Assembly: GCA_051418015.1 (NCBI GenBank)
Contig: JBPRGF010000014.1
Coordinates: 58,101 to 122,100 of the forward strand
Direction of reading: 5' to 3'
Length of the DNA: 64,000 nucleotides
Source: Candidatus Nitrospinota bacterium M3_3B_026
GTDB lineage: Bacteria > Nitrospinota_A > UBA7883 > JBPRGF01
The notes beneath the pieces are model-generated. The model searched no databases. It saw nothing but the letters and a program-made list of their open reading frames with translations, and had not been told where the DNA came from. This document shows, piece by piece, positions 1 to 64,000 of the stretch. The translations under genes and the position numbers were made by a program. How positions within the stretch are numbered: the first letter of the stretch is position 1; the number at the start of each line of letters is the position of its first letter.

Positions 1-241
1 GGCGCTCTCGAGCCGTCTCGAGGGGTGCAATGCTACCACGGATCGCGCCGCCGTGAAAGCCCCCCGCCAGCGGCTCCACAAACCCCTTGCCGGCAGGTTG
101 CGCCATCTTTTATACTTTAAAATTCTTTTCAACAACGAAAGTCAACCGGAGGCCGACATGGCAAGCACGACAAGGAAAAGGAAACAGCGCCGCCGCTGGA
201 GAAGCAAGAAGGCAAGCCACTACAGGAAAGTGAGATAGCCC

Positions 242-532
242 GTGGCCATCTCCATGGACGAGACGCGCCGCGTGGCCGAGCTCGCCCGCCTTGAGCTTTC
301 CGAAAAGGATGAGGAGCTTTTCGCGGAGCAGCTTTCCGCCGTGCTCGACTATATCGGCCAGCTCAACGAGCTGGACACGGAGGATGTGGAGCCGCTGTCG
401 AGCGCGCTGGACATCAGGAACGTGGTCCGGGAGGACCGGGCCGAAAAAAAGTTCGACCCCGGCGCGTGGAGCTCGAACGCCCCCGCCAGCGACCAGGGCC
501 ATTTCCGCGTGCCAAGGATAATAGAGGGCTGA
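242..532 (+). CDS. gatC: Asp-tRNA(Asn)/Glu-tRNA(Gln) amidotransferase subunit C (GatC), GTG start
   Basis: 96-aa ORF '[32 protein letters not shown]' matches the GatC N-terminal consensus. It lies directly upstream of gatA (stop 532, gatA ATG 541). Confidence 0.8.
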
Positions 533-540
533 CACACCCC

Positions 541-2001
541 ATGACGGACATCTTCCGCCTCACCCTGCGCGAGCTTGGGGAGAGGCTCGCCGCCGGAGCC
601 GTCACGAGCGAAGAGGCCGCGGGGGCGTATCTTGACAGGATCAGGCGCGTCGACCCGGAGCTGAACTCCTACATCACCGTTGACGAGGATAGCGCCATGG
701 AGGCCGCCCGGGAGGCCGACAAACGCCGGGCCGGAGGCGAAGAAGGGCCGCTGCTCGGCGTACCCATGGCGGTCAAGGACCTCATAAACACGAAGGGCCT
801 GCGGACAACCTGCGGCTCGAAGATGCTGGAGAGCTTTGTCCCCCCCTTCGACGCCCATGTCGTAAAAAAGCTGAAAGAAGCAGGGGCGGTGATCCTCGGC
901 AAGACGAACATGGACGAGTTCGCCATGGGGTCGTCGAACGAGACCAGCTTTTTCGGGCCGGTGAAAAACCCCTGGGACATCTCCAGGATCCCGGGCGGCT
1001 CCTCCGGCGGGTCCGCGGCGGCGGTGGCGGCGGATCTTTGCGCGGCGGCGCTGGGGTCGGACACGGGCGGATCCGTGCGCCAGCCGGCGTCGCTTTGCGG
1101 GATCGTGGGGCTGAAGCCGACCTACGGGCGTGTCTCCCGGTTCGGTCTCGTCGCCTTCGCGTCGTCGCTGGACCAGATCGGGCCGATGACGAAGGATGTC
1201 GCCGACTGCGCCCTCATGCTCGGCGCCATCGCCGGAGACGATCCGCTGGACTCCACCTGCTCCCCTGAGCCGGTTCCGGACTACACCGCCGATCTTGACA
1301 AAGGCGTGGAGGGGATGACTATCGGCGTTCCGGAAGAGTATTTCGTCGAGGGGATGGACGAGGATGTGGAGAAGACCGTCCGGGCCGCCCTGGAGGCCCT
1401 GAAAGAGGCCGGGGCGGCTGTGAAGCCTATATCACTCCCCCACACGAAGTACGGCGTTCCGGCCTATTACGTCATCGCTCCCGCCGAAGCGTCATCGAAC
1501 CTGGCCCGGTACGACGGAGTGAAATACGGATTCCGCGCCCAGGGGGCGAAGAGCCTGATGGAGATGTACAGCCGCACTCGCGAGGAAGGGTTCGGCGCGG
1601 AGGTGAAACGCCGGATCATGTTGGGGACCTACGCGCTCTCTTCGGGCTATTACGACGCGTACTACCTGAAGGCCCAGAAGGTCCGCGCGCTCGTCAGGAA
1701 GGACTTCGCCGAGGCTTTCGGCGATGTCTCGGCCATAGTGGCCCCCACGTCCCCCTCGGCGGCCTTCGGGATAGGCGAGAGGACCGGCGACCCGCTGAAG
1801 ATGTACCTTTCGGATATATTCACCATCAACGCCAACCTCGCCGGGATACCGGGCCTTTCCGTTCCCTGCGGCCATACGCCGGAAGGGCTGCCCGTGGGCT
1901 TGCAGATACTCGGCAAATGGTTCGACGAGGCGTCCCTGTTCCGCGTCGCCAGCGTTGTGGAAGAAAAGACCGGCGCGGGGGCAAAGAAACCGGCGCTTTA
2001 A
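541..2001 (+). CDS. gatA: Glutamyl-tRNA(Gln) amidotransferase subunit A (amidase family)
   Basis: Amidase signature including '[12 protein letters not shown]', a Ser-cis-Ser-Lys triad region and GatA-like termini. Start placed at ATG 541 (MTDIFRL) inside the longer ORF 466..2001. Confidence 0.93.
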
Positions 2002-3060
2002 TTAAGGCTCCCGCCCTTCCCCGGCCAGGTATATCGTCTGCGTGGGGTAGGCGAACTCGACGCCGAGTTTTTCGAACTCGTCCTTGATGGCGAGGTTTAT
2101 GTTCTGCTGGATGTCCATGTACTTGTTGTAGTCCGCGCCGATCACGTAGTAGACGATCTCGAACACGAGGGCGAAGTCGCCGTAAGAGAAAAAGTGCGCC
2201 CTGTCGAAGACGGTGTCCTCGAGCCCTTCGATGATCTGTCTTATGACCCCCGGTATCCTGGCAAGCTTCTCCGAGGGTGTCTGGTACGTGACGCCGATCC
2301 TGAAGGCGACCCTTCTTCGCTCCATCTTTTTATAGTTATGCACGCGGGAGTTGGCCAGGTCCGTGTTGGCGAAAATGATCTCCTCGCCGGAGAGGCTCTT
2401 TATCCTGGTGGCCTTGAGGCCGATGTACTCCACCACGCCCATCTTGTCGCCGATGATGACAAAATCGCCCTTGCGGAAAGGTTTGTCGAAGAGGATCACG
2501 AAATAGTTGAAAAGGTCGCCCAGGATCGCCTGCGACGCAAGCGCCAGGGCCACTCCGCCGATTCCCAGCCCGGCTATCAGCGTGGTGATGTCGAACCCGA
2601 GATTGTCCAGCAGGAAGATAACGGCGACCGCCCATATGGAGAGCTTCAGGAGCGTCGAGACGCCCTTGGGGATGACCTTGACCGTCCGGGCTCCTTCCTC
2701 GCTGAGCCCCTCGCCCTCGAAGACGTTGTCGACAAGCGCCACTGCCACCCTGGCGGCGAAGAAGCAGAGGATCACAAGGCCCGCCACGTCGATGAGCCTT
2801 TCCACCCTGGGGTTGAGGTACATGGAGCCCGCCGCCGCGTAAAAAACGGCGAAGTAGAGAACAGGCATGGCGCCTTTCTCCACGGCGCTTATCATGAAAC
2901 CGCGCAGGCGGGATTCCGCGCTCTCCAGGTAGGTTTTCACTTTGCTGTCGAACACGCCCTGGAGGGCCCTGATGGCCGCCGCGCCCGCGCCGAGAATCAC
3001 GAGGGCCAGCAGGTAGTCTTCCCAGCCGTTGTTTGTCAGCGTGTCGATGATGGCGTCCAT
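2002..3060 (-). CDS. Small-conductance mechanosensitive channel (MscS family)
   Basis: 352 aa with N-terminal TM helices and the MscS beta-domain motif 'LFDKPFRKGDFV..G..G.VE.IGL..T'. Convergent with gatA. Confidence 0.82.
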   Translation of the reverse strand: MDAIIDTLTNNGWEDYLLALVILGAGAAAIRALQGVFDSKVKTYLESAESRLRGFMISAVEKGAMPVLYFAVFYAAAGSMYLNPRVERLIDVAGLVILCFFAARVAVALVDNVFEGEGLSEEGARTVKVIPKGVSTLLKLSIWAVAVIFLLDNLGFDITTLIAGLGIGGVALALASQAILGDLFNYFVILFDKPFRKGDFVIIGDKMGVVEYIGLKATRIKSLSGEEIIFANTDLANSRVHNYKKMERRRVAFRIGVTYQTPSEKLARIPGVIRQIIEGLEDTVFDRAHFFSYGDFALVFEIVYYVIGADYNKYMDIQQNINLAIKDEFEKLGVEFAYPTQTIYLAGEGREP

Positions 3061-3156
3061 GTCCCGCCCTCCTATCCGGCAGTATCCAAGACTGGCCTAT
3101 TCTAAGTCCCGCCGCGGCGTCTGTTCAAGAACGTCCAGCGCTCCGGGGTGTTTTTC

Positions 3157-4182
3157 TCAGCTTATGACCACCTTTTTCAGCGTGTCCCACTCCTCCAGGG
3201 TCCTGCCCACGCCGCGGACGATGGAGGTGAGGGGGTCTTTCGCCCTGTAGACGGGAATGTTCAACTCCTTTTTCAACCTTGCGCCGAGGCCCTTGAGCAG
3301 CGCCCCGCCGCCCGCCAGGACCATCCCGCGGGTGGATATGTCATGGGCGAACTCCGGCGTCGTCCGCTCAAGCGCCTTGCGCGCCGCGTCCACGATGGCG
3401 TGGACGGGCTCCTCCATCGCCCTCCGGACGTCCTCGTCGGACAGGACGACGGACACTGGCAGTCCGCTGGCCACGTTGCGCCCGTAGACTTTCATCCGGA
3501 TTCTTTTTTTCAGCGGGGCCGCGGAGCCGATGGTCATTTTCACCCTCTCCGCCTCGTAGACGCCTATCTCCAGGTTGTGGCTCTTCCGGACGCTCCTGAC
3601 CAGCGCCTCGTCCATCTCGTCGCCCGCCACGCGGATCGACTCCGTGTAGGCCGTGGCGTACATGGAGATTATGGCCACCTCCGTCGTCCCGCCGCCGATG
3701 TCCACTATGAGGTTGCCCACGGACTCCCCCACCGGCATCCTCGTACCGATGGCCGCCGCCATAGGCTCCTCGACGAGGCTTACCTCCCTCGCCCCGGCGC
3801 CCATGGCGGAGTCTATCACCGCGCGTTTTTCCACCTGGGTGATCCCGGAGGGGACGCCTATCACGATCTTCGGCCTGCGGGGCGTCCAGCGGGGCCTGGC
3901 GGATTTTATGAAGTAGGCGATCATGCTTTTCGTGGAGTCGAAATCGGCTATCACGCCGTCCTTCATGGGGCGGATCGCCTCGAACCTGTCCGGGGTCTTG
4001 CCGTACATGGCCTTTGCCTCCGCCCCGATGGCCACGAGTTTTCCGGTTTCCTTGGAGAGCGTCACCACCGAGGGTTCGTCGATGACCACGCCGCGTCCCG
4101 GGACGTAGACCAGGGTGTTGGCGGTCCCCAGGTCGATGGCGAGGTCCGCCGAAAAAAGGTTGAACAAGCCTCGGAGCGCCAT
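3157..4182 (-). CDS. mreB: Rod shape-determining protein MreB (actin homolog)
   Basis: 'DLGTANTLVYV', 'VIGVPSGITQVE', 'IVDIGGGTTEVAII' and 'LAGGGALL' are canonical MreB/actin-fold phosphate and adenosine motifs. 341 aa. Confidence 0.95.
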   Translation of the reverse strand: MALRGLFNLFSADLAIDLGTANTLVYVPGRGVVIDEPSVVTLSKETGKLVAIGAEAKAMYGKTPDRFEAIRPMKDGVIADFDSTKSMIAYFIKSARPRWTPRRPKIVIGVPSGITQVEKRAVIDSAMGAGAREVSLVEEPMAAAIGTRMPVGESVGNLIVDIGGGTTEVAIISMYATAYTESIRVAGDEMDEALVRSVRKSHNLEIGVYEAERVKMTIGSAAPLKKRIRMKVYGRNVASGLPVSVVLSDEDVRRAMEEPVHAIVDAARKALERTTPEFAHDISTRGMVLAGGGALLKGLGARLKKELNIPVYRAKDPLTSIVRGVGRTLEEWDTLKKVVIS

Positions 4183-4188
4183 CCCGTG

Positions 4189-5652
4189 TTACCGGTCTCC
4201 CGGCGCGCCCAGGGCGCCGCCCCAGGACGCCTCCTGCTCGCTGTAGAACGACACCCTGGAGCCGGAGGCGCTCTTGGCCTTTTCGGAGGCGACCTGGGCT
4301 TTCGCTATGAGTTCCTCCACCCTGTTCCCGTCGGCCGGATACAGGGCCACTCCTATTGAGGGTGAGGCGTAGATATCTACCCCGTCCAGGTGGTACGGAA
4401 GCGACTCCACGGAGTCCACCACCGCCTGGGCCATCGCCATCGCCTGCCCGCCTTCGAGGCCGCGCAGCAGGAGGATGAACCTGTCGCCGTAGTAGCGGCA
4501 TACGATCCCCCTCTCCGCCACCACCTCGGAGAGCCTGCGGGCGGTTTCTATCGTCACGCGGTCGCCCGCGTCCATGCCCAGCTCGTGGTTGATCCGCGTG
4601 AAGCCTATCAGGTTGACGATCGCCACGGCGCCCTTCCCTTCGAGCGTCTGGTGGGTCTCCACCAGGTAGCGGCTCGTGGCGGCGCTGGTCAGCGGGTCGG
4701 TGAAAACGGCCCGCATGTTCCTGTTGTGCAGGTACAGGCTCGTGAACGCGGAGGCGAGCGTCGAGGCCAGGACGGAGAGTGACTTCACGCTCACGTGGCT
4801 GAAGGCGGCCTGTTTTCTCGACACAAGCCCGATGGCGCCGGAGACGTGGTCACCCATGGCCATCGGCGCCCCGATGAAGGACCTCCATTGCTCGTCCGCG
4901 CCGGGCGCGACCTTCGCCCCCTTGAGGTCCGGCACATATATGGTCCTGGCCTGCTGGATCACCCAGCCCAGCCTGTAAGGGGCGCCCGGCAGCTCGGTCC
5001 CGGGCGTTTGCCCGGCGCCGCTTCTCACCATGTAATATTTTCCGTCGTCGCTCATTCTCACGGCCATGACCATCTTGTCATGCGGAATGAGGGAAGGCAG
5101 GGCCAGCCTGAGCGCGTCCGTTATCTCGGAGAACCGCGAGCAGGCGGTTATCCTGCCCACCAGCCCGGACAGGGCGTCGAAAGCCGAGGCCCGGGCATCC
5201 AGGGATATCCTTTTCCTTCCCTCTGTCACGGCCCGGGAAATGACGCCCGCGAATTCCTCCAGTATCTTCAGCGCCTTGTCGGTGAAGACGTAGCTTTTCT
5301 TGCTGTCCACCGCCAAAACCCCCATGACCCTGCCCCCGCCGTCGAAAAGGGGGGCCGCCGCGAAAGACTTTATGTCCTCGTCCTTCGAATAATACTGGAG
5401 CGTGGTGGTGTCCCTGTCGAAGTTCGTGGCGTGGGCGCTCCGTTCGTTCTTGGCCGCCCATCCCACAAGCCCGCGCCCCAGGGGGATCCTGGCTCCGGTT
5501 ACGATGTTGCCGGAAAGCGACTGGCAGGCCCGCAGCGTCAACGTGTCCTCGGACCCTTCGTCCAGCAGGAACAGGGCGGCGGTGAAGGCGTCGGTGACAT
5601 TGCCGGCCAGCCGCACGAGTCTTTGGATATCGTTTTCAAGCGACTGGGGCAT
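4189..5652 (-). CDS. GAF-GAF-GGDEF domain protein with degenerate active site (YYGDRF instead of GG[DE]EF)
   Basis: 487 aa. Two GAF-like sensor regions (e.g. 'LGRGLVGWAAKNERS', 'YRLGWVIQQART'), then a diguanylate-cyclase fold ('NLIGFTRINHELGMDAGD', 'RYYGDRFILL'). The A-site motif (residues ~387-392, nt ~4477-4494) is degenerate and no RxxD I-site sits upstream. 6-nt gap to mreB. Confidence 0.8.
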   Translation of the reverse strand: MPQSLENDIQRLVRLAGNVTDAFTAALFLLDEGSEDTLTLRACQSLSGNIVTGARIPLGRGLVGWAAKNERSAHATNFDRDTTTLQYYSKDEDIKSFAAAPLFDGGGRVMGVLAVDSKKSYVFTDKALKILEEFAGVISRAVTEGRKRISLDARASAFDALSGLVGRITACSRFSEITDALRLALPSLIPHDKMVMAVRMSDDGKYYMVRSGAGQTPGTELPGAPYRLGWVIQQARTIYVPDLKGAKVAPGADEQWRSFIGAPMAMGDHVSGAIGLVSRKQAAFSHVSVKSLSVLASTLASAFTSLYLHNRNMRAVFTDPLTSAATSRYLVETHQTLEGKGAVAIVNLIGFTRINHELGMDAGDRVTIETARRLSEVVAERGIVCRYYGDRFILLLRGLEGGQAMAMAQAVVDSVESLPYHLDGVDIYASPSIGVALYPADGNRVEELIAKAQVASEKAKSASGSRVSFYSEQEASWGGALGAPGDR

Positions 5653-5833
5653 ATGATAGCGCAGGCAACTTTTTCCTGATGGTTGTTTCGCTCAAACTCA
5701 CAATTGAGGGTTAGTATAAACCCACTCCCTCCCGGAAAAAAGGGAAAGCTTGAATCCCGCGCGGCCCCCTCGGCCCCCGCGCGGCCCCCAGGGCCGTCTC
5801 CGGTTGACCATCGGCGCGCGTGGGAATAGAATT

Positions 5834-6508
5834 ATGGCATACCACGCCAGGCCTCTGGAGGATCGCGATATGCATGTGGGACAGGTGATGAGCCGGAAGG
5901 TCGTCACCGCATCGCCCGAGACGAAGGTCGAGAAGGCTTTCGGCGTCATAGTCAGCAAACGTATCGGGCATCTGCCGGTTCTCAGGAGGGGAAGGCTCGC
6001 CGGGATAGTCTCGGACCGCGATTTCCGCATGGCCATGAATCCCGCCAGATCACCCAAATCCGGCCGCGCCGGGGTCAAAAACCTCGCCGTGAAAGACATC
6101 ATGACAAAGGACGTCATCACCACCGAGCCGGGGATGGCCGTCTCCGACGCGGTGAAGCTTATGCTCCGGGCGAAGATCGGGGCGTTGCCCGTGATGACCG
6201 GCGACAGGCTCAGCGGGATAGTGACCAAGGACGACCTGCTCGGCGTTTTCGTGGAGATGCTGAGGTGGATACAGGCATCCTCCACCATAGACGTGGAGCT
6301 GGTGGACGAAATCGACGACCTGCAGGCGCTCTTTTCCACCCTGCGCGAGAGGAAGGCGCGCGTTCTGAGCTATTCCGCCACCCCCGGAGGGGCCAGCCGG
6401 GGACAGATATGCCACATCAGGATGACCCCCTGCGCCGTCAAGCCCATTGTCGGCGACCTCGCCAGGCGAGGGGTGACCGTGCTGGACGCCTATGGGGAGG
6501 ACACCTGA
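5834..6508 (+). CDS. CBS-pair domain protein with ACT-like C-terminus (AcuB-like)
   Basis: Two CBS motifs ('VMSRKVVTASPETKVEKAFGVIV..HLPVL..GRLAGIVSDRD', 'IMTKDVITTEP..AVKLM..GALPVM..LSGIVTKDDL'). ATG at 5834 chosen inside ORF 5750..6508; ATG 5870 is an alternative. Confidence 0.7.
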   Translation: MAYHARPLEDRDMHVGQVMSRKVVTASPETKVEKAFGVIVSKRIGHLPVLRRGRLAGIVSDRDFRMAMNPARSPKSGRAGVKNLAVKDIMTKDVITTEPGMAVSDAVKLMLRAKIGALPVMTGDRLSGIVTKDDLLGVFVEMLRWIQASSTIDVELVDEIDDLQALFSTLRERKARVLSYSATPGGASRGQICHIRMTPCAVKPIVGDLARRGVTVLDAYGEDT

Positions 6509-6567
6509 CATATTCCCGCCCCCGGCCTTATATTAGCTGTAGGAAGACAAAGCAGGGAGCCGGAACC

Positions 6568-7572
6568 ATGACCGTGGCGGAAGGGCTTCATCCCGCCCTT
6601 TACTGGGAAAAGGAGAAGGAGGGGAGGGTCCGTTGCGTCCTCTGTCCCTTCAGGTGTCTTCTGGGCGAAGGCAAGATCGGCATATGCCGGGGCAAACAGA
6701 ACATCGAGGGGAGCCTTTATGCCATAAACTACGCCAGGACCACCTCCATGAACATGGACCCCATAGAGAAAAAACCGCTGTATCATTTTTATCCTGGCTC
6801 CCACATTCTCTCCATAGGCCCGAACGGGTGCAACCTGGGGTGCGATTTTTGCCAGAACTGGGCCATCTCCCAGAAGGAGTTCCCCACGACCTATCTTCCG
6901 CCCGAGGACGCCGTCGGGCTGGCGGAGACCAGGGGCTCCATCGGCATAGCCTACACCTACACCGAGCCGCTGATATGGTTCGAGTACGTGCTGGACACCT
7001 CGAAGCTTGCGCGCGAGGCGGGGCTCGTGAACGTCCTGGTGACGAACGGGATGATAAACCCGGAGCCGATGGAGGAGCTTCTGCCTTACATAGACGCGAT
7101 GAACATCGACCTGAAGTCGATGGACCCGGCTTTCTACAGGAAAGTGAGCAAGGGCAAGCTCGAGCCCGTGCTGGACACCATCCGCCGATGCGCGGACAGA
7201 ACCCACGTGGAGATCACGAATCTTCTCATCCCCGGCCTCAACGACTCCACGGAGATGATAGAGAAACTGACGGATTTTATCGCCGGGCTGGATCCGCTGA
7301 TCCCTCTGCATTTTTCCCGCTATTTCCCCGGCTACAAGCGGACGACGCCGCCGACGCCGATGGAGTCGCTCCTGCGCGCCGCCCACATAGCCGAAAAGAG
7401 GCTCAAGTACGTCTTCATCGGCAACATCGCATCGGAAAAATACAACCAGACAAGGTGCCCCGAATGCGGGGAGACGATCATAGAGAGGGCCGGCTACACC
7501 GTCCTGAAGACCGCCGTCCGCGGGGGGGAATGCCAATACTGCGGGGCGAAGACGGCGATAGTCGCGGATTGA
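6568..7572 (+). CDS. amrS: AmmeMemoRadiSam-system radical SAM enzyme (PFL-activase-like) with C-terminal Zn-ribbon
   Basis: 'CVLCPFRC..GICRG' N-terminal Cys cluster, the radical SAM 'CNLGCDFCQNW' CxxxCxxC motif, and C-terminal 'CPECG..CQYCG'. ATG 6568 chosen inside the longer ORF. Confidence 0.78.
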   Translation: MTVAEGLHPALYWEKEKEGRVRCVLCPFRCLLGEGKIGICRGKQNIEGSLYAINYARTTSMNMDPIEKKPLYHFYPGSHILSIGPNGCNLGCDFCQNWAISQKEFPTTYLPPEDAVGLAETRGSIGIAYTYTEPLIWFEYVLDTSKLAREAGLVNVLVTNGMINPEPMEELLPYIDAMNIDLKSMDPAFYRKVSKGKLEPVLDTIRRCADRTHVEITNLLIPGLNDSTEMIEKLTDFIAGLDPLIPLHFSRYFPGYKRTTPPTPMESLLRAAHIAEKRLKYVFIGNIASEKYNQTRCPECGETIIERAGYTVLKTAVRGGECQYCGAKTAIVAD

Positions 7573-7629
7573 TGTTTAAGTGTAATGTTTTCCGCCTGTT
7601 CCGAATGCTTAAAAAAAGGACAAAAAACC

Positions 7630-7658
7630 TTGACGCGCGCCGGTATTTGTAATTAAAA
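7630..7658 (+). promoter_or_regulatory. Candidate sigma-70 promoter (TTGACG-N17-TTAAAA) overlapping palindrome GTAATTaaAATTAC
   Basis: -35-like TTGACG at 7630-7635, then an AT-rich -10-like element 17 nt downstream. This is the only AT-rich stretch in the 200-nt leader of the 7774 gene. The inverted repeat GTAATT/AATTAC may be an operator. Confidence 0.25.
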
Positions 7659-7773
7659 TTACGCCGATTCACGCTCAATAGGAGACGGGTTCCGGCGCTT
7701 GTCGCGGCGGGGCTCTTGGCGTGGGTCGAAAAAGCCTTAAGTTATCTGTTGTTTGAGTAAGGAGGAGCATCGT

Positions 7774-8988
7774 ATGAGGAGGACATTCCTATCGGTTCTG
7801 TCGGTCGTGGCGGTCGCCATGGCGGGAATCCTCGTAACGCCGGATGAAGGCTCGGCCCTGCCGAACTTCGCCCGGCAGACCGGGCAGCCCTGTTTCAGCT
7901 GCCATTTCCAGCACATTCCAAAACTTTCCGCGTACGGGCGGTCCTTCAAGATGGGCGCGTACACGGACACCTTCGTCGACATGATCGAGGGTGAGAACCT
8001 GTCCACCCCGGCCACGGCCCCCGTCGGGTTCGTGACCAAGCTGCGCTACGTCCAGACCACCGCCAAGGAAGAGCACGGCGAGAAGGCCGGCACCGAGCGC
8101 GGCGAGTGGCAGATTCCTGACGAGGCCGCTCTCTGGCTGGCCGGGCGCGTGTCCGAGAACATCGGCTACGCCATCGAGTTCCCGGAAGGCTGGGCCTCGG
8201 GCAAGGTCATCTTCAAGCTTCCGGTGGACGCCGTGAACGTGGGCCTTTCCGTGTACAGCACGGACGCTCTCGGGCCGGGCTTCGGCATGGAGATCTTCAA
8301 CACCGGCGTTCTGCGGTCCATCCGCATGTTTGAGTCCCGCAAGGAGACGATAGTCGCCCAGGGGATGGGTGTCGGAGCCGGGACGGCCACGGGTCTTACC
8401 CTCTACGCCGGCAGCGACATGTTCTTCGCGGGCGCCGGCCTGTGGGGCCCGCAGTTCGGCGGAGAGGCTCCCATCGACACGGGTTTCGACCTTTCCACCT
8501 GGTACCGCGCGGCCTTCACGCCGACCTTCGGCGATCATAACCTGATGATCGGCGTCTTCGGCACCGCGGGCGAGACCAAGTGCGTCGAGTGTCTCGGTGG
8601 CGACGGTAGCGAGGTGCTGTCCGCCAAGACGGAGTCCTTCGGTGTTGACGCTCAGCTTCAGAGCGTGTTGGGCAACGGCATGACCCTGGAGGTTCAGGGC
8701 ATGTACCTGACCGCTGGCAGCGACGACGCCAACTCCCTCTACACGGAGTCCAACGGCTTCAGCGGCGTCGCGGAGCTTGGCTTCAACCCGATGTTCGGCG
8801 TGGCCGTCGGTTACGCAAGCTACACCGACAAGAGCGGGTCCGAGGACGTGGACACCCAGGCCACGAGCGTCGCGGCTTACGCCAACCTCGCCCAGAACGT
8901 CACGCTGAGGCCGGAGTTCACCTCCTACAGCGGCGACGGAAGGAGCAACGACGACCAGTTCCTGCTTCTCCTGCTGGCTGGCTTCTAA
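7774..8988 (+). CDS. Outer-membrane monoheme cytochrome c fused to a beta-barrel (Cyc2-like candidate)
   Basis: AGGAGG-like RBS (taaggagg, 7758-7765) before ATG 7774. Signal peptide 'MRRTFLSVLSVVAVAMAG'. A single CxxCH ('QPCFSCHF') lies ~20 residues into the mature protein. The remaining ~370 aa are Gly/aromatic-rich alternating beta-strand-like sequence ending in a C-terminal Phe ('LLAGF'), the typical OMP terminus. Confidence 0.5.
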   Translation: MRRTFLSVLSVVAVAMAGILVTPDEGSALPNFARQTGQPCFSCHFQHIPKLSAYGRSFKMGAYTDTFVDMIEGENLSTPATAPVGFVTKLRYVQTTAKEEHGEKAGTERGEWQIPDEAALWLAGRVSENIGYAIEFPEGWASGKVIFKLPVDAVNVGLSVYSTDALGPGFGMEIFNTGVLRSIRMFESRKETIVAQGMGVGAGTATGLTLYAGSDMFFAGAGLWGPQFGGEAPIDTGFDLSTWYRAAFTPTFGDHNLMIGVFGTAGETKCVECLGGDGSEVLSAKTESFGVDAQLQSVLGNGMTLEVQGMYLTAGSDDANSLYTESNGFSGVAELGFNPMFGVAVGYASYTDKSGSEDVDTQATSVAAYANLAQNVTLRPEFTSYSGDGRSNDDQFLLLLLAGF

Positions 8989-9013
8989 GCTCCCGCCTTT
9001 CAAGGCAGATACT

Positions 9014-9048
9014 CCCCCGTCCTCTTTAAAGAGGGCGGGGGTTTTTTT
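9014..9048 (+). terminator. Rho-independent terminator after the Cyc2-like gene
   Basis: Hairpin CCCCCGTCCTC/GAGGGCGGGGG followed by TTTTTTT (9042-9048). Confidence 0.7.
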
Positions 9049-9074
9049 ATGCTTGCCGCGGCGGGCTCCTTTCC

Positions 9075-9270
9075 CGCGGTGTCCATTCTGAGCGCCAGCG
9101 AAGAATCCCGCAACGGACGTGAAACGGCGAGATCCTTCGGCCTCAGGATGACAATGGGGCGGCTCAGGGTGGATAAAATGGGAGCGCTCAGGGTGACAAA
9201 GTGAGGGGAGGTTCAGGGTGACACTATCTCTTCACAGTGTCATGCTGAACGAAGTGAAGCATCTCGCCCC
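9075..9270. repeat. Dispersed intergenic inverted-repeat element family, locus A (core GTCATnCTGAG / CTCAGGnTGAC)
   Basis: 'gtccattctgagcgccagcgaagaatcccgc', three spaced copies of '(c)tcaggGtgaca(a)', and 'gtcatgctgaacgaagtgaagcatctcgc'. The latter is near-identical to 18241-18269; related copies sit at 60327-60357 and 62730-62790. Confidence 0.6.
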
Positions 9271-9304
9271 GGGACAACAACGAAAACAGCTTCTCAGCAG
9301 CCCG

Positions 9305-11266
9305 TCAGGCCCTCGCGGCGCCGGACTCTTTCCAATCTACCAAAAAGATGTCGTAGCGGACGCCCTCCAGCCCCTTGATCTCGGCCCAGCCTATTTCCCG
9401 GAGAACGAACCTGGGGTCGTCCTTGATGGAGTTGTAGACAATGTATGAGACCAGCACGCGGTTCACCAGCGGGAAATCCACAGGGTCCACGTTCAGTTGC
9501 ATGAATGACTCCGGGCCGAGCCTCTCGATCCTCGAAGCGGCGTTCACCGGCACGCCGAACCGGTCGTTGTCATGCCCCACCCTGGTCTCTCCGAAGTCGA
9601 TCCCCACCCGGACGTTTATCCTGTTTTTCTCGTCCGCCCTCCGGTTGTAATCTTCCAGCTCCTTCAGTGTCTCCACGGCCGCGCTGACGGCGTCGGCGTT
9701 GCTCTCGAAAACGCCCATGAACCCGTCGCCCAAGCCCTTTTTGTACGCGAGGCCGTTGCGCGAGGCCTTTTCGCTGAAAATCTTGTCCAGCGAACTGAAC
9801 AGCTTGAAGAAATGGTATCCCCCGTAGACGTTCATTATCTCCGTGGAGCCTGCCACGTCCAGGAACAGGATCGACTCCGGCCGGGAGTCTTTATACGGCG
9901 AGGCGGGGATGGATGGCGCCTGGAGCGGCTTTGACGGGATCGAGGGTGGAGCGTCCCCGGCGGAGCTTGCGGCGGACACTTTTTCTATGAACTCGGCCAC
10001 TCTTTCGGCGCTCCCCCTGAGGGATTCGTCGGCGAGCTTGATGAAGGTCTCGTAGTCCTTGACGGCTTCCCCGGACAATCCCATGTCATACTTCGCCTTG
10101 CCCCTGTTGTGATAGGCCGGGGCGAAGCTGGGGTTGAGCCGTATGGCCTCGCTGTAGTCGGCGACGGCTTCCTTCTTGAGGCCTAAGTCGGACCTGGCGT
10201 TGCCGCGGTTGTTGTAGGCGGCGGCGTAGCTCGGGTCCAGTTGCGTGGCGGCGTCGTAGTCGGCTATGGCCTCTTCCTTCAATCCCATGTATGAGAGGGC
10301 GTTCCCCTTGTTGTAAAAGACCTGCGGCATGTTCGGCTTCAGCCTCAGGGCCTCCTCGTAGTCGGCGACGGCTTCCTTTTTGAGACCCAGGTCGGACTTG
10401 GCGTTGCCCCGGTTGTAATAGGCCGCGGCAAGATCCGGGTCCAGCTCTATGGCGCGGTCGTAGTCGGCTATGGCCTCTTCCTTGCGCCCCAGGGCGGATT
10501 TTATGTTTCCCCTGTTGTTGTACGCCAGGGCGTAATCCGGACCCAGCTCTATGGCGCGGTCGAAATCGGCTATGGCCTCCTCGGCCCTGCCGAGGTCGTA
10601 TTTAGCGTTCGCCCTGTTGAAAAAGGCCACGGCGTAACGGGGACTGAGTTCTATGGCCTGGTCGTAGTCGGCTATTGCCTCGTCTTTTCGCCCCAGCGAG
10701 TCCTTGGCGATGCCGCGGTTGTTGTACGCCTTGGCGAGGCCGGGGTCCAGGCGGATGGCCTGGTCGTAGTCGGCTATGGCCTCCTCCTTGCGCCCCAGGG
10801 CGGCCTTGGCGCTGCCGCGGTTGTTGTAGGCGGCGGCGTGGGAGGGGTTCAGGCGTACGGCCTGGTCGTAGTCGGCTATGGCCTCCTCCTTGCGCCCCAG
10901 GGCGGACTTGGCGTTGCCACGGTTGTTGTAGGCCACGGCGTAGTTCGGGTTCAGCGCGAGCGCCTGGTCGTAGTCGGCTATGGCCTCCTCCTTGCGCCCT
11001 AGGGCGGACTTGGCGTTGCCCCGGTTGTTGTAGGCGGCGGCGTAATCGGGGTTCAGCTCTATGGCGCGGTCGAAATCGGCGATGGCCTCCTCCCTGTGGC
11101 CCAGGGCGGCCTTGGCGCTGCCGCGGTTGTTGTAGGCGGCGGCGTGGGAGGGGTTCAGGCGTATCGCCTCGTCGAAATCGGCGATCGACTCCCCGGTCTG
11201 CTTGTTTTTATATTTTTCGACGCCTTTTTCGAAATATTGTTTCGCTTTTTCCGTCTCGTTTGACAT
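9305..11266 (-). CDS. TPR-repeat protein (about 12 x 34-aa repeats) with C-terminal class III adenylyl/guanylyl cyclase domain
   Basis: Repeated 'AIADYDQAIELNPDYAAAYNNRGNAKSALGRKEE' units. The C-terminal domain carries 'FLDVAGSTEI', 'GDGFMGVF', 'VRVGIDFGE' and 'GVPVNAASRIE' (cyclase homology domain). 653 aa. Confidence 0.88.
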   Translation of the reverse strand: MSNETEKAKQYFEKGVEKYKNKQTGESIADFDEAIRLNPSHAAAYNNRGSAKAALGHREEAIADFDRAIELNPDYAAAYNNRGNAKSALGRKEEAIADYDQALALNPNYAVAYNNRGNAKSALGRKEEAIADYDQAVRLNPSHAAAYNNRGSAKAALGRKEEAIADYDQAIRLDPGLAKAYNNRGIAKDSLGRKDEAIADYDQAIELSPRYAVAFFNRANAKYDLGRAEEAIADFDRAIELGPDYALAYNNRGNIKSALGRKEEAIADYDRAIELDPDLAAAYYNRGNAKSDLGLKKEAVADYEEALRLKPNMPQVFYNKGNALSYMGLKEEAIADYDAATQLDPSYAAAYNNRGNARSDLGLKKEAVADYSEAIRLNPSFAPAYHNRGKAKYDMGLSGEAVKDYETFIKLADESLRGSAERVAEFIEKVSAASSAGDAPPSIPSKPLQAPSIPASPYKDSRPESILFLDVAGSTEIMNVYGGYHFFKLFSSLDKIFSEKASRNGLAYKKGLGDGFMGVFESNADAVSAAVETLKELEDYNRRADEKNRINVRVGIDFGETRVGHDNDRFGVPVNAASRIERLGPESFMQLNVDPVDFPLVNRVLVSYIVYNSIKDDPRFVLREIGWAEIKGLEGVRYDIFLVDWKESGAARA

Positions 11267-11333
11267 AATTTATAATCTTAGCAAAATATCTCTGCTATAA
11301 GGTTGAAATCAGGTAAATAACGTTTTTTGCCGT

Positions 11334-12059
11334 ATGACGCGGGAATCGCCGAGCCTTTTCGAAAACGCCCTTGTCCAGACCCTGGCCGAGCGCATCGGGC
11401 CGTCTTTCAACGTGACTCTGACCGACAACAGGAGAACCCTTATCTCCATAAGGGAAAAGAATGGCGCGACACACGTCAGGCTCTCCAGGATATTCGCCCT
11501 TGCCGACGAGGCGACGACCCGCGGCCTGGTCTTGTACATAAAAGGGAGGGCAAGACGCCTGCCGAGGAGCGTCACGGCCTTCGTCAGGACCCAGCCTCCG
11601 CCTCCCCGGGCCGTCCGTAAAGCCGTTGAAAAACTGGCCCCGAAAGGCAAAGTCCGCGACCTTCGGGACGTAGCCGGGAGGATCGACAAACGCTATTTCG
11701 GCGGCTGCGCCGGGAGGGTGAGGATCACCTGGGGCAGGCCCGCGCCGGTTATGAAAAAACGCCGCGCCCAGAAAAGCGTCCGGCTGGGGTCATACGACTG
11801 GGAGTTCGACCTGATAACCGTGAATCCCGTCCTGGACTCTGCGTCTGTCCCCGTCGAGGTGTTGGAACTGGTCGTGTATCACGAGATGCTCCACAAAAAA
11901 CTCGGCAGGAGGGTGGGGCGCGACGGCAGACTTCTGGCGCACACGCCGCTGTTCCGCGCGCTGGAGCGCAAATACGAGCGTTACGAGCAGGCCGTGGATT
12001 GGGAAAGGAAGCATATATGGAAGGCGCTGCGGCCGGCTCGCGGCGGGCGAAGGCCGTAG
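11334..12059 (+). CDS. DUF45/YgjP-like HExxH zinc metallohydrolase
   Basis: 'VVYHEMLHKK' HExxH motif followed by H..LF....Y......W..H spacing typical of YgjP/M48-like proteins. 241 aa. Confidence 0.55.
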   Translation: MTRESPSLFENALVQTLAERIGPSFNVTLTDNRRTLISIREKNGATHVRLSRIFALADEATTRGLVLYIKGRARRLPRSVTAFVRTQPPPPRAVRKAVEKLAPKGKVRDLRDVAGRIDKRYFGGCAGRVRITWGRPAPVMKKRRAQKSVRLGSYDWEFDLITVNPVLDSASVPVEVLELVVYHEMLHKKLGRRVGRDGRLLAHTPLFRALERKYERYEQAVDWERKHIWKALRPARGGRRP

Positions 12060-12736
12060 ACACGGGCTCTGCCCGGCGGGACGGGTTCGACATCTCAAAA
12101 GCCCTGGGGATCATCCGCCGGGAGGTGAAACGGTGGAAGACCCCGGTGGTGACCCGTTACAGCCGTGAGGGCGAAAGACCGGCCTTCCGCGTCCTCATAA
12201 GCTGCCTTCTCTCCCTGCGGACAAGGGACGAGCAGACCGCCGCGGCCGCCCGCCGCCTCTTCGCCGCCGCCGCCGCCCCCCGCCGGATCATGGCCCTGCC
12301 GGAGAAGAGGATCGAGGAGCTTATTTACCCCGTCGGGTTCTACAGGAACAAGGCCAGGGTCATAAAGGAGGTCTGCCGCCGGCTCGTGGCCGACTACGGT
12401 GGCGCCGTCCCGGACGAGATAGACGAGCTTTTGAAGCTGAAGGGAGTGGGGCGCAAGACGGCCAACCTCGTTGTGACCATGGGCTTCGGCAAGCCGGGGA
12501 TATGCGTGGACACCCACGTTCACCGGATAGTAAACATCTGGGGATACGTCAGGACCGCCGCGCCTGACAAGACCGAGCTTGCCCTGCGGGAAAAACTTCC
12601 CCGCCGCCACTGGATAGAGATAAACGACCTGCTCGTGACCTATGGCCAGAACGTGTGCAAGCCCGTCTCCCCGCTGTGCTCCAAGTGCGCCATACACAGC
12701 ATGTGCCCCAGGGCAGGCGTTACCCGCAGCCGCTAG
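12017..12736 (+). CDS. nth: Endonuclease III (DNA glycosylase/AP lyase, [4Fe-4S])
   Basis: HhH-GPD motif 'LKGVGRKTANLVV..FGKPGICVDTHVHRI' and C-terminal 'CKPVSPLCSKCAIHSMC' FCL cluster. Start uncertain (ATG 12017 chosen); the ORF overlaps the upstream gene. Confidence 0.82.
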   Translation: MEGAAAGSRRAKAVDTGSARRDGFDISKALGIIRREVKRWKTPVVTRYSREGERPAFRVLISCLLSLRTRDEQTAAAARRLFAAAAAPRRIMALPEKRIEELIYPVGFYRNKARVIKEVCRRLVADYGGAVPDEIDELLKLKGVGRKTANLVVTMGFGKPGICVDTHVHRIVNIWGYVRTAAPDKTELALREKLPRRHWIEINDLLVTYGQNVCKPVSPLCSKCAIHSMCPRAGVTRSR

Positions 12737-12791
12737 GCGAAAGCCTCCGTGTGTTAGAATTTTATAATGGCGAAGCTTCGCGAAAAAAAAG

Positions 12792-13550
12792 ATGCCGGAA
12801 CGTGAGCCCGCCCAGATCCTGAGCCTGTCGGTGATGGGGCGCGGGGGGGAGGAGAAAGCGTTCCCGCTGGATCGTGACAGCCTGACCATCGGCAGGGAGT
12901 CCGGCTGCGACATCATCATCCCTGACCTTTCCATATCCAAAAAACACGCGAGGGTTTTCATCGAGAACGGCAGGACGATGATCGCCGACGGCGTGGACGG
13001 CAAGCCAAGCGTCAACGGTGTTTACGTGAACGACGCTCGCATAAGCGGCCCCGTGGCGCTCAAGGAAGGCGACGTGGTGAAGATGGGCGTGCTGAAATTC
13101 ATGGCGAAGCTGAGCCCGGACCTTAAGCGCCAGGCGACGCTGGAGCAGGTGACCTCCGCGGAGAACCTGAGGGCGTTCCTGGAGTACGGCGAGGCCATGA
13201 AGGCCAGGGAGGCTGACATCCTGGCGCGGATATCCTCCCTTGACCTGGGGGCCGGAGAGCTGACGGAGATTTTCGACGCCGCGCTGGACAGGGCGATGGA
13301 GGAAAGCCGCCTCAAAAAGGTCGGGTTCATCTCCGCCCTGAAACACAAAGCGCTGAAAGAGACGAAAAGCGGCGGAGGCCGGAAGGCCGGACAGTGGAGC
13401 GAAGACGCCGCCGGGGACCCGGACGCCACCGTTCTAGACCCCGCCTTCGCCGCGTCCGCCGGGGCCGGGAAGCGGAGAGGGCTTCTGATCGTCGCGGCGG
13501 CGCTCCTGGGGGCTTTCATTGCCGCCGCCCTTGTTCTGATGTATTTATGA
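12792..13550 (+). CDS. FHA-domain protein with C-terminal membrane anchor
   Basis: N-terminal FHA ('LTIGRESGCDIIIPDLSISKKHARVFIENGRTMIADGVDGKPSVNGVYVND..LKEGDVVKMG'), central acidic region, C-terminal TM helix 'LLIVAAALLGAFIAAALVLMYL'. Confidence 0.78.
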   Translation: MPEREPAQILSLSVMGRGGEEKAFPLDRDSLTIGRESGCDIIIPDLSISKKHARVFIENGRTMIADGVDGKPSVNGVYVNDARISGPVALKEGDVVKMGVLKFMAKLSPDLKRQATLEQVTSAENLRAFLEYGEAMKAREADILARISSLDLGAGELTEIFDAALDRAMEESRLKKVGFISALKHKALKETKSGGGRKAGQWSEDAAGDPDATVLDPAFAASAGAGKRRGLLIVAAALLGAFIAAALVLMYL

Positions 13551-13564
13551 GAAAATAGGAAACC

Positions 13565-14590
13565 ATGGCGGAAAACAGGCTGGACAGGATTTTCGAGGAC
13601 GAAAGCTACCGGGCCCTCAAGGGGGAGGAGAAGAGGGTGTACGGCTTCCTCTCCACCGTGGTGGAGAAAAAGAAGATGCTCCTGGAGCTGGAGAAAAGCT
13701 ACCGCGCGAGGCTCAAGGAGATAGCCGACGAGGTGGCGGGCCGCGAGGGGGCCCTGAACCTTTCGGCCCAGGAGGCGGACGCCGCCGCCGATGGCCTGAA
13801 AAAGACCTTGAAAGCCGCGGATGAGAAGATAAAATCCATCCGCCGTGAGCTGGACTTCGCGGAGCTGCGCCTCTCGGCGGGGGAGTTTGGACGGGAGGAG
13901 CTGGACAGAGAAAGAGACAGGCTTCAGCGGGAGCTCTCGAAGGCGGAGGCGGAAAGATCGTGGATCCAGGACAAGATCGCCCTTGTCAAAAAACTGAAGT
14001 CCGGCTCCAGGAGGACGAAACCGCGAGAGGAACAGAAAGAGCGCAAGACCGACGGGGCGAACGCATCCTCCCCCCGCCGCCCCGCGGAGGCGGAGAAAGA
14101 CAATACGCAAACCACCACCTCCCCCATCATGAGCCTGAAAGGCTTTGGCGGCGCCAGGAGCCCCGACGCGACGATCATCTCCGAGATGACGCTGCCGATC
14201 AAACCCACGGGGGGGAATTTCGACGCCGAAGAAACCATGGCCATCCCGGCGGACCTCGTGGGATCGGATCCGGACAGGCTCCTGGAGGCGTCCCTGCACA
14301 TTCATAACGAGGATGGATGGGAGCGTTTCCCCCTGAAAAAGGAGGATGTGAGCATAGGCAACATCCGCGAGCCGGAAAACGACATCGCCCTTTACGACGC
14401 CCAGGTGTCGAGAAGACACGCGAAGATAATCTACGACGAGCCGACCGACTGCTGGTTTCTCGTGGACCTCGGCAGCCGCAACGGCTCCTTCCTGAACAAC
14501 AAGTTCATAGAGTCGAACGACCCGCAACTTCTGAAAGACAAGGACAGGATAACCCTGGGCGAGACCAGCATAGTCATACACCTGCCCTGA
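13565..14590 (+). CDS. Coiled-coil protein with C-terminal FHA domain
   Basis: N-terminal ~150 aa of E/K/R-rich coiled coil, then C-terminal FHA ('VSIGNIREPENDIALYDAQVSRRHAKIIYD..WFLVDLGSRNGSFLNNKFI..LKDKDRITLGE'). 14-nt gap from the preceding FHA gene. Confidence 0.78.
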   Translation: MAENRLDRIFEDESYRALKGEEKRVYGFLSTVVEKKKMLLELEKSYRARLKEIADEVAGREGALNLSAQEADAAADGLKKTLKAADEKIKSIRRELDFAELRLSAGEFGREELDRERDRLQRELSKAEAERSWIQDKIALVKKLKSGSRRTKPREEQKERKTDGANASSPRRPAEAEKDNTQTTTSPIMSLKGFGGARSPDATIISEMTLPIKPTGGNFDAEETMAIPADLVGSDPDRLLEASLHIHNEDGWERFPLKKEDVSIGNIREPENDIALYDAQVSRRHAKIIYDEPTDCWFLVDLGSRNGSFLNNKFIESNDPQLLKDKDRITLGETSIVIHLP

Positions 14591-14682
14591 CGGCTGCCCC
14601 GGCTCCGGCCTTGACTTTCGCGCCGCGGCGTCTGATAAAGGACAAATGAGCTTGAATTTCCTGATGATTCGCAAGAGAGCCG

Positions 14683-15603
14683 ATGGCTAAGGACTACTAC
14701 GACATACTCGGCGTGGACAGGAACGCCACGGTGGAGCAGATCAAGAAGGCGTACAAAAATCTCGCCAAGAGATACCACCCGGACAGGAACCCGGACGACA
14801 AGCAGGCCGAGGAGAAGTTCAAGGAGATAAGCGAGGCCTACGCCGTCCTGAGCGACAAGGAAAAACGCGCCCAGTACGACAGGTTCGGCCACGCCAAGTT
14901 CCGCCAGGCCTACAGCCAGGAGGACATCTTCAGCGGTGTGAACCCGGACGACATATTCCGCGAGTTCGGATTCGGGGGCGATATCCTCAGCCAGATGTTC
15001 GGCTTCAGGACCGCGGGCGGGCCGCGTGTGCGCTTTGAGCAGGGAGGCTTCGGGTTCGAGCCTTTCGGCGCGGGACGGGGGCCGATGGCGGGGCGGGACT
15101 ACGAGACGAGCCTCACCGTCTCCTTCGATGAGGCGATGAAAGGCGCCGAGCGGGCGCTGACCCTGAACACGGAGTCGGGCCCGCGCCACGTGACGGTGAG
15201 GATACCCCGGGGGATATCGACGGGCAAGAAACTCCGCCTGAAGGGGGAGGGCGGGCCCGGCCCCGGCGGCGGGCCTCCGGGCGATCTTTACATAAAAGCG
15301 ACGGTGGCTGAAGACCCGGTGTTCAAAAGAGACGGGGACGACCTGGTCGTGGAGGCGCCGGTCGCCTATTCCACCCTCATCCTTGGCGGGACGGCCTCCG
15401 TCCCCACGTTGGAGGGGGAAAAGACCATAAGGATACCTCCGGCGTCTGACCCGTCGAAAAGGATCAGGATAAAGGGAGCCGGGGCGCCGAAACTGAAAGG
15501 AGGCCGGGGCGACCTTTACGTCAAGCTGAAGGTGACCGTGCCGCCGGAGCCCACCGAAAAGCAGAAGAGCCTGGCCTCGGAGCTTTTGAAGACGGGGCTT
15601 TGA
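14683..15603 (+). CDS. cbpA: DnaJ-class J-protein lacking the zinc-finger (CbpA-like)
   Basis: J-domain '[30 protein letters not shown]', Gly/Phe-rich linker, DnaJ C-terminal substrate-binding domains. No CxxCxGxG repeats. Confidence 0.8.
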
Positions 15604-15758
15604 ACACCGGGGAAAAGGGCGGCGAGACTCGGCGCCGAGCCTCGCCGGGAGCGCATTGGGCGCGCCTGGCTATACCTTTCGCCGGGGCGCGTTTATAATC
15701 TTCTGGAGGATGCTAACCCGCCGACTTTCCCGCGGCGGGCCTTCGTGTTGAGCTGACC

Positions 15759-17246
15759 TTGATGAAACAAGACCGAAGAATAGAGCTTTTAAAGGACATC
15801 GCCGGCCTCATCGGCTCCGTGGCCGACCTGGACAACCTGCTCGCGCTGCTGGTCATCACCGCCACGCGCGTCCTGGAGGTCCGCGCCTCGTCGTTGTTGC
15901 TGCTGGACAAGAAGACCGGCCGCCTTTACTTCCACACCGCCCTCGGCGACAAGAAAGAGAACGTGAAGGAGTTCGAGCTGAAAAAGGGCGAGGGGATAGC
16001 CGGGTGGGTCTTCGAGCGCGGCGAGCCTCTGCTTGTCGAGAACGTGAAGGAAGACCCCCGCTGGGCCTCCGAGATCGCGGAGAAAGTGGGCTTCAACACG
16101 GGGTCCATAGCCTGCGCGCCCCTGAAGGTGGAAGGGGAGGTGATAGGCGTCCTGGAGGTCATAGACAGAGAGGACGGCGCTCCCCTGCGGCCGGAGGACC
16201 TGAAACAGCTGCAGGCATTCTCCGATCTGGCCGCCGCGACGCTCCTGAGCGCCAGGGCGTACAAGAACGTCCAGAGGGAGGTCAGCGAGCTGCGCCGGGA
16301 GCTCGGCTCGAGACGGCGCATAATCGGAAACTCCCCCTCCGTCAGGAAGGCCCTGGAGGACTGTTCCAAGGTGGCCGACTCCAAGGCCACGACGCTCATC
16401 ACCGGGGAGTCCGGCACGGGCAAGGAGCTTTTCGCCCGGCTCATCCACGATCTGTCGCCGCGGAGCGGCGGCCCCATGACGGTTGTCAACTGCGGCGCGC
16501 TGCCGGAGACCCTGCTGGAGCGGGAGCTTTTCGGCCACGAGAAGGGCGCCTTCACGGGGGCCGATTCCATGAAGCCCGGCCTTTTCGAGTCCGCCGACAC
16601 GGGTACCATATTCCTCGATGAGATAGCGGAGACGTCCCCCGCCATGCAGGTCAAGCTGCTGCGGGTCCTGCAGGAGGGAGCGTTTTACAGGGTCGGCGGC
16701 TCCTCGCCGATCCGCGTGGACGTCAGGGTCATCGCGGCCACGAACAAAGACCTTGAGAAGATGGTGAAGGAGAAGACGTTCCGCGAGGATCTTTTTTACA
16801 GGCTCAACGTCTTCAGGCTGCGCCTGCCGCCGCTGCGGGACAGGAGGGACGACATCCCCGCCCTCGCGGAAAAGTTCCTGGCCCGGACGGCGCGGGATAT
16901 GAGCCGCCCTGTCAGGGGTTTTTCGGACGAGGCGATGAACGCCCTCATGAGATACTCCTGGCCCGGCAACATCCGCCAACTGGAGAACGCCGTGGAGCGC
17001 GCCGTGATAATGTCCGAGTCGGAGTTGATCGAGCTCGACGACCTGCCTGGGGAGGTGCGGGAGACCGGCGGCGGGGACATTCACGTGGGCATGAGCCTGA
17101 AAGACGCCCAGGACGGCTTCAAGAGGGCGTTTATAGCGCAATCGCTGGCGTTCCTCGGCGGCAACAAGACGAAAACGGCTAAGATGCTGGGCATACAGCG
17201 CACCTACCTGAGCAGGCTCATAAGGGAGCTTGGCATAAACTCTTAA
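15759..17246 (+). CDS. Sigma-54-dependent transcriptional activator with N-terminal GAF sensor (Fis-type HTH)
   Basis: GAF region, then AAA+ 'ITGESGTGKELFAR', the GAFTGA loop ('EKGAFTGA'), 'RVDVRVIAATN', and C-terminal Fis-like HTH 'KTAKMLGIQRTYLSRLIRE'. Confidence 0.9.
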   Translation: MMKQDRRIELLKDIAGLIGSVADLDNLLALLVITATRVLEVRASSLLLLDKKTGRLYFHTALGDKKENVKEFELKKGEGIAGWVFERGEPLLVENVKEDPRWASEIAEKVGFNTGSIACAPLKVEGEVIGVLEVIDREDGAPLRPEDLKQLQAFSDLAAATLLSARAYKNVQREVSELRRELGSRRRIIGNSPSVRKALEDCSKVADSKATTLITGESGTGKELFARLIHDLSPRSGGPMTVVNCGALPETLLERELFGHEKGAFTGADSMKPGLFESADTGTIFLDEIAETSPAMQVKLLRVLQEGAFYRVGGSSPIRVDVRVIAATNKDLEKMVKEKTFREDLFYRLNVFRLRLPPLRDRRDDIPALAEKFLARTARDMSRPVRGFSDEAMNALMRYSWPGNIRQLENAVERAVIMSESELIELDDLPGEVRETGGGDIHVGMSLKDAQDGFKRAFIAQSLAFLGGNKTKTAKMLGIQRTYLSRLIRELGINS

Positions 17247-17274
17247 AACGCCGGGCGGCGGGACGCGCCCGGGG

Positions 17275-18099
17275 ATGGAAGGCATGGAAAACCTCGTATG
17301 GATCGCCGCGGGCCTCGCCCTGATAGCGATGATAGCCACCAGGCTGAGGGAGCAGAGGCAGGAGTCGCGCCACAGGAGGGGGCTGTCACCCGCCGCGTCC
17401 AACCGGTTTCGCGGCGGCCACGACGGGATGTTCGACGCGCGGGTTATAGCCTTGGAGTTCGACGAATCCGGCCCGGTGATGTTCATAAACGGCAAGTTCA
17501 AAAACGGCGAGGAGCCTACGGACATCGGGCTGGTGACGGCGGAGGTGGAGCACGCCGCGGGGACGGAGACTTTTTTCCCGTTCGACGCCGACACGGGCGA
17601 GGAACCCGGCGAGCGCAGGCTGGGAGACCTTGTGAACCTTGTCGCGCCCGCCTCCTTCTCTCCCTTCGAGAGGGGGATGTTCCGCGCGCCCCTTTTCTCT
17701 CCGGACCGCGAGGAGCGCCTCGCCAGCGCCGTCGACCGGCTGGACAGCGCCGCCATGCGCATGGTGGAGAAGCTCGATCGGGAGTTTGACAGCTACTCTC
17801 TGGAGGGGGAGCCGCTGGCCCGGCTGGAGGAGGACTTCCGGCGTGATTTCGTGGTGAAGGAAATCGCCGATGAGATAGAACGCGAGCTTCTCTGGCGGCC
17901 GGGACGCTTTTCGATCATCGCGAAGTTCGTGTCCGGCGGCAATGACGTCGTGGACAAGATATCCCTGACGATCCATCTCGACCAGAGCAACGCCGAAAAG
18001 CTCAGGAAAAACGTGGACGCGATAATAACCAACGCCCTCCGCGCCGAGCTGGACCTGGAGCCTGCGCTCTACACCCCGGTGATATTCGAGAGAGAATAG
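17275..18099 (+). CDS. Hypothetical protein with N-terminal TM anchor
   Basis: 274-aa ORF with GC3-rich codon usage. N-terminal hydrophobic helix 'LVWIAAGLALIAMIA'. No recognised domain. Confidence 0.45.
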   Translation: MEGMENLVWIAAGLALIAMIATRLREQRQESRHRRGLSPAASNRFRGGHDGMFDARVIALEFDESGPVMFINGKFKNGEEPTDIGLVTAEVEHAAGTETFFPFDADTGEEPGERRLGDLVNLVAPASFSPFERGMFRAPLFSPDREERLASAVDRLDSAAMRMVEKLDREFDSYSLEGEPLARLEEDFRRDFVVKEIADEIERELLWRPGRFSIIAKFVSGGNDVVDKISLTIHLDQSNAEKLRKNVDAIITNALRAELDLEPALYTPVIFERE

Positions 18100-18119
18100 G
18101 CGGCGCGAAGACAGGCGGC

Positions 18120-18350
18120 GGGATCCTTCGCCCCGGGATTTTTCGGCTTCGCCTTAGAATGACAAGGGGGGCTCCGAGGATGGCGAAAGCTCATCGTGGC
18201 GCCACTCTGAGCGAAGAGCCTCGCAATGGACTCCGCTATGTCATGCTGAGCAAAGCGAAGCATCTCGCGCCGGATAAAACGATGAGATCCTTCATCTGCG
18301 GCTCAGGATGACAAAGGGGCGCCTCAGAAATGACAAAGGTGGGTCTCAGG
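18120..18350. repeat. Dispersed inverted-repeat element family, locus B
   Basis: 'gaatgacaaggggggctccgagga', 'gccactctgagcgaagagcctcgc', 'gtcatgctgagcaaagcgaagcatctcgc', 'ggctcaggatgacaaaggggcgcctcagaaatgacaaaggtgggtctcagg'. Sits between the convergent 17275 gene and lpxB. Confidence 0.6.
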
Positions 18351-19539
18351 CTTGTTTGAGCTTGCGCAGGTAGTCCGCCATTATCCTCGCCGCCCGGTCC
18401 GCCGCGCCCGGCTCTCCCAGCGAGTCCCTCACTTTTTCAAGCTCGTTCCGGGCCTTCTCGCGCCTGCCCGCGTCCTCGAGAAAGGAAAGCGTTGTTTTGG
18501 CGATGTTCTTCGCCGTGACTTTGCGCTGGATGAGCTCCGGGACTATCTCCCGCCCCGCGATGAGGTTCGGCAGCCCGGCCCACTTTACGTGGCTCAATAG
18601 TTTAGCGAGAAAATAGGAGAGAGCATCGGCCTTGTAGACGATGACCATCGGCGTCCCCGCTATGGCCGCCTGGAGAGTGGACGTGCCGGACTTGCATATC
18701 AGGAAGTCGCAGGCGCTCATCACCTCCCACGTCCTGCCCCGAACCACCGCCGCCTCCACGCCGGCGGCCTCGACCTTTTCCCTTATATAAGAAGGGTCGA
18801 CCGACTCCGCGGCGGGGATGACCACCTTGACCGGCTTTTTCGCGCGGATGATCTTCACCGCGTCCAGCATCTCCGGCAGCATCCGCTCCACCTCCGCCTC
18901 CCGCGAGCCCGGCACAAGGCCCAGCAAAGTATGCCCCATCCCGGCGCCGAGTTCGGCCCGCAGGGCGGCCCTGTCCTCCACGGGCTCAAGCTCGTCCAGC
19001 AGGGGGTGGCCGACGAAATGGGCGTTCACACCCCGGCGGATGTAAAACTCCTCCTCGAAGGGGAAGGCCACGATCATGAGATCCACATATCGTTTTATCG
19101 TCTTCACCCTCCCCCTGCGCCAGGCCCAGACCTGCGGGCAGACGTAGTAGAAAACCGGTGTGGCGGAATTCTCGGCGGCCTTGGCGAGGCGGAGGTTGAA
19201 CTCGGGATAGTCGATCAGGACGATGGCGTCATACTCCCCCGCGGCGGCCTTTTCCTTGAGCTTGCCGAGGACGTCGAAGAAGAAGCGGAACCTGCCGGCC
19301 ATGGAGCCGAGCCCCACGGACGACATCTCGGTGACATCGAAGAAAGTCGTTCCCCCCGCCTGCCTCATGCGCCCTCCGCCGATCCCTTCCACCCGCAGAC
19401 CTTCGATGAGCCTCTTCAGGCTTCTAGTGATCTGGGCCGCGTAGACGTCGCCGGACTCCTCCCCCGCGACGACAAGGATCTTCTCGGCGGCGGGCTTTGC
19501 GAGGCCGGGTTTTATCAGATCATGAAACGGATCTGCCAT
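18346..19539 (-). CDS. lpxB: Lipid-A-disaccharide synthase
   Basis: 'ILVVAGEESGDVYAA', 'VLIDYPEFNLRLAK', 'YVCPQVWAWR', 'GLVPGSR' and 'CKSGTSTLQAAIAGTPMVIVYK' are LpxB (GT19) hallmarks. 397 aa. Confidence 0.9.
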   Translation of the reverse strand: MADPFHDLIKPGLAKPAAEKILVVAGEESGDVYAAQITRSLKRLIEGLRVEGIGGGRMRQAGGTTFFDVTEMSSVGLGSMAGRFRFFFDVLGKLKEKAAAGEYDAIVLIDYPEFNLRLAKAAENSATPVFYYVCPQVWAWRRGRVKTIKRYVDLMIVAFPFEEEFYIRRGVNAHFVGHPLLDELEPVEDRAALRAELGAGMGHTLLGLVPGSREAEVERMLPEMLDAVKIIRAKKPVKVVIPAAESVDPSYIREKVEAAGVEAAVVRGRTWEVMSACDFLICKSGTSTLQAAIAGTPMVIVYKADALSYFLAKLLSHVKWAGLPNLIAGREIVPELIQRKVTAKNIAKTTLSFLEDAGRREKARNELEKVRDSLGEPGAADRAARIMADYLRKLKQA

Positions 19540-20219
19540 ACCCTGTAGAAAGCCTCGAAAAATATTGTCCAGGACATCTTGGACTTGCCACCCTCCCTGT
19601 CCTTGAAGACTATCGGAATCTCCTTTATCTTAAACCCTTTTTTGCTCGCCCTGTAGGTCATCTCTATCTGGAAGGAATAACCCTCGGAGCGGACCTCGTC
19701 CAGGGGCAGCGACTCCAGGATCCTCCGCCGGAAACATTTGAAGCCCCCCGTGAGGTCGCGGTATGGCAGGGAGAGTATGATCCTGGAATAGAGGCTTCCT
19801 CCCATGGATATGATCTTGCGGAAGAAAGGCCAGTTCTCCACGCCGCCGCCCTCCACGTAGCGGGAGCCTATGACAAGATCCGCCTCGCGCGCCGCCTCCA
19901 GGAAATCGGGGAGGTAGGCCGGGTCGTGGGAGAAATCGGCGTCCATCTCGAATATGTATTCGAACCCGTGTTCCAGGGCGTGCTTGAACCCGGCGATGTA
20001 CGCCGTGCCCAGACCGAGCTTGCCAGGCCTGCGCAGAAGGCGGACGCGCTCGTCTTTTTCCGACAGCCTTTCCACGAGGCCGCCCGTGCCGTCGGGAGAG
20101 TTGTCGTCCACCACCAGGACGGAGGCTTCGGGGAGCCTGTCGTGTATCGCGCCGATAAGCCTTTCTATGTTCTCTATCTCGTTGTAGGTCGGGATGATGA
20201 CAAGGGTTTGGGAATTCAT
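19515..20219 (-). CDS. GT2-family polyprenyl-phosphate glycosyltransferase (dolichol-phosphate mannosyltransferase-like)
   Basis: 'LVIIPTYNEIENI', 'VVDDNSPDGT', 'GLGTAYIAGF', 'FEMDADFSHDP'. Start at MNSQTL inside the longer ORF. 3' overlap with lpxB indicates an operon. Confidence 0.85.
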   Translation of the reverse strand: MNSQTLVIIPTYNEIENIERLIGAIHDRLPEASVLVVDDNSPDGTGGLVERLSEKDERVRLLRRPGKLGLGTAYIAGFKHALEHGFEYIFEMDADFSHDPAYLPDFLEAAREADLVIGSRYVEGGGVENWPFFRKIISMGGSLYSRIILSLPYRDLTGGFKCFRRRILESLPLDEVRSEGYSFQIEMTYRASKKGFKIKEIPIVFKDREGGKSKMSWTIFFEAFYRVWQIRFMI

Positions 20220-20397
20220 AGGAGGGCATTTTAAGGTAAAGAGCCGCTGGAGGGCAATCACGGAGAGAGGAGCGTCAAAATTCCGTCTATCAAGTTATCC
20301 TGAAACTCTCCGACAATTAGGGTGTAATCTCAACGTGGCCAGGCCCCAGAGCGCCTGAAACTGGATCTACATTAATAACGTCGATTACGTTTGAACG

Positions 20398-21000
20398 ATG
20401 GCGATTCGCATGAAACCTGCCGTGGCTTTCAGTCTTGTTCCGGTTCTCCTGCTGGCCTTCCTCGGAGCCTGCGCGCTGCTGGAGCGGGATTTCACGGCAA
20501 GCAAGGCCGAGGCGCTGAACAGGGAAATAGGAAAGGTCGCCATAGAGCTCGCCAACCGCCTGCGTGAGTTCGACCCCACGGACAAGACCATAGCCGTCGC
20601 CACATTCGTCGAGCTGGACCGGCTGGAGAGCACATCCTCCTTCGGCAGGCTGGTAGCCGAGCGGCTCGCCGCGGAGCTTTACAAGCTCGGCTTCAGGGTC
20701 CGCGAGCTGCGGCAGATGAGCGAGGTGGAGATCGTCCCGGATAAGGGCGAGCTGGCCCTCTCCCGCCGGGCGGAGCGGCTTGTGAAAAAATACCGGGTGG
20801 ACGCGCTGGTCACGGGCACCTACGCCATGGTCGGCGACGAGGTGATGGTCAGCGCCCGGCTTTTGAGCGTGGACACGGCAAGGGTGGTCTCCGTGGGCAA
20901 GATGGTGGCCCACGCGAGGATGAACTCCTACATCCATGATCTTCTGACCCGCCGGTCCGAGGCGAGCGCGCCGGTGGTGAGGGTGCACGGCGATGAGTAG
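20398..21000 (+). CDS. Lipoprotein with FlgO/TolB-N-like domain (paralog 1 of 3)
   Basis: Signal peptide plus lipobox 'LAFLGAC'. Shared motif 'IAVATFVELDRLESTSSFGRLVAERLAAELYKLGFRVRE...GELALSR...VDALVTGTYAMVGDEVMVSARLLSVDT'. Confidence 0.55.
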   Translation: MAIRMKPAVAFSLVPVLLLAFLGACALLERDFTASKAEALNREIGKVAIELANRLREFDPTDKTIAVATFVELDRLESTSSFGRLVAERLAAELYKLGFRVRELRQMSEVEIVPDKGELALSRRAERLVKKYRVDALVTGTYAMVGDEVMVSARLLSVDTARVVSVGKMVAHARMNSYIHDLLTRRSEASAPVVRVHGDE

Positions 21001-22189
21001 GGGGATCACAGGGATGAGCGCGAAACACTGGGCGGCTCTCGTCATGTCCGCCGTCATCGCCGCGGGATGCTACCCGTACCGCAAGGAGCCGGACTTCCAG
21101 AGCAGGCTCGTCCCTTCGCGGCCTTCCTATGGCGGGCAATATGAGTGGCCGCCATACTCGGCGATATACACCCAGCGCTTTGTCTGGAAGATGCGCTACA
21201 TGGCCGAGAGGCTGGCCGCCGGGATGCCCGAGGGGGAAAGGGAGAGAACGCCCCTGCTCATGACCACCATGGCGCCGGCGGACGACATCTACCGCGGGAC
21301 GAGCTTCGGCAGGCTTGTCACCGAGACGCTGATGACGGAGCTTTCCGCGCAGGGGTTTGAGGTCATCGAGGCGAGAAAGATGGACGGCTACAAAATCCTC
21401 GACCACGAGGGCGAGTTCTATCTCTCCCGCGACGTCAAGAGGATAGCCGCCGAGCACGAGGCCGGCGCGGCCCTCGTCGGGACGTACTCCGAGTCCGGCG
21501 GCCAGGCCATCATAAACACCAGGATCATAGACACAAGGCAAGGCAGGGTCATCGCCGCCGCCACGGCCATGATGGACATACGCGGCGACAGGTTCCTCGG
21601 GCCGATCCTGACCGGGGATGGCGCTGGCGGGACAGGCGCCGAAACGCCGGAGATAGCCACGCGCAAGAAGGTGATGCCCGCCGAGGATCCATACTCCGAG
21701 GTGTTGCGGGACATGGCCCGCGATATGGCCTATGACGTGGCCGAGGCGGCCGCGGGCGAGGCGGGCCGGGCGCCGGTCATCGCCGTCGCCACCTTTGTGG
21801 ACGTGGACAACATGTACCGCGCCGCCACCTTCGGAAGGTACATTACGGAGCTTCTGATGGAGAACCTCTCCTCCATGGGCCACGAGGTGCTCGAGCTTCG
21901 CGCCGCGCCGGAGGTGTTCGTCGACCTGCGGATAGGCGAGCTTGCCCTGACCAGGGAGATGAGCCAGCTCGTCGGCTCGACCGGCGCCGGCGCGGTCGTC
22001 CTCGGCACCTACACCAAGGCCGGCGACAAGGTGATGGTCAGCGCCAGGATGGTCGTGAAAAAGACGAAGAGAGTTATCGGCGTGGGGAGCATGACGGTGG
22101 ACGCGGGCGAAGAGAACGAGTTCGTCGCGGCGCTTCTGAAAAACGAGATAGCCGCCGTTCCACCAACCGAGACCGTGGAGGGTTTTTGA
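20993..22189 (+). CDS. Lipoprotein with two tandem FlgO/TolB-N-like domains (paralog 2)
   Basis: Lipobox 'IAAGC'. Two copies of the motif ('LLMTTMAPADDIYRGTSFGRLVTETLMTELSAQGFEV..GAALVGTYSESGGQAIINTRIIDT' and 'VIAVATFVDVDNMYRAATFGRYITELLMENLSSMGHEV..GAVVLGTYTKAGDKVMVSARMV'). ATGAGTAG start/stop overlap with the upstream paralog. Confidence 0.55.
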   Translation: MSRGITGMSAKHWAALVMSAVIAAGCYPYRKEPDFQSRLVPSRPSYGGQYEWPPYSAIYTQRFVWKMRYMAERLAAGMPEGERERTPLLMTTMAPADDIYRGTSFGRLVTETLMTELSAQGFEVIEARKMDGYKILDHEGEFYLSRDVKRIAAEHEAGAALVGTYSESGGQAIINTRIIDTRQGRVIAAATAMMDIRGDRFLGPILTGDGAGGTGAETPEIATRKKVMPAEDPYSEVLRDMARDMAYDVAEAAAGEAGRAPVIAVATFVDVDNMYRAATFGRYITELLMENLSSMGHEVLELRAAPEVFVDLRIGELALTREMSQLVGSTGAGAVVLGTYTKAGDKVMVSARMVVKKTKRVIGVGSMTVDAGEENEFVAALLKNEIAAVPPTETVEGF

Positions 22190-22190
22190 G

Positions 22191-22745
22191 ATGAAAGCGG
22201 CAAGACTCATCGCGGGACTCTTGTTCGCGGCGGCCGCGCTTTCCGGCTGCGCGGGGCTCGCGGCGGCCCCGAAACGCGCCGTGGGGCCGGCGCCGGACGA
22301 CCAGTTCGGCGCGATGTACCTGGCCTACACGATCAAGGGCCAACTCCGCCACAGGGAGGTGATGGACCAGCCTATCGTCGTCACCACCTTCGTCGACCTG
22401 AACAACCTGGCCAGGTCATCGGTCTTCGGCAGGGTCCTGGCGGAGAAGCTGCTGACGGAGCTTCACCTGGCGGGGTTCACGGTGTCGGAGATAAGAAAAG
22501 GCAGGGACATCTTCATCCGCAAGGAGTTGGGGGAGCTTATCCTCTCCCGCGACTCCAGGGAGATACTGGGCAAGTCGAGGGCGCGGGCCGCCCTGGCGGG
22601 GACCTACGTGGCCACGGAGGATTCCGTGATAGTCAACGCAAGGCTCATAGACGTGGGCAGCCCGCTGATCCTCTCCTCCTGCTCCTACAATCTCCCCATG
22701 ACGGGTGAGCTTCAGAAACTTTTGACGGGCGAGGCCCCGTTTTAG
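22191..22745 (+). CDS. Lipoprotein with FlgO/TolB-N-like domain (paralog 3)
   Basis: Lipobox 'ALSGC'. 'IVVTTFVDLNNLARSSVFGRVLAEKLLTELHLAGFTV..AALAGTYVATEDSVIVNARLIDV'. Starts 1 nt after the upstream stop. Confidence 0.55.
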   Translation: MKAARLIAGLLFAAAALSGCAGLAAAPKRAVGPAPDDQFGAMYLAYTIKGQLRHREVMDQPIVVTTFVDLNNLARSSVFGRVLAEKLLTELHLAGFTVSEIRKGRDIFIRKELGELILSRDSREILGKSRARAALAGTYVATEDSVIVNARLIDVGSPLILSSCSYNLPMTGELQKLLTGEAPF

Positions 22746-22769
22746 AAGATGAGCCGAGGAGACTGGAAA

Positions 22770-23327
22770 ATGAGAGTTTTTGAGCTTGCGGTGGCGGTCT
22801 TCTTCGTCGCGGCCCTCGCCGCGCCGCCGGCCTTCGCCAACGGTGTCCCGGAGAGCGCGACGCCCGCCGACGGGGCCATGGCCGGGAGCGCGGAGGCAAA
22901 AGAGATGAAAAAGACCGAAAGCGCGGGGCCGACGCCGCCCTCCGCGGAAGCGGACCAGGAGATAACCCCCCCGGTGAGCGGCGCGGGGGCGGAGGCCGTC
23001 GCCCCGGCAGTGAGCGGGGAGGGGACGACCGAGAGGAGGATCGGCGTCGTTACCACGTCCCCCATGCCGCCGACGATACGCAAGGTCTCCGTGCTTATAG
23101 AGTCGTCCCCCTCGAATTGCGACATCGAGATAGACGGCGTGTACGTGGGGTCTACACCGGTACAGCTTTCGCTAAAAGAGGGCGTGCACCACGTCAAGAT
23201 ATCGAGGGAGGGGTACCTCCCCTGGGCGAAGGCGGTGAAGGCTTACCACGGCCTTTATGTGAACCCGGCGCTGGTCAGCGAGTCGGCCCGCTCCGCGGAC
23301 ATCAAGGAAAGCGCGAGCGCCAGGTGA
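22770..23327 (+). CDS. Secreted PEGA-domain protein
   Basis: GGAGA RBS before ATG 22770. Signal peptide 'MRVFELAVAVFFVAALAAPPAFA'. Ala/Pro/Glu-rich linker, then PEGA fold 'NCDIEIDGVYVGSTPVQLSLKEGVHHVKISREGYLPW'. Confidence 0.68.
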   Translation: MRVFELAVAVFFVAALAAPPAFANGVPESATPADGAMAGSAEAKEMKKTESAGPTPPSAEADQEITPPVSGAGAEAVAPAVSGEGTTERRIGVVTTSPMPPTIRKVSVLIESSPSNCDIEIDGVYVGSTPVQLSLKEGVHHVKISREGYLPWAKAVKAYHGLYVNPALVSESARSADIKESASAR

Positions 23328-23352
23328 CGCCTTTAGCGGCGCGCCGGGCTTG

Positions 23353-24243
23353 TCATTCCTCCTCGGCCAGCCTCCGAAGGTATTCGCCGTACTCGTTCTT
23401 GCTCAAGGGGTCGGCAAGCCTCAGGAGCTGGTCTTTGTCTATGTAGCCCATCCTGTAGGCCACCTCCTCAACGCAGGCCACCTTGAGCCCCTGCCTGTTC
23501 TCGATGGTCTCGATGAAGTTCGCCGCCTCCAGCAGCGACTGGCTGGTGCCTGTGTCGAGCCATGCGACCCCCCGCCCCAGTACCCGCACGTCCAGGTCGC
23601 CGCGCTCGAGGTAGACGTTGTTGATGTCGGTGATCTCAAGCTCGCCCCGGACGGAGGGTTTCAGCCCCGCGGCTATCTCCACGACGTCGTTGTCGTAGTA
23701 GTAGAGCCCCGTGACGGCGAAATGGGACTTGGGATTTTCCGGCTTTTCCACGATCTTCTCCGGCCTGCCGTCCTTTGAAAGCTCCACCACCCCGTAACGG
23801 CTCGGGTCGCGCACCCAGTAGCCGAATATGGTGGCGCCGGATTCCCTGGCCGCGGCCTTTTTCATGGTCTCGGGCAGCCCCTCGCCGTAGAAAAGATTGT
23901 CACCCAGGATCATGATGACGGGATCGGAGCCTATGAACTCCCGCCCGATGATGAAAGCCTGCGCCAGCCCCTCGGGCCTGGGCTGTATGGCGTAGGATAT
24001 ATCGAGGCCCAGCTGCGAGCCGTCCCCTAAAAGCCGCTCGAAGCCGCTCTTGTCCTCGGGGGTGGTTATAATAAGTACCCGCCGGACGCCGGAGAGCATC
24101 AGCGTGGAGAGGGGATAGTAGATCATCGGCTTGTCGTACACCGGCAGAAGCTGCTTGCTGCCCGTCAGGGTCAGCGGATACAGCCTCGTCCCGGCGCCGC
24201 CGGCGAGGATTATCCCTTTTCTTCCTGTTTCGCTTTCACTCAT
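23353..24243 (-). CDS. rfbA: Glucose-1-phosphate thymidylyltransferase
   Basis: '[16 protein letters not shown]...[25 protein letters not shown]', 'GLAQAF', 'ILGDNLFYG', '[18 protein letters not shown]'. Confidence 0.95.
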
Positions 24244-24369
24244 GGAAAACCGTCAGTTTTGTTTTGAAAACACCGCGGAAAAGATTGTAACATCACGCGA
24301 GCGGCTGATCGCTCATTATACACAGCCCGCTCGCCTCGAATCCATGGCATACCCATTATGGCGCGTTGA

Positions 24370-26487
24370 ATGGCTTCGCCGGAAAAGGACCTGGCCCGGC
24401 CGGTCCAGTACCTGAAAGGGGTGGGCCCGAAACGGGCCGGGCTTTTCGAAAAGCTCGGCGTCCGGACGATAGAGGACCTGCTGTTCTACCTCCCCCAAAG
24501 GTACGAGGACCGCTCCCGTCTCAAGACCATCGCCGAGCTTGAGCCGGACACGGTGGAGACCGTCCGGGCCGCGGTGAAATCCGCCTCCGCCTCGGCGCGC
24601 AGGGGCAGACGGCGTGTCTTCGAGGCGGCCTTCGCGGACAAAACTGGGGTGTTGCGCGCCACGTGGTTTCATTACCACTCCGCGAAGGCTTTCCTGAGCA
24701 GGTTCAGGTTCGGGTCGGAATGGATAGTCTCCGGCAAGGTCACCATCAACAGGCTTCGCGGTTCGAAGGAGATGATCCACCCTGAGACGGAGGAGGCGGC
24801 CGCGGGACGCGAGGAGGATTTTTTGAACCTCGGTAGGATAGTCCCCGTGTACGGCCTCACCGCGGGCCTTTCGCAAAGGGCCGTGCGGGCCGCCACGGCG
24901 GCGGCCATGCCATACGCCGCGCTCCTGGAGGACTTCGTCCCCGAAGAGCTGAACAGGCGCTACAATCTCCCCGGCCTGGCGGAAAGCGTCGCTCGCGTCC
25001 ACTGGCCGGAGATGGGGACGGACGTGGCGAAACTCGAAAACTTCCAGACCCGCGAGAGGAAAAAACTTGTCTTCAACGAGTTCTTCCTGCTCCAGGCCGG
25101 GCTGGCCCTGAATAAAAAGAGGATAAGACAGGAGCGCGAGGGGGTGGCGCTCAAGACCACGGACGAGCTGATGTCGAAGATATACTCCGTCTTCCCCTTC
25201 ACCCTGACCCGCGCCCAGAGGAGATCCATAGCCGCGATAGCGTCCGACATGTCGTCGAAAAAGCCGATGAACAGGCTCCTGCAAGGCGACGTCGGCTCCG
25301 GCAAGACGGCGGTGGCCCTCGCCGCCGCGCTGATCGCCGTCCGCAACAGGCGGCAGGCCGCCATCATGGCCCCCACGGAGATACTAGCCGCGCAGCATTT
25401 CAGGAATTTCCAGAAGCTGCTTGAGAAGACGAAAGTCAGGATGGAGCTTCTCACGTCGGGAGCGCCGTCGAAGAAGACCGTTTACGAAAAGATCGCCTCG
25501 GGCGAAATACACATAGCCGTCGGCACGCACGCGCTCATACAGGAAAAGGTGAAATTCCACTCCCTGGGTCTCGCGATAATAGACGAGCAGCACAGGTTCG
25601 GCGTGCGCCAGCGGGCGGAGCTGATAGGCAAAGGCGAGCCCGCCCACACCCTCATCATGACCGCCACGCCCATCCCCCGCACCCTGGCCATGACCCTGTA
25701 CGGCGACCTGGACGTTTCGGTCATCGACGAACTCCCGCCAGGCAGGGCCGCAATATCCACCACCGTCTTCCCGCCGGGCGGAAGGGGGGAAGCGGTGGGG
25801 ATCGTCCGCCGCGAGGTGGAGAAGGGCAGGCAGGCGTACATCGTCTGCCCGCTGGTGGAGGAGAGCGAGAAGCTCCAGCTCAAGGCCGCCACCGCCGTGT
25901 TCGAGCGGCTGTCGGGCGGGGAGTTCGCGGGTTTTCGCCTGGGGCTGATCCATGGCAGGATGAAAAGCGCGGAGAAGGACGGCGTGATGGAGAGGTTCAC
26001 GAGCGGCGCGATCGACATCCTCGTGGCGACGTCGGTCGTGGAGGTGGGGGTGGACCAGCCCAACGCCACGGCCATGATGATCGAGAGCGCCGACAGGTTC
26101 GGCCTATCCCAGCTGCACCAGCTGCGCGGCAGGGTGGGGCGGGCCAGCCACCGGTCGTACTGCCTGCTGATGGCGGACGCGCGGCCGGGGACGCCGGCGT
26201 GGAGAAGGCTCAAGGTGATGGAGAAGACAACCGATGGGTTCAGGATTGCCGAGGAGGACCTTGCCTTGAGGGGCGCGGGCGACCTTTTCGGCGAGAGACA
26301 ATGGGGGCTGCCCGCCCTGCGGGTGGGGGACATCGTAAGAGATCACAAGATTCTCGCCGCGGCCAGGGAGGCGGCTTTCGACATCATAAAACGCGACTCC
26401 GGCCTGGCCGCCCCGGAGAGCAGAAAGCTCCGCGAGGCCGTGAAAAAGGCCTGGACGGGCCGTTTCAAGCTCGGCGAGGTAGGATAA
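24370..26487 (+). CDS. recG: ATP-dependent DNA helicase RecG
   Basis: Wedge domain, then SF2 motifs 'LLQGDVGSGKT', 'DEQHRFG', 'TATPIPRT', 'VATSVVEVGVDQPNA', 'QLRGRVGR'. 705 aa. Confidence 0.95.
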   Translation: MASPEKDLARPVQYLKGVGPKRAGLFEKLGVRTIEDLLFYLPQRYEDRSRLKTIAELEPDTVETVRAAVKSASASARRGRRRVFEAAFADKTGVLRATWFHYHSAKAFLSRFRFGSEWIVSGKVTINRLRGSKEMIHPETEEAAAGREEDFLNLGRIVPVYGLTAGLSQRAVRAATAAAMPYAALLEDFVPEELNRRYNLPGLAESVARVHWPEMGTDVAKLENFQTRERKKLVFNEFFLLQAGLALNKKRIRQEREGVALKTTDELMSKIYSVFPFTLTRAQRRSIAAIASDMSSKKPMNRLLQGDVGSGKTAVALAAALIAVRNRRQAAIMAPTEILAAQHFRNFQKLLEKTKVRMELLTSGAPSKKTVYEKIASGEIHIAVGTHALIQEKVKFHSLGLAIIDEQHRFGVRQRAELIGKGEPAHTLIMTATPIPRTLAMTLYGDLDVSVIDELPPGRAAISTTVFPPGGRGEAVGIVRREVEKGRQAYIVCPLVEESEKLQLKAATAVFERLSGGEFAGFRLGLIHGRMKSAEKDGVMERFTSGAIDILVATSVVEVGVDQPNATAMMIESADRFGLSQLHQLRGRVGRASHRSYCLLMADARPGTPAWRRLKVMEKTTDGFRIAEEDLALRGAGDLFGERQWGLPALRVGDIVRDHKILAAAREAAFDIIKRDSGLAAPESRKLREAVKKAWTGRFKLGEVG

Positions 26488-26580
26488 ACAGGGAGACGGC
26501 GGGCGATGTTTGGATATAATTGTCCCTTCGCGGCGTGAAGCCTCGCGGGATGATTTGAACAGCATGATGGAAAAGAGCGA

Positions 26581-27600
26581 ATGACAAAAGACAATAAAGA
26601 AGGCGCCCCGGCGAAGCGAAGCTGGCTCGTGACGGGCTGCGCCGGGTTCATCGGCTCCCACATAGTCGAAAGGCTCCTCTCGGACGGCCATGCGGTGCGG
26701 GGGATCGACGACCTTTCCACGGGGTCTAAGGAGAATGTCGAGGAAGCTTTGAGGAACGCGGGTGAAGACGCCGCGGGCCGCTTCACCTTCGTGGAGGGGG
26801 ACATCCTGGACGAGGCCAGGCTGGAGGAGGCGATGAGGGGGACGGAGGTCGTCCTCCACCAGGCGGCCCTGGGCTCCGTCCCGCGCTCCATCGAGGAGCC
26901 TTTGAAGACCACCAGGGCGAACGTGGACGGCTTCGTGGCCGTCGTGAAGGCGGCCGTGGACGGGGGAGTGAGACGGGTCGTTTATGCCTCCTCCTCGTCG
27001 GTCTATGGCGACCACCCGGACCTGCCCAAGGTGGAGGAGAGGATCGGCTCTCCCCTTTCCCCCTACGCCGCCAGCAAGCTCGCCGACGAGGTCTTCGCCG
27101 AGGCTCTCACGAGCTCCTATGGCGTGGAGCTTGTCGGCCTGCGCTACTTCAACGTCTTCGGCCCGCGCCAGAGCCCGGAAGGGCCCTACGCCGCCGTCAT
27201 ACCGCGATGGATAGACACCCTGCTCGAAGGCGGCCGGCCGATAATAAACGGCGACCCGGAGATATCCCGAGACTTCACCTACATAGACAACGCCGTGGAG
27301 GCCAACATCCTGGCCGCCGAAACGCGAAAAGGCGTCAACACCTCCTACAACATCGCCGCCGGGGAGCGGACGACGCTGGCCCAGCTCCTCGACGGTATAC
27401 TCGAGGCCATGATGGAGGCAGGCGCGCTGAAGGAGCGCCCGGAGCCGGTTCTGGGCTCTCCCCGTCCCGGCGACGTGAAACACTCCCTGGCGGATATATC
27501 GAAGGCCAGGGCTGGCCTTGGCTACGAGCCGCGCGTCGGCCTGAAGGAGGGGCTCCGCCGGACGGTTCGATGGAGCGTCTCCAGGGAGGCGGGTGGTTGA
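26581..27600 (+). CDS. NAD-dependent UDP-sugar 4-epimerase (WbpP/CapD-like SDR)
   Basis: 'WLVTGCAGFIGSH' Rossmann motif, catalytic 'YAASKLADE' (YxxxK), and an extended-SDR C-terminal domain. Confidence 0.85.
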   Translation: MTKDNKEGAPAKRSWLVTGCAGFIGSHIVERLLSDGHAVRGIDDLSTGSKENVEEALRNAGEDAAGRFTFVEGDILDEARLEEAMRGTEVVLHQAALGSVPRSIEEPLKTTRANVDGFVAVVKAAVDGGVRRVVYASSSSVYGDHPDLPKVEERIGSPLSPYAASKLADEVFAEALTSSYGVELVGLRYFNVFGPRQSPEGPYAAVIPRWIDTLLEGGRPIINGDPEISRDFTYIDNAVEANILAAETRKGVNTSYNIAAGERTTLAQLLDGILEAMMEAGALKERPEPVLGSPRPGDVKHSLADISKARAGLGYEPRVGLKEGLRRTVRWSVSREAGG

Positions 27601-28193
27601 GGCTCGTTTTGGCGTCGTCCTCGCCCAGGAGGGCGCGTCTGTTGAAAGAGGCGGGGTTTTCTTTCGACATAGCGCCGTCGTCCGCGCCGGAGGATATAAA
27701 CCCGTCCCTCGGGCCGGGGAAGAACGCGCGCCTCATCGCCATCCGCAAGGCCGGGGACGTGGCGGCCTCGCGCCCGGACGACGCCGTCCTGGCGGCGGAT
27801 ACGATGGTCGTCGTGGACGGGAGAATCCTGGGAAAACCGGTGGACGAAAATGACGCGAGGCGCATGTTGAAAAAACTTTCGGGAAGGGAGCACAAGGTCA
27901 TCACCGGCGTGGCCGTCATATGCCCCGCCCGGCGGGAAGAATGGAGCCACGTGGAGGTATCCCGCGTGCGGTTCCGGAAAGTACCGGAGAAGGCCGTTGA
28001 GGAATACGTCGAAAGCGGCGAGCCGATGGACAAGGCGGGAGGCTACGCCATCCAGGGCGGGGCGGGTGAGTGGATCGAAGGATACGAGGGAAGCCTGACG
28101 AACATTATCGGCCTGCCTATGGAGCCGTTGCTCGAGGAGCTTGAAAGGCTCGGGTTCGAAACAAGCCGCGGAGGGGGCGAATCATGCCGCTGA
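27570..28193 (+). CDS. maf: Maf-family nucleoside triphosphate pyrophosphatase
   Basis: 'LVLASSSPRRARLL', 'AADTMVVVDGRILGKP', 'HKVITGVAV', 'GGYAIQG'. ATG 27570 chosen; a TTGA start/stop overlap at 27597 is an alternative. Confidence 0.85.
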   Translation: MERLQGGGWLRLVLASSSPRRARLLKEAGFSFDIAPSSAPEDINPSLGPGKNARLIAIRKAGDVAASRPDDAVLAADTMVVVDGRILGKPVDENDARRMLKKLSGREHKVITGVAVICPARREEWSHVEVSRVRFRKVPEKAVEEYVESGEPMDKAGGYAIQGGAGEWIEGYEGSLTNIIGLPMEPLLEELERLGFETSRGGGESCR

Positions 28194-28780
28194 TAGGGCT
28201 CACCGGCGGATACGCGACGGGCAAAAGCTCCGTCTGCTCCATGCTCGTCAAGATGGGCGCGGAGCTGATCGACTGCGACCTGCTCGCCCGCGAGGTGGTG
28301 GCGCCGGGGACGGATGGCCTGAAAAAAGTGGCCGAACGGTTCGGCGAGGACGTCATGAACCCCGACGGGACGCTGAACCGCCGCGAGCTGGCCGACATCA
28401 TCTTCACCGACGCGGAAAGCCGCCGCGGCCTGGAGGCGATACTTCACCCTCTCATAAGAGAGCTGGTCTTCAAAAGGGCGAAAGAGCGGCTCTCCCGCGA
28501 CCCCGGCGCCGTCGTGGTGGTGGAGGCGGCGTTGTTGTTTGAGTCCGGCCTGTACGAGAAGATGGACAAGAACATCGTCGTCACCTGCCGCGAAGACCAG
28601 CAGATCGAACGGGGAATGGCCCGCGACGGCCTGCCGAAGGCGGAGGTGATAAAAAGAATGAACGCGCAGTGGCCCCTCTCCAGGAAAGCGGAGCTTGCCG
28701 ACTTCGTGATAGACAACTCCGGCGCCGTCGAAAAGACCAAAGAGCGCGTCCGCGAAATATGGGCCGGGATCGCGAAATAG
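28184..28780 (+). CDS. coaE: Dephospho-CoA kinase
   Basis: P-loop 'IGLTGGYATGKSSV', 'IDCDLLAREVVAPG'. Overlaps the maf 3' end by 10 nt. Confidence 0.9.
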   Translation: MPLIGLTGGYATGKSSVCSMLVKMGAELIDCDLLAREVVAPGTDGLKKVAERFGEDVMNPDGTLNRRELADIIFTDAESRRGLEAILHPLIRELVFKRAKERLSRDPGAVVVVEAALLFESGLYEKMDKNIVVTCREDQQIERGMARDGLPKAEVIKRMNAQWPLSRKAELADFVIDNSGAVEKTKERVREIWAGIAK

Positions 28781-28985
28781 CGTAGCGTCTTTTCCACATT
28801 CGTCATATAATCCGTGGAATGATGTCCACGTATTTCTCGTATGGCGGCCGCCGGGCGCTCATGGCCATGGCCGTTTACCCAGTCTATTCACGAGCTTGCC
28901 CTCCCGCCGCGGCGGCGGGCACGGGTTTTGTTTATAAAAGCATGTCAGCGATAGTTTTTCACCACCTGATGAGAGGGTCCGGCTG

Positions 28986-30269
28986 ATGAGAGAGGATCTT
29001 TCGAAGCTCACCAAGGCGCAGCTTCTGGAGCTTGCCGCCAGGAGGAAGGTAAAGGCGGTCTCCTCGATGAAAAAGGACGAGATCGTCAAAGCCATCGAGA
29101 AGGCGAAAGCCGCCGCTAAAAAGAAGGCGAAGACGGCCGCGGCGAAGAAAAAAGCGGCGGCGGGCAAACCGAAGGCGGCCCCGGAAAAAAAGAGCGCCGC
29201 CGGGAAAGCCGCCCGTCCCGCGGCGAAAAAGAAGGCGAGAGCGGCCGCGAGGCCCGCCGCGAGGGCGAAAACGGCCAGGCCCGCAAAACCCGCGCGGGAG
29301 AAGGCGCCGGAGACCGCTCCCTCTCCCGCGGCTGAGCCGAAGAGGAACAACTGGGACATCAACCTGGAGGGCAAGAAGTTTTTCGTCGCCGAGGAGGTGG
29401 AGGATTTCCCGCCGCCGGAGCCGGACGAGGCGCCGGAAAGCTACGCCGACAACAGGATCGTCGCCCTCGCCCGCGACCCGCGCCATCTTTACGTCTACTG
29501 GGAGACCAACCCCGGCCTTGCCGAAAAGGCCCGCCAGACCCTCGGCGGCAAGGGCTGGGACAAGCTGCGATGGACGTTGCGCGTTCACGACGTCACCGGC
29601 GCGGAGCTTGAGAATGCCTCGCGTGTCTTCGACGTCCCCGTCGAGCAGGGCGCCGGCAGCGCTTATGTCGATGTCGGCCGTCCTGACAGCGAGTATGTTG
29701 TCTCCGTGGGCCTGATGGACGACGAGGGCGGGTTCGAGGCGGTGGCCGTCTCCGGCAGGGCCATGACGCCCCGCGAGGCCGTCTCCTCCGAGACGGACGC
29801 GGAGTGGATGGTCCCGGCGGAGACGTTCGAGAAGCTTTACGGCATATCCGGCGGCGGAGTCCCTGGGGAGAGCTCTCTTGGCCTTGGCGGCTCGGAGCTT
29901 GGGATAGGCGCGTCGGAGCTTGGCGTTCCCATAGAGGAAATATCGTCCGGCGCCGTGTCGAGCCTTGGGGCGTCCGAGGAGTTTTTGGCGAAGGCCGCCC
30001 GCGAGCGGGGCTTTTTCTTCTGGCTGAACTGCGAGCTGGTCGTTTACGGCGGGACCATGCCGGACGCCACGGTCACCCTGAAGGGGGAGAGAATAAAACT
30101 CCGGCCGGACGGCACTTTTTCGGTCCGCTTCTCCCTGCCGGACGGCGCCCTCGACATCCCCGTGACGGCCGAGTCCGCCGATGGCGCCGACAGGAAGGAG
30201 ATATCCCCCACGGTGACCAGGGCCACGAAGGTGAGCGAGGCGCGCGGCGAGAGGGAAAAGGCGAGATAA
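28986..30269 (+). CDS. Rho_N-like / Lys-Ala-rich / DUF4912 protein (GH57-associated)
   Basis: N-terminal 'LSKLTKAQLLELAARRKVKAVSSMKKDEIVKAIE' (Rho N-terminal-like fold), K/A-rich basic spacer, and DUF4912-like core 'IVALARDPRHLYVYWE'. Immediately upstream of the GH57 gene, a recurrent pairing. Confidence 0.7.
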   Translation: MREDLSKLTKAQLLELAARRKVKAVSSMKKDEIVKAIEKAKAAAKKKAKTAAAKKKAAAGKPKAAPEKKSAAGKAARPAAKKKARAAARPAARAKTARPAKPAREKAPETAPSPAAEPKRNNWDINLEGKKFFVAEEVEDFPPPEPDEAPESYADNRIVALARDPRHLYVYWETNPGLAEKARQTLGGKGWDKLRWTLRVHDVTGAELENASRVFDVPVEQGAGSAYVDVGRPDSEYVVSVGLMDDEGGFEAVAVSGRAMTPREAVSSETDAEWMVPAETFEKLYGISGGGVPGESSLGLGGSELGIGASELGVPIEEISSGAVSSLGASEEFLAKAARERGFFFWLNCELVVYGGTMPDATVTLKGERIKLRPDGTFSVRFSLPDGALDIPVTAESADGADRKEISPTVTRATKVSEARGEREKAR

Positions 30270-30303
30270 GGGGCCGGGCGGCGGCTTCGAAGCGGCGAGA
30301 CCG

Positions 30304-31905
30304 ATGGACACGGGATACCTGGCGCTGGTCCTTCACGCGCATCTGCCCTACGTGCGCCACCCGGAGCACGAGGAGTTTCTGGAGGAGGACTGGCTTTACG
30401 AGGCCGTGACGGAAACCTACCTGCCACTGCTGACGGTTTTCGAGGGGCTTTTGAAGGACGGGATCGATTTCAAGGTCACGGTCTCGCTCTCCCCCACTCT
30501 GATCGCCATGCTTTCCGACCCTCTTCTCCGGGGCAGGCTCTCAAGAAGGCTTGAAAAGCTCATCGAGCTAAGCGCGGCGGAGATCCACAGGACGGCCGCC
30601 ACGCCCTCCGTCAACGCCCTCGCCAGGATGTACAACTGGCGTTTCACCCGCGCCCTTGAGCTTTACGAGAACACCTACCGGCGCGACCTCGTCTCCGCCT
30701 TCGCGAGGCTGGCCGACGAGGGCGCGGTGGAGATAATCACCTCCACCGCCACGCACGGGTATCTGCCCTTGCTGGCGGTGAACGAGGCGGCGGTCCGCGC
30801 CCAGGTCCGCGTCGCCTGCGACTTCTACCGGAGGACCTTCGGCAGGCCGCCGCGGGGGATGTGGCTGCCGGAGATGGGCTACTGCCCGGGAGTCGAGAAG
30901 ATCTTAAGGGACGAGGGGATACTCTACTTTTTCACCGACGCCCACGGCGTGCTCCATTCAAGGCCGCGCCCGCGCTACGGCGTCTTCGCCCCCATATACA
31001 CGGACGAGGGGGTGGCCGTCTTCGGGCGGGACATGGAGTCCGGCAGACAGGTCTGGAGCGCGAAGGTGGGGTATCCCGGCGACCCCTGCTACCGCGACTT
31101 TTACCGCGACATCGGCTTCGACCTGGAGTTCGACTACATAAAGCCCTACATCCAGCCCAACGGCCACAGGAAGATGACGGGGATAAAATACTACCGCATA
31201 ACCAGCGGCGCCGCCGACAAGGAGGTCTACGACCACGCCGAGGCCCTCCGCAAAGCCTCCGAGCACGCCGCCGATTTCCTGGAGCGCAGGGTCGAGCAGG
31301 CGCGAAAGCTCAAAGGGCTGATGGACAGGCCCCCGGTCATCGTTTCCCCCTACGACGCGGAGCTTTTCGGCCACTGGTGGAACGAGGGGCCGGAGTTTTT
31401 GAACTTTCTGTTCAGGAAGCTTCATCACGACGGCCGCGGGCTGAGGGCCGTCACGCCATACGAATACCTGAAAATCCATCCCGTCAACCAGAAGGCCGAG
31501 CCCGCCGCCTCGTCCTGGGGATACAAGGGCCACTCCGAGGTGTGGCTCGACGAGAGCAACGACTGGATATACCGCCACCTGCACAAGGCCGCGGACCGCA
31601 TGACCGAACTGGCCTCTTCGCGCCGGGAGGCAGACGGCGTGACGCGGCGCGCGCTCAACCAGGCCGCCCGCGAGCTTCTGCTGGCGCAAAGCAGCGACTG
31701 GGCTTTCATAATGAAGACGGGGACGATGGCCCCCTACGCCGAGAAGAGGACGAAGGAGGGCATCGCGCGGTTCACCCGCCTGTACGGGCAGATAATGAAC
31801 GGGGAGATAGACGAGGGGTTCCTGGAATACCTCGAGGGAGTGGACAACATCTTTTCAGACATAGACTACAGTGTCTACGCCGACAACGCTTCCGGCTCCC
31901 GCTAG
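30304..31905 (+). CDS. GH57-family 1,4-alpha-glucan branching enzyme
   Basis: 'YLALVLHAHLPYVRHPE', 'ITSTATHGYLPLL', 'MWLPEMGY', 'SPYDAELFGHWWNEGPEFL' match the GH57 branching-enzyme catalytic Glu/Asp region. 533 aa. Confidence 0.85.
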   Translation: MDTGYLALVLHAHLPYVRHPEHEEFLEEDWLYEAVTETYLPLLTVFEGLLKDGIDFKVTVSLSPTLIAMLSDPLLRGRLSRRLEKLIELSAAEIHRTAATPSVNALARMYNWRFTRALELYENTYRRDLVSAFARLADEGAVEIITSTATHGYLPLLAVNEAAVRAQVRVACDFYRRTFGRPPRGMWLPEMGYCPGVEKILRDEGILYFFTDAHGVLHSRPRPRYGVFAPIYTDEGVAVFGRDMESGRQVWSAKVGYPGDPCYRDFYRDIGFDLEFDYIKPYIQPNGHRKMTGIKYYRITSGAADKEVYDHAEALRKASEHAADFLERRVEQARKLKGLMDRPPVIVSPYDAELFGHWWNEGPEFLNFLFRKLHHDGRGLRAVTPYEYLKIHPVNQKAEPAASSWGYKGHSEVWLDESNDWIYRHLHKAADRMTELASSRREADGVTRRALNQAARELLLAQSSDWAFIMKTGTMAPYAEKRTKEGIARFTRLYGQIMNGEIDEGFLEYLEGVDNIFSDIDYSVYADNASGSR

Positions 31906-31999
31906 ATTCGGACATTTGTCCGCGGCGTGTTATAATTCAACTTGGTAGAAATTCAGCGGACAGTCATTCGGAATCACGGCGCGATATAGAGGAGCGTTT

Positions 32000-32386
32000 A
32001 TGTCCGACTTCAACACCCTGCTCGCCGCCAGGGACCTGATGACCAGCGATATCGTCACATCGTCAAGAACCATCACGGTCAAGGAGGCCGCCGGGATAAT
32101 GGCGGACCGGGAAGTCTCCAGCATCGTCCTGACGGAGGAGAACGGCGCCATCGCCGGCATCGTCACCGAGACGGACATAGTGAGAAAAGCAGTGGCCGAG
32201 GGGGCCGACGCGGCCCGCGCAGGGGCCGCCTCCATCATGAGCGAAAACGTCCACAGCATCCCTGGCGACGCCTCCATATTCGACGCCAGGGCGAAGATGT
32301 CCGATCTCGGAGTCAAACACATGATAGTGGAGGACGGCGGAAAGCCTATCGGGATAATCTCCTCCACGGCCCTTCTCGGTTCTTAG
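32000..32386 (+). CDS. CBS-pair domain protein
   Basis: Two CBS motifs ('LMTSDIVTSSRTITVKEAAGIM', 'IMSENVHSIPGDASIFDARAKM..VKHMIVED'). 128 aa. Confidence 0.8.
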   Translation: MSDFNTLLAARDLMTSDIVTSSRTITVKEAAGIMADREVSSIVLTEENGAIAGIVTETDIVRKAVAEGADAARAGAASIMSENVHSIPGDASIFDARAKMSDLGVKHMIVEDGGKPIGIISSTALLGS

Positions 32387-32387
32387 G

Positions 32388-33188
32388 TCACACTTCCGAC
32401 AGAAGGCGCGTGAGCGCCGCGCCGGGGTCCTCCTCCCTCATGAGGGCCGAGCCGACCAGGAAACCTCCGACGCCCGCCCGGGCGAGACGCCTTATGTCCC
32501 CGGCGGACTCAATCCCGCTTTCGCTCACCACGATGACATCTTCCGGCAGGGCCGGGGTGAGCCTGGATGTCGTCTCGAGGTCCACCTTCAAGTCATCGGA
32601 GAGAAAATCCCGATTGTTTATCCCGACGATCCCTGGCTTTAGGGGCGCGGCCTTTTCCCAGTCCTCCTCCGAGTGTATCTCCACCAGCGCCTCCAGCCCG
32701 AGCCGGGCGGCGTAATCGTGGAAGGCGGCCAGCGTCTGGCCGTCCAGGACGACCGCCATCAGCAGCACAGCGTCTGCGCCGAGGGCGGCGCTCTCGGCGA
32801 TCTGCCATTCGTCGATTATAAAATCCTTGCGCAATACCGGGATGGAGGCCGCCTCCCGGACCATCGGGACATAAAGGGGCGAGCCGAGGAAGAACCTCGC
32901 GTCGGTGAGAACGGAGACCGCCACGGCGCCCGCCTTCTCGTAGGACCTTGCGATGGCGGCGGGGTCGAACTCCGACGGCTTGAGCATGACCGAAGGCGTG
33001 GCGCGCTTGACTTCCGCGATGATCCTCGCCGGCGCGTTCCCAGAGCTTAAAGCGGCCTTCAGCGATCTTTTTCGCCCCGCGGCCCCTGCGGCGTCGGTGA
33101 GGGCGTCTTTCGGCGCCATGCGTTTGGCGAGCCGTACCTCCTCGCGCTTGTGCTCCAGGATTTTCCGCAGAACCGGGCTGAGCCTCAC
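32388..33188 (-). CDS. trpC: Indole-3-glycerol-phosphate synthase
   Basis: 'ILEHKREEV', 'IIAEVKRATPS', 'AVSVLTD..FF.GS', 'IPVLRKDFII', 'EIHSEED', 'IVGINNRD'. GTG start at 33188 forms a GTGA overlap with the malic-enzyme stop. The 5' part of ORF 32388..33818 is discarded. Confidence 0.85.
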   Translation of the reverse strand: MRLSPVLRKILEHKREEVRLAKRMAPKDALTDAAGAAGRKRSLKAALSSGNAPARIIAEVKRATPSVMLKPSEFDPAAIARSYEKAGAVAVSVLTDARFFLGSPLYVPMVREAASIPVLRKDFIIDEWQIAESAALGADAVLLMAVVLDGQTLAAFHDYAARLGLEALVEIHSEEDWEKAAPLKPGIVGINNRDFLSDDLKVDLETTSRLTPALPEDVIVVSESGIESAGDIRRLARAGVGGFLVGSALMREEDPGAALTRLLSEV

Positions 33189-34924
33189 GCCGTCTCCACC
33201 TTCGGGACGGCGGCGTCTTTTTTCCTGTAGGGCAGGTACTCCGGGCGCCATATCCTCTCTCTTATCGCCTCCAGCGGCTCCACGCCCTCCGGCGGGTCCG
33301 CCACGCCCTGCCTTGCCGCTGTATTGAAGACAGCCAGGGCCACCTGCTCCGTCACCTTCGAAAGCCGCGTGACAGGAGGATAGACACACCGCGTCAGGGC
33401 CGCGTCGGCGGGGATCATCCCGGCCAGGCGCCTCGCGGCGGCGTTGAACATCTCGTCGGTTATCATCCTGGCGCGGGCGGCCAGCGTGCCAAGCCCCACG
33501 CCGGGGAATATGAAGACGTTGTTGCCCTGTCCCACCCTGTACCTCCCACCCTGCAGTTCGACGTCGGAGAAGGGGCTGCCGGTGGCCACTATGGCCCTGC
33601 CGTTCGTCCAGCTGTAAATATCGGCCGGCGCGGCCTCCGCACGGGATGTGGGGTTGCTCAGGGGGAAGATCACCGGCATGTGGGTGTTCGCCGCCATGGC
33701 CTCCACGACGGGCCTCGTGAACGCCCCTCCCTGGCCGGAAAGGCCGAGCAGGACGGTGACCCCGGCGTTCCTTATAACCTCCTCCAGAATGATCCTCTCG
33801 CGGTTCCGCGCGCTCCATCCCCCAACCCTTGACACGGGCTGCGCGAAGCCTTTCTTATAATACTCGACGTCTTTCCTGTCCGACGTCAACAGCCCATGGC
33901 TGTCCACCACGAATATCCTCTCCAGCGCCTCCCTTTCCGGCAGGCCGTCGTCCGCCAGGGCGCTTTTTATCCTTCGCGCAACGCCTATGCCGCCCGCCCC
34001 GGCGCCGTAAATGAGGAAACGCTGATCGGTGAGCCTCTCCTCCTTTATCCTCATGGCCCCCAGTATCCCCGCCAGCGCCACGGCGCCCGTCCCCTGGATG
34101 TCGTCGTTGAAGGAGAGTATCTTGCCGCGGTAGTTGTCCAGGTTCGAGAAAGCGTTCTGCTTCGAAAAGTCCTCCCACTGCAAGAGCGCCCCCGGGCAAT
34201 GCCTCTTTACCGCATCGACGAAGGCTTCTATGAGAGAGTCGTATTTTTCTCCGGTCAGGCGGTGATGCTTCTGCCCGAGGTAGAGCGGGTCGTCAAGGAG
34301 CGCCTCGTTGTCCGTCCCCACGTCCAGGCATATCGGCAGACAGGCGGCGGGGGGGACGCCCGCGGCGAGAGTGTAAAGCGACAGTTTCCCTATGGGGATG
34401 CCCATGCCGCCTATCCCCTGGTCGCCTATCCCCAGGATACCCTGGTTGTCCGTGACGACGATGACCTCTATGTCCTGCGACGGGAGGTTTTTTATCATCT
34501 GTCCCATCATGGCGACGTTGGCGGGGGATATGTAAAGACCGCGGGAGTATCTGTATATGTGGCTTCCCTTCCTCACCGCCTCGCCGACGGTCGGGGTGTA
34601 GATTATGGGGATCATCTCCGCGGCGTGCTCTCTGAGCAGGGCGTAGAAGAGCGTCTCGTTCCTGTCCTGCAGGGCGCGCAGGTAGACGTAGCGCTCCAGG
34701 TCGTTGGGCTTGGCCTGGTAGTTCTCGTACACCCGCCCCAGCTGCTCCGTCATGGTGGAGACGTGCGGGGGGAGAAGGCCGGCGAGACTCAGCTCGCGGC
34801 GCTCGCTCTCGGTGAAGGCGGTCCCCTTGTTCAAAAGCGGATTGTGCAGAAGGTCGGAGCCGGACTGGTCCACCTCGATGAAACGGCTTCCCGTCTCGTC
34901 CCGCCTTACAAGGTAATGAGACAT
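33185..34924 (-). CDS. maeA: NAD(P)-dependent malic enzyme (large, SfcA/MaeA type)
   Basis: 'LLNKGTAFT..ERRELSL', 'YTPTVGEAV', 'IVVTDNQGILGIGDQG..GMGIPIGKL', 'FLIYGAGAGGIGVA', 'VIFPLSNPTS'. Start at MSHYLV. Confidence 0.9.
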   Translation of the reverse strand: MSHYLVRRDETGSRFIEVDQSGSDLLHNPLLNKGTAFTESERRELSLAGLLPPHVSTMTEQLGRVYENYQAKPNDLERYVYLRALQDRNETLFYALLREHAAEMIPIIYTPTVGEAVRKGSHIYRYSRGLYISPANVAMMGQMIKNLPSQDIEVIVVTDNQGILGIGDQGIGGMGIPIGKLSLYTLAAGVPPAACLPICLDVGTDNEALLDDPLYLGQKHHRLTGEKYDSLIEAFVDAVKRHCPGALLQWEDFSKQNAFSNLDNYRGKILSFNDDIQGTGAVALAGILGAMRIKEERLTDQRFLIYGAGAGGIGVARRIKSALADDGLPEREALERIFVVDSHGLLTSDRKDVEYYKKGFAQPVSRVGGWSARNRERIILEEVIRNAGVTVLLGLSGQGGAFTRPVVEAMAANTHMPVIFPLSNPTSRAEAAPADIYSWTNGRAIVATGSPFSDVELQGGRYRVGQGNNVFIFPGVGLGTLAARARMITDEMFNAAARRLAGMIPADAALTRCVYPPVTRLSKVTEQVALAVFNTAARQGVADPPEGVEPLEAIRERIWRPEYLPYRKKDAAVPKVETA

Positions 34925-35475
34925 CAAAAATCCTTCCAAGAGTCATGAGCTCCACGCGGCGCCGAGAGAACAGTATAGCAAAGCCGGTCCGCCAGGCTCT
35001 CCCACCGCCGGGCAAAAACGGGCTAAAGCCAGCGCCGCTGCCCGCCGATAAAAATACCAGAACACGAGCTGGGTAAACACCCGCGATGGATTGCGGGCTT
35101 ATGCTCAACCATGGAGGGTTTTTGTCATGTCTTCAGTGTCAGGTGGTTCCTTTTCGCAGGGAGAGGTTAAGCTTCTCCGGGCGACTCTTGCCCCCAGGTC
35201 ACTCCCCAAGCTGGGAGAGGGGCTGAATCTTTTCAACGCTCCGCCCCAGGCCGCTGGGAACTCGCGGCTGATGCTCGAGACCCAGGGTGCCAATATCTCC
35301 GTGCGCGCTTGAACCCGCGGCGCCCGCCCCGGCGCCGTGGCCACGCGCCAATGATACCCGTCCTCTTTTCGCCCGCCCCGATCCGCGGCCGCCGGATGGC
35401 CGGATGTCCCTCGAAAATATTTCGAACAATATTTTACGAAATTAGTTGTAATTAGCTATAAATGTGATTATAATG

Positions 35476-35503
35476 TTGACAATTTATATGGCATAAATAT
35501 AAA
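35476..35503 (+). promoter_or_regulatory. Strong sigma-70-like promoter (TTGACA-N16-TATAAA) inside a 230-bp AT-rich island
   Basis: TTGACA at 35476-35481 and TATAAA at 35498-35503. The 35345-35575 region is about 25-30% GC against a background of about 65%. Confidence 0.45.
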
Positions 35504-35576
35504 ATCTGACTATTAGTTAGTTAATTTAGAGATAAGTAGTATGTAATAAATGTAAAAGATCTGAGGAAAACAGCGT

Positions 35577-36179
35577 TTGAAAGGCTCCAATCGCGTCAGG
35601 ATCGAATGCAGAAATCCCAGGTACGCGGACAGAGAACTCAAAGAGCACCTGCTGGAGCTTGTCCATTATTCCAGGTACGCGGGCATAGAGCCAGCGGGGT
35701 TGCGGCAGGCCATATCCGGGGCGGATCTGGAGTTCGGGAGGCAGGGCCCGGATTTGCGGCATGGAGGCAAGCTGATACTGGAGGCCGACCAGAAGACGGC
35801 GAACCTCATCGGTCAACTGGTTCAGATGTATCCCGTGTTCACGATGTGGGATATCAAGGTTTTTAAAGAGAGGGTCAAACCAGCTAGGGGTAAAACCAAG
35901 GCAAAGAAGAAGGAGAAGAAGATGGCTGCGACCAAGAAATCCGCCGCTAAGAAGAAGACGGCCAAAAAGAAACCGGCCAAAAAGAAGGTAGCCAAGAAGA
36001 AACCGGCCGCCAAGAAAAAGACGGTCAAGAAGAAGGCCGCCAAGAAATCCGTCGCCAAGAAGAAGACGGCAAAGAAGGTGACCAAGAAGAAGGCCGCCAA
36101 GAAAAAGACGGCCAAGAAGAAGACCGCCAAAAAGAAAACGGCAAAGAAGAAGACCGCGAAGAGGAAAAAGTCCTCCTAG
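35577..36179 (+). CDS. Histone H1-like Lys/Ala-rich DNA-binding protein
   Basis: TTG start with GAGGA RBS. The C-terminal 85 aa is a pure (A/T/V)KKK(T/A)AKKK repeat tail. An internal ATG at 35922 (MAATKK) has a perfect AAGGAG RBS and could yield a short form. Followed by a strong terminator. Confidence 0.6.
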   Translation: MKGSNRVRIECRNPRYADRELKEHLLELVHYSRYAGIEPAGLRQAISGADLEFGRQGPDLRHGGKLILEADQKTANLIGQLVQMYPVFTMWDIKVFKERVKPARGKTKAKKKEKKMAATKKSAAKKKTAKKKPAKKKVAKKKPAAKKKTVKKKAAKKSVAKKKTAKKVTKKKAAKKKTAKKKTAKKKTAKKKTAKRKKSS

Positions 36180-36229
36180 CGGGGGTTTTTCCAGGGAACG
36201 GTTTTTTCTTTAGACTGTTTCGTTTTTAT

Positions 36230-36267
36230 CCGGCCGGAGCCGTGAAAAGCTCCGGCCGGTTTTTTTT
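36230..36267 (+). terminator. Rho-independent terminator shared by convergent genes
   Basis: CCGGCCGGAGC..GCTCCGGCCGG hairpin followed by TTTTTTTT. Confidence 0.78.
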
Positions 36268-36294
36268 GTCCCCGGCCTGCGGGGAAACGTTTCT

Positions 36295-37296
36295 TCAGGA
36301 CACGATGGCGCCGCCGCAGGTGAAACCCGCCCCGGCTGCGCACGCGTGGCAATGATCAGACGTGGCTATTGGCGAGCCGGGCTCCGGCGGGCCGGGCATC
36401 CTGCTTACATGGGTCTTTTCTCCACCGAGAGGGATGGAGGCGGCTATATGGAAGTCGCAGTCGTAAAGGAAGCCGTCCCACGCCACGGAGACCTGCGTCC
36501 TGCACATCAGACCCTCCACGGCCATGGGGTTGAAGCTGTCCGCCAGCTTGTTTTCGTACCGCTCCAGGTTGCCCGTGCTCTCAAGCCAGCTTCTGAACCT
36601 CCCCAGGGGAACGTTGGCGAAGCCGTACAGGTTGTTGAACGTCACTCCCCATTTTCCGGCCAACTCCGCCTTGAACCTTTTTTCCATCTCGCCCTGCGAG
36701 GACGCAGGCAGGAAGGCGCCGGACGGGTTTGACGCGAAATTGATCTCGAGGCCGGTACCCTCCTTTCCGTATCCAAGCGAGTTCAACGCGCGCAGCGTCC
36801 TGATGCTTTTGTCGAAGACTCCCGCGCCGCGTTGCGCCTCCACCTGCTGCCTGTTGAGCGAGGGGAGGGAGGCGAACAAAACCACCTTTTTTTCCCCGAG
36901 CAGCTCCATCAGCTCGTCCTTGCTCTCGCCGGATATGGCCGTGAGGTTCGAGCGTAGTATTATTCTCGGCGCGAACGCGGAAAGCTCCTCTATGAGCCTC
37001 GGCAGGCCTGGGTTCATCTCCGGCGCGCCGCCGGTTATGTCCACGACACCAAAACGCCCCCGCCTCGCGTAGTCTATAACCTCGGTTATCGTTTCGCCGT
37101 CCATGAGCTCCCCCCGCGCGGGTCCCGCCTCCAGGTGGCAGTGGCGGCACTCCTGGTTGCACAGCAGCCCCACGTTCACCTGCAGAGTCGTTGTCTTCGC
37201 CCGGCTGAGCCTTACGCCGTTGTCCGCGAGAGCCCGGGAAAACGAGTCCCCGCCCCCCTTCGTCCCGGCCGTCGTTCCGTCCATGCCCTCCTCCAT
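36295..37296 (-). CDS. arsS: Radical SAM/Cys-rich-domain protein (arsenosugar-biosynthesis ArsS-like)
   Basis: 'VGLLCNQECRHCH' (CxxxCxxC), and the C-terminal Cys-rich 'CHACAAGAGFTCGG' typical of the ArsS family (here Cys, not Sec). Start at MEEGMDG within the longer ORF. Confidence 0.65.
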   Translation of the reverse strand: MEEGMDGTTAGTKGGGDSFSRALADNGVRLSRAKTTTLQVNVGLLCNQECRHCHLEAGPARGELMDGETITEVIDYARRGRFGVVDITGGAPEMNPGLPRLIEELSAFAPRIILRSNLTAISGESKDELMELLGEKKVVLFASLPSLNRQQVEAQRGAGVFDKSIRTLRALNSLGYGKEGTGLEINFASNPSGAFLPASSQGEMEKRFKAELAGKWGVTFNNLYGFANVPLGRFRSWLESTGNLERYENKLADSFNPMAVEGLMCRTQVSVAWDGFLYDCDFHIAASIPLGGEKTHVSRMPGPPEPGSPIATSDHCHACAAGAGFTCGGAIVS

Positions 37297-37301
37297 GGAA
37301 T

Positions 37302-37634
37302 CTACATAGAAAGTTTTTCCGCCAGGTCGCGCATCTGCACGCCGTGGACAAGGGACGCGCCGCCGCGGATGGCCGCCGCCACGTGGACGGCTTCCGTCAT
37401 CTCCGCCATGTTGGAGCCCTTCTCCAGGCAGGACTGCGTGTAGGCGTCGATGCAGTAGGGGCACTGCACCGCGTGGGCCACCGCCAGGGCGATCAGGGCT
37501 TTTTCCCTGCCCGTCAGCTCTCCCTCGGCGAAAACGGAGTTGTAATAATCGAAAAACTTCCTGGCCAGGTCCGGCGCGTCCTTCCCTATTTCCTTGAACC
37601 GTGGAAGGTCCTTCGGGTCGTAATATGTCTCCAT
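37302..37634 (-). CDS. AhpD-like carboxymuconolactone-decarboxylase-family protein (ArsS-partner peroxidase-like)
   Basis: AhpD core 'ALAVAHAVQCPYCIDAYT' (CxxC). 110 aa. 5 nt upstream of arsS on the same strand. Confidence 0.65.
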   Translation of the reverse strand: METYYDPKDLPRFKEIGKDAPDLARKFFDYYNSVFAEGELTGREKALIALAVAHAVQCPYCIDAYTQSCLEKGSNMAEMTEAVHVAAAIRGGASLVHGVQMRDLAEKLSM

Positions 37635-37850
37635 CCCTTCAAGCTCCCTTATCTATATAGACGGGCGCCTATTCCCGTTCATGGATCACAGGATATCAGG
37701 GCCGAAGGCCAGCCCGCAATAAAGCCCGCCCGGAGGCGGCGTTGACGGCAGGGGCTCCGCCACGGGATAATATCAGCGGCTCCGTGGGCAAAGGCGCGGG
37801 CCTAAAGAAATGTTACCACCCGAAAGGGCGTTCCCGGCAAGGTTTGTTGG

Positions 37851-39542
37851 ATGCTTCGATCCGGTCTTTTCATCCTGCAAAAAGCACGCTTCCGGTTGGC
37901 GAGCAACTCCGTTCTCCGGCCTGGCCGGGGAAGCGCCGCAAGGAGGGCCGTCCTGGGGGCGCTCGCCGCGCTCTTTGTCCTGGGTGACTGGTGGTTCTTC
38001 AGGCGGATACTCGTCTATTTCAACAGCCTGCCGATGGACGTGGGGGAGATACTCGTCATACAGCTTCTGAACCTTCTGTGCCTCACGCTCTTTTCGATGC
38101 TGGTCTTCTCCAACGTCATCGCCGCGATATCGACGCTTTACATGTCGCGGGACCTTGAGCTGCTGCTTTCCGCGCCCCTGCGCCCCGTCGAGGTCTTCGT
38201 CTCCAAGTTCATCCTGACGCTGATAAACTCCTCGTGGATGCCGGTACTTTTCGGCATGCCGATCTTCGTGGCCTACGGCCAGTCCGGCGGCGCCTCGTGG
38301 CTCTACTATGCCTTGCTGCCCGCCGCTGTCCTTCCGTTCCTTGTGGCGCCTTCGGGGCTCGGTGTGCTGTTCACGATGGTCCTCACCCGTTTCTTCCCGG
38401 CGAGAAGGGCCTACCAGGTCCTGACGTTTGTGGGCGTGCTTTTCATGGGCGGGCTGGTGATGTACTTCAGGTTCCTGAGGCCGGAGAGGTTCGTCGGCAA
38501 GGATGTCCCCGACGAGGCGATAATCGGATTCGTGGAGAGCCTCAAGGCGCCGGACTACCCATGGCTGCCTTCCAGCATGATGGCCTCGGCCCTGCAGGCG
38601 GGGGCGCTGGGCGACTGGGAGATGTTCTGGGGCGGGCTGGGCAAGCTGTGGGCCGTGGCGGCCGCGGCCTCGGCTGTGGCAGTCGTTGCGGCGTGGAGGT
38701 TCTACTACGCCGGATGGACGGCCGCCGCGGGGGGCAGGAGCGTGGTTATGCCCAAAAAGGAGCGGATGATGTACCGCGCTGCGCGAAAGATGATGGCCCC
38801 TCTCGCGCCGGAGTCGAGGGCGTTGCTGATGAAGGACATGAAGCTCTTCTGGAGGGACACGGGACAATGGTCCCAGCTTTTCATACTCGGCGCGCTGGTG
38901 GTGGTCTACATATTCAACATCAGGAACCTGCCCCTGGACACCGTTTACCTGAAAAATGTCGTCTCGGTGATGAACATCGGCCTGGCGGGCGTGGTGCTGG
39001 CGGCGGTCGCGGCAAGATTCGTCTTCGCCGCGATAAGCGTGGAGGGAAAAGGGTTCTGGGTCATCCACTCCGCGCCGCTCGATCCCCGGAGGCTTCTGTG
39101 GGCCAAGTTTTCGCTTTACATTCTTCCTCTGATAATCCTGGCCGAGGCGCTGGTCGTTGTCTCCAACCTGTTCCTGGGCGTCGACGGGTTTGTGATGGCC
39201 GCTTCCGCGGCGGCCATAGCGGCGCTGACGGCGGGGCTTTCGGGCCTGGGGACCGGGATGGGCGCCATGTATCCCAAGTTTGACTTCGAGAACGTGGCCG
39301 AGGTGGGGACGACAACCGGCGCGATCATGTACATGATAATATCCCTCGCTTACGTGGGCGCGTCGGTGAGCCTCGTGGCGGGGCCCGTCAGGGCTCATCT
39401 GCTCCACGTCTTCCTGGGCGCGCCCGTGAGCCAGGCGGACATCTGGGGCCCCTTCGCCGCGCTTTTGATCCTCACGGCGGTGTTCGTCTACGCGCCCATG
39501 AGGATGGGAGCGGACGCGCTGGCGAGAATGGAGACCTTCTAG
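37851..39542 (+). CDS. Uncharacterized polytopic membrane protein (10 or more TM, ABC-2/exporter-permease-like)
   Basis: 563 aa, predominantly hydrophobic helices. No soluble catalytic motif recognised. Start uncertain. Confidence 0.65.
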   Translation: MLRSGLFILQKARFRLASNSVLRPGRGSAARRAVLGALAALFVLGDWWFFRRILVYFNSLPMDVGEILVIQLLNLLCLTLFSMLVFSNVIAAISTLYMSRDLELLLSAPLRPVEVFVSKFILTLINSSWMPVLFGMPIFVAYGQSGGASWLYYALLPAAVLPFLVAPSGLGVLFTMVLTRFFPARRAYQVLTFVGVLFMGGLVMYFRFLRPERFVGKDVPDEAIIGFVESLKAPDYPWLPSSMMASALQAGALGDWEMFWGGLGKLWAVAAAASAVAVVAAWRFYYAGWTAAAGGRSVVMPKKERMMYRAARKMMAPLAPESRALLMKDMKLFWRDTGQWSQLFILGALVVVYIFNIRNLPLDTVYLKNVVSVMNIGLAGVVLAAVAARFVFAAISVEGKGFWVIHSAPLDPRRLLWAKFSLYILPLIILAEALVVVSNLFLGVDGFVMAASAAAIAALTAGLSGLGTGMGAMYPKFDFENVAEVGTTTGAIMYMIISLAYVGASVSLVAGPVRAHLLHVFLGAPVSQADIWGPFAALLILTAVFVYAPMRMGADALARMETF

Positions 39543-39559
39543 GCCGTGCGGCGGGACCG

Positions 39560-40024
39560 ATGAAGCTGGAAGATCAGGACAGGGAAAAATGGATAGCTCT
39601 GATCGGCGGGGTGAAATTTTTCGACGGGCTGGGCGAGGACGACCTCGGCATGCTTCTCGACGCCGGGAACGTGAAACGCTACGAGTTCCACGAATACATC
39701 TTCAAGGAAAACGAGGTGGACCTCTCCTTTTTCGTGATACTCAAAGGCTCCGTGAAGCTCATAAAGCTGGGGCCGCTGAGAAAAAAACGGGAGGTGGGGA
39801 AGCTCGCGGCGGGCGACTGTTTCGGGGAAATGGGGCTCTTGCTCAAAAACCCGAGAAGCGCCAGTGTCCTGGCGGCGGAGGAGTGTTTCATCTTCAAGAT
39901 AAACATGGAGGATATCGAGACCATGCCCGCCGCCACCCAGGCCGGCCTCTACAAACGGTTCGCCACGTTCCTGGCCCAGCGGCTGCGCCAGGCCACCGAA
40001 AGCATCGTGAACCCCGGTTCCTGA
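39560..40024 (+). CDS. Cyclic-nucleotide-binding domain protein
   Basis: cNMP-binding fold 'FFVILKGSVKL', 'GDCFGEMGLL', 'RSASVLAAEECFIF'. 154 aa. Confidence 0.8.
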   Translation: MKLEDQDREKWIALIGGVKFFDGLGEDDLGMLLDAGNVKRYEFHEYIFKENEVDLSFFVILKGSVKLIKLGPLRKKREVGKLAAGDCFGEMGLLLKNPRSASVLAAEECFIFKINMEDIETMPAATQAGLYKRFATFLAQRLRQATESIVNPGS

Positions 40025-40049
40025 AAACCGCCCGGCGTGTCATTGCGCG

Positions 40050-41384
40050 TCATCTGGCCCAGCGCAGGGTCGCCGTGTTTCGCGCCTCCCGCCCGGCGGC
40101 TATGGAAGGGGCCAGGAAAAGCCCGGGAACCCACAGGACCTCGTTTTCCTTCACCAGCACGGGCAGGACGTCTCTTATGCCGGACGGGGTTTTCCTGTCG
40201 ATGAAAAAGGACTTGAGGGTCTTGCGCCCCTCGAGGTTTTCGAGGCCAAGCCAGTCGCCGGGACGGCGCGTCCTGAAGACGGCGCCGGGGGGAATCCTGT
40301 CCAGGTCGGCCACCTCACCTTCGCGGCGCCCCTTCTCCACGGCGAGGCGCCCCTCGGGAAGTTCGACCTTCAGGGGACAGGAAAAGGGAGTGCGCACGAT
40401 GAAGGGGATCGCCTTCTTCACCCGGAACGAGAGCCCGCCATGATCCAGCCTGACCGCGTACCCGCCCGGGACCTCCACCTCCCTCCCGAGCGATCCGGAC
40501 ACGACGGCGCGGTCTATCGCCTCCACCCGCTCGAAGCTCACGCGGGCCGGGTCCAGCCCGGCTGATTTCAACGCTGTCCTGTAGACGGACCATCGCAGAG
40601 CCTCCGGCTCGCCCGCGATCCTGCCAGGGTCCAGCGTCACGGCGCCTTCGCCCACGGACAAAGCGGCGCGCTCGATCAGCTCCTCCGCCATCCTGTCCAC
40701 GAAAAGCTCCTGCGCCCGGACGATCCTTGCCAGCCGGGCCACGGCCGCCACGGCGTCCCCGGCCTCCCGCTCCATGGCGGGGATCAAGTGATGACGGATC
40801 CTGTTCCGCAGGTAGTCCTCCGTCAGGTTGGAGGGGTCTTCCCGGAAGCTCGCCCCCCTTTCCCTGAGCCAGGCCAGGATATCTCGTTTTCTCGTCTCGA
40901 TGAGGGGGCGGATATATCTTTCCCGGACGGGCGGGATGCCGCTGAAACCGGCCGGCCCCGTTCCCCGCAGCATCCACATGATCGACGTCTCCACGCTGTC
41001 GTCCATCGTGTGCCCCGTGGCGATGAGGCCGGCGTAGCCTGAGTCCAGCAGCCGCTCGAAAAACGAGTACCGGAGCCTGCGTCCCGTCTCCTGCAGCGCC
41101 GCGGCGGGCCTGCCTTTCTCGTTGCGCTCCATCTTCATTTCGATCCCAAGCCGGCGGGCCAGGGCGGCGGCGGCCTCGGCGTCCTTCGCCGAATCCTCCC
41201 GGAAGGCGTGGTCGAAATGGCAGGCGTTCAGCGTGAACCCCATGGGTCCCGAGAGAGCCGCCAGCGCCTCGGCAAGGGCGGTCGAGTCCGGTCCGCCTGA
41301 AAGGGCGGCGCAGACGGCCGAGCCCCGCGGGATCATGCCGTGCCCGGCGATGGTGGATTTCACGCGGTCTATGAAACGGTTCAT
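40050..41384 (-). CDS. tilS: tRNA(Ile)-lysidine synthetase
   Basis: PP-loop 'ALSGGPDSTAL', 'IATGHTMDDSVETSIM', and TilS C-terminal domain. Start at MNRFIDRV inside the longer ORF. Confidence 0.85.
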   Translation of the reverse strand: MNRFIDRVKSTIAGHGMIPRGSAVCAALSGGPDSTALAEALAALSGPMGFTLNACHFDHAFREDSAKDAEAAAALARRLGIEMKMERNEKGRPAAALQETGRRLRYSFFERLLDSGYAGLIATGHTMDDSVETSIMWMLRGTGPAGFSGIPPVRERYIRPLIETRKRDILAWLRERGASFREDPSNLTEDYLRNRIRHHLIPAMEREAGDAVAAVARLARIVRAQELFVDRMAEELIERAALSVGEGAVTLDPGRIAGEPEALRWSVYRTALKSAGLDPARVSFERVEAIDRAVVSGSLGREVEVPGGYAVRLDHGGLSFRVKKAIPFIVRTPFSCPLKVELPEGRLAVEKGRREGEVADLDRIPPGAVFRTRRPGDWLGLENLEGRKTLKSFFIDRKTPSGIRDVLPVLVKENEVLWVPGLFLAPSIAAGREARNTATLRWAR

Positions 41385-41514
41385 GAAGCGGCCAGGGAAA
41401 ATACAAAGATTTGAAAAATCCGTCACCCGGGATGAAAATTTACACCCCTTCGGGCATTTCGTCAACGGCCGCGGCCGCCGCGAGAGCGGGGAAAAGGACG
41501 GGGGGACAGGCCTG

Positions 41515-42489
41515 TCAGAGGCGGCCCCAGTCGAACACGATCCGCTCCGACTCGTACCACACGCCCGGCTTGTCGGGGTCCGGGTTTTCCCGCGTTATCT
41601 CCGAGGTCAAAAGCTCCGGCGGCACCCGGGCCATCTGCAGGTAGAGGTCCGCTTCCTCCTCCTTGTACCCCAGGTAGCTTTCCACCTGTTCGATGACATC
41701 CTTTCTCGACTCCGCGTTGACGTAGAGAGTGGAGTAGAACCCCCTCGGCTTCTCCACCTCGTCGAGACCCGGTTTGTAGCCCCGGATATCGACCTTCCAG
41801 CAGGTCATGCCGATGGGGACGCCGTCCTCGTCAATCTCCTCGTCCTCCTCCTCGTCGAGATAGAGGTCGTACCGGTCCGCCAAGTCCTCGAAAGCGGTCA
41901 GATAATCGTCGCCGTTCTCTTCGTCCAGCGGGAGCGGCTCATGGTAGTGGGGCTCGTCGAGGAACAGGCCCAGCTCCATGACGAAGGGTATTCCCATGCG
42001 CTCCAGGGCTCTTTCCATCATGTCAGGGTCGTGGTGGTACACCTGGATCGTCTTGTGCTCGTCGAGGAAAACCTCGGCGGGGCTTCCGTGCGAGAACGCG
42101 CCTATCCCGAAAAAACCGTCGTCCAGGACGACGTCGCGCCAGTTTTTAATCCACTCCACGATCTCCCTGCGGTTTATCAGCGAGTCGCTTATGTATGTGT
42201 CATGATCGCGGTAGTAGTCGTCCGAATGGATCTTGACCACGAGGTGGACCATTTCCGGGAGTCGGCCGAGCAGGGACAGGAACGTCGCCATGAGCCGCTC
42301 GTGGGGCACGGCGATATGGTAGTGAAAACAGCCCTCCTCGCGCAGATACTTGGAGTCGTAGCCTGCCTTCTGACAGTACTCTCCCTCGGGGTAGGCTCCG
42401 AACGAGTACGTGAAGCCGTCTTCCCTGATCCTGTCGGTCAGTTTCCTTCGGGCCGGAAGCGCGCTCCGGCGGGGGTCTTTTTCGCTCAT
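41515..42489 (-). CDS. Hypothetical acidic protein (unknown function)
   Basis: 324-aa ORF with GC3-rich codon usage and Asp/Glu/Tyr-rich low-complexity segments. No recognised domain. Confidence 0.45.
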   Translation of the reverse strand: MSEKDPRRSALPARRKLTDRIREDGFTYSFGAYPEGEYCQKAGYDSKYLREEGCFHYHIAVPHERLMATFLSLLGRLPEMVHLVVKIHSDDYYRDHDTYISDSLINRREIVEWIKNWRDVVLDDGFFGIGAFSHGSPAEVFLDEHKTIQVYHHDPDMMERALERMGIPFVMELGLFLDEPHYHEPLPLDEENGDDYLTAFEDLADRYDLYLDEEEDEEIDEDGVPIGMTCWKVDIRGYKPGLDEVEKPRGFYSTLYVNAESRKDVIEQVESYLGYKEEEADLYLQMARVPPELLTSEITRENPDPDKPGVWYESERIVFDWGRL

Positions 42490-42748
42490 AGTAGTATTTT
42501 AAATTAACAGCCGATTTTGACAAGCCGTAAAAGCCGATGGTCCGACGGCCCCGGCGTCAGGCTGGACGCGCCGGACGGCCTTTTCAGCGCCGCCGGTTTT
42601 TTGCTGGTATAATGTAAGACCTTTTTTGCCGCCGCCGAAGTTCCGGGGCAAGCGGCCGAGGCGGCCCGGCCCGGCGGCTGGAGCTTTCTGAAAATAACTT
42701 TTCCGCCGCCTTACCCTGGCTGTTTAACTGTTTGTTGGGGACATCGGA

Positions 42749-44098
42749 ATGAGATTTTCTTTCAGGAGCGTGGTCACGGCCTGGCTTGGAGTGGCCGTCG
42801 CCTCGATGGCCTTCATGGGGGTGTACGCTTTCATGATAGTCCTGAGCCGCGCGCCCGGCTTCAACCTCCTTTTCACGGAGCAGGACTTTTTCCACACCGC
42901 GCTTGTGACGCACGTGGTTCTGTCCGTCGTGATATGGTTCCAGGCGTTCATACTCTTTCTCATCCATTACACGACGTCCGGCAGGCCGCCGGGGACTCTG
43001 GACGGGCTTTCCGCCCTCGGCGCTCTGGCTGGCGTGGCGCTTATCGTTGTGACGCCGCTGACCGGCCAGGCCTACCCGATGCTCAACAACTACGTGCCGG
43101 TGCTCAACAGGCCCATGTACATCACCGGGTTGGCCCTCTTTTTCGGGTTCGCGTCCCTGGGGGTGGTTTTGCGCGCCCCGGCGCTGGCGGGGAAGATCAT
43201 GGAGAGGGCGCGGGGCGGGGAAGTTCCGCTCGCCGTGACGGCGCCATTGGCGGGGGCGGGGCTCTCCATCGTCATGGGGGTGGCGCTGGTCGTCCTTGCG
43301 CTGATCCGTCTTTCCGGCGGTGCCGGGGAGGGGCTTGCGCCGACGGTCTATTTCGAGATCCTCTTCTGGGGAGGGGGGCATGTGCTGCAGTTCGCGAACA
43401 CTTTCGGGATGATGGCCGTCTGGTCCCTGCTTGCCCTCAGGCTTGGCGGCGGCGCGCTGGCCGATGACAGGGTCGCCCTCGCCGCCGTTATCATAATGGC
43501 CGCCTTCGTCGTCTCGGCCCCGGTGGACTATTTCACGAAACCGATAGAGTCCTTCGAGTCCCGGGCGTTTTTCACCACCATGAAGGGATGGGGGATAGCC
43601 CTTGGGCCCATAGTCCTTGGGCTTTCCGCGGCGTTGAGGTGGAAGAGGCTGGGGGACGACTTTCTGGCCCGGCGCGGGCTGGCGCTGTCGATGGCGCTTT
43701 TCGGTATGGGGGGGCTGATAGCCCTCACCATACAGGGCAGCGATACAAGGATACCGGCCCATTACCACGGCGTCATCGGGGGGGTGACCATAGGCTACAT
43801 GACCCTGGGGCTGCTTGCCATGAGGGACAACGGATGGCTCGCGGCGGGACGGAGGTGGCTCAAGATACAGGTCAACTCCTACGGGGTCGGCCAGGCGCTT
43901 TTCGTGGTGGGCATGTTCGTCGGCGGCCTTTTGGGCCTTGCCAGGAAAACCTACGGGCAGGCCCAGGTGCTGGACACTTTCCAGAAGGCGCTGAGCATGG
44001 CCCTTATGGGCATAGGCGGAGTGCTGGCCATAGCCGCCGGGGGCCTTTTCGTGGTCATCATGATAATGTCGCTTGCGCGGGGAAGGAGGGAGGCGTGA
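42749..44098 (+). CDS. His-motif polytopic membrane protein, paralog A (heme-copper-oxidase-like motifs but not canonical; NnrS-like is an alternative)
   Basis: 449 aa, about 12 hydrophobic helices. Conserved His at H49/H55 ('FFHTALVTHVV'), 'FWGGGH211VLQF' and 'AH338YH340GV'. Stop overlaps the GTG of the downstream cytochrome c (GTGA). Confidence 0.7.
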   Translation: MRFSFRSVVTAWLGVAVASMAFMGVYAFMIVLSRAPGFNLLFTEQDFFHTALVTHVVLSVVIWFQAFILFLIHYTTSGRPPGTLDGLSALGALAGVALIVVTPLTGQAYPMLNNYVPVLNRPMYITGLALFFGFASLGVVLRAPALAGKIMERARGGEVPLAVTAPLAGAGLSIVMGVALVVLALIRLSGGAGEGLAPTVYFEILFWGGGHVLQFANTFGMMAVWSLLALRLGGGALADDRVALAAVIIMAAFVVSAPVDYFTKPIESFESRAFFTTMKGWGIALGPIVLGLSAALRWKRLGDDFLARRGLALSMALFGMGGLIALTIQGSDTRIPAHYHGVIGGVTIGYMTLGLLAMRDNGWLAAGRRWLKIQVNSYGVGQALFVVGMFVGGLLGLARKTYGQAQVLDTFQKALSMALMGIGGVLAIAAGGLFVVIMIMSLARGRREA

Positions 44099-44418
44099 AG
44101 GGCTTTTTTCTTTGGCCTGCCGTGACCTGCGCTTTTTTCCTGGCGGCGGGCTGCCGGACGGCGGACAGACCGGCCGCTTACCAGAAATGCGTTAAATGCC
44201 ACGGGGAACCGGGGGGCGGCGGGACGATGACGGCGCCGGACCTCGCCGAGACGGAGTACGACCTAGGGCAGTTCAAAAAACAGTTGCTGAGCGGTTCGGA
44301 TTGGGAAGGGAAACCGCCCGGGAAATGGAAATACCGGTGGAAAAAGATGCCTCCCCAGGTGGGTCTTTCCGAAAAACAGATCAAAGCCCTTTTCGAGTAC
44401 ATAAAATCCGCTAATTAG
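44095..44418 (+). CDS. Monoheme c-type cytochrome lipoprotein (paralog 1)
   Basis: GGAGG RBS plus GTG. Lipobox 'FLAAGC'. 'CVKCHG' heme site. Shared downstream 'KKMPPQ..LSEKQIKALFEYI' with the two paralogs. Confidence 0.8.
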   Translation: MKGFFLWPAVTCAFFLAAGCRTADRPAAYQKCVKCHGEPGGGGTMTAPDLAETEYDLGQFKKQLLSGSDWEGKPPGKWKYRWKKMPPQVGLSEKQIKALFEYIKSAN

Positions 44419-44611
44419 ACGGCGTTCCGCATCAGACTGGGTTTAATTTCTGTACCCGGTATTTTCTCTGGAATCGGTATTTACACGCGAGGGTTGTTTG
44501 TAATACTATTAGGCGGCTTTTTTCGCGGCTCCGCTTTCGCGGGCCCGCGAAAGAGGGGGGTAAGTCAAGGATGGGAACCGCAATGTTCAACAAAACGCTA
44601 GGAGGTCAATT

Positions 44612-44944
44612 ATGATGAGAGCGGTGATTCTCTCCCTGGTTTCCCTCGCCCTGCTGGCCGCCCCTTCTCTTGCGGGTGACGCGCCGAAGGCTTTCAGGAA
44701 GTGCAAGACCTGCCACGGTCCGATCGGAGCGGGCAAGGGCAAGCTTGGGCCCGACCTTATCAAGGACCGCTTGAATTTCGAGCAGTTCACCAAGCAGATC
44801 AAGAACGGCTCCAAGTGGGAAGGCAAGCCGCCCAAGATGGAAGGCTTCGAGAAGAAGAAGATGCCTCCCCAGAAAAAGCTTTCCGACGAGGACATCAAGG
44901 CTTTGTTTGACTATATCCAGGCCGCCCAGGCAGCCGCCAAGTAA
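44612..44944 (+). CDS. Monoheme c-type cytochrome (paralog 2, Sec signal)
   Basis: AGGAGG RBS. Signal peptide. 'CKTCHGP'. 'KKMPPQKKLSDEDIKALFDYI'. Confidence 0.85.
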   Translation: MMRAVILSLVSLALLAAPSLAGDAPKAFRKCKTCHGPIGAGKGKLGPDLIKDRLNFEQFTKQIKNGSKWEGKPPKMEGFEKKKMPPQKKLSDEDIKALFDYIQAAQAAAK

Positions 44945-44960
44945 CGACTCTCTTGGGAAA

Positions 44961-44997
44961 CCGCCGGATGGCCGCGAAGGCTCCGGCGGTTTTTTTT
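44961..44997 (+). terminator. Rho-independent terminator
   Basis: CCGCCGGA..TCCGGCGG hairpin plus T8. Confidence 0.72.
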
Positions 44998-45051
44998 GTC
45001 CACGCCCGCAATACACGGGCCCGGACCGGCAAAATTTTTCGGAAGTGACGA

Positions 45052-45080
45052 TTGCATGCCGGATTCGTTTATAATATGAT
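45052..45080 (+). promoter_or_regulatory. Candidate sigma-70 promoter TTGCAT-N17-TATGAT, followed by inverted repeat CCGGTGA-N8-TCACCGG
   Basis: Spacing and hexamers fit the consensus. The perfect 7-bp inverted repeat at 45094-45114 lies between the promoter and the RBS of cytochrome c paralog 3. Confidence 0.35.
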
Positions 45081-45181
45081 ATGTTCGCTTTTCCGGTGAG
45101 TTATTTTCACCGGATTCACCGCAGAGGGTATATCTGAGTAATATCCCGGAATTGTTCAACAAATAGTAGGAGGGGTAAGTT

Positions 45182-45502
45182 ATGATGAGAGCGATGTCCG
45201 TTTTTTTTATTTCCCTGGCCCTGCTGGCTGGCCCCGCCCTGGCCGGTGGCGCGCCGAAAGCTTTCAAGAAATGCAAGACCTGCCACGGCCCACTGGGAAA
45301 AAACAAGGGCAAGATAGGGCCTGACCTGGCCACGACCAAATACACCTTCGAGCAGTTCACCAACCAGGTGAAGAACGGCTCCAAGTGGGACGGCAAGCCG
45401 GCCAAGAGGGAAGGCTTCGAGAAGAAGAAGATGCCTCCCCAGAAGAAACTTTCCGACGAGGACATCAAGACTCTGTACGACTACGTGCAGTCCGCCAAGT
45501 AA
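45182..45502 (+). CDS. Monoheme c-type cytochrome (paralog 3)
   Basis: AGGAGG RBS. Signal peptide. 'CKTCHGP'. 'KKMPPQKKLSDEDIKTLYDYV'. About 70% identical to paralog 2. Confidence 0.85.
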   Translation: MMRAMSVFFISLALLAGPALAGGAPKAFKKCKTCHGPLGKNKGKIGPDLATTKYTFEQFTNQVKNGSKWDGKPAKREGFEKKKMPPQKKLSDEDIKTLYDYVQSAK

Positions 45503-45519
45503 CCACGGCTCAAGGAAAA

Positions 45520-45559
45520 CCGCCGGACGCCTCCGAAAGGGCGTTCCGGCGGTTTTTTT
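45520..45559 (+). terminator. Rho-independent terminator (near-duplicate of 44961..44997)
   Basis: CCGCCGGACGC..GCGTTCCGGCGG hairpin plus T7. Confidence 0.72.
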
Positions 45560-46805
45560 ATGACCTTGAGCCCCTGAGATACGACACCATCTGCCAGGCC
45601 GCGCCCGCCGCCGCGGCTGACGAGGCGAAAAGAAGCGCCAGCGTCCCGGCCGGGTGATCGGCCCACAAGCCGTCCACGGACACCGTTTTCCTCAAAAGCC
45701 GCGTTCCGGCCAGCCACAGGAAGGAGAGAGCCATCAAAAGCCCCCCAAGCCCGAAAAGCGCCGCGGGGACGGTTGTTTTCGCCTTCCTTCCCGTGAGTAG
45801 TCCGAGAAAGCTGGCCGACACGGCGATCAACAGGCCGTGGTAATGCCCCGTGAGGGCCATGGACTCCCGGTCGTCGAGGCTGGGCAGGAGGCCGCCCGCC
45901 ACAAACGAGACCATGGCGACCGCGACCAGCGCCAAGGCGCCAGACGGCCTGCCCCTCCCGGCAAAGATGACCACCGCGGCCAGGAAGGATGTTGTCCCCA
46001 GCCCGCCGCCGAGGACCAGCGTCCATGTCATCTTCAGCGTCTGCGACACGGGGTCCTCGAAGATGTAGATCAACGGGGTCGCCATGGCGGCGCAGGCCGC
46101 GGCGGCGTAAAGGAGGGCCAGGGCGGTTCTCTTGAGCCCTTCATCCCTGAAGCCTGAGAGCATGATCCACGCGCAGGTCATGAGCGTCACGTGGGTGAAC
46201 TGGATGGAGTGGCCGGGGCCGTAGGCGACCGTCCCCAGGGAACTGGCTCCGGCGAGGCTCCCCGGCGTGGCCAGCCATGCCAGCAGGGCGTTCACCGCGG
46301 TGGCCCAGGCGGCGGCGGAGGCGGCCATCATCCCCGCCAGGATGATGGGCGGAGCCGCTCCGTCCGGATCTTTCCCCAGAGCCGCCCATGCCCGAAAAGG
46401 GGTCAGCGAGGCGGCCAGCCACGCGGCGTAGACGGCGGCCATCCCGGCGGTAAACAAGGGTGACCCGAAGGCGGGCGCGTAGTCCACGGGCGCCGGCCTG
46501 TCCCACCCCGCCACCGTCCCCGCCAGGATCAGGACGCCGCCGCCCGCCGCCACGGGGCCCGTCCAGCGATATGATTTTACCCGTGTCCCGGCGATCCGCC
46601 CCGCCATGTTCCAGATGGTTATCTCGGCGGCCGGGATCCATACGTGAGACATCAGGGCGAGGTGGGCCGTGAGGGTGGAGTAAAACCAGTCCCTCGCCCC
46701 GAAGATGAGCGGATACAGGGAGGCGAGGCCGAAAAGGCCCGCCGCCGCCAGCCCTGAAAGCGCCGCGCCGAGGGCGGGTTTCGGGCCGTCTGGTTCATAG
46801 CGCAT
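45558..46805 (-). CDS. His-motif polytopic membrane protein, paralog B (convergent)
   Basis: 415 aa. Shares the HX5H ('TAHLALMSH'), 'GPGH199SIQF' and 'GH321YH323GL' motifs and helix pattern with paralog A. Confidence 0.7.
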   Translation of the reverse strand: MRYEPDGPKPALGAALSGLAAAGLFGLASLYPLIFGARDWFYSTLTAHLALMSHVWIPAAEITIWNMAGRIAGTRVKSYRWTGPVAAGGGVLILAGTVAGWDRPAPVDYAPAFGSPLFTAGMAAVYAAWLAASLTPFRAWAALGKDPDGAAPPIILAGMMAASAAAWATAVNALLAWLATPGSLAGASSLGTVAYGPGHSIQFTHVTLMTCAWIMLSGFRDEGLKRTALALLYAAAACAAMATPLIYIFEDPVSQTLKMTWTLVLGGGLGTTSFLAAVVIFAGRGRPSGALALVAVAMVSFVAGGLLPSLDDRESMALTGHYHGLLIAVSASFLGLLTGRKAKTTVPAALFGLGGLLMALSFLWLAGTRLLRKTVSVDGLWADHPAGTLALLFASSAAAAGAAWQMVSYLRGSRS

Positions 46806-46916
46806 GGGGCATTATACAATCCCGCGGCGCCATCCCCCCTTCTCCCGGGCGCCGGTTTCAAGTAAAATCACTCGGAGTCAGCTAACCTCTTCGTTTTGAT
46901 ATTAGCGCGCGGGACA

Positions 46917-48098
46917 ATGAAAACCATCGCCAGCCTGTTGAGCATGGAAATCGCGGGGATAACCATCTACCAGTTCATCCTGAGCTTTGCCATACTGTTG
47001 GCCACCCTTACCCTGCGCAGGGTGATAACCAGGGGGATCATGCGTTGGCTGGAGTCCCGCGCCGAGCGCACGAAGACGAAGTGGGACGAGACGCTGATCT
47101 CCTCCGTCCGTCCTCCCATCGAGGCGATGATCCTGGCTTACGGCATCCTGCTGGCCATAAAGGTGCTTCCGCAGCCCGAGGAGCCTGTGAACATAAAACG
47201 CTTCGTGGAGATGGCCGGCCACGTGCTCATCCTGTTCATCGGGGCGTGGCTGCTTCTGCGGATGGTCACCGTCGTGGACATCGTCCTAAAGAGAAAAGCC
47301 GCCGACCCGAGACACTGGCTGGAGTACGGCATGGTGCCGCTGATCAGCAAATCCATAAGGATAATGATCGCCATAGTCGCCGGGATAGTGATAGCCCAGA
47401 ACATGGGCTATTCCGTGAGCGGCCTCGTCGCCTCCCTGGGCCTGGGCGGCGCGGCGCTGGCGCTCGCCTCCAAGGACACGCTTTCTAACCTGTTCGGTTC
47501 CATGATGATCCTCGTGGACAAGCCCTTCAAGGTGGGGGACTGGATAGTGGGCGACGGATTCGAGGGGATAGTCGAGGAGGTCGGATTCCGCTCCACCAGG
47601 ATCAGGACGTTCGAGAAGACGGTGCAGAACATCCCAAACAACATCCTTGCGAACATGACGGTGGAGAACATCGACAGGAGAAGGGACGCCGGGCTCAACG
47701 TCCGCAGGATCAGCATGACCGTTGGTGTGACCTACGCCACCACCGCCGACCAGATGGAAGAGGCGGTGAAAGAAATAAAGGAGATATTAAAGACCGACGA
47801 GGGCGTAAGCGGCGACGCGCCATGCCTGGTCTCCTTCACGGACTTCGGCGACTCGTCGCTGAACATTTTCGTCTACTACTTCGCCAACAAGGCCGACTGG
47901 GCCTACTATCTGAAAGTGCGGCAGAGGGTGAACCTGAAGATCATGAGGAAACTGAAGGAGCTGGGGCTTTCCGTGGCGTTCCCCTCCAGGTCGATATACC
48001 TCGAGGCCCTGCCTGGCGGCATGGAGCGGGTTCACATACCCTTGCCCCCGCCGTACACCGCGCCGGCGGACAAGCCGCCCCCGCCGACGAAGGCTTGA
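46917..48098 (+). CDS. Mechanosensitive channel (MscS family), second copy
   Basis: TM helices, then 'LVDKPFKVGDWIV..GFEGIVEEVGFRSTRIRT'. ATG 46917 chosen; TTG 46896 is an alternative. Confidence 0.82.
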   Translation: MKTIASLLSMEIAGITIYQFILSFAILLATLTLRRVITRGIMRWLESRAERTKTKWDETLISSVRPPIEAMILAYGILLAIKVLPQPEEPVNIKRFVEMAGHVLILFIGAWLLLRMVTVVDIVLKRKAADPRHWLEYGMVPLISKSIRIMIAIVAGIVIAQNMGYSVSGLVASLGLGGAALALASKDTLSNLFGSMMILVDKPFKVGDWIVGDGFEGIVEEVGFRSTRIRTFEKTVQNIPNNILANMTVENIDRRRDAGLNVRRISMTVGVTYATTADQMEEAVKEIKEILKTDEGVSGDAPCLVSFTDFGDSSLNIFVYYFANKADWAYYLKVRQRVNLKIMRKLKELGLSVAFPSRSIYLEALPGGMERVHIPLPPPYTAPADKPPPPTKA

Positions 48099-48101
48099 GG
48101 C

Positions 48102-49949
48102 TTATCTTCCGCCTATCCCATAAAACGCCCACAGGCCGATGACGGTCACGATGATAAATACAACCGTCATCCCTCCTCCCGCCTTTATGTAGTCCATGGT
48201 ACGGTATCTGCCCGGGCCCATCAGCAGGGCGTTGACCTGGTGCGTGGGCAGTATGAAGGAGTTCGACGTGGCAAGGCCCACCACAAGCGCCGCCATTCGG
48301 GGATCCGTCCCCGTTTCCTCGGCCATGCTTATGACCAGGGGAACCAGCAGGACGGTGGCTCCGACGTTTGATATCACCAGCGTGAAGACCGTTGTCAAAA
48401 CCGCGATGACCGTGAGCAGGGCCAGCGGCGAGATGTCCCCCATGACGGCCAGGGCGTTGTGGGCTATGTAGGCCGCCGCCCCGCTCTTCTCCGTGGCTAT
48501 CCCCAGGGGGATGAGGCCTGCGAGCAGGAAAACCGTCCGCCAGTCGACGGCCTCGTATGCCTCGTCGATGGACAGGACGCTGGTGAGGACCATCAGCAAC
48601 GCCCCCGTCATGAGGCACACGGAAAGGGATATGGGAAGGCCGAGAATATCCTTGAAAATTACCAGGGTAATGGCCACGGAGAAGCTGATGAAGGCCGGTT
48701 TCGCCTTGCTCAGGCGGAACTCCTCGTATTCCACGGGGACGGAAAAGAGAAGGTCCGGCGAGTCCTTGAGCTTTGCGAAGGAGCGCCAGGAGCCGTGCAA
48801 AAGCAACGCGTCGCCCGGCAGGAGGGGTATGTCGGCGATGCCGGCCATGAACACTTTCCCTTCCCTGTAGAGCGCCACCGGCGTTATGTCATACTCGCTC
48901 CTGAAACGGTAGTGCCGCAGGGTCGTCCCCACCAGCTCCGAGCGCGGCGACACGATCGCCTCCACCAGCCCCGCCCTGGCGGCGGACATCTCCTCGGCGA
49001 AGACCTCCAGCTCCTGTTTCACCTGGAAATCGTAGCTTTCGGCCAGTTTCCTGACGTTGTTCTCGTGGCCGATCACGGCCAGGGTGTCGTTCGAGTAGAC
49101 CCTGTGGCTGCGGAGCGGCGACAGGGCCTTCTGGGTCACGCCAGCCTGGGCTATGGCCACGACCGTCACGATAAAGGACCGGCGGATCTGGAGCTCCTCC
49201 AGCGTTCTGCCGGAATAGCGGAAATCCGGCGGGGCGACAAGCTCGTAGACCTTGCCGCTGGCGCCGTACAGGTCGAGTATCTTCAGGGCGCCGCCGATAT
49301 CCACGCCCGCGGCGTCCGCCCGGACGGGCAGGATGAGCTTGCCGAAAACGAGGAAGTAGACGATGCCAGAGGCGACGAGCATAAGGCCTATGGGGGTGAC
49401 GGAAAAGAGGCCGAAAGGCTCGAGGTCCGCGTATTCAAGCAGGTCGTTCAAAAGTATCAACGGACTCGAGGCGACCAGGGTGACGGTCCCGCCAAGGATG
49501 GCGCAAAAGCCCATGGGCATGAGAATCCGCGACAGGGGTATGTTGAGCTGCTTGCTGACCCGCATGGAGGCGGGCAGAAAGAGGGCCGCCGCGCCGATGT
49601 TCTGCATGAAGCTCGATATTAGGGCCACCGTTCCGCATATGGCCGTCAAAAGGTGGGAGTAACCTTTCTTCCCGAACCTTATTATAGGCGCCGCCACCTG
49701 GTTCATTATCCCCGTCCTGTCCAGGCCCGCCCCGATTATTACCACCGCGATGATGGCGACCACCGCGTTCGAGGAAAGGCCCGAGAAGGCTTCCTTGGGG
49801 GTGACAAGGCCGAGCAGTGGAAGGCTGACCATCATTATTATGGCCACCACGTCCACCCGGACCAACTCCGTGATGAACAAAGCGACGGCGGCCGCGAGGA
49901 CGCCGAGGACCATCAATATCTCTATCGTGAGGACGGGGTCTGTCTCCAT
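48102..49949 (-). CDS. SLC13/DASS-family anion permease with two central TrkA-C domains
   Basis: 615 aa. Two hydrophobic halves separated by about 200 aa with TrkA-C-like 'LVG.TLR' and 'LLPGD.L.L.G' motifs. Confidence 0.8.
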   Translation of the reverse strand: METDPVLTIEILMVLGVLAAAVALFITELVRVDVVAIIMMVSLPLLGLVTPKEAFSGLSSNAVVAIIAVVIIGAGLDRTGIMNQVAAPIIRFGKKGYSHLLTAICGTVALISSFMQNIGAAALFLPASMRVSKQLNIPLSRILMPMGFCAILGGTVTLVASSPLILLNDLLEYADLEPFGLFSVTPIGLMLVASGIVYFLVFGKLILPVRADAAGVDIGGALKILDLYGASGKVYELVAPPDFRYSGRTLEELQIRRSFIVTVVAIAQAGVTQKALSPLRSHRVYSNDTLAVIGHENNVRKLAESYDFQVKQELEVFAEEMSAARAGLVEAIVSPRSELVGTTLRHYRFRSEYDITPVALYREGKVFMAGIADIPLLPGDALLLHGSWRSFAKLKDSPDLLFSVPVEYEEFRLSKAKPAFISFSVAITLVIFKDILGLPISLSVCLMTGALLMVLTSVLSIDEAYEAVDWRTVFLLAGLIPLGIATEKSGAAAYIAHNALAVMGDISPLALLTVIAVLTTVFTLVISNVGATVLLVPLVISMAEETGTDPRMAALVVGLATSNSFILPTHQVNALLMGPGRYRTMDYIKAGGGMTVVFIIVTVIGLWAFYGIGGR

Positions 49950-49954
49950 CGGTG

Positions 49955-50443
49955 TCAGTATTCGTTGGCGGCGAGGCAGAAGGCCGGGATCGACCTCGGC
50001 CCCTCCTCCGCCTCGTTTACGAACTCCGGCTCCATGAGGACGAGGTCTATATCCCCTCGCTCTTTGTATACCCGGTGGACGACGCTGTCCAAGTCACCGA
50101 TCATCGTCGCGCTCTCGAACCCGACGCCTCGCTCCCGCGCCATGCTCTCGAACTCCGCCACGGCGGCCTTCGCGTCCTCTTTCAACTCGTTTTCTTTTTG
50201 TTTTATCTCATCGGGGCCGAGCCCGCGAAGCCTCGTCCGGGGCAGGAAACGATAGTTCAAGGCGACGATGGAGTATCCCATCCTCATGGCCATGTCCAGG
50301 GCGTAGATTTTCAGCATGTCCGAAAAGCCCGCGTCGTCTCCGATCACAAGGAGCTTGTCATAAAAACCGGCCCCCCCTATGGTCTGTGCCCGCCCCTCGG
50401 TCTTTTTCGGCATGATTTCGGCCTTGTCTTGCTGTTTCCCCAC
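49955..50443 (-). CDS. Universal stress protein (UspA family)
   Basis: 'KLLVIGDDAGFSD', 'DLVLM' and a USP-like C-terminal ATP-binding region. Start uncertain (50443 or 50413). Confidence 0.72.
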   Translation of the reverse strand: MGKQQDKAEIMPKKTEGRAQTIGGAGFYDKLLVIGDDAGFSDMLKIYALDMAMRMGYSIVALNYRFLPRTRLRGLGPDEIKQKENELKEDAKAAVAEFESMARERGVGFESATMIGDLDSVVHRVYKERGDIDLVLMEPEFVNEAEEGPRSIPAFCLAANEY

Positions 50444-50574
50444 GGAATAAAATGCCGCCCTTCACCGGCCGCGGCGCGCAAAACACCCCAGGAGCCCTGA
50501 AAGCTCGCTCCCATCTTAGATAAACCGCCTCTGGAAAAGATTCACCAGGCTTGTTTTTACAGGTGCCGCCGCCC

Positions 50575-51219
50575 TCAGCCCATGGGGGAGACGCAGTAGT
50601 CGTAAAAACTTTGTATGGCCTCGAGGCTTTTCCTGTCCTCCGTCTCAAACTCCACCCCAACGAGGCGAAGGCTTCTCGGCTCCCGTATGTTCCGCGCCAG
50701 GCACCCCAGCCGCTCCACCGCCGCTCCACCGGGCAGCTTAAGCGATATCCATACGGTCTCCCCCACCTCCGGTAGAAAGTCCCCCTCGAAGGATAAAAGC
50801 GCCCCCTCCCGCGAAAGGTCCATCATGGCCCCCCCCTCGGGCTCCGTCTCCTCCTCGAACGCTATCTTGATGGGGATGAAGGTTTTGATCCTCTCGCTCC
50901 GGCGAAGGTTGCGCTCCTCCACGGCCTTCGGGAAATCCACGACCAGTATCTGGCTGGGGGCGAGGTACTCGTGGTTCACGATGGCGCGGAACCCGAACAT
51001 GACCCCCTGGTGGATGTACCTTATGAGGACCGTTTTGCCCTTGGGCAGCGAGATGAGCCTGCCGTCTTTTTTCGGCATGTCCAGCAACACCCACCGGGGA
51101 GGGACAATGCCGCGGATGACGGTGGAATATTTCTTGTTCTCCACCTGTATCTGCGCCCCCTCGCCTATGGGAATGGCGGCGCCTTCGGCGGCGGCCGGCC
51201 TCGGCTCCGTCTCCCTCAT
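50575..51219 (-). CDS. YcgR-like PilZ-domain c-di-GMP receptor (paralog 1)
   Basis: YcgR-N-like N-terminal beta-domain. PilZ motifs 'RRSERI' and 'DLSREGALL'. Confidence 0.7.
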   Translation of the reverse strand: MRETEPRPAAAEGAAIPIGEGAQIQVENKKYSTVIRGIVPPRWVLLDMPKKDGRLISLPKGKTVLIRYIHQGVMFGFRAIVNHEYLAPSQILVVDFPKAVEERNLRRSERIKTFIPIKIAFEEETEPEGGAMMDLSREGALLSFEGDFLPEVGETVWISLKLPGGAAVERLGCLARNIREPRSLRLVGVEFETEDRKSLEAIQSFYDYCVSPMG

Positions 51220-51827
51220 GGCGAAGCCTCCATCCTGGCGGCGGCCATCTCCAGGAATTCAGACAACGTTCTCTCGTTGTCGTCCCCAAGGGAAACAAAG
51301 TCCAGTCCCAGTTCGTAACCTTCCTGTATTCTGGCGATCCTTCTCACCACCGCCTGCGCGTTGTCCACCTCGCCCCCCTCGCCGGGGGTGAAGGTCAAAA
51401 AAAGCGTTTCGTTCACCGCGGCGGGGCGGGGGCTTATGATACGGGCGCCGTTGTGGCTGATGTCGCGGATGACCCCGCGCCACTCCTCGAGCTCGTGGCC
51501 GGCCAGTATCTGCAGTATCTCGACGGGAATGGAGACGGGGACCCTCTCGCTTCTGCGCTCGGAGTTGCGCTCCACACGCTCCGGATAGGCAAGGAGAGCC
51601 AGGCTGTGATTGTAGAGAAACTGGAGCAGGGTCGTAACGAACCCGAAAGGCTCGCCTCCCATGAAGAAACGGGCGACCATTTCGTCGCCGGTCTTGAGGC
51701 TCGCGCCGGGTTCTGTGGTGTAGTCCATGTCGATGAGGATATAGCCGCCCTTTCGCCAGCCTCTCACGCGGCTTTTGAACCGGCCATTCTCACCTTCCAT
51801 CTGTATTTCCTGACCAGCGATGAACAT
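51216..51827 (-). CDS. YcgR-like PilZ-domain c-di-GMP receptor (paralog 2)
   Basis: PilZ motifs 'RRSERV' and 'DISHNGARI'. ATGA overlap with the downstream paralog. Confidence 0.7.
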   Translation of the reverse strand: MFIAGQEIQMEGENGRFKSRVRGWRKGGYILIDMDYTTEPGASLKTGDEMVARFFMGGEPFGFVTTLLQFLYNHSLALLAYPERVERNSERRSERVPVSIPVEILQILAGHELEEWRGVIRDISHNGARIISPRPAAVNETLFLTFTPGEGGEVDNAQAVVRRIARIQEGYELGLDFVSLGDDNERTLSEFLEMAAARMEASP

Positions 51828-51891
51828 GGCTCTCCGCGTGACATTGTTTACACAATATTACAACAAAGCGCGGCGGAGGCGCCCGGACTTA

Positions 51892-51907
51892 TGGCCGGGT
51901 ACTTGCC
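51892..51907 (+). promoter_or_regulatory. Candidate sigma-54 promoter TGGCCG-N5-TTGCC (-24 GG / -12 GC)
   Basis: GG at 51893-51894 and GC at 51905-51906 with the exact 10-nt spacing. 125 nt upstream of the histidine-kinase start. Confidence 0.35.
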
Positions 51908-52030
51908 GCCCGGCTGCGAAAAGGTGGATATCCCAGGTTGCCCCCCCCTAATTCATATATAATTCATAGAACATGTCGGCTGAAAGCTGACCGTTTCTCC
52001 ACTCGGGGGGAGAGGAAGGAAACGCCCGTC

Positions 52031-53425
52031 ATGGATAAGCATTCGTCACCAGATCCTTTCGCGCTGTCTCTGCGTCACCTTGTGGCCGTCCTGTCGGTGA
52101 TATTCGCCGGAGAGGCCGTCATAATGAGCCTGATCCACCAGTTCCTGCCTGAGGATTATTTCACCATCCCCATCGCGTTTCTCGACGCCCTATTTCTCTT
52201 TCTGATAGCATTTCCGCTAATCTATTTCTTCTATCACAGGCCGCTTGCGGCCGCCTACGGCGAGTTGCTCCGCGCCGAGGAGAAAAGACAGCTCCTCCTG
52301 GACGGCTCCCCCATGGGAATATACGAGATCGGTCTCGACGGCAGGCTCGTCTTCGCCAACCGGACTTGCGTGAGATTGCTGGGATACAGGGACCGCGATG
52401 AGCTGACGGGCGGGAACGCTCACAAGCTTTTCCACTACAAGTGCGCAGACGGAACACCCTACCCAGTGGAGGAGTGCGAGGTCCACAAGGCCCACAAGGA
52501 AGACGCGGGTACGCACGTTGAGACCGATGTTCTGTGGCGGGCCGACGGAGAAAGCTTCCCCGTCGAATACTGGTCCAACCCGCTCGTCAGCGATGGCCGG
52601 GTCACGGGCTCCATCGTGACGTTCATCGACGTCACGGAGCGAAGAGAAACCGAGGAGCGCCTCCGGAAAACGAGCGCCCAGCTGATCCGCTCCGAGAAGC
52701 TGGCCTCCCTGGGCGAGCTTTCCGCCGGGGTGGCCCACGAACTCAAAAATCCCCTCAACATAGTATCCACCTCCACCCAGCTTCTGATGATGGACGAGGG
52801 CGTCCCCGCCGAGGTCATGGACCAGTACAAGATAATCATGGAGCAGGTGGGGCGATCCGTGAAGATCATAGAGAACCTGCGCGACTTCGGCAGGGAGAGA
52901 AAACCGGAGGTGAGTCAGATCGATCTCCACGAGTTTTTGAACAAGACACTGGCCCTGGTGGAGTACGAGATGAAGGTGGAGAACATAGACATTGTCCGAA
53001 GCTTCGCCGCGGCTCCGCTGACCGTGGAGGGCGACCCGGACCAACTGGCCCAGGTCTTCCTTAACATAATCAACAATGCCCGCGAGAGCATGAACGAAAA
53101 ACAGAAGACCGGCGGACCGGCGGCGCTGCGGCTGGCCGGGTGGAAAGGGCTGCTGGAGGTGGGGACCCGCGTCGAGGACGGCCTTGCCCGCGTCTCTATC
53201 AAGGACACCGGAACGGGCGTCCCAGCCGCCATGCTGGAGAAGGTGTTCGACCCGTTTTTCACGACGAAGGGGGAGAAGGGGACAGGGCTCGGCCTTTCCA
53301 TAGCCTTCGGCATCGTCGAGAACCACGGCGGGAGGATAGAGGTCGCAAGCGAGGAGGGCGGAGGCACTGAGTTCAGGGTGTTCCTGCCGCTGGCGCCGCG
53401 GGACGGGGAAATGACGGCGTCTTGA
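52031..53425 (+). CDS. Membrane-anchored PAS sensor histidine kinase
   Basis: Two N-terminal TM helices, a PAS region with a Cys/His-rich insert, the H-box 'LSAGVAHELKNPL', the N-box 'NIINNARES', G1 'IKDTGTGV' and G2 'GTGLGLSI'. Confidence 0.85.
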   Translation: MDKHSSPDPFALSLRHLVAVLSVIFAGEAVIMSLIHQFLPEDYFTIPIAFLDALFLFLIAFPLIYFFYHRPLAAAYGELLRAEEKRQLLLDGSPMGIYEIGLDGRLVFANRTCVRLLGYRDRDELTGGNAHKLFHYKCADGTPYPVEECEVHKAHKEDAGTHVETDVLWRADGESFPVEYWSNPLVSDGRVTGSIVTFIDVTERRETEERLRKTSAQLIRSEKLASLGELSAGVAHELKNPLNIVSTSTQLLMMDEGVPAEVMDQYKIIMEQVGRSVKIIENLRDFGRERKPEVSQIDLHEFLNKTLALVEYEMKVENIDIVRSFAAAPLTVEGDPDQLAQVFLNIINNARESMNEKQKTGGPAALRLAGWKGLLEVGTRVEDGLARVSIKDTGTGVPAAMLEKVFDPFFTTKGEKGTGLGLSIAFGIVENHGGRIEVASEEGGGTEFRVFLPLAPRDGEMTAS

Positions 53426-53481
53426 GACGGCGTTGGTGGCATTATTATTAGAGCCGCGTTGACACATTTTGCGGGTGGGCA

Positions 53482-54450
53482 ATGGACCGATTCGACCGTA
53501 TTTACGCTCTGCACAACATCCTTGGCGCCTCGCGCTATCCCGTGTCGCGCAAAAATATCCAGGAGCGGCTCGAGTGCTCCCGCGCCACCTTCACGAGGCT
53601 CGTGGAGGACATGCGGGATTTTCTGGGCGCGCCCATAGAATATGACCGGAGGCTCAACGGCTATCACTACGCCGAGACGGACGAGGGGCCGTATGAGCTT
53701 CCCGGCCTATGGTTCAACGCCTCGGAGCTCCACGCCCTCTTGACTTGCCAGGAGCTTTTGTCCAGCGTTCAGCCCGGCCTGTTGGACGGCCACATCGCCC
53801 CGCTCAAGAAGAGGATCGGCCAGATCATGAGATCCACCGGGCTGGATCACGGCGGCGTCGGCGGCAGGATCAGGATACTGAGGATCGGCGGCCGCGCGCC
53901 GGATGAGCGGATATTCAAGACCGCCGCCGACGCGACGATCCAGCGGCGGCGGCTGCTCATCGAGTATCGCGGCAGAGAGCGGGACGAGACCACCGAAAGG
54001 GAGATATCCCCCCAGCGGCTGGCTTATTACAGGGACAATTGGTACCTGGACGCCTGGTGCCACATGAGGCGCGCCCTGCGGAGCTTCTCCGTGGACAGGA
54101 TCAGAAAAGCCGGCGCCACCTCCCGCAAGGCGAAGGAGATCAGCGGGAAAAAGCTCGACTCCTATTTCGCCGGGTCCTACGGCATATTCGCCGGGAAACC
54201 GAAACACCGGGCCGTGCTCAGGTTCAGCCGGAACGTGGCGCCATGGGTTTCGCGGGAGGTATGGTTCCCTGGCCAGGAGGGAAGGCTCGACGGCGGCGAG
54301 TATGAATTGAAAATACCATACGCCGACCCGCGGGAGCTGATCCTGGATATACTGCGCTACGGCCCGGACGTTGAGGTGATAGCCCCGGCGTCCCTCCGCC
54401 GCGCCGTCCGGGAAAGACTCCGCGCCGCCGCCCGCCAGCACGAGGTGTAG
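53482..54450 (+). CDS. HTH-WYL-domain transcriptional regulator (YafY-like)
   Basis: N-terminal wHTH 'SRYPVSRKNIQERLECSRATFTRLVEDM'. Central 'RDNWYLDAWCH' WYL motif. WCX-like C-terminal domain. Confidence 0.75.
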   Translation: MDRFDRIYALHNILGASRYPVSRKNIQERLECSRATFTRLVEDMRDFLGAPIEYDRRLNGYHYAETDEGPYELPGLWFNASELHALLTCQELLSSVQPGLLDGHIAPLKKRIGQIMRSTGLDHGGVGGRIRILRIGGRAPDERIFKTAADATIQRRRLLIEYRGRERDETTEREISPQRLAYYRDNWYLDAWCHMRRALRSFSVDRIRKAGATSRKAKEISGKKLDSYFAGSYGIFAGKPKHRAVLRFSRNVAPWVSREVWFPGQEGRLDGGEYELKIPYADPRELILDILRYGPDVEVIAPASLRRAVRERLRAAARQHEV

Positions 54451-54589
54451 GGCGCCGTTTCGCCCCGCCGCGAAAATTTTTTCCACTGCCTCACGGATTG
54501 AGGCGCCCCCTGTCGTAATCTGCCATGCGTGGAGGCCCGGCGGTGCTCCGGGCGAGGTGGTGGATTGCTTGACAGAGGAGGTCTGGATT

Positions 54590-55231
54590 ATGAAAAGCTG
54601 GAAACTTTTCGGGCGAAAGATTCGTGTGAGGGTTGTGACGCTGTTTTTCATCGGCGCCGCTGTCGCGCTTTCCGGCGCGGGAGCCGCGTCGGCGCAGGAG
54701 ACGCCCAGGGGGAACGTGAACGTCCTGCTGGGGCAGAGAAACCTGAGCAGCGACTGGGACCCCGTGGATAAACAGACGACGTTCGCCGTGGAGGTGGACT
54801 TCGCCTCCGCGGACTGGCCCGTGAACGTCATCTTCGGCATGGCCGGATCAGTGGCCGAAGAGGATACAACCGTCACCGTAACTGATGGATGGCGCCTTTA
54901 TGACGTAAACGTGACCCTTGAGGGGAAGACGTCGGAGATATACGGCGGCGGGCGCAAATACTTCGACACCGGCTCGCCAATGGCGCCATACATCGGAGCC
55001 GGCCTGTCTTTCATAAAGGCCGAGCTTTCCGCTTCGGCGGGAGGATACAAGGTTTCCCTGGACGACACCTCCGCGGGCCTTTTTATCGACGGCGGCCTGG
55101 TTTACAGGGTCGGTTCGTTCAACATCGGCCTCGATCTGCGCCTGCTGACAGGGACATCGATGGAAGCGGCTGGCTACTCCACGGACGCCAACTATACCCA
55201 GGCCGCGCTGGTCATAGGGTACGGGTGGTAA
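54590..55231 (+). CDS. Small outer-membrane beta-barrel protein (OmpW/OmpA-barrel-like)
   Basis: Signal peptide 'VVTLFFIGAAVALSGAGAASA'. Alternating amphipathic strands. C-terminal 'LVIGYGW' aromatic terminus. Confidence 0.65.
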   Translation: MKSWKLFGRKIRVRVVTLFFIGAAVALSGAGAASAQETPRGNVNVLLGQRNLSSDWDPVDKQTTFAVEVDFASADWPVNVIFGMAGSVAEEDTTVTVTDGWRLYDVNVTLEGKTSEIYGGGRKYFDTGSPMAPYIGAGLSFIKAELSASAGGYKVSLDDTSAGLFIDGGLVYRVGSFNIGLDLRLLTGTSMEAAGYSTDANYTQAALVIGYGW

Positions 55232-55420
55232 GCCTGCCCCTCCCCATGGACGGGGAGGGCTGTTAAATTCGCGCCGCGCCCCCGGATTAGATGGGCTATG
55301 GGTGTCTTTTTTTCAATGGCGCAGACTGCGCCTCAAGCTTCGGACGGCGTTTTTTTCATCCGGGCGGAAAGGCTTGCTGAACCGCCGCGCGTAAGTATAT
55401 GATGAATTACGTTGAGGTAT

Positions 55421-55497
55421 CGGGGCGTAGCGCAGCCTGGTAGCGCATCTGCTTTGGGAGCAGAGGGCCGGAGGTTCAAATCCTCTCGCCCCGACCA
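55421..55497 (+). tRNA. tRNA-Pro (anticodon TGG)
   Basis: Cloverleaf with 7-bp acceptor CGGGGCG/CGCCCCG, anticodon stem TCTGC/GCAGA, loop TTTGGGA (anticodon TGG, G37), T-loop GGTTCAAAT, encoded CCA. Confidence 0.9.
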
Positions 55498-55527
55498 ATA
55501 TGGTCATCGGCCCGCCGTCTGGGAATT

Positions 55528-55603
<76 letters not shown>

Positions 55604-55703
55604 ACGCTGAAAGTTTAAAATAGCAAAAAAACGCGCGCTTAGCAATATGGCGCCGCGCTTTACGGAAGATCACCGCAAGCTTATAACAAACCCCGGAACG
55701 GAT

Positions 55704-56396
55704 TCAGCGGCCACATGCGGGCACCCAGTTTCTCAGGGCTTTCAGAACCCGTTCCCGTTTCCTATCATTCGTCATGAAGGGCCCCCGGCTTATCTCCAGC
55801 TGGACCCAGGGAAGCTCTCCTGAGTGGGAGCGGATTATGTGGCCCCCCTTGAAAGGATCGTCGATCCTGACTTCCGGCCCGAACTGGTCCCGGAAGCTTT
55901 CCGCCAGCGCCTTCACCCATTCCCATGGACAGGAGGCCCCCTCCGCGCAACTTATGCAGACCAGCGGCCGCGCCGCCCCTTCGTCCGGGCCCACGGGCGG
56001 GCCTTCGGCGGCCATGGTGTGGCAGTCCACCCCCGCCCTCGCCTTGGGCGCAAGCTCGCTCAAGCGCCGGTGATAGGGCCTGTAATAGCGCGCGAGCAGC
56101 GTCTCTATCACATCCTCCGGCGGAGGATCCCCGTAGACGGGGACGCCCCAGCATGTGTGTGTTTTCACCACGCCGTCGGGTCCCCTGTCGTCCTCGGCGC
56201 GGTTCGGGTCCACGATCGCCCTGGCCACGTCAGTGGTAATGTAGGCCGCCACCTCATCCGCGATGTCATACACCTCCCCCGCGCCCTCGTCCCCGTCGGC
56301 GATTATGTCCTCCGGCGAAAGCGAGGCGTAGCCTTGCGCTTCGGCCGGGATGGAGAGTCCGGCGTGGGGGACGGAGATGAGAAGAGGCAGCGTCAT
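55704..56396 (-). CDS. N-formylglutamate amidohydrolase-family protein
   Basis: 'LISVPHAGLSIP' N-terminal motif. 230 aa. The start overlaps the GGT stop by 4 nt. Confidence 0.7.
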   Translation of the reverse strand: MTLPLLISVPHAGLSIPAEAQGYASLSPEDIIADGDEGAGEVYDIADEVAAYITTDVARAIVDPNRAEDDRGPDGVVKTHTCWGVPVYGDPPPEDVIETLLARYYRPYHRRLSELAPKARAGVDCHTMAAEGPPVGPDEGAARPLVCISCAEGASCPWEWVKALAESFRDQFGPEVRIDDPFKGGHIIRSHSGELPWVQLEISRGPFMTNDRKRERVLKALRNWVPACGR

Positions 56397-57979
56397 CGCC
56401 GCGCCCCCCCGGCCGAGCCGTCCCGCCGCGGGTCGGCCACGGCGATGAACTTGGCGCCGTCGCGCATGACCATCTGTACGCAGCCGAGGTAGAAGGAGTA
56501 AGGCTTGCGTATGTCTGTCTCGTACCCTTCCGCCTCCAGGGCGTCGATGATATCGCTTCGCATCCTGGTCGCCTCAAGGGAGACTTTGCCGTCCAGCGAG
56601 CAGCTCATCCTCGCCGCCGCTACGGCCTCCAGTGGGCTGTGTCCCGCCCTCAGCCGCAAAAGAACCTGCGCTATGGCGGCGGCTATCCTCTCGCTTCCCG
56701 GCGAACCCAGGGCCAGCCACGGCTTCCGGCCGAGGAAGACGATGGTGGGCGCGACGCTGGCCCAGGGGACGGCGGCTGGGCGCAGATAGTGCGGATGCCT
56801 TATGTCCCCGTACTCGAAGGCGCTCATATAGTTGTTGTATAAAAAGCCAAGGCCCGGCGCGGCCTCGAAGGAGCCGTACACCCTCTCGATCGACTGGGTG
56901 AGCGCGACGACGTTGCCGAACCTGTCCATCACTGAAAGATGCGTGGTGTCCCCCCGCCTTTCTATCTCGTCCCGCACCTTGTCCGCCACGGTCTGGGCGT
57001 ATTCCGTGCTCAGCATCTTCTTTGTGCGCCGTTGCGGATAATAGGTCGGGTCGAAGGGGCGGTCTTTCCTGTCGATCTGGCTTTGGCGGATGACCGCCGC
57101 CAGGGCGAGCGCGGCTTCGGGGGTGTCCGGGTCCCGGAGCCGCTCCGGCAGGCGGTCTAGTATGTTCAGCATCTCGATAAGGGGCCTGCCGGCGCCCGGG
57201 GGGGGGAACGTGATAACCTTCCACGCCCCGAACCTGCAGGAGATCGGCCTGCGTTCCACCGGCCATGGTATCTGGGCGAGGTCGTCCTTTCTTATCAACC
57301 CGCCATTTTCCACCATGTCCTCGTGGATGACCCTTGCTATCTTGCCGTGATAGAAGGAGCCGGGGCCGTTTTTTGAAAACCTTTTCAGGGTCTCCGCCAG
57401 GACCGGCTGCTTCAGGATCTCGCCCGCTGGGTAGGGCCGCCTGCCGTCCTTCAGGAAAAACCTGGCGGCGCTGGATTTTCTGAGTTTTTTCAACTCCCGC
57501 TTTGTCAGCCTGTTCATCAGCGATGAGACCTCGAACCCCTCCTCGGCGAACCTTATCGCCGGAGCGAGGACCTGCCTTCTTTTCAGTTTCCCGAAGCTCC
57601 TGCGGGCGTATTCCAGGACGGCGGGTGTGCTGGGGACGGTGGTGGCGCCATGGCCGCGCAAAAGGTCTTTTTTCAAGTACTCGCCGGGTATCACGCGATG
57701 AGGCGCCCTGGAAGAGCCGTCGAGGGCGATGGTCTTGCGTGAGTTGGCGGTGTATATCATCATCATGGTTTGCCCCCCCAGGCCGGAGGCGAACGGCTCG
57801 ACGACGCCGAGGGCGTAGGCGGCCGCCACCGCCGCGTCCACCGCGAGTCCGCCCATCTCGAGGATCTCCACCGCCGCCTCGGTAGCCCTGTAGTGGGCCG
57901 TGGCGGCCGCGCCGTGGCGGGAGGCCGCTATCCGTTGCGGCTCCACGGGACGGGCAGCGGCGAAGCCGCGCTCAATCAT
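56393..57979 (-). CDS. ggt: Gamma-glutamyltranspeptidase-family protein lacking a signal peptide (cytoplasmic GGT-like)
   Basis: 'TAHYRATEAAVEILEMGGLAVDAAVA', 'GLGGQTMMMIY', 'TTHLSVMDRFGNVVALTQSIERVYGS' (autoprocessing Thr). ATG 57979 chosen inside the 817-aa ORF. Confidence 0.82.
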   Translation of the reverse strand: MIERGFAAARPVEPQRIAASRHGAAATAHYRATEAAVEILEMGGLAVDAAVAAAYALGVVEPFASGLGGQTMMMIYTANSRKTIALDGSSRAPHRVIPGEYLKKDLLRGHGATTVPSTPAVLEYARRSFGKLKRRQVLAPAIRFAEEGFEVSSLMNRLTKRELKKLRKSSAARFFLKDGRRPYPAGEILKQPVLAETLKRFSKNGPGSFYHGKIARVIHEDMVENGGLIRKDDLAQIPWPVERRPISCRFGAWKVITFPPPGAGRPLIEMLNILDRLPERLRDPDTPEAALALAAVIRQSQIDRKDRPFDPTYYPQRRTKKMLSTEYAQTVADKVRDEIERRGDTTHLSVMDRFGNVVALTQSIERVYGSFEAAPGLGFLYNNYMSAFEYGDIRHPHYLRPAAVPWASVAPTIVFLGRKPWLALGSPGSERIAAAIAQVLLRLRAGHSPLEAVAAARMSCSLDGKVSLEATRMRSDIIDALEAEGYETDIRKPYSFYLGCVQMVMRDGAKFIAVADPRRDGSAGGARR

Positions 57980-57981
57980 TT

Positions 57982-60171
57982 TCAGCCGGAAGCGGTTTTG
58001 CGGGATTTGCCACGCTTTTTCTCCTCCACTATCTCCCCGGCCAGAAACTGCGCCAGAAGAAGCGTCCGCTGGATGAGGCTTATCCTTTGTACCGCCTCCT
58101 GTGCGGTGTAGACGTCCCGGGCCACGGGGCCCGCGCCGCAGACCACGGAAGCGCCCTCCGGCGCAAGACCCGCCACAGATGGCCACACCGAAGACTCGTA
58201 GTCGAGCGGGATGTCCCAGCGCGATGCTATGCCTTTCAGCTTTCTGGCGAGGCGGAGGGTACCCTGTTTTTTTTGCATCGGCGGCCTGTCGGATACGACG
58301 GAAAGCTCCAGGCGCAGGCCGGTGTTGACAAGGATCGATCTGATCTTCTTCTCGGTCCTGTCGGCCGTCCTGACATCCGGGTAGGAGGCCAGGATCGAGA
58401 CCCATGCCTTGTGCGGCAGCATCATCGGAAAGCCGTCCACCCTGATGTCCACGGGGGAAACGGCAAGGCGCTCCTTGCGCGAGGAGATGGCGGAAAGCTT
58501 CTTCATCGTGGAAAATATCCAGGAAAGAGGCTCCGGCTCTTTGGAGAGTTTGCCGAGGGGCTGCGGCTTGCCCTCGACCAGGAGACGGTATCGGCGCTGC
58601 CCCCTGCGCTGGGTCACCAGCCGGCCCCCGGGATTGGCCGGGCGCAGAACAATCGTCCGGCCCGCGCGGGCCATGGCGCCGGATATCGTCCCGGCGCTGT
58701 ACCTGCAGCCGCTCCCTTCGTCGGTGTAGAAAAGAACGCCAAGGGGAACGCGGCGCAGGAGACGATGCGCCCGGAGCGACCTTAAGGCGTACTCCATCAT
58801 GACCAGCGGCGCGCGGGAGCAGCCCACGCCCTCGCCGTAGAGCCATTCCGGATCAACGCGGAACCTTTCCGCGGGGGTGGAAGGGTCCAGGGGGACGTCC
58901 AGGTGGGCCACAAGCAGGATTCCTCCCTCGAAGCCCTTCTTTGTCTCCCAGGCCCACGTGGCCCTTTTCTCGCTAAGTTCCCTGACGGGCGTCATGCCCA
59001 TCTCATCGAAAAAATCGCCGAGCCGTTTCACCACCGCCTCGATCCCCACCGGGTCCGCCGTCCTGCTCGACACCCCCACCCACCGGCCAAGGCTTTTTTC
59101 TATCTGGTCCCGCCTTTGCGTGAGGTAGCCAAGGACAAGGCTCTCCGGCTCCTTTTTCTCCACCGCGACGGGGGTGGGGCTGGGCGTGCCGAAATACCTG
59201 GCGCTGGCCACCTCGATGAGCCGTTTTACGAGGGCGTCGTAGTCCAGCCCGTCGTGCTCCGCCGCGGCGGTGTAAGATCCGTGCTCGCCCAGGCTGGGGA
59301 GACTGTTCACCTCCAGTATGTAAATGTTCCCCGCGGCGTCGATGCGCATGTCCACCCTGGCGCAGTCGTAACAGCCGAGGGCGGAGAAGGCGCGCAACGC
59401 CAGCTCTTTCGCCTCCGAGGCGGTCTGGGGGCTTATCCTGGCGGGGCATACGGGGTGTATCTCCCTGCCGGACCTTTTGGTCTTGTCCTCGTATGTATAG
59501 ATGGGGGGGCCGCTGGAGCCGAAGTCTATCTCCGCCGGGGTCAGGGCCTCCGGCGGGTCGTTGCCTATGAGCCCCACGTTTATCTCCTTGCCCTCGATGA
59601 ACCTCTCCACGAGGGCGGGCTGGTGGAACTCCCTGAATATGTAGTCCGCGGCCTCCCTTAGCTCTTCTTCATTTTCCACTATGGTAAGCCCCATGGAGAC
59701 GGCCTCGTTCTTTGCTTTCACTATCAGGGGATATTCAAGCTCCGGCTGCTCGAAACCTGGGCCGTAGAGCACGGCGAAATCCGGTGTGGGCAGGCCGCTC
59801 TGGCGGAAGATCATCTTCGCCACAACTTTGTCGAGGGCCAGCGAGTGGGCCAGGGGGCCGGAGCCGACGTAGGGGATCCCCACCATCTCCAGGATGCTTG
59901 GCACGTGTGTGTACCGGGCCTGGCCCTGGATGCCGTACGACAGGTTGAAGACCATGCCCGGCCGCTCCCCCTTAAGCGCGCTGGGCATGAAGCTTTGCAG
60001 CTTGTCTATCAGGTCCTTGTCGCCCTCGAGGGCCACCGTCTTGTATCCCCCCTTTTTCAGGGCGTCCATTATGCGCCGGATCGTCCTGAGGCCGTAGCGC
60101 TCCCTGTTCGGCGTTCCGAACAGGTTTATCACGTTCCTGCTCTCCCGGTTATAAACGACGGCTATCTTCAT
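57982..60171 (-). CDS. D-Ala-D-Ala-ligase-like ATP-grasp enzyme fused to an M20-peptidase-like domain (possibly degenerate)
   Basis: N-terminal 320 aa: 'GIPYVGSGPLAHSLALDKVVAK', 'KAKNEAVSMGLTIVENEEEL', 'VERFIEGKEINVGLIGN', 'CARVDMRIDAAGNIYILEVNSLPS' (Ddl family). C-terminal 400 aa: 'LLVAHLDVPLD', 'YTDEGSG' M20-like metal-site remnants. The canonical GxxDDKG Asp is absent. Confidence 0.75.
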   Translation of the reverse strand: MKIAVVYNRESRNVINLFGTPNRERYGLRTIRRIMDALKKGGYKTVALEGDKDLIDKLQSFMPSALKGERPGMVFNLSYGIQGQARYTHVPSILEMVGIPYVGSGPLAHSLALDKVVAKMIFRQSGLPTPDFAVLYGPGFEQPELEYPLIVKAKNEAVSMGLTIVENEEELREAADYIFREFHQPALVERFIEGKEINVGLIGNDPPEALTPAEIDFGSSGPPIYTYEDKTKRSGREIHPVCPARISPQTASEAKELALRAFSALGCYDCARVDMRIDAAGNIYILEVNSLPSLGEHGSYTAAAEHDGLDYDALVKRLIEVASARYFGTPSPTPVAVEKKEPESLVLGYLTQRRDQIEKSLGRWVGVSSRTADPVGIEAVVKRLGDFFDEMGMTPVRELSEKRATWAWETKKGFEGGILLVAHLDVPLDPSTPAERFRVDPEWLYGEGVGCSRAPLVMMEYALRSLRAHRLLRRVPLGVLFYTDEGSGCRYSAGTISGAMARAGRTIVLRPANPGGRLVTQRRGQRRYRLLVEGKPQPLGKLSKEPEPLSWIFSTMKKLSAISSRKERLAVSPVDIRVDGFPMMLPHKAWVSILASYPDVRTADRTEKKIRSILVNTGLRLELSVVSDRPPMQKKQGTLRLARKLKGIASRWDIPLDYESSVWPSVAGLAPEGASVVCGAGPVARDVYTAQEAVQRISLIQRTLLLAQFLAGEIVEEKKRGKSRKTASG

Positions 60172-60309
60172 CGCTCCCTCATCGGTTTTGAGGCCGCGGG
60201 GCCTGGAGCGCCCCTCCGGGATATTCTAACCGCCAAACATGGCGGGGAAAACGAAAGAAAACGCGGGGCGGGGGGCGGAGGCTCAAGGCGCTGACATGGC
60301 CGGCCGGTC

Positions 60310-60420
60310 TGTCTCAGTCCCACGTTGTCATTCTGAGGCGAAGGCGAAGAATCCCGCCACCTCCGGCATGGCCGCGCGGGATACTGCGCTGGCGCTCAGC
60401 ATGACATTATCGAAGCGTCA
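60310..60420. repeat. Dispersed inverted-repeat element family, locus C
   Basis: 'gtcattctgaggcgaaggcgaagaatcccgc' and the inverted copy 'gcgctcagcatgacatt'. Intergenic between the ATP-grasp gene start and the hemL stop. Confidence 0.55.
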
Positions 60421-60446
60421 CGCTCGATTCGATGATGTCGCTCTTC

Positions 60447-61727
60447 TCAAAGGCCTTTCAGGGATTCTTCCGCGGCCTCGAGTGTTTTGTCTATGTCGCC
60501 TTCCGTGTGGGCGAGCGACATGAACCCGGCCTCGAACTGGGACGGGGCGAGGTAGACTCCCCGCTCCAGCATGGCGCGGAAGAACTTTCCGAACTTTTCG
60601 GTGTCGGAGGTCTTCGCCGTCTTGTAGTCATAGACCTCCGGCTCGCCGGTGAAGAAGGTGATGAACATCGCCCCGGCGCGGTTGTGTACGGATGGTGTTT
60701 TCAGCCTGTCAGTGATCTCCTTCAACCCTTCGCCGAGCTTTGCGGAAAGCTCCTCCAGCCTCTCGTAGACACCGTCTTCCTTCAGGATTTTAAGCGTCTC
60801 GATCCCCGCCGCCATGGCCAACGGGTTGCCGGAGAGTGTCCCCGCCTGGTAGACGGGCCCCGACGGGGCGACTTTTTCCATGATCTCCCGCCTGCCCCCG
60901 TAGGCGCCGACGGGCAGCCCGCCGCCTATGACCTTGCCCAGCGTCGTAAGGTCCGGCGTGACGCCGTAGCGCTCCTGGGCGCCCCCGTAGGCCACGCGGA
61001 AACCGGTCATCACCTCGTCGAAGATGAGCACCACGCCATACCTGTCACAAAGCTTGCGCAGTCCCTCCAAGTAGCCCGGCTTGGGCGGTATACAACCCAT
61101 GTTGCCGACTATGGGCTCGAGTATCACGCAGGCGATGTTGTCCCCCTCGGCGGAAAGCTCCCGCTCCACCGCGTCAAGGTCGTTGAAGGGGAGCGAGCGG
61201 GTGAGGTTGGCCAGCGCCGCGGGGACGCCGGGCGAGTTCGGCAGACCGAGCGTCTCCACCCCCGAGCCGGCCTGTACAAGCAGAGAGTCCGGACAGCCGT
61301 GATAGCATCCGTCGAACTTTATTATCCCGTCGCGCCCCGTGAATCCGCGCGCCAGGCGGATGGCGCTCATGGTGGCCTCCGTGCCGGAGTTTACCATCCT
61401 GACCATCTCGATCGACGGAACGGCGTCCACTACCATCCGGGCCATCTCCACCTCCAGCTCCGTCGGCGCGCCGAAGGACGATCCGTTCTCCAGGGCTTTT
61501 CTGACCGCCTCGGTGACCCGCGGGTTGGCGTGGCCCGCGATCATCGGGCCCCAGGAGCCGACGTAGTCGATGTATTCGTTCCCGTCGACATCGAATATTT
61601 TCGAGCCGGCGGCCTTTTTTATGAAAGGCGGCTCGGCGCCCACGGCGCTGAAGGCCCGGACGGGGCTGTTCACTCCGCCGGGGATTATCTTTTTGGCTCT
61701 CTCGAAAAGCTCGGAAGACTCGCTCAT
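60447..61727 (-). CDS. hemL: Glutamate-1-semialdehyde 2,1-aminomutase
   Basis: '[13 protein letters not shown]', '[15 protein letters not shown]', '[10 protein letters not shown]', '[17 protein letters not shown]' (PLP-Lys). Start at MSESSE inside the longer ORF. Confidence 0.95.
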
Positions 61728-61741
61728 CTGAAAAATCCTTG

Positions 61742-62590
61742 CTAAATGTATTTCCCGATGATTATGTCCAGGTCCTTTTTCGTCTTGTCCGGGATCATCT
61801 CGGGCTTGGTGATGATCCCATATTGAAGCGCGCTGGCGCAGTGGCAGTCTCTTTCCCCCTTGATTTCCGGGACGGCGGCCTTTATGGCGGCCTTGGAGTT
61901 TTCTATGTTCGAGGCCATGGTCTTGAGCACCTGTTCTATGGTGACGTCCTCCTCGCTCCAGCAGTCGTAGTCCGTCGCCAGGGCCAGGGTGGCGTAGCAA
62001 ACTTCCGCCTCGCGGGCGAGCTTGGCCTCCTGCAGGTTCGTCATGCCTATGACGTCGGCGCCCCAGGAACGGTACAGGTTCGACTCCGCCCTGGTGGAAA
62101 ACTGCGGCCCCTCCATGCAGATGTATGTCCCGCCCTTGTGTGAGGCCCAGCCAATCTTGCGCGTGGCCTCGTAGAGAACGTCGCTCAGGTAGGGGCAGAC
62201 AGGGTCGGCGAAGGTGATGTGGGCCACGATTCCGTCGCCGAAAAAGGTCCCCGTCCGCGTCCCCCGGGTCCTGTCTATGAACTGGTCGATGACCACCGCG
62301 TGGCCCGGTTCTATCTCCTCCTTCAGCGAGCCGACGGCGGAGACGGATATGATCCTGTCCACGCCGAGCTTTTTCATGGCCCAGACGTTGGCGCGGAAGT
62401 TAAGCTCCGACGGCAGTATCCTGTGGCCCCGGCCGTGGCGCGGCAGGAAAGCCATCTCCACGCCGCCGAGTTCGCCCAGGACAAGCTCGTCAGAAGGGTC
62501 GCCGAAGGGGGTGGGGACCTTTTCCGTCCTCACGTTGGCGAGCCCCTCCATCTCGTACAGGCCGCTTCCGCCTATAACCCCGATGGTCAT
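61742..62590 (-). CDS. mtnP: S-methyl-5'-thioadenosine phosphorylase
   Basis: '[10 protein letters not shown]', '[21 protein letters not shown]', '[16 protein letters not shown]', and a PNP-fold C-terminus. Confidence 0.9.
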
Positions 62591-62729
62591 CTTTCGCTTT
62601 CTCCGTGTCAGCCGTTTCAGTTTGAAGTGAGTAACTATCGCATATCAGGAAAACTCGTTCAAGATGGCCTTCCGCCAGCGGGCAGCGGGTTGATTTGAAA
62701 AAATCAAGGCCCTTCACTTCACGGGTGTT

Positions 62730-62800
62730 TCGTTCAGGACGGCAAAGCGTGACAGCGCCACCCGCTCGCGCCGTCCTGAGCCGCCAGGCGAAGAGCCTTG
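62730..62800. repeat. Dispersed inverted-repeat element family, locus D (divergent copy)
   Basis: 'ttcaggacggcaaagcg' .. 'cgtcctgagccgccaggcgaagagcc' form a 9-bp-arm hairpin (TCAGGACGG/CCGTCCTGA) and resemble the U2/U1 units of loci A-C. Confidence 0.4.
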
Positions 62801-62921
62801 CCTTTTGGGGAAAAATCAGACTGACCCACCGCCAGTGGCTTTTGTTGAAAGCTTTGCCGTAAATGGGCTAATATACAAAATTCTTTTGTTAAACCGTTGT
62901 CTTGGTTTTAAGTCTGGTAGG

Positions 62922-64000
62922 ATGGAGAAGAGCAAAGGCAAGGGGCCGCGCATAGCCCCCACCGGCATAAAGAAGGGCATGGGCGTCGACGAGTTGATAG
63001 ACGCCCACTTCAACGCCTACAACGCCGCCAGGCTCTCCGAGGCGTGCCGCCTGCTGGAGCGGAAGATCCTCAAGAAGGACGTGGTCGTGGGCATGTCGCT
63101 GTCCGGCGCCCTCACGCCGGCGGGCCTCGGCGCGTCGGCCATCGTCCAGTGGATAGAAAAGGGTTGGGTGGATTACATCGTGTCCACGGGGGCGAACCTT
63201 TACCATGACATGCATTTTGGCCTGAACCTGCCGTTGCACAAGTCCACCCCATTCCAGAACGACGTGGAGCTGAGGGAAGGCCGCGTTGTGCGGATATACG
63301 ACATCGTGATGGACCTCGACGTGCTCCTTCGCACCGACAAGTACGTCTACAACATCCTGGAGGCGCCGGAGTTCAAAAGGAAGATGGGCTCCGCGGAGCT
63401 TCACTACCTGATCGGCAAGTACGTGGACGGGACGGAGAAGAAGACGGGGATGGAAGGCGGTACGATACTGGGCGCGGCGTACCGGAACGCGGTTCCGATA
63501 TTCTGCCCCTCGCCGGGCGACTCCACCATCGGGCTGAACGCCGCGGCCTTGTCTTTCGTTAGCCCCGGCCTGGAGATCGACCCCATACAAGATGTCAATG
63601 ATTCCACCGCCATAGCCATGATGGCCAAGACGCGCATGAAAAGCGGCGTGGTGATCTTCGGCGGGGGAAGCCCGAAGAACTTCATTCTCCAGACCATCCC
63701 CCAACTCGACGAGGTGATGGAGATACACGTGAAAGGGCACGACTATTTCATACAGATAACCGACGCGAGGCCGGACACGGGCGGTCTCTCTGGCGCCACG
63801 CCGCAGGAGGCTGTGAGCTGGGGGAAAGTGGACCCGGACATGGTCCCGGACTCGGTCGTGGGTTATATGGACAGCTCCATAGCCATGCCGCTGATGACGG
63901 CGTATATACTGAACAGGGCCGAGCCCAGGCCGCCCCGCAGGCTTTACGACAGGCGGGAGGAGCTTTTCAGGGAGTTGGAGGCAAAGTACGCGAGCGTGCG
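62922..64000 (+). CDS. Deoxyhypusine synthase-like protein (3'-partial, continues beyond window)
   Basis: ATG 62922, then 'VVVGMSLSGALTPAGLGASAIVQWIEKGWVDYIVSTGANLYHD' and 'GGGSPKNFILQ' (DHS/homospermidine-synthase NAD-binding fold). No stop before the window end. Confidence 0.78.
   Translation, partial: MEKSKGKGPRIAPTGIKKGMGVDELIDAHFNAYNAARLSEACRLLERKILKKDVVVGMSLSGALTPAGLGASAIVQWIEKGWVDYIVSTGANLYHDMHFGLNLPLHKSTPFQNDVELREGRVVRIYDIVMDLDVLLRTDKYVYNILEAPEFKRKMGSAELHYLIGKYVDGTEKKTGMEGGTILGAAYRNAVPIFCPSPGDSTIGLNAAALSFVSPGLEIDPIQDVNDSTAIAMMAKTRMKSGVVIFGGGSPKNFILQTIPQLDEVMEIHVKGHDYFIQITDARPDTGGLSGATPQEAVSWGKVDPDMVPDSVVGYMDSSIAMPLMTAYILNRAEPRPPRRLYDRREELFRELEAKYASV

Follow-up and report, generated by a model that had tools for sequence, protein, structure and literature searches.

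A conserved three-gene module with an ATP-grasp/M20-like fusion, a leaderless GGT-family protein and an N-formylglutamate-amidohydrolase-family protein

Layout of the locus

The window, meaning the whole 64,000-nucleotide stretch that was analysed, carries three genes on its minus strand at 55704–60171, in the order ATP-grasp/M20-like fusion, GGT-family protein and N-formylglutamate-amidohydrolase (FGase)-family protein (Table 1). All three were present in the open reading frame calls, as listed in the initial annotation. The product of gene 1 matches a protein of the MAG 'Candidatus Nitrospinota bacterium M3_3B_026' with 100% identity. The 4-nt overlaps previously described hold at only one of the two junctions. 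The GGT and FGase genes share an ATGA at 56393–56396, whereas at the fusion/GGT junction two nucleotides, AA, separate the stop codon from the GGT start codon (TGA-AA-ATG), with no overlap. The three genes form a self-contained cytoplasmic module that is predicted to be co-transcribed.

The hemL gene adjoins the operon upstream, across a spacer presumed to hold the promoter and 5' region. GAGGGAG lies directly 5' of the gene 1 ATG. Within this spacer no Rfam family was found, and a promoter scan of the operon strand returned no promoter-like site. Genes for tRNA-Pro and tRNA-Ala lie downstream of the operon. A repeat and hemL had been named as flanks of the operon; the position of hemL stands, but neither element belongs to the system, and no conservation of hemL or any other flank was seen in related loci.

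Table 1. Coordinates of the module and its upstream spacer in the window.
Feature	Position	Strand	Basis or remark
Gene 1, ATP-grasp/M20-like fusion, 729 aa	57982..60171	-	ORF; stop codon 57982-57984
ATP-grasp domain, residues 1-330	59182..60171	-	PF07478
Carboxypeptidase-G2-like M20 domain, residues 331-729	57985..59181	-	Foldseek and profile
Gene 2, leaderless GGT-family Ntn hydrolase, 528 aa	56393..57979	-	PF01019; ATG at 57979
Gene 3, FGase-family amidohydrolase, 230 aa	55704..56396	-	PF05013; overlaps GGT stop in ATGA
hemL-gene 1 spacer, 275 nt	60172..60446	-	Presumed operon promoter/5' region

Domains and active-site residues

The fusion was checked for a frameshift-merged pair of genes and proved to be a single ORF in every assembly. 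Its AlphaFold2 model had a mean pLDDT of 87 and a pTM of 0.56, the latter leaving the inter-domain geometry uncertain. PF07478 matched the N-terminal half at E=1e-40, and Ddl enzymes were its best matches in both sequence and fold, with target-normalised TM values of up to 0.84 in Foldseek and a 99.8% hhalign probability against E. coli DdlB. In this alignment, for which the length and known residue numbers of the DdlB sequence were checked by hand count, the ATP, Mg and catalytic residues K115, K152, E189, E196, K230, R272, D274, E287 and N289 correspond to DdlB K97, K144, E180, E187, K215, R255, D257, E270 and N272. The three-domain ATP-grasp fold and the phosphoryl-transfer residues are likewise common to Ddl and the fusion. 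In contrast, the D-Ala-binding residues of Ddl are replaced by other family-invariant residues (H63→Y79, E68→Q84 with a 2-aa insert, S150→V158, Y216→T231, S281→G298 and L282→S299), and the DdlB E15 region found no alignment to the fusion. The earlier statement that all D-Ala-D-Ala-ligase ATP-grasp motifs are present thus applies to the ATP, Mg and catalytic residues, but every D-Ala-specificity residue has been replaced. The family-invariant loops 14–24, 78–91 and 152–161 coincide with low-pLDDT segments of the model.

All NCBIfam Ddl models scored under cut-off, the best being NF002378 at 182.2 bits against 243, and TIGR01205 gave the domain 165.7 bits against a cut-off of 245.65. Weak TTL and RimK Pfam signal was also detected. 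Assignment of the fusion as a D-Ala-D-Ala ligase (EC 6.3.2.4) was rejected on these scores and on the loss of the E15–S150–Y216 triad, H63/E68 and S281/L282. Two further departures from Ddl are the attached M20-like domain and the lack of cell-wall gene context. Judged from its residues, the ATP-grasp half falls outside the D-Ala-D-Ala ligases and is predicted to be catalytically active with a non-Ddl specificity. With its ATP-, Mg- and phosphoryl-transfer residues all intact, the fusion very probably forms an amide bond via an acyl-phosphate.

The C-terminal half scored 18.9 bits against Pfam Peptidase_M20 as a single sequence, under the gathering score of 24.6. A 66-sequence profile of the same half matched carboxypeptidase G2 (CPG2) at E=1.8e-13, Foldseek matched 1cg2 and 6xj5 at E=4e-24 to 2e-23, with a target-normalised TM of 0.74–0.75 to CPG2 over ~395 columns, and phmmer matched canonical stand-alone M20 proteins at ~1e-18. 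The proposed M20 affinity was therefore confirmed, including by profile search. Like CPG2 and the dimeric M20 metallopeptidases (DapE, ArgE, PahZ2 and carnosinases), the C-half has the complete catalytic and lid/dimerisation fold. It also retains the HxD motif, the general-base Glu (E485; CPG2 E175) and an invariant R629 equivalent to the substrate-carboxylate Arg R324 of CPG2.

Unlike in these enzymes, the di-zinc site is lost. Across the family, substitution has removed the lid His and four of the five zinc ligands, the exception being the first His (H423; CPG2 H112), kept in ~90% of sequences. The bridging D141 corresponds to a variable position 451 (C/S/V/A/I/T/L/M), E176 to G486, which is invariant in the fusion family, E200 to R510 (R/N across sequences) and H385 to Y688 (Y/G/R across sequences), and the His of the lid motif 'GxxxHxG' has become Leu. 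A single metal-binding motif had been reported missing; 'YGEGVGCSRA' does stand where the bridging-Asp motif would be, but the loss extends to four ligands. The second fusion subfamily has the same degenerate metal site. Replacement of the bridging Asp, both Glu ligands, the C-terminal His ligand and the lid His excludes canonical di-zinc hydrolysis. From its residues we assign this half as a pseudo-peptidase without a metal site, and the hydrolase role once proposed for it is withdrawn. Against a mean column identity of 58% for the domain, the invariants of the dead pocket are H423, D425, S452, R453, D484, E485, R510, R522, R523, R629 and E692; several invariant Arg have been gained in the former active site. 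The domain is probably a carboxylate-ligand-binding and/or dimerisation module, and it could be a dimerisation scaffold only. No stand-alone copy of the fusion's own M20-like domain was found. In contrast to CPG2 and the M20 enzymes it is never a separate protein, and the fusion is obligatory.

Gene 2 matched PF01019 over its full length (E=2e-108, 363.9 bits) and fell just under the TIGR00066 cut-off (317 against 358). Its residues are numbered here on a 530-aa translation from 57985, the position in the real protein being this number minus 2. The invariant T347 aligns with the first residue of solved small subunits, R93 equals the alpha-carboxylate Arg R114 of the E. coli enzyme (EcGGT; present in 62/66), and the oxyanion-hole region is retained. 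These features are shared with GGT and class IV cephalosporin-acylase-like Ntn hydrolases. Unlike in glutathione-cleaving GGTs, the alpha-amino-binding residues are replaced (Ec N411→E367, Q430→Y386 in 66/66 and D433→A389 in 61/66), and this signature, NNYM(S)A(F)E, recurs in the module GGTs of subfamily 2. A secretion signal or periplasmic location is typical of the GGT family, though not universal. Gene 2 aligns to B. licheniformis GGT from query residue 17 against mature-region residue 35, leaving no room for a signal peptide, and at least 38 of 65 homologues could be lengthened upstream by 4 aa at most, in agreement with the leaderless protein originally described. Geobacillus, Thermus and Deinococcus have intracellular GGTs that lack a leader (PMC8062742). 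A glutathione-type GGT was rejected for gene 2 on the replaced alpha-amino-binding residues and the missing secretion signal. Its sequence instead predicts an intracellular Ntn hydrolase with an intact, autoprocessing Thr nucleophile. BsGGT D445A is a hydrolase only, and both EcGGT D433N and BsGGT E423Y/E442Q/D445N gain activity on glutaryl (des-amino) substrates (PMC8062742). The module GGTs of both subfamilies are altered at the same Asp and Gln residues and resemble these engineered glutaryl-acylase variants, whose changes turn GGT into a hydrolase of acyl groups that lack a free alpha-amine.

Gene 3 belongs to the FGase family, as first annotated, with a PF05013 match at E=3e-40 (139.2 bits; gathering score 28.9) and a PDB match to 2q7s (E=3e-7). 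Its family invariants are H11, D63, N65, R66, H80, H109, H126 and E201, and the motifs PH(A/S)G, DxNR, YHxxL, CH(T/S)M, PFxGG and QxE are common to the gene 3 family and 2q7s. PF05013 membership and motifs are shared with HutG. Assignment as HutG was nevertheless rejected, the TIGR02017 equivalog score being 60.7 bits against a cut-off of 278.75; histidine-utilisation genes were found neither as recurrent neighbours among the gene clusters of 80 loci nor in the window. Known FGase-family members split R-CO-NH-Glu. As gene 3 differs from HutG in score and context and has a shorter product (230 aa), its substrate is probably another N-acyl-Glu or C-terminal Glu compound.

Distribution and conserved neighbourhood

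The best 120 homologues of the fusion are 713–761 aa long, with 58–69% identity. The fusion occurs in at least 197 species-level genomes of at least 11 phyla and accounts for more than 1,700 protein clusters, to which a second deep subfamily contributes more than 1,200 further ones. Its initial description as rare is contradicted by these counts. Judged from organism names, the hosts are overwhelmingly marine or saline; subfamily 2 includes possibly non-marine lineages (Gemmatimonadota, Nitrosomonas).

The fusion, GGT and FGase genes follow one another on one strand in 59 of the 70 loci with enough downstream DNA. In two further loci the FGase was found by tblastn, and in one the GGT/FGase pair is inverted. 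The triad also follows fusions whose C-domain is only 23–31% identical to that of the window, and subfamily-2 fusions ~40% identical to P0206. No other gene family occurred near the fusion in more than 8 of 81 loci. Fusion, GGT and FGase are thus the sole conserved neighbourhood in both subfamilies, and the co-conservation on which the operon reading depended was found in ~60 of 70 informative loci.

A class-I glutamine amidotransferase (GATase) takes the place of GGT and FGase in 5 of 80 loci, from sulfur oxidisers (Thiotrichales-type). It is GuaA-N-like, with an intact Cys/His/Glu motif, lies 30–77 nt from the fusion and also matches Peptidase_C26, with similarity to gamma-glutamyl hydrolase (E=1e-6). 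The GATase-linked fusions are orthologous to the GGT-linked ones (77–87% identity). In one locus (L076) the fusion adjoins a MATCAP/QEGLA carboxypeptidase, a GshB-like ATP-grasp protein and an FGase. QEGLA/MATCAP (TIGR02421)–GshB-like ATP-grasp–FGase clusters of Proteobacteria share with the module the theme of an ATP-grasp protein, an FGase-family enzyme and a carboxypeptidase. They differ in using a GshB/RimK ATP-grasp clade where the module has Ddl, in an active MATCAP as against a dead M20, and in having no GGT.

Among less frequent neighbours, an MscS channel gene lies near the fusion in 8 loci, the window included. Genes for a Na/Ca exchanger, CorA, SLC12 and Usp flank one triad (L092), KamA-family aminomutases with glutamate 2,3-aminomutase as best match adjoin the module in L083/L084 and L017, and a GNAT gene follows the fusion in L085. 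Together with the marine or saline hosts these genes hint at an osmotic role, a link drawn from minority neighbours (8, 4, 2–3 and 1 loci) and organism names.

Proposed function and alternatives

We propose, with an even chance of being right, that the module synthesises in an ATP-dependent manner, and hydrolytically turns over, an N-blocked or beta-amino glutamyl amide or an oligo-gamma-glutamyl compound. At the expense of ATP, the ligase would couple a carboxylate on a glutamate-type compound to an amine or to ammonia, while the dead M20 domain would clamp the end of substrate or product that bears a carboxylate and resembles N-acyl-glutamate. Hydrolysis of a gamma-type amide would fall to the GGT-like enzyme, acting on a compound with an alpha-amine that is blocked, absent or beta-shifted, and the FGase-like enzyme would remove an N-acyl group or a C-terminal Glu. 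The combined activity of the three proteins would build up and break down either a short gamma-glutamyl chain or a small amide of N-blocked glutamyl or glutaminyl type. The core of the initial annotation is preserved, namely a ligase-plus-hydrolase set for a glutamyl compound, N-acylated or gamma-linked, and not for D-Ala-D-Ala, without the M20 half as a hydrolase. Support for this core comes from the loss of D-Ala-specificity residues with the catalytic ones kept, from the GGT pocket lacking the alpha-amino-binding Asp, and from co-conservation of the triad in two deep subfamilies. The exchange of GGT and FGase for a gamma-glutamyl-cleaving GATase in five loci also counts in favour of the proposal.

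Replacement of two hydrolases by one GATase fits ammonia supply at least as well as product hydrolysis. The module might be an amidotransferase, in which a glutaminase feeds ammonia to the ATP-grasp domain by an acyl-phosphate route with CarA/CarB logic, giving a carboxamide such as a glutamine-amide-type solute. The glutaminase subunit would be the class-I GATase in the five loci without GGT and FGase, where the intact motif, the short distance and the orthology of the fusions favour it, and elsewhere the GGT-family protein with its altered pocket. Glutaminase activity is known for GGTs, and hydrolysis survives in the D→A variant (PMC8062742). Free glutamine fits poorly as donor, however, with the alpha-amino-binding Asp missing, and the FGase, despite its co-conservation, would have no role. 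To our knowledge no amidotransferase uses a GGT-family glutaminase, and we regard this explanation as unlikely. Tagging of a protein or peptide C-terminus in the manner of RimK or TTL, with GGT and FGase removing the tag, seems less probable still. It draws on the weak TTL/RimK signal, on the L076 arrangement and on the recognition of R-CO-NH-Glu, that is C-terminal Glu chemistry, by both CPG2 and FGase. Against it, L076 is one case, no conserved target-protein or precursor-peptide gene was found among the neighbours, and the substrates of GGT-family enzymes are small gamma-glutamyl compounds or poly-gamma-Glu.

CPG2, the closest solved relative of the C-domain, binds pteroyl-Glu, and the resemblance of the replacing GATase to gamma-glutamyl hydrolase could likewise point to remodelling of a cofactor gamma-glutamyl tail (folate, F420 or methanofuran-like). 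Turnover of a glutathione-type thiol is suggested by GshF, where the glutathione synthetase part is a Ddl-like ATP-grasp domain. Genes for cofactor or thiol biosynthesis are not linked to the module, though, folate is universal whereas the module is patchy, and the free alpha-amine of glutathione misfits A389/Y386 of the module GGT; we find either role very unlikely. A peptidoglycan function, as an alternative D-Ala-D-Ala or D-Ala-X ligase or as a cytoplasmic set recycling murein peptide (L-Ala-gamma-D-Glu-mDAP), is the most improbable of these explanations. The N-domain does have Ddl enzymes as best matches, and the N-acylated, gamma-linked D-Glu of the stem peptide would suit both a GGT without an alpha-amine pocket and an N-acyl-Glu amidase. 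Set against this are the sub-cut-off Ddl scores (182 against 243), replacement of the E15/S150/Y216 triad and the D-Ala2 contacts, the absence of mur/dcw context in 80 loci, and a patchy, niche-linked spread unlike that of a housekeeping wall function.

For the preferred reading, synthesis and turnover of a glutamyl compound, the product is plausibly a compatible solute or glutamate reserve in osmotic adaptation. Documented osmolytes include N-blocked derivatives of glutamine as well as beta-glutamate/beta-glutamine, and halophilic purple sulfur bacteria are among the organisms concerned (PMC1224877; PMC9337991). More tentatively, and less likely than not, the module may make and degrade an undescribed cytoplasmic glutamate-derived solute or store, with the dead CPG2 domain as ligase clamp, in an osmoadaptation pathway spread horizontally. 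The compound could be a short, reversible chain of oligo-gamma-glutamate, or else an amide or dipeptide of beta-glutamyl or N-acyl-glutaminyl type. If true, this would be a new osmoadaptation pathway, horizontally shared among marine-sediment bacteria of more than 10 phyla.

A synthetase encoded with its own hydrolases in one operon would run a futile cycle unless regulated. Synthetase/hydrolase pairs acting on one small amide include glutathionylspermidine synthetase/amidase and carnosine synthase (ATP-grasp) with carnosinase (M20); LysX (ATP-grasp) with LysK (M20) and cyanophycin synthetase with its anchoring domain are further pairings. In these, as in the module, an ATP-grasp ligase is coupled to an amidohydrolase-type module recognising the same compound, and the carnosine and LysW pathways likewise pair an M20 fold with ATP-grasp. 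The module differs in that its fused hydrolase-type domain is dead and its live hydrolases, GGT and FGase, are separate proteins; the parallel is drawn at the level of function.

Three-gene module and occurrence of the fusion

ORF finding in the window identified three consecutive minus-strand genes encoding an ATP-grasp::M20 fusion, a γ-glutamyltranspeptidase-family protein (GGT) and a PF05013 N-formylglutamate-amidohydrolase-family protein (FGase). The 4-nt overlaps ascribed to these genes by the initial annotation hold at the GGT/FGase junction (ATGA) and not between fusion and GGT, where the junction reads TGA-AA-ATG. An 817-aa ORF called over the GGT gene was rejected, as it overlaps the fusion gene out of frame. 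The fusion matches a protein of the MAG 'Candidatus Nitrospinota bacterium M3_3B_026' at 100% identity. Pfam assigned Dala_Dala_lig_C to its residues 122–320 (E=1e-40), G_glu_transpept to the second gene (E=2e-108) and FGase to the third (E=3e-40); Peptidase_M20 was sub-threshold over fusion residues 420–594 (18.9 bits vs a gathering score of 24.6).

Coordinates of the operon and nearby features in the window
Feature	Position	Strand	Product
MscS-family mechanosensitive channel	46896–48098	+	
PAS histidine kinase	51938–53425	+	
WYL/WCX-domain regulator	53482–54450	+	
Small outer-membrane β-barrel protein	54557–55231	+	
tRNA-Pro(TGG)	55421–55497	+	
tRNA-Ala(GGC)	55528–55603	-	
Three-gene operon	55704–60171	-	
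Gene 3, FGase	55704–56396	-	230 aa
Gene 2, GGT	ATG at 57979 to 56393	-	
Gene 1, ATP-grasp::M20 fusion	57982–60171	-	729 aa
hemL (class-III aminotransferase)	from 60447; real start probably near 61745	-	
MTAP-like phosphorylase	61742–62590	-	

A search of 5.8 billion proteins returned at least 1,736 matches to the fusion among the scored candidates, the best 120 of which were all 713–761 aa long with 58–69% identity and 96–100% query coverage. When one genome per GTDB species was scanned, at least 197 carried a close relative, and 80 loci were kept for neighbourhood comparison. Carriers among these comprised Nitrospinota, Nitrospirota, Planctomycetota (Phycisphaerae, Pirellulales, Scalindua), Desulfobacterota, Myxococcota, one Rhodobacterales, gammaproteobacterial sulfur oxidisers (Thiodiazotropha, Sedimenticolaceae, Thiomargarita, Thiohalocapsa, Imhoffiella), Acidobacteriota, Acidimicrobiales, Latescibacterota, Cloacimonadota and further groups. 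Judged by organism and sample names, almost all were marine or saline. Three are cultured: Desulfoluna butyratoxydans MSL71, Thiohalocapsa halophila DSM 6210 and Imhoffiella purpurea AK35. A second subfamily (seed fusion P0206) accounts for more than 1,240 separate clusters, with members in Gemmatimonadota, KSB1, Latescibacteria, Chitinivibrionales, Magnetomorum/Magnetoglobus and Nitrosomonas. Given these counts in both subfamilies, the earlier description of the fusion as rare was wrong, and a frameshift-merged pair is excluded. Library-wide phmmer with the C-terminal domain recovered more fusions, down to 26% identity, and canonical stand-alone M20 proteins (~390 aa, E ~1e-18); no split or stand-alone version of the degenerate domain was seen among its matches. 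Shorter high-scoring matches were rejected as stand-alone domains, being N-truncated fusion fragments. The fusion is thus real, obligate and common.

A predicted ligase joined to a degenerate M20 domain

An AlphaFold2 model of the fusion built with 120 homologues had a mean pLDDT of 87; its pTM of 0.56 leaves the inter-domain arrangement uncertain. Foldseek placed the N-terminal half of this model on Ddl structures with a target-normalised TM of up to 0.84, and profile comparison with E. coli DdlB gave 99.8% probability. For the DdlB reference sequence, the 306-aa length and well-known residue positions were counted by hand. The ATP-, Mg- and phosphoryl-transfer residues were all kept (DdlB/fusion K97/K115, K144/K152, E180/E189, E187/E196, K215/K230, R255/R272, D257/D274, E270/E287 and N272/N289). 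The D-Ala-recognition residues all differed: the N-terminal region around DdlB E15 has no alignment to the fusion, H63 and E68 are replaced by Y79 and Q84 with a two-residue insertion, S150 by V158, Y216 by T231, and S281/L282 by G298/S299. These replacements are invariant in the family, for example in V14-I-N-L-F-G19, S78-Y-G-I-Q-G-Q-A-R-Y-T-H-V-P91 and K152-x-K-N-E-A-V-S159. The invariant segments correspond to the model's three loops of low confidence, as would be expected of mobile substrate-closing loops. All NCBIfam Ddl models scored below their cut-offs. The retained catalytic set, the replaced D-Ala residues and the sub-cut-off scores together argue that the N-terminal half is an active acyl-phosphate-forming amide ligase other than D-Ala-D-Ala ligase.

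The C-terminal half (residues ~335–729) matched carboxypeptidase G2 (CPG2) across both catalytic and lid domains (Foldseek E 4e-24 to 2e-23, target-normalised TM 0.74–0.75, ~395 columns); Foldseek also matched the M20 poly(aspartate) hydrolase PahZ2. A 66-sequence profile of this half detected CPG2 at E=1.8e-13. Active-site residues were mapped by alignment to CPG2 and two canonical M20 relatives, together with column counts.

CPG2 active-site residues and their counterparts in the fusion
CPG2 residue	Role	Fusion	State in family
H112	metal ligand	H423	kept in ~90%
D141	bridging metal ligand	position 451	variable C/S/V/A/I/T/L/M
E175	general base	E485	kept
E176	metal ligand	G486	invariant
E200	metal ligand	R510	N in a few
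H385	metal ligand	Y688	also G/H/R/F
Lid 'GxxxHxG' His	transition-state His		lost
R324	substrate-carboxylate Arg	R629	invariant

Further invariant or near-invariant arginines were R453, R522, R523, R696 and R702. Degeneration in subfamily 2 takes another form (DEE to D-C/N/D-S/T), and no fusion with an intact active site was found among divergent members of either subfamily. Judged by these residues, the C-terminal half cannot perform canonical di-zinc hydrolysis and would be a pseudo-peptidase. Because its former pocket is strongly conserved, this half probably keeps a ligand-binding role; the alternative is that it serves as a scaffold only. In databases the fusion appears as 'ATP-grasp domain-containing protein', 'D-alanine-D-alanine ligase' or 'M20 family metallo-hydrolase', of which the latter two are probably wrong. 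A live ligase obligately fused to a dead peptidase would be a clean case of pseudo-enzyme recruitment.

Partner enzymes, conserved neighbourhood and candidate functions

In the module GGT (numbered on a 530-aa translation), T347 is invariant and small-subunit alignments begin there, while R93 corresponds to the α-carboxylate binder R114 of E. coli. The E. coli residues holding the α-amino group, N411, Q430 and D433, are replaced by E367, Y386 (66/66) and A389 (61/66), and module GGTs of subfamily 2 share the signature NNYM(S)A(F)E. In BsGGT, D445A abolishes transpeptidation but leaves hydrolysis in place; activity on glutaryl-7-ACA, an acyl donor that lacks an α-amine, is gained by EcGGT D433N and by BsGGT E423Y/E442Q/D445N (PMC8062742). 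The enzyme was correctly described as leaderless: only 16 residues precede the conserved core, and at least 38 of 65 homologues could be extended by no more than 4 aa. Leaderless intracellular GGTs were already known (PMC8062742). One related locus provides a useful internal contrast to this A389-type enzyme, as a further GGT, which has a hydrophobic leader at its N-terminus and retains the canonical α-amine-site Asp, lies between module GGT and FGase (L025:9769–11418). We infer that the module GGT acts in the cytoplasm as a hydrolase of a glutaryl-like acyl group in which the α-amine is acylated, absent or displaced. Such a natural D→A/Q→Y enzyme, a predicted des-amino/N-acyl γ-glutamyl hydrolase, might find biocatalytic use.

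The third gene encodes a clear PF05013 member but scored 60.7 bits against the HutG equivalog cut-off of 278.75, and no hut context was present among neighbour clusters of the 80 loci and the window region. Motifs common to its family and the solved FGase 2q7s are conserved. Known FGase relatives split R-CO-NH-Glu, the bond type recognised by CPG2.

GGT and FGase genes followed the fusion on the same strand in 59 of the 70 loci with at least 2.4 kb of downstream DNA. The FGase was found by tblastn in two further loci, and the pair was inverted in one. The triad also stands behind a divergent subfamily-1 fusion (L087) and behind subfamily-2 fusions (L086, with its FGase identified by Pfam, L092 and L093, where a chemoreceptor gene is inserted ahead of the FGase); on the partial contig L082 the gene after the fusion is a leaderless GGT. 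Co-conservation this deep strongly supports a single pathway or complex. In ORF clustering of the 80 loci and the window region no other family occurred in more than eight loci, placing hemL, the tRNAs and other window neighbours outside the system. The hemL and repeat flanks highlighted in the initial annotation are thus local: neither they nor the tRNAs are conserved beside the module elsewhere, and all were rejected as system parts.

In five Thiotrichales-type sulfur oxidisers (L020, L034, L035, L044, L050) GGT and FGase are absent and a 195-aa class-I glutamine amidotransferase (GATase) lies 30–77 nt from the fusion instead (e.g. L050:2511–3098; Pfam GATase 2e-25, Peptidase_C26 1e-6; GuaA-N-like, below cut-off), with an intact Cys/His/Glu motif. 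In an identity matrix, four of these five fusions are 77–87% identical to GGT-linked fusions of related genomes; the L020 fusion is ~66–68% identical to its closest relatives, which are GGT-linked. All five bear the same dead M20 signature. GGT and GATase share γ-glutamyl amide cleavage through an acyl-enzyme, a chemistry compatible either with breakdown of the ligase product by hydrolysis or with delivery of ammonia or an amine to the ligase.

The gene after the fusion in L083 (2626–3306) and L084 (2433–2624), and after the FGase in L017 (7326–9140), encodes a KamA-family radical-SAM aminomutase. Its best specific model was glutamate 2,3-aminomutase (L083, 2e-73 over the first half), and its position next to the module in two unrelated lineages hints at β-amino-acid chemistry. 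A GNAT gene follows the fusion in L085. In an Acidobacteriota MAG (L076:8550–12649), the genes after the fusion encode a MATCAP/QEGLA (TIGR02421) carboxypeptidase, a GshB-like ATP-grasp ligase and an FGase of a second type, so that two ligase/peptidase modules of like logic are adjacent. MscS genes lie nearby in eight loci (the window, ~7.6 kb from the operon, and L001, L005, L024, L026, L033, L043, L080), some directly adjacent. The L092 triad is flanked by genes for a Na/Ca exchanger, CorA, an SLC12 cotransporter and Usp. These minor associations cover one to eight loci each.

All parts of the module come from the Ddl-fold ATP-grasp, M20, GGT and FGase superfamilies, and each departs in at least one defining feature from the enzyme it is named after: the N-terminal half in the specificity residues and curated cut-offs of D-Ala-D-Ala ligase, the C-terminal half in the metal ligands of M20 peptidases, the GGT in the α-amine site of glutathione-type enzymes, and gene 3 in HutG equivalog score and gene context. 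In logic the module resembles known pairs of synthetase and hydrolase that act on one small amide, such as glutathionylspermidine synthetase/amidase, carnosine synthase with M20 carnosinase, and LysX with LysK, and it belongs to none of them. We propose that the ligase would phosphorylate the carboxylate of a glutamate-type compound and couple it to an amine or ammonia, with the dead M20 domain holding the N-acyl-Glu-like end of substrate or product. The GGT-like enzyme would cleave a γ-type amide and the FGase-like enzyme an N-acyl/C-terminal-Glu bond of the same compound. Together they may form, and break down under regulation, an N-blocked or β-amino glutamyl amide or a short γ-glutamyl chain. 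We consider this general scheme of ligase, clamp and two hydrolases an even prospect. Osmotic adaptation is a plausible purpose, and an osmolyte or reserve role is our tentative suggestion, less likely than not. N-blocked glutamine osmolytes (including N-acetylglutaminylglutamine amide, reported for halophilic purple sulfur bacteria, and N-α-carbamoylglutamine amide), β-glutamate and β-glutamine are documented (PMC1224877, PMC9337991).

An amidotransferase, with GGT or GATase supplying ammonia to the ligase, would agree with the shared acyl-enzyme chemistry and the GATase substitution, both also compatible with product hydrolysis, and we regard it as unlikely. RimK/TTL-like C-terminal tagging is more doubtful still. 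Turnover of a cofactor tail or thiol appears improbable, the glutathione case being at odds with the lost α-amine site of the module GGT. The Ddl fold could suggest a peptidoglycan function, which the replaced D-Ala residues make very improbable.

A glutamate-derived solute or reserve, if the module makes one, would add a pathway for marine osmoadaptation and nitrogen budgeting. Metagenomic proteins of the module number in the thousands, and its carriers include key marine lineages: Nitrospinota, Scalindua anammox bacteria, sulfate reducers, Planctomycetota, lucinid-symbiont and purple sulfur oxidisers, and sponge-associated Acidobacteriota and Acidimicrobiales. The three cultured carriers make it testable. 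No description of the module was found in full-text literature, where a comparative-genomics survey may have mentioned it earlier. Ordinary folds make up this widespread, mis-annotated assembly; its unusual features are the pseudo-enzyme fusion and the naturally re-tooled GGT.

Minor neighbours and window flanks

A PGA_cap gene (CapA/PgsA-family, poly-γ-glutamate capsule synthesis) lies ~2.3 kb downstream of the triad in one locus (L087:14642–15712, minus strand). Agmatinase genes (TIGR01230 above cut-off) occur in the vicinity of the fusion in four loci: in L018 and L052 (e.g. L052:4938–5816) they lie immediately upstream and share its strand, and in L014 and L026 they are more distant or on the other strand. 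A ~240-aa protein-kinase-domain protein adjoins the fusion in seven loci of several phyla (L003, L019, L031, L032, L058, L061, L064; e.g. L003:5181–5909).

Rfam searches for regulatory RNA in the window region and ten related loci found tRNAs only, and a second Ddl gene and any KamA-family gene are absent from the window. The two convergent tRNA genes lie directly downstream of the FGase gene. A 110-aa ORF (55313–55645) is a spurious reading over both, and a weak Rfam 'tmRNA' call is the tRNA-Ala. Between MscS gene and operon, the histidine kinase, WYL/WCX regulator and β-barrel genes are not conserved beside the module elsewhere. Upstream on the operon strand, the 517-aa hemL ORF called by the ORF finder is too long at its 5' end, and the MTAP-like phosphorylase gene overlaps hemL by 4 nt.
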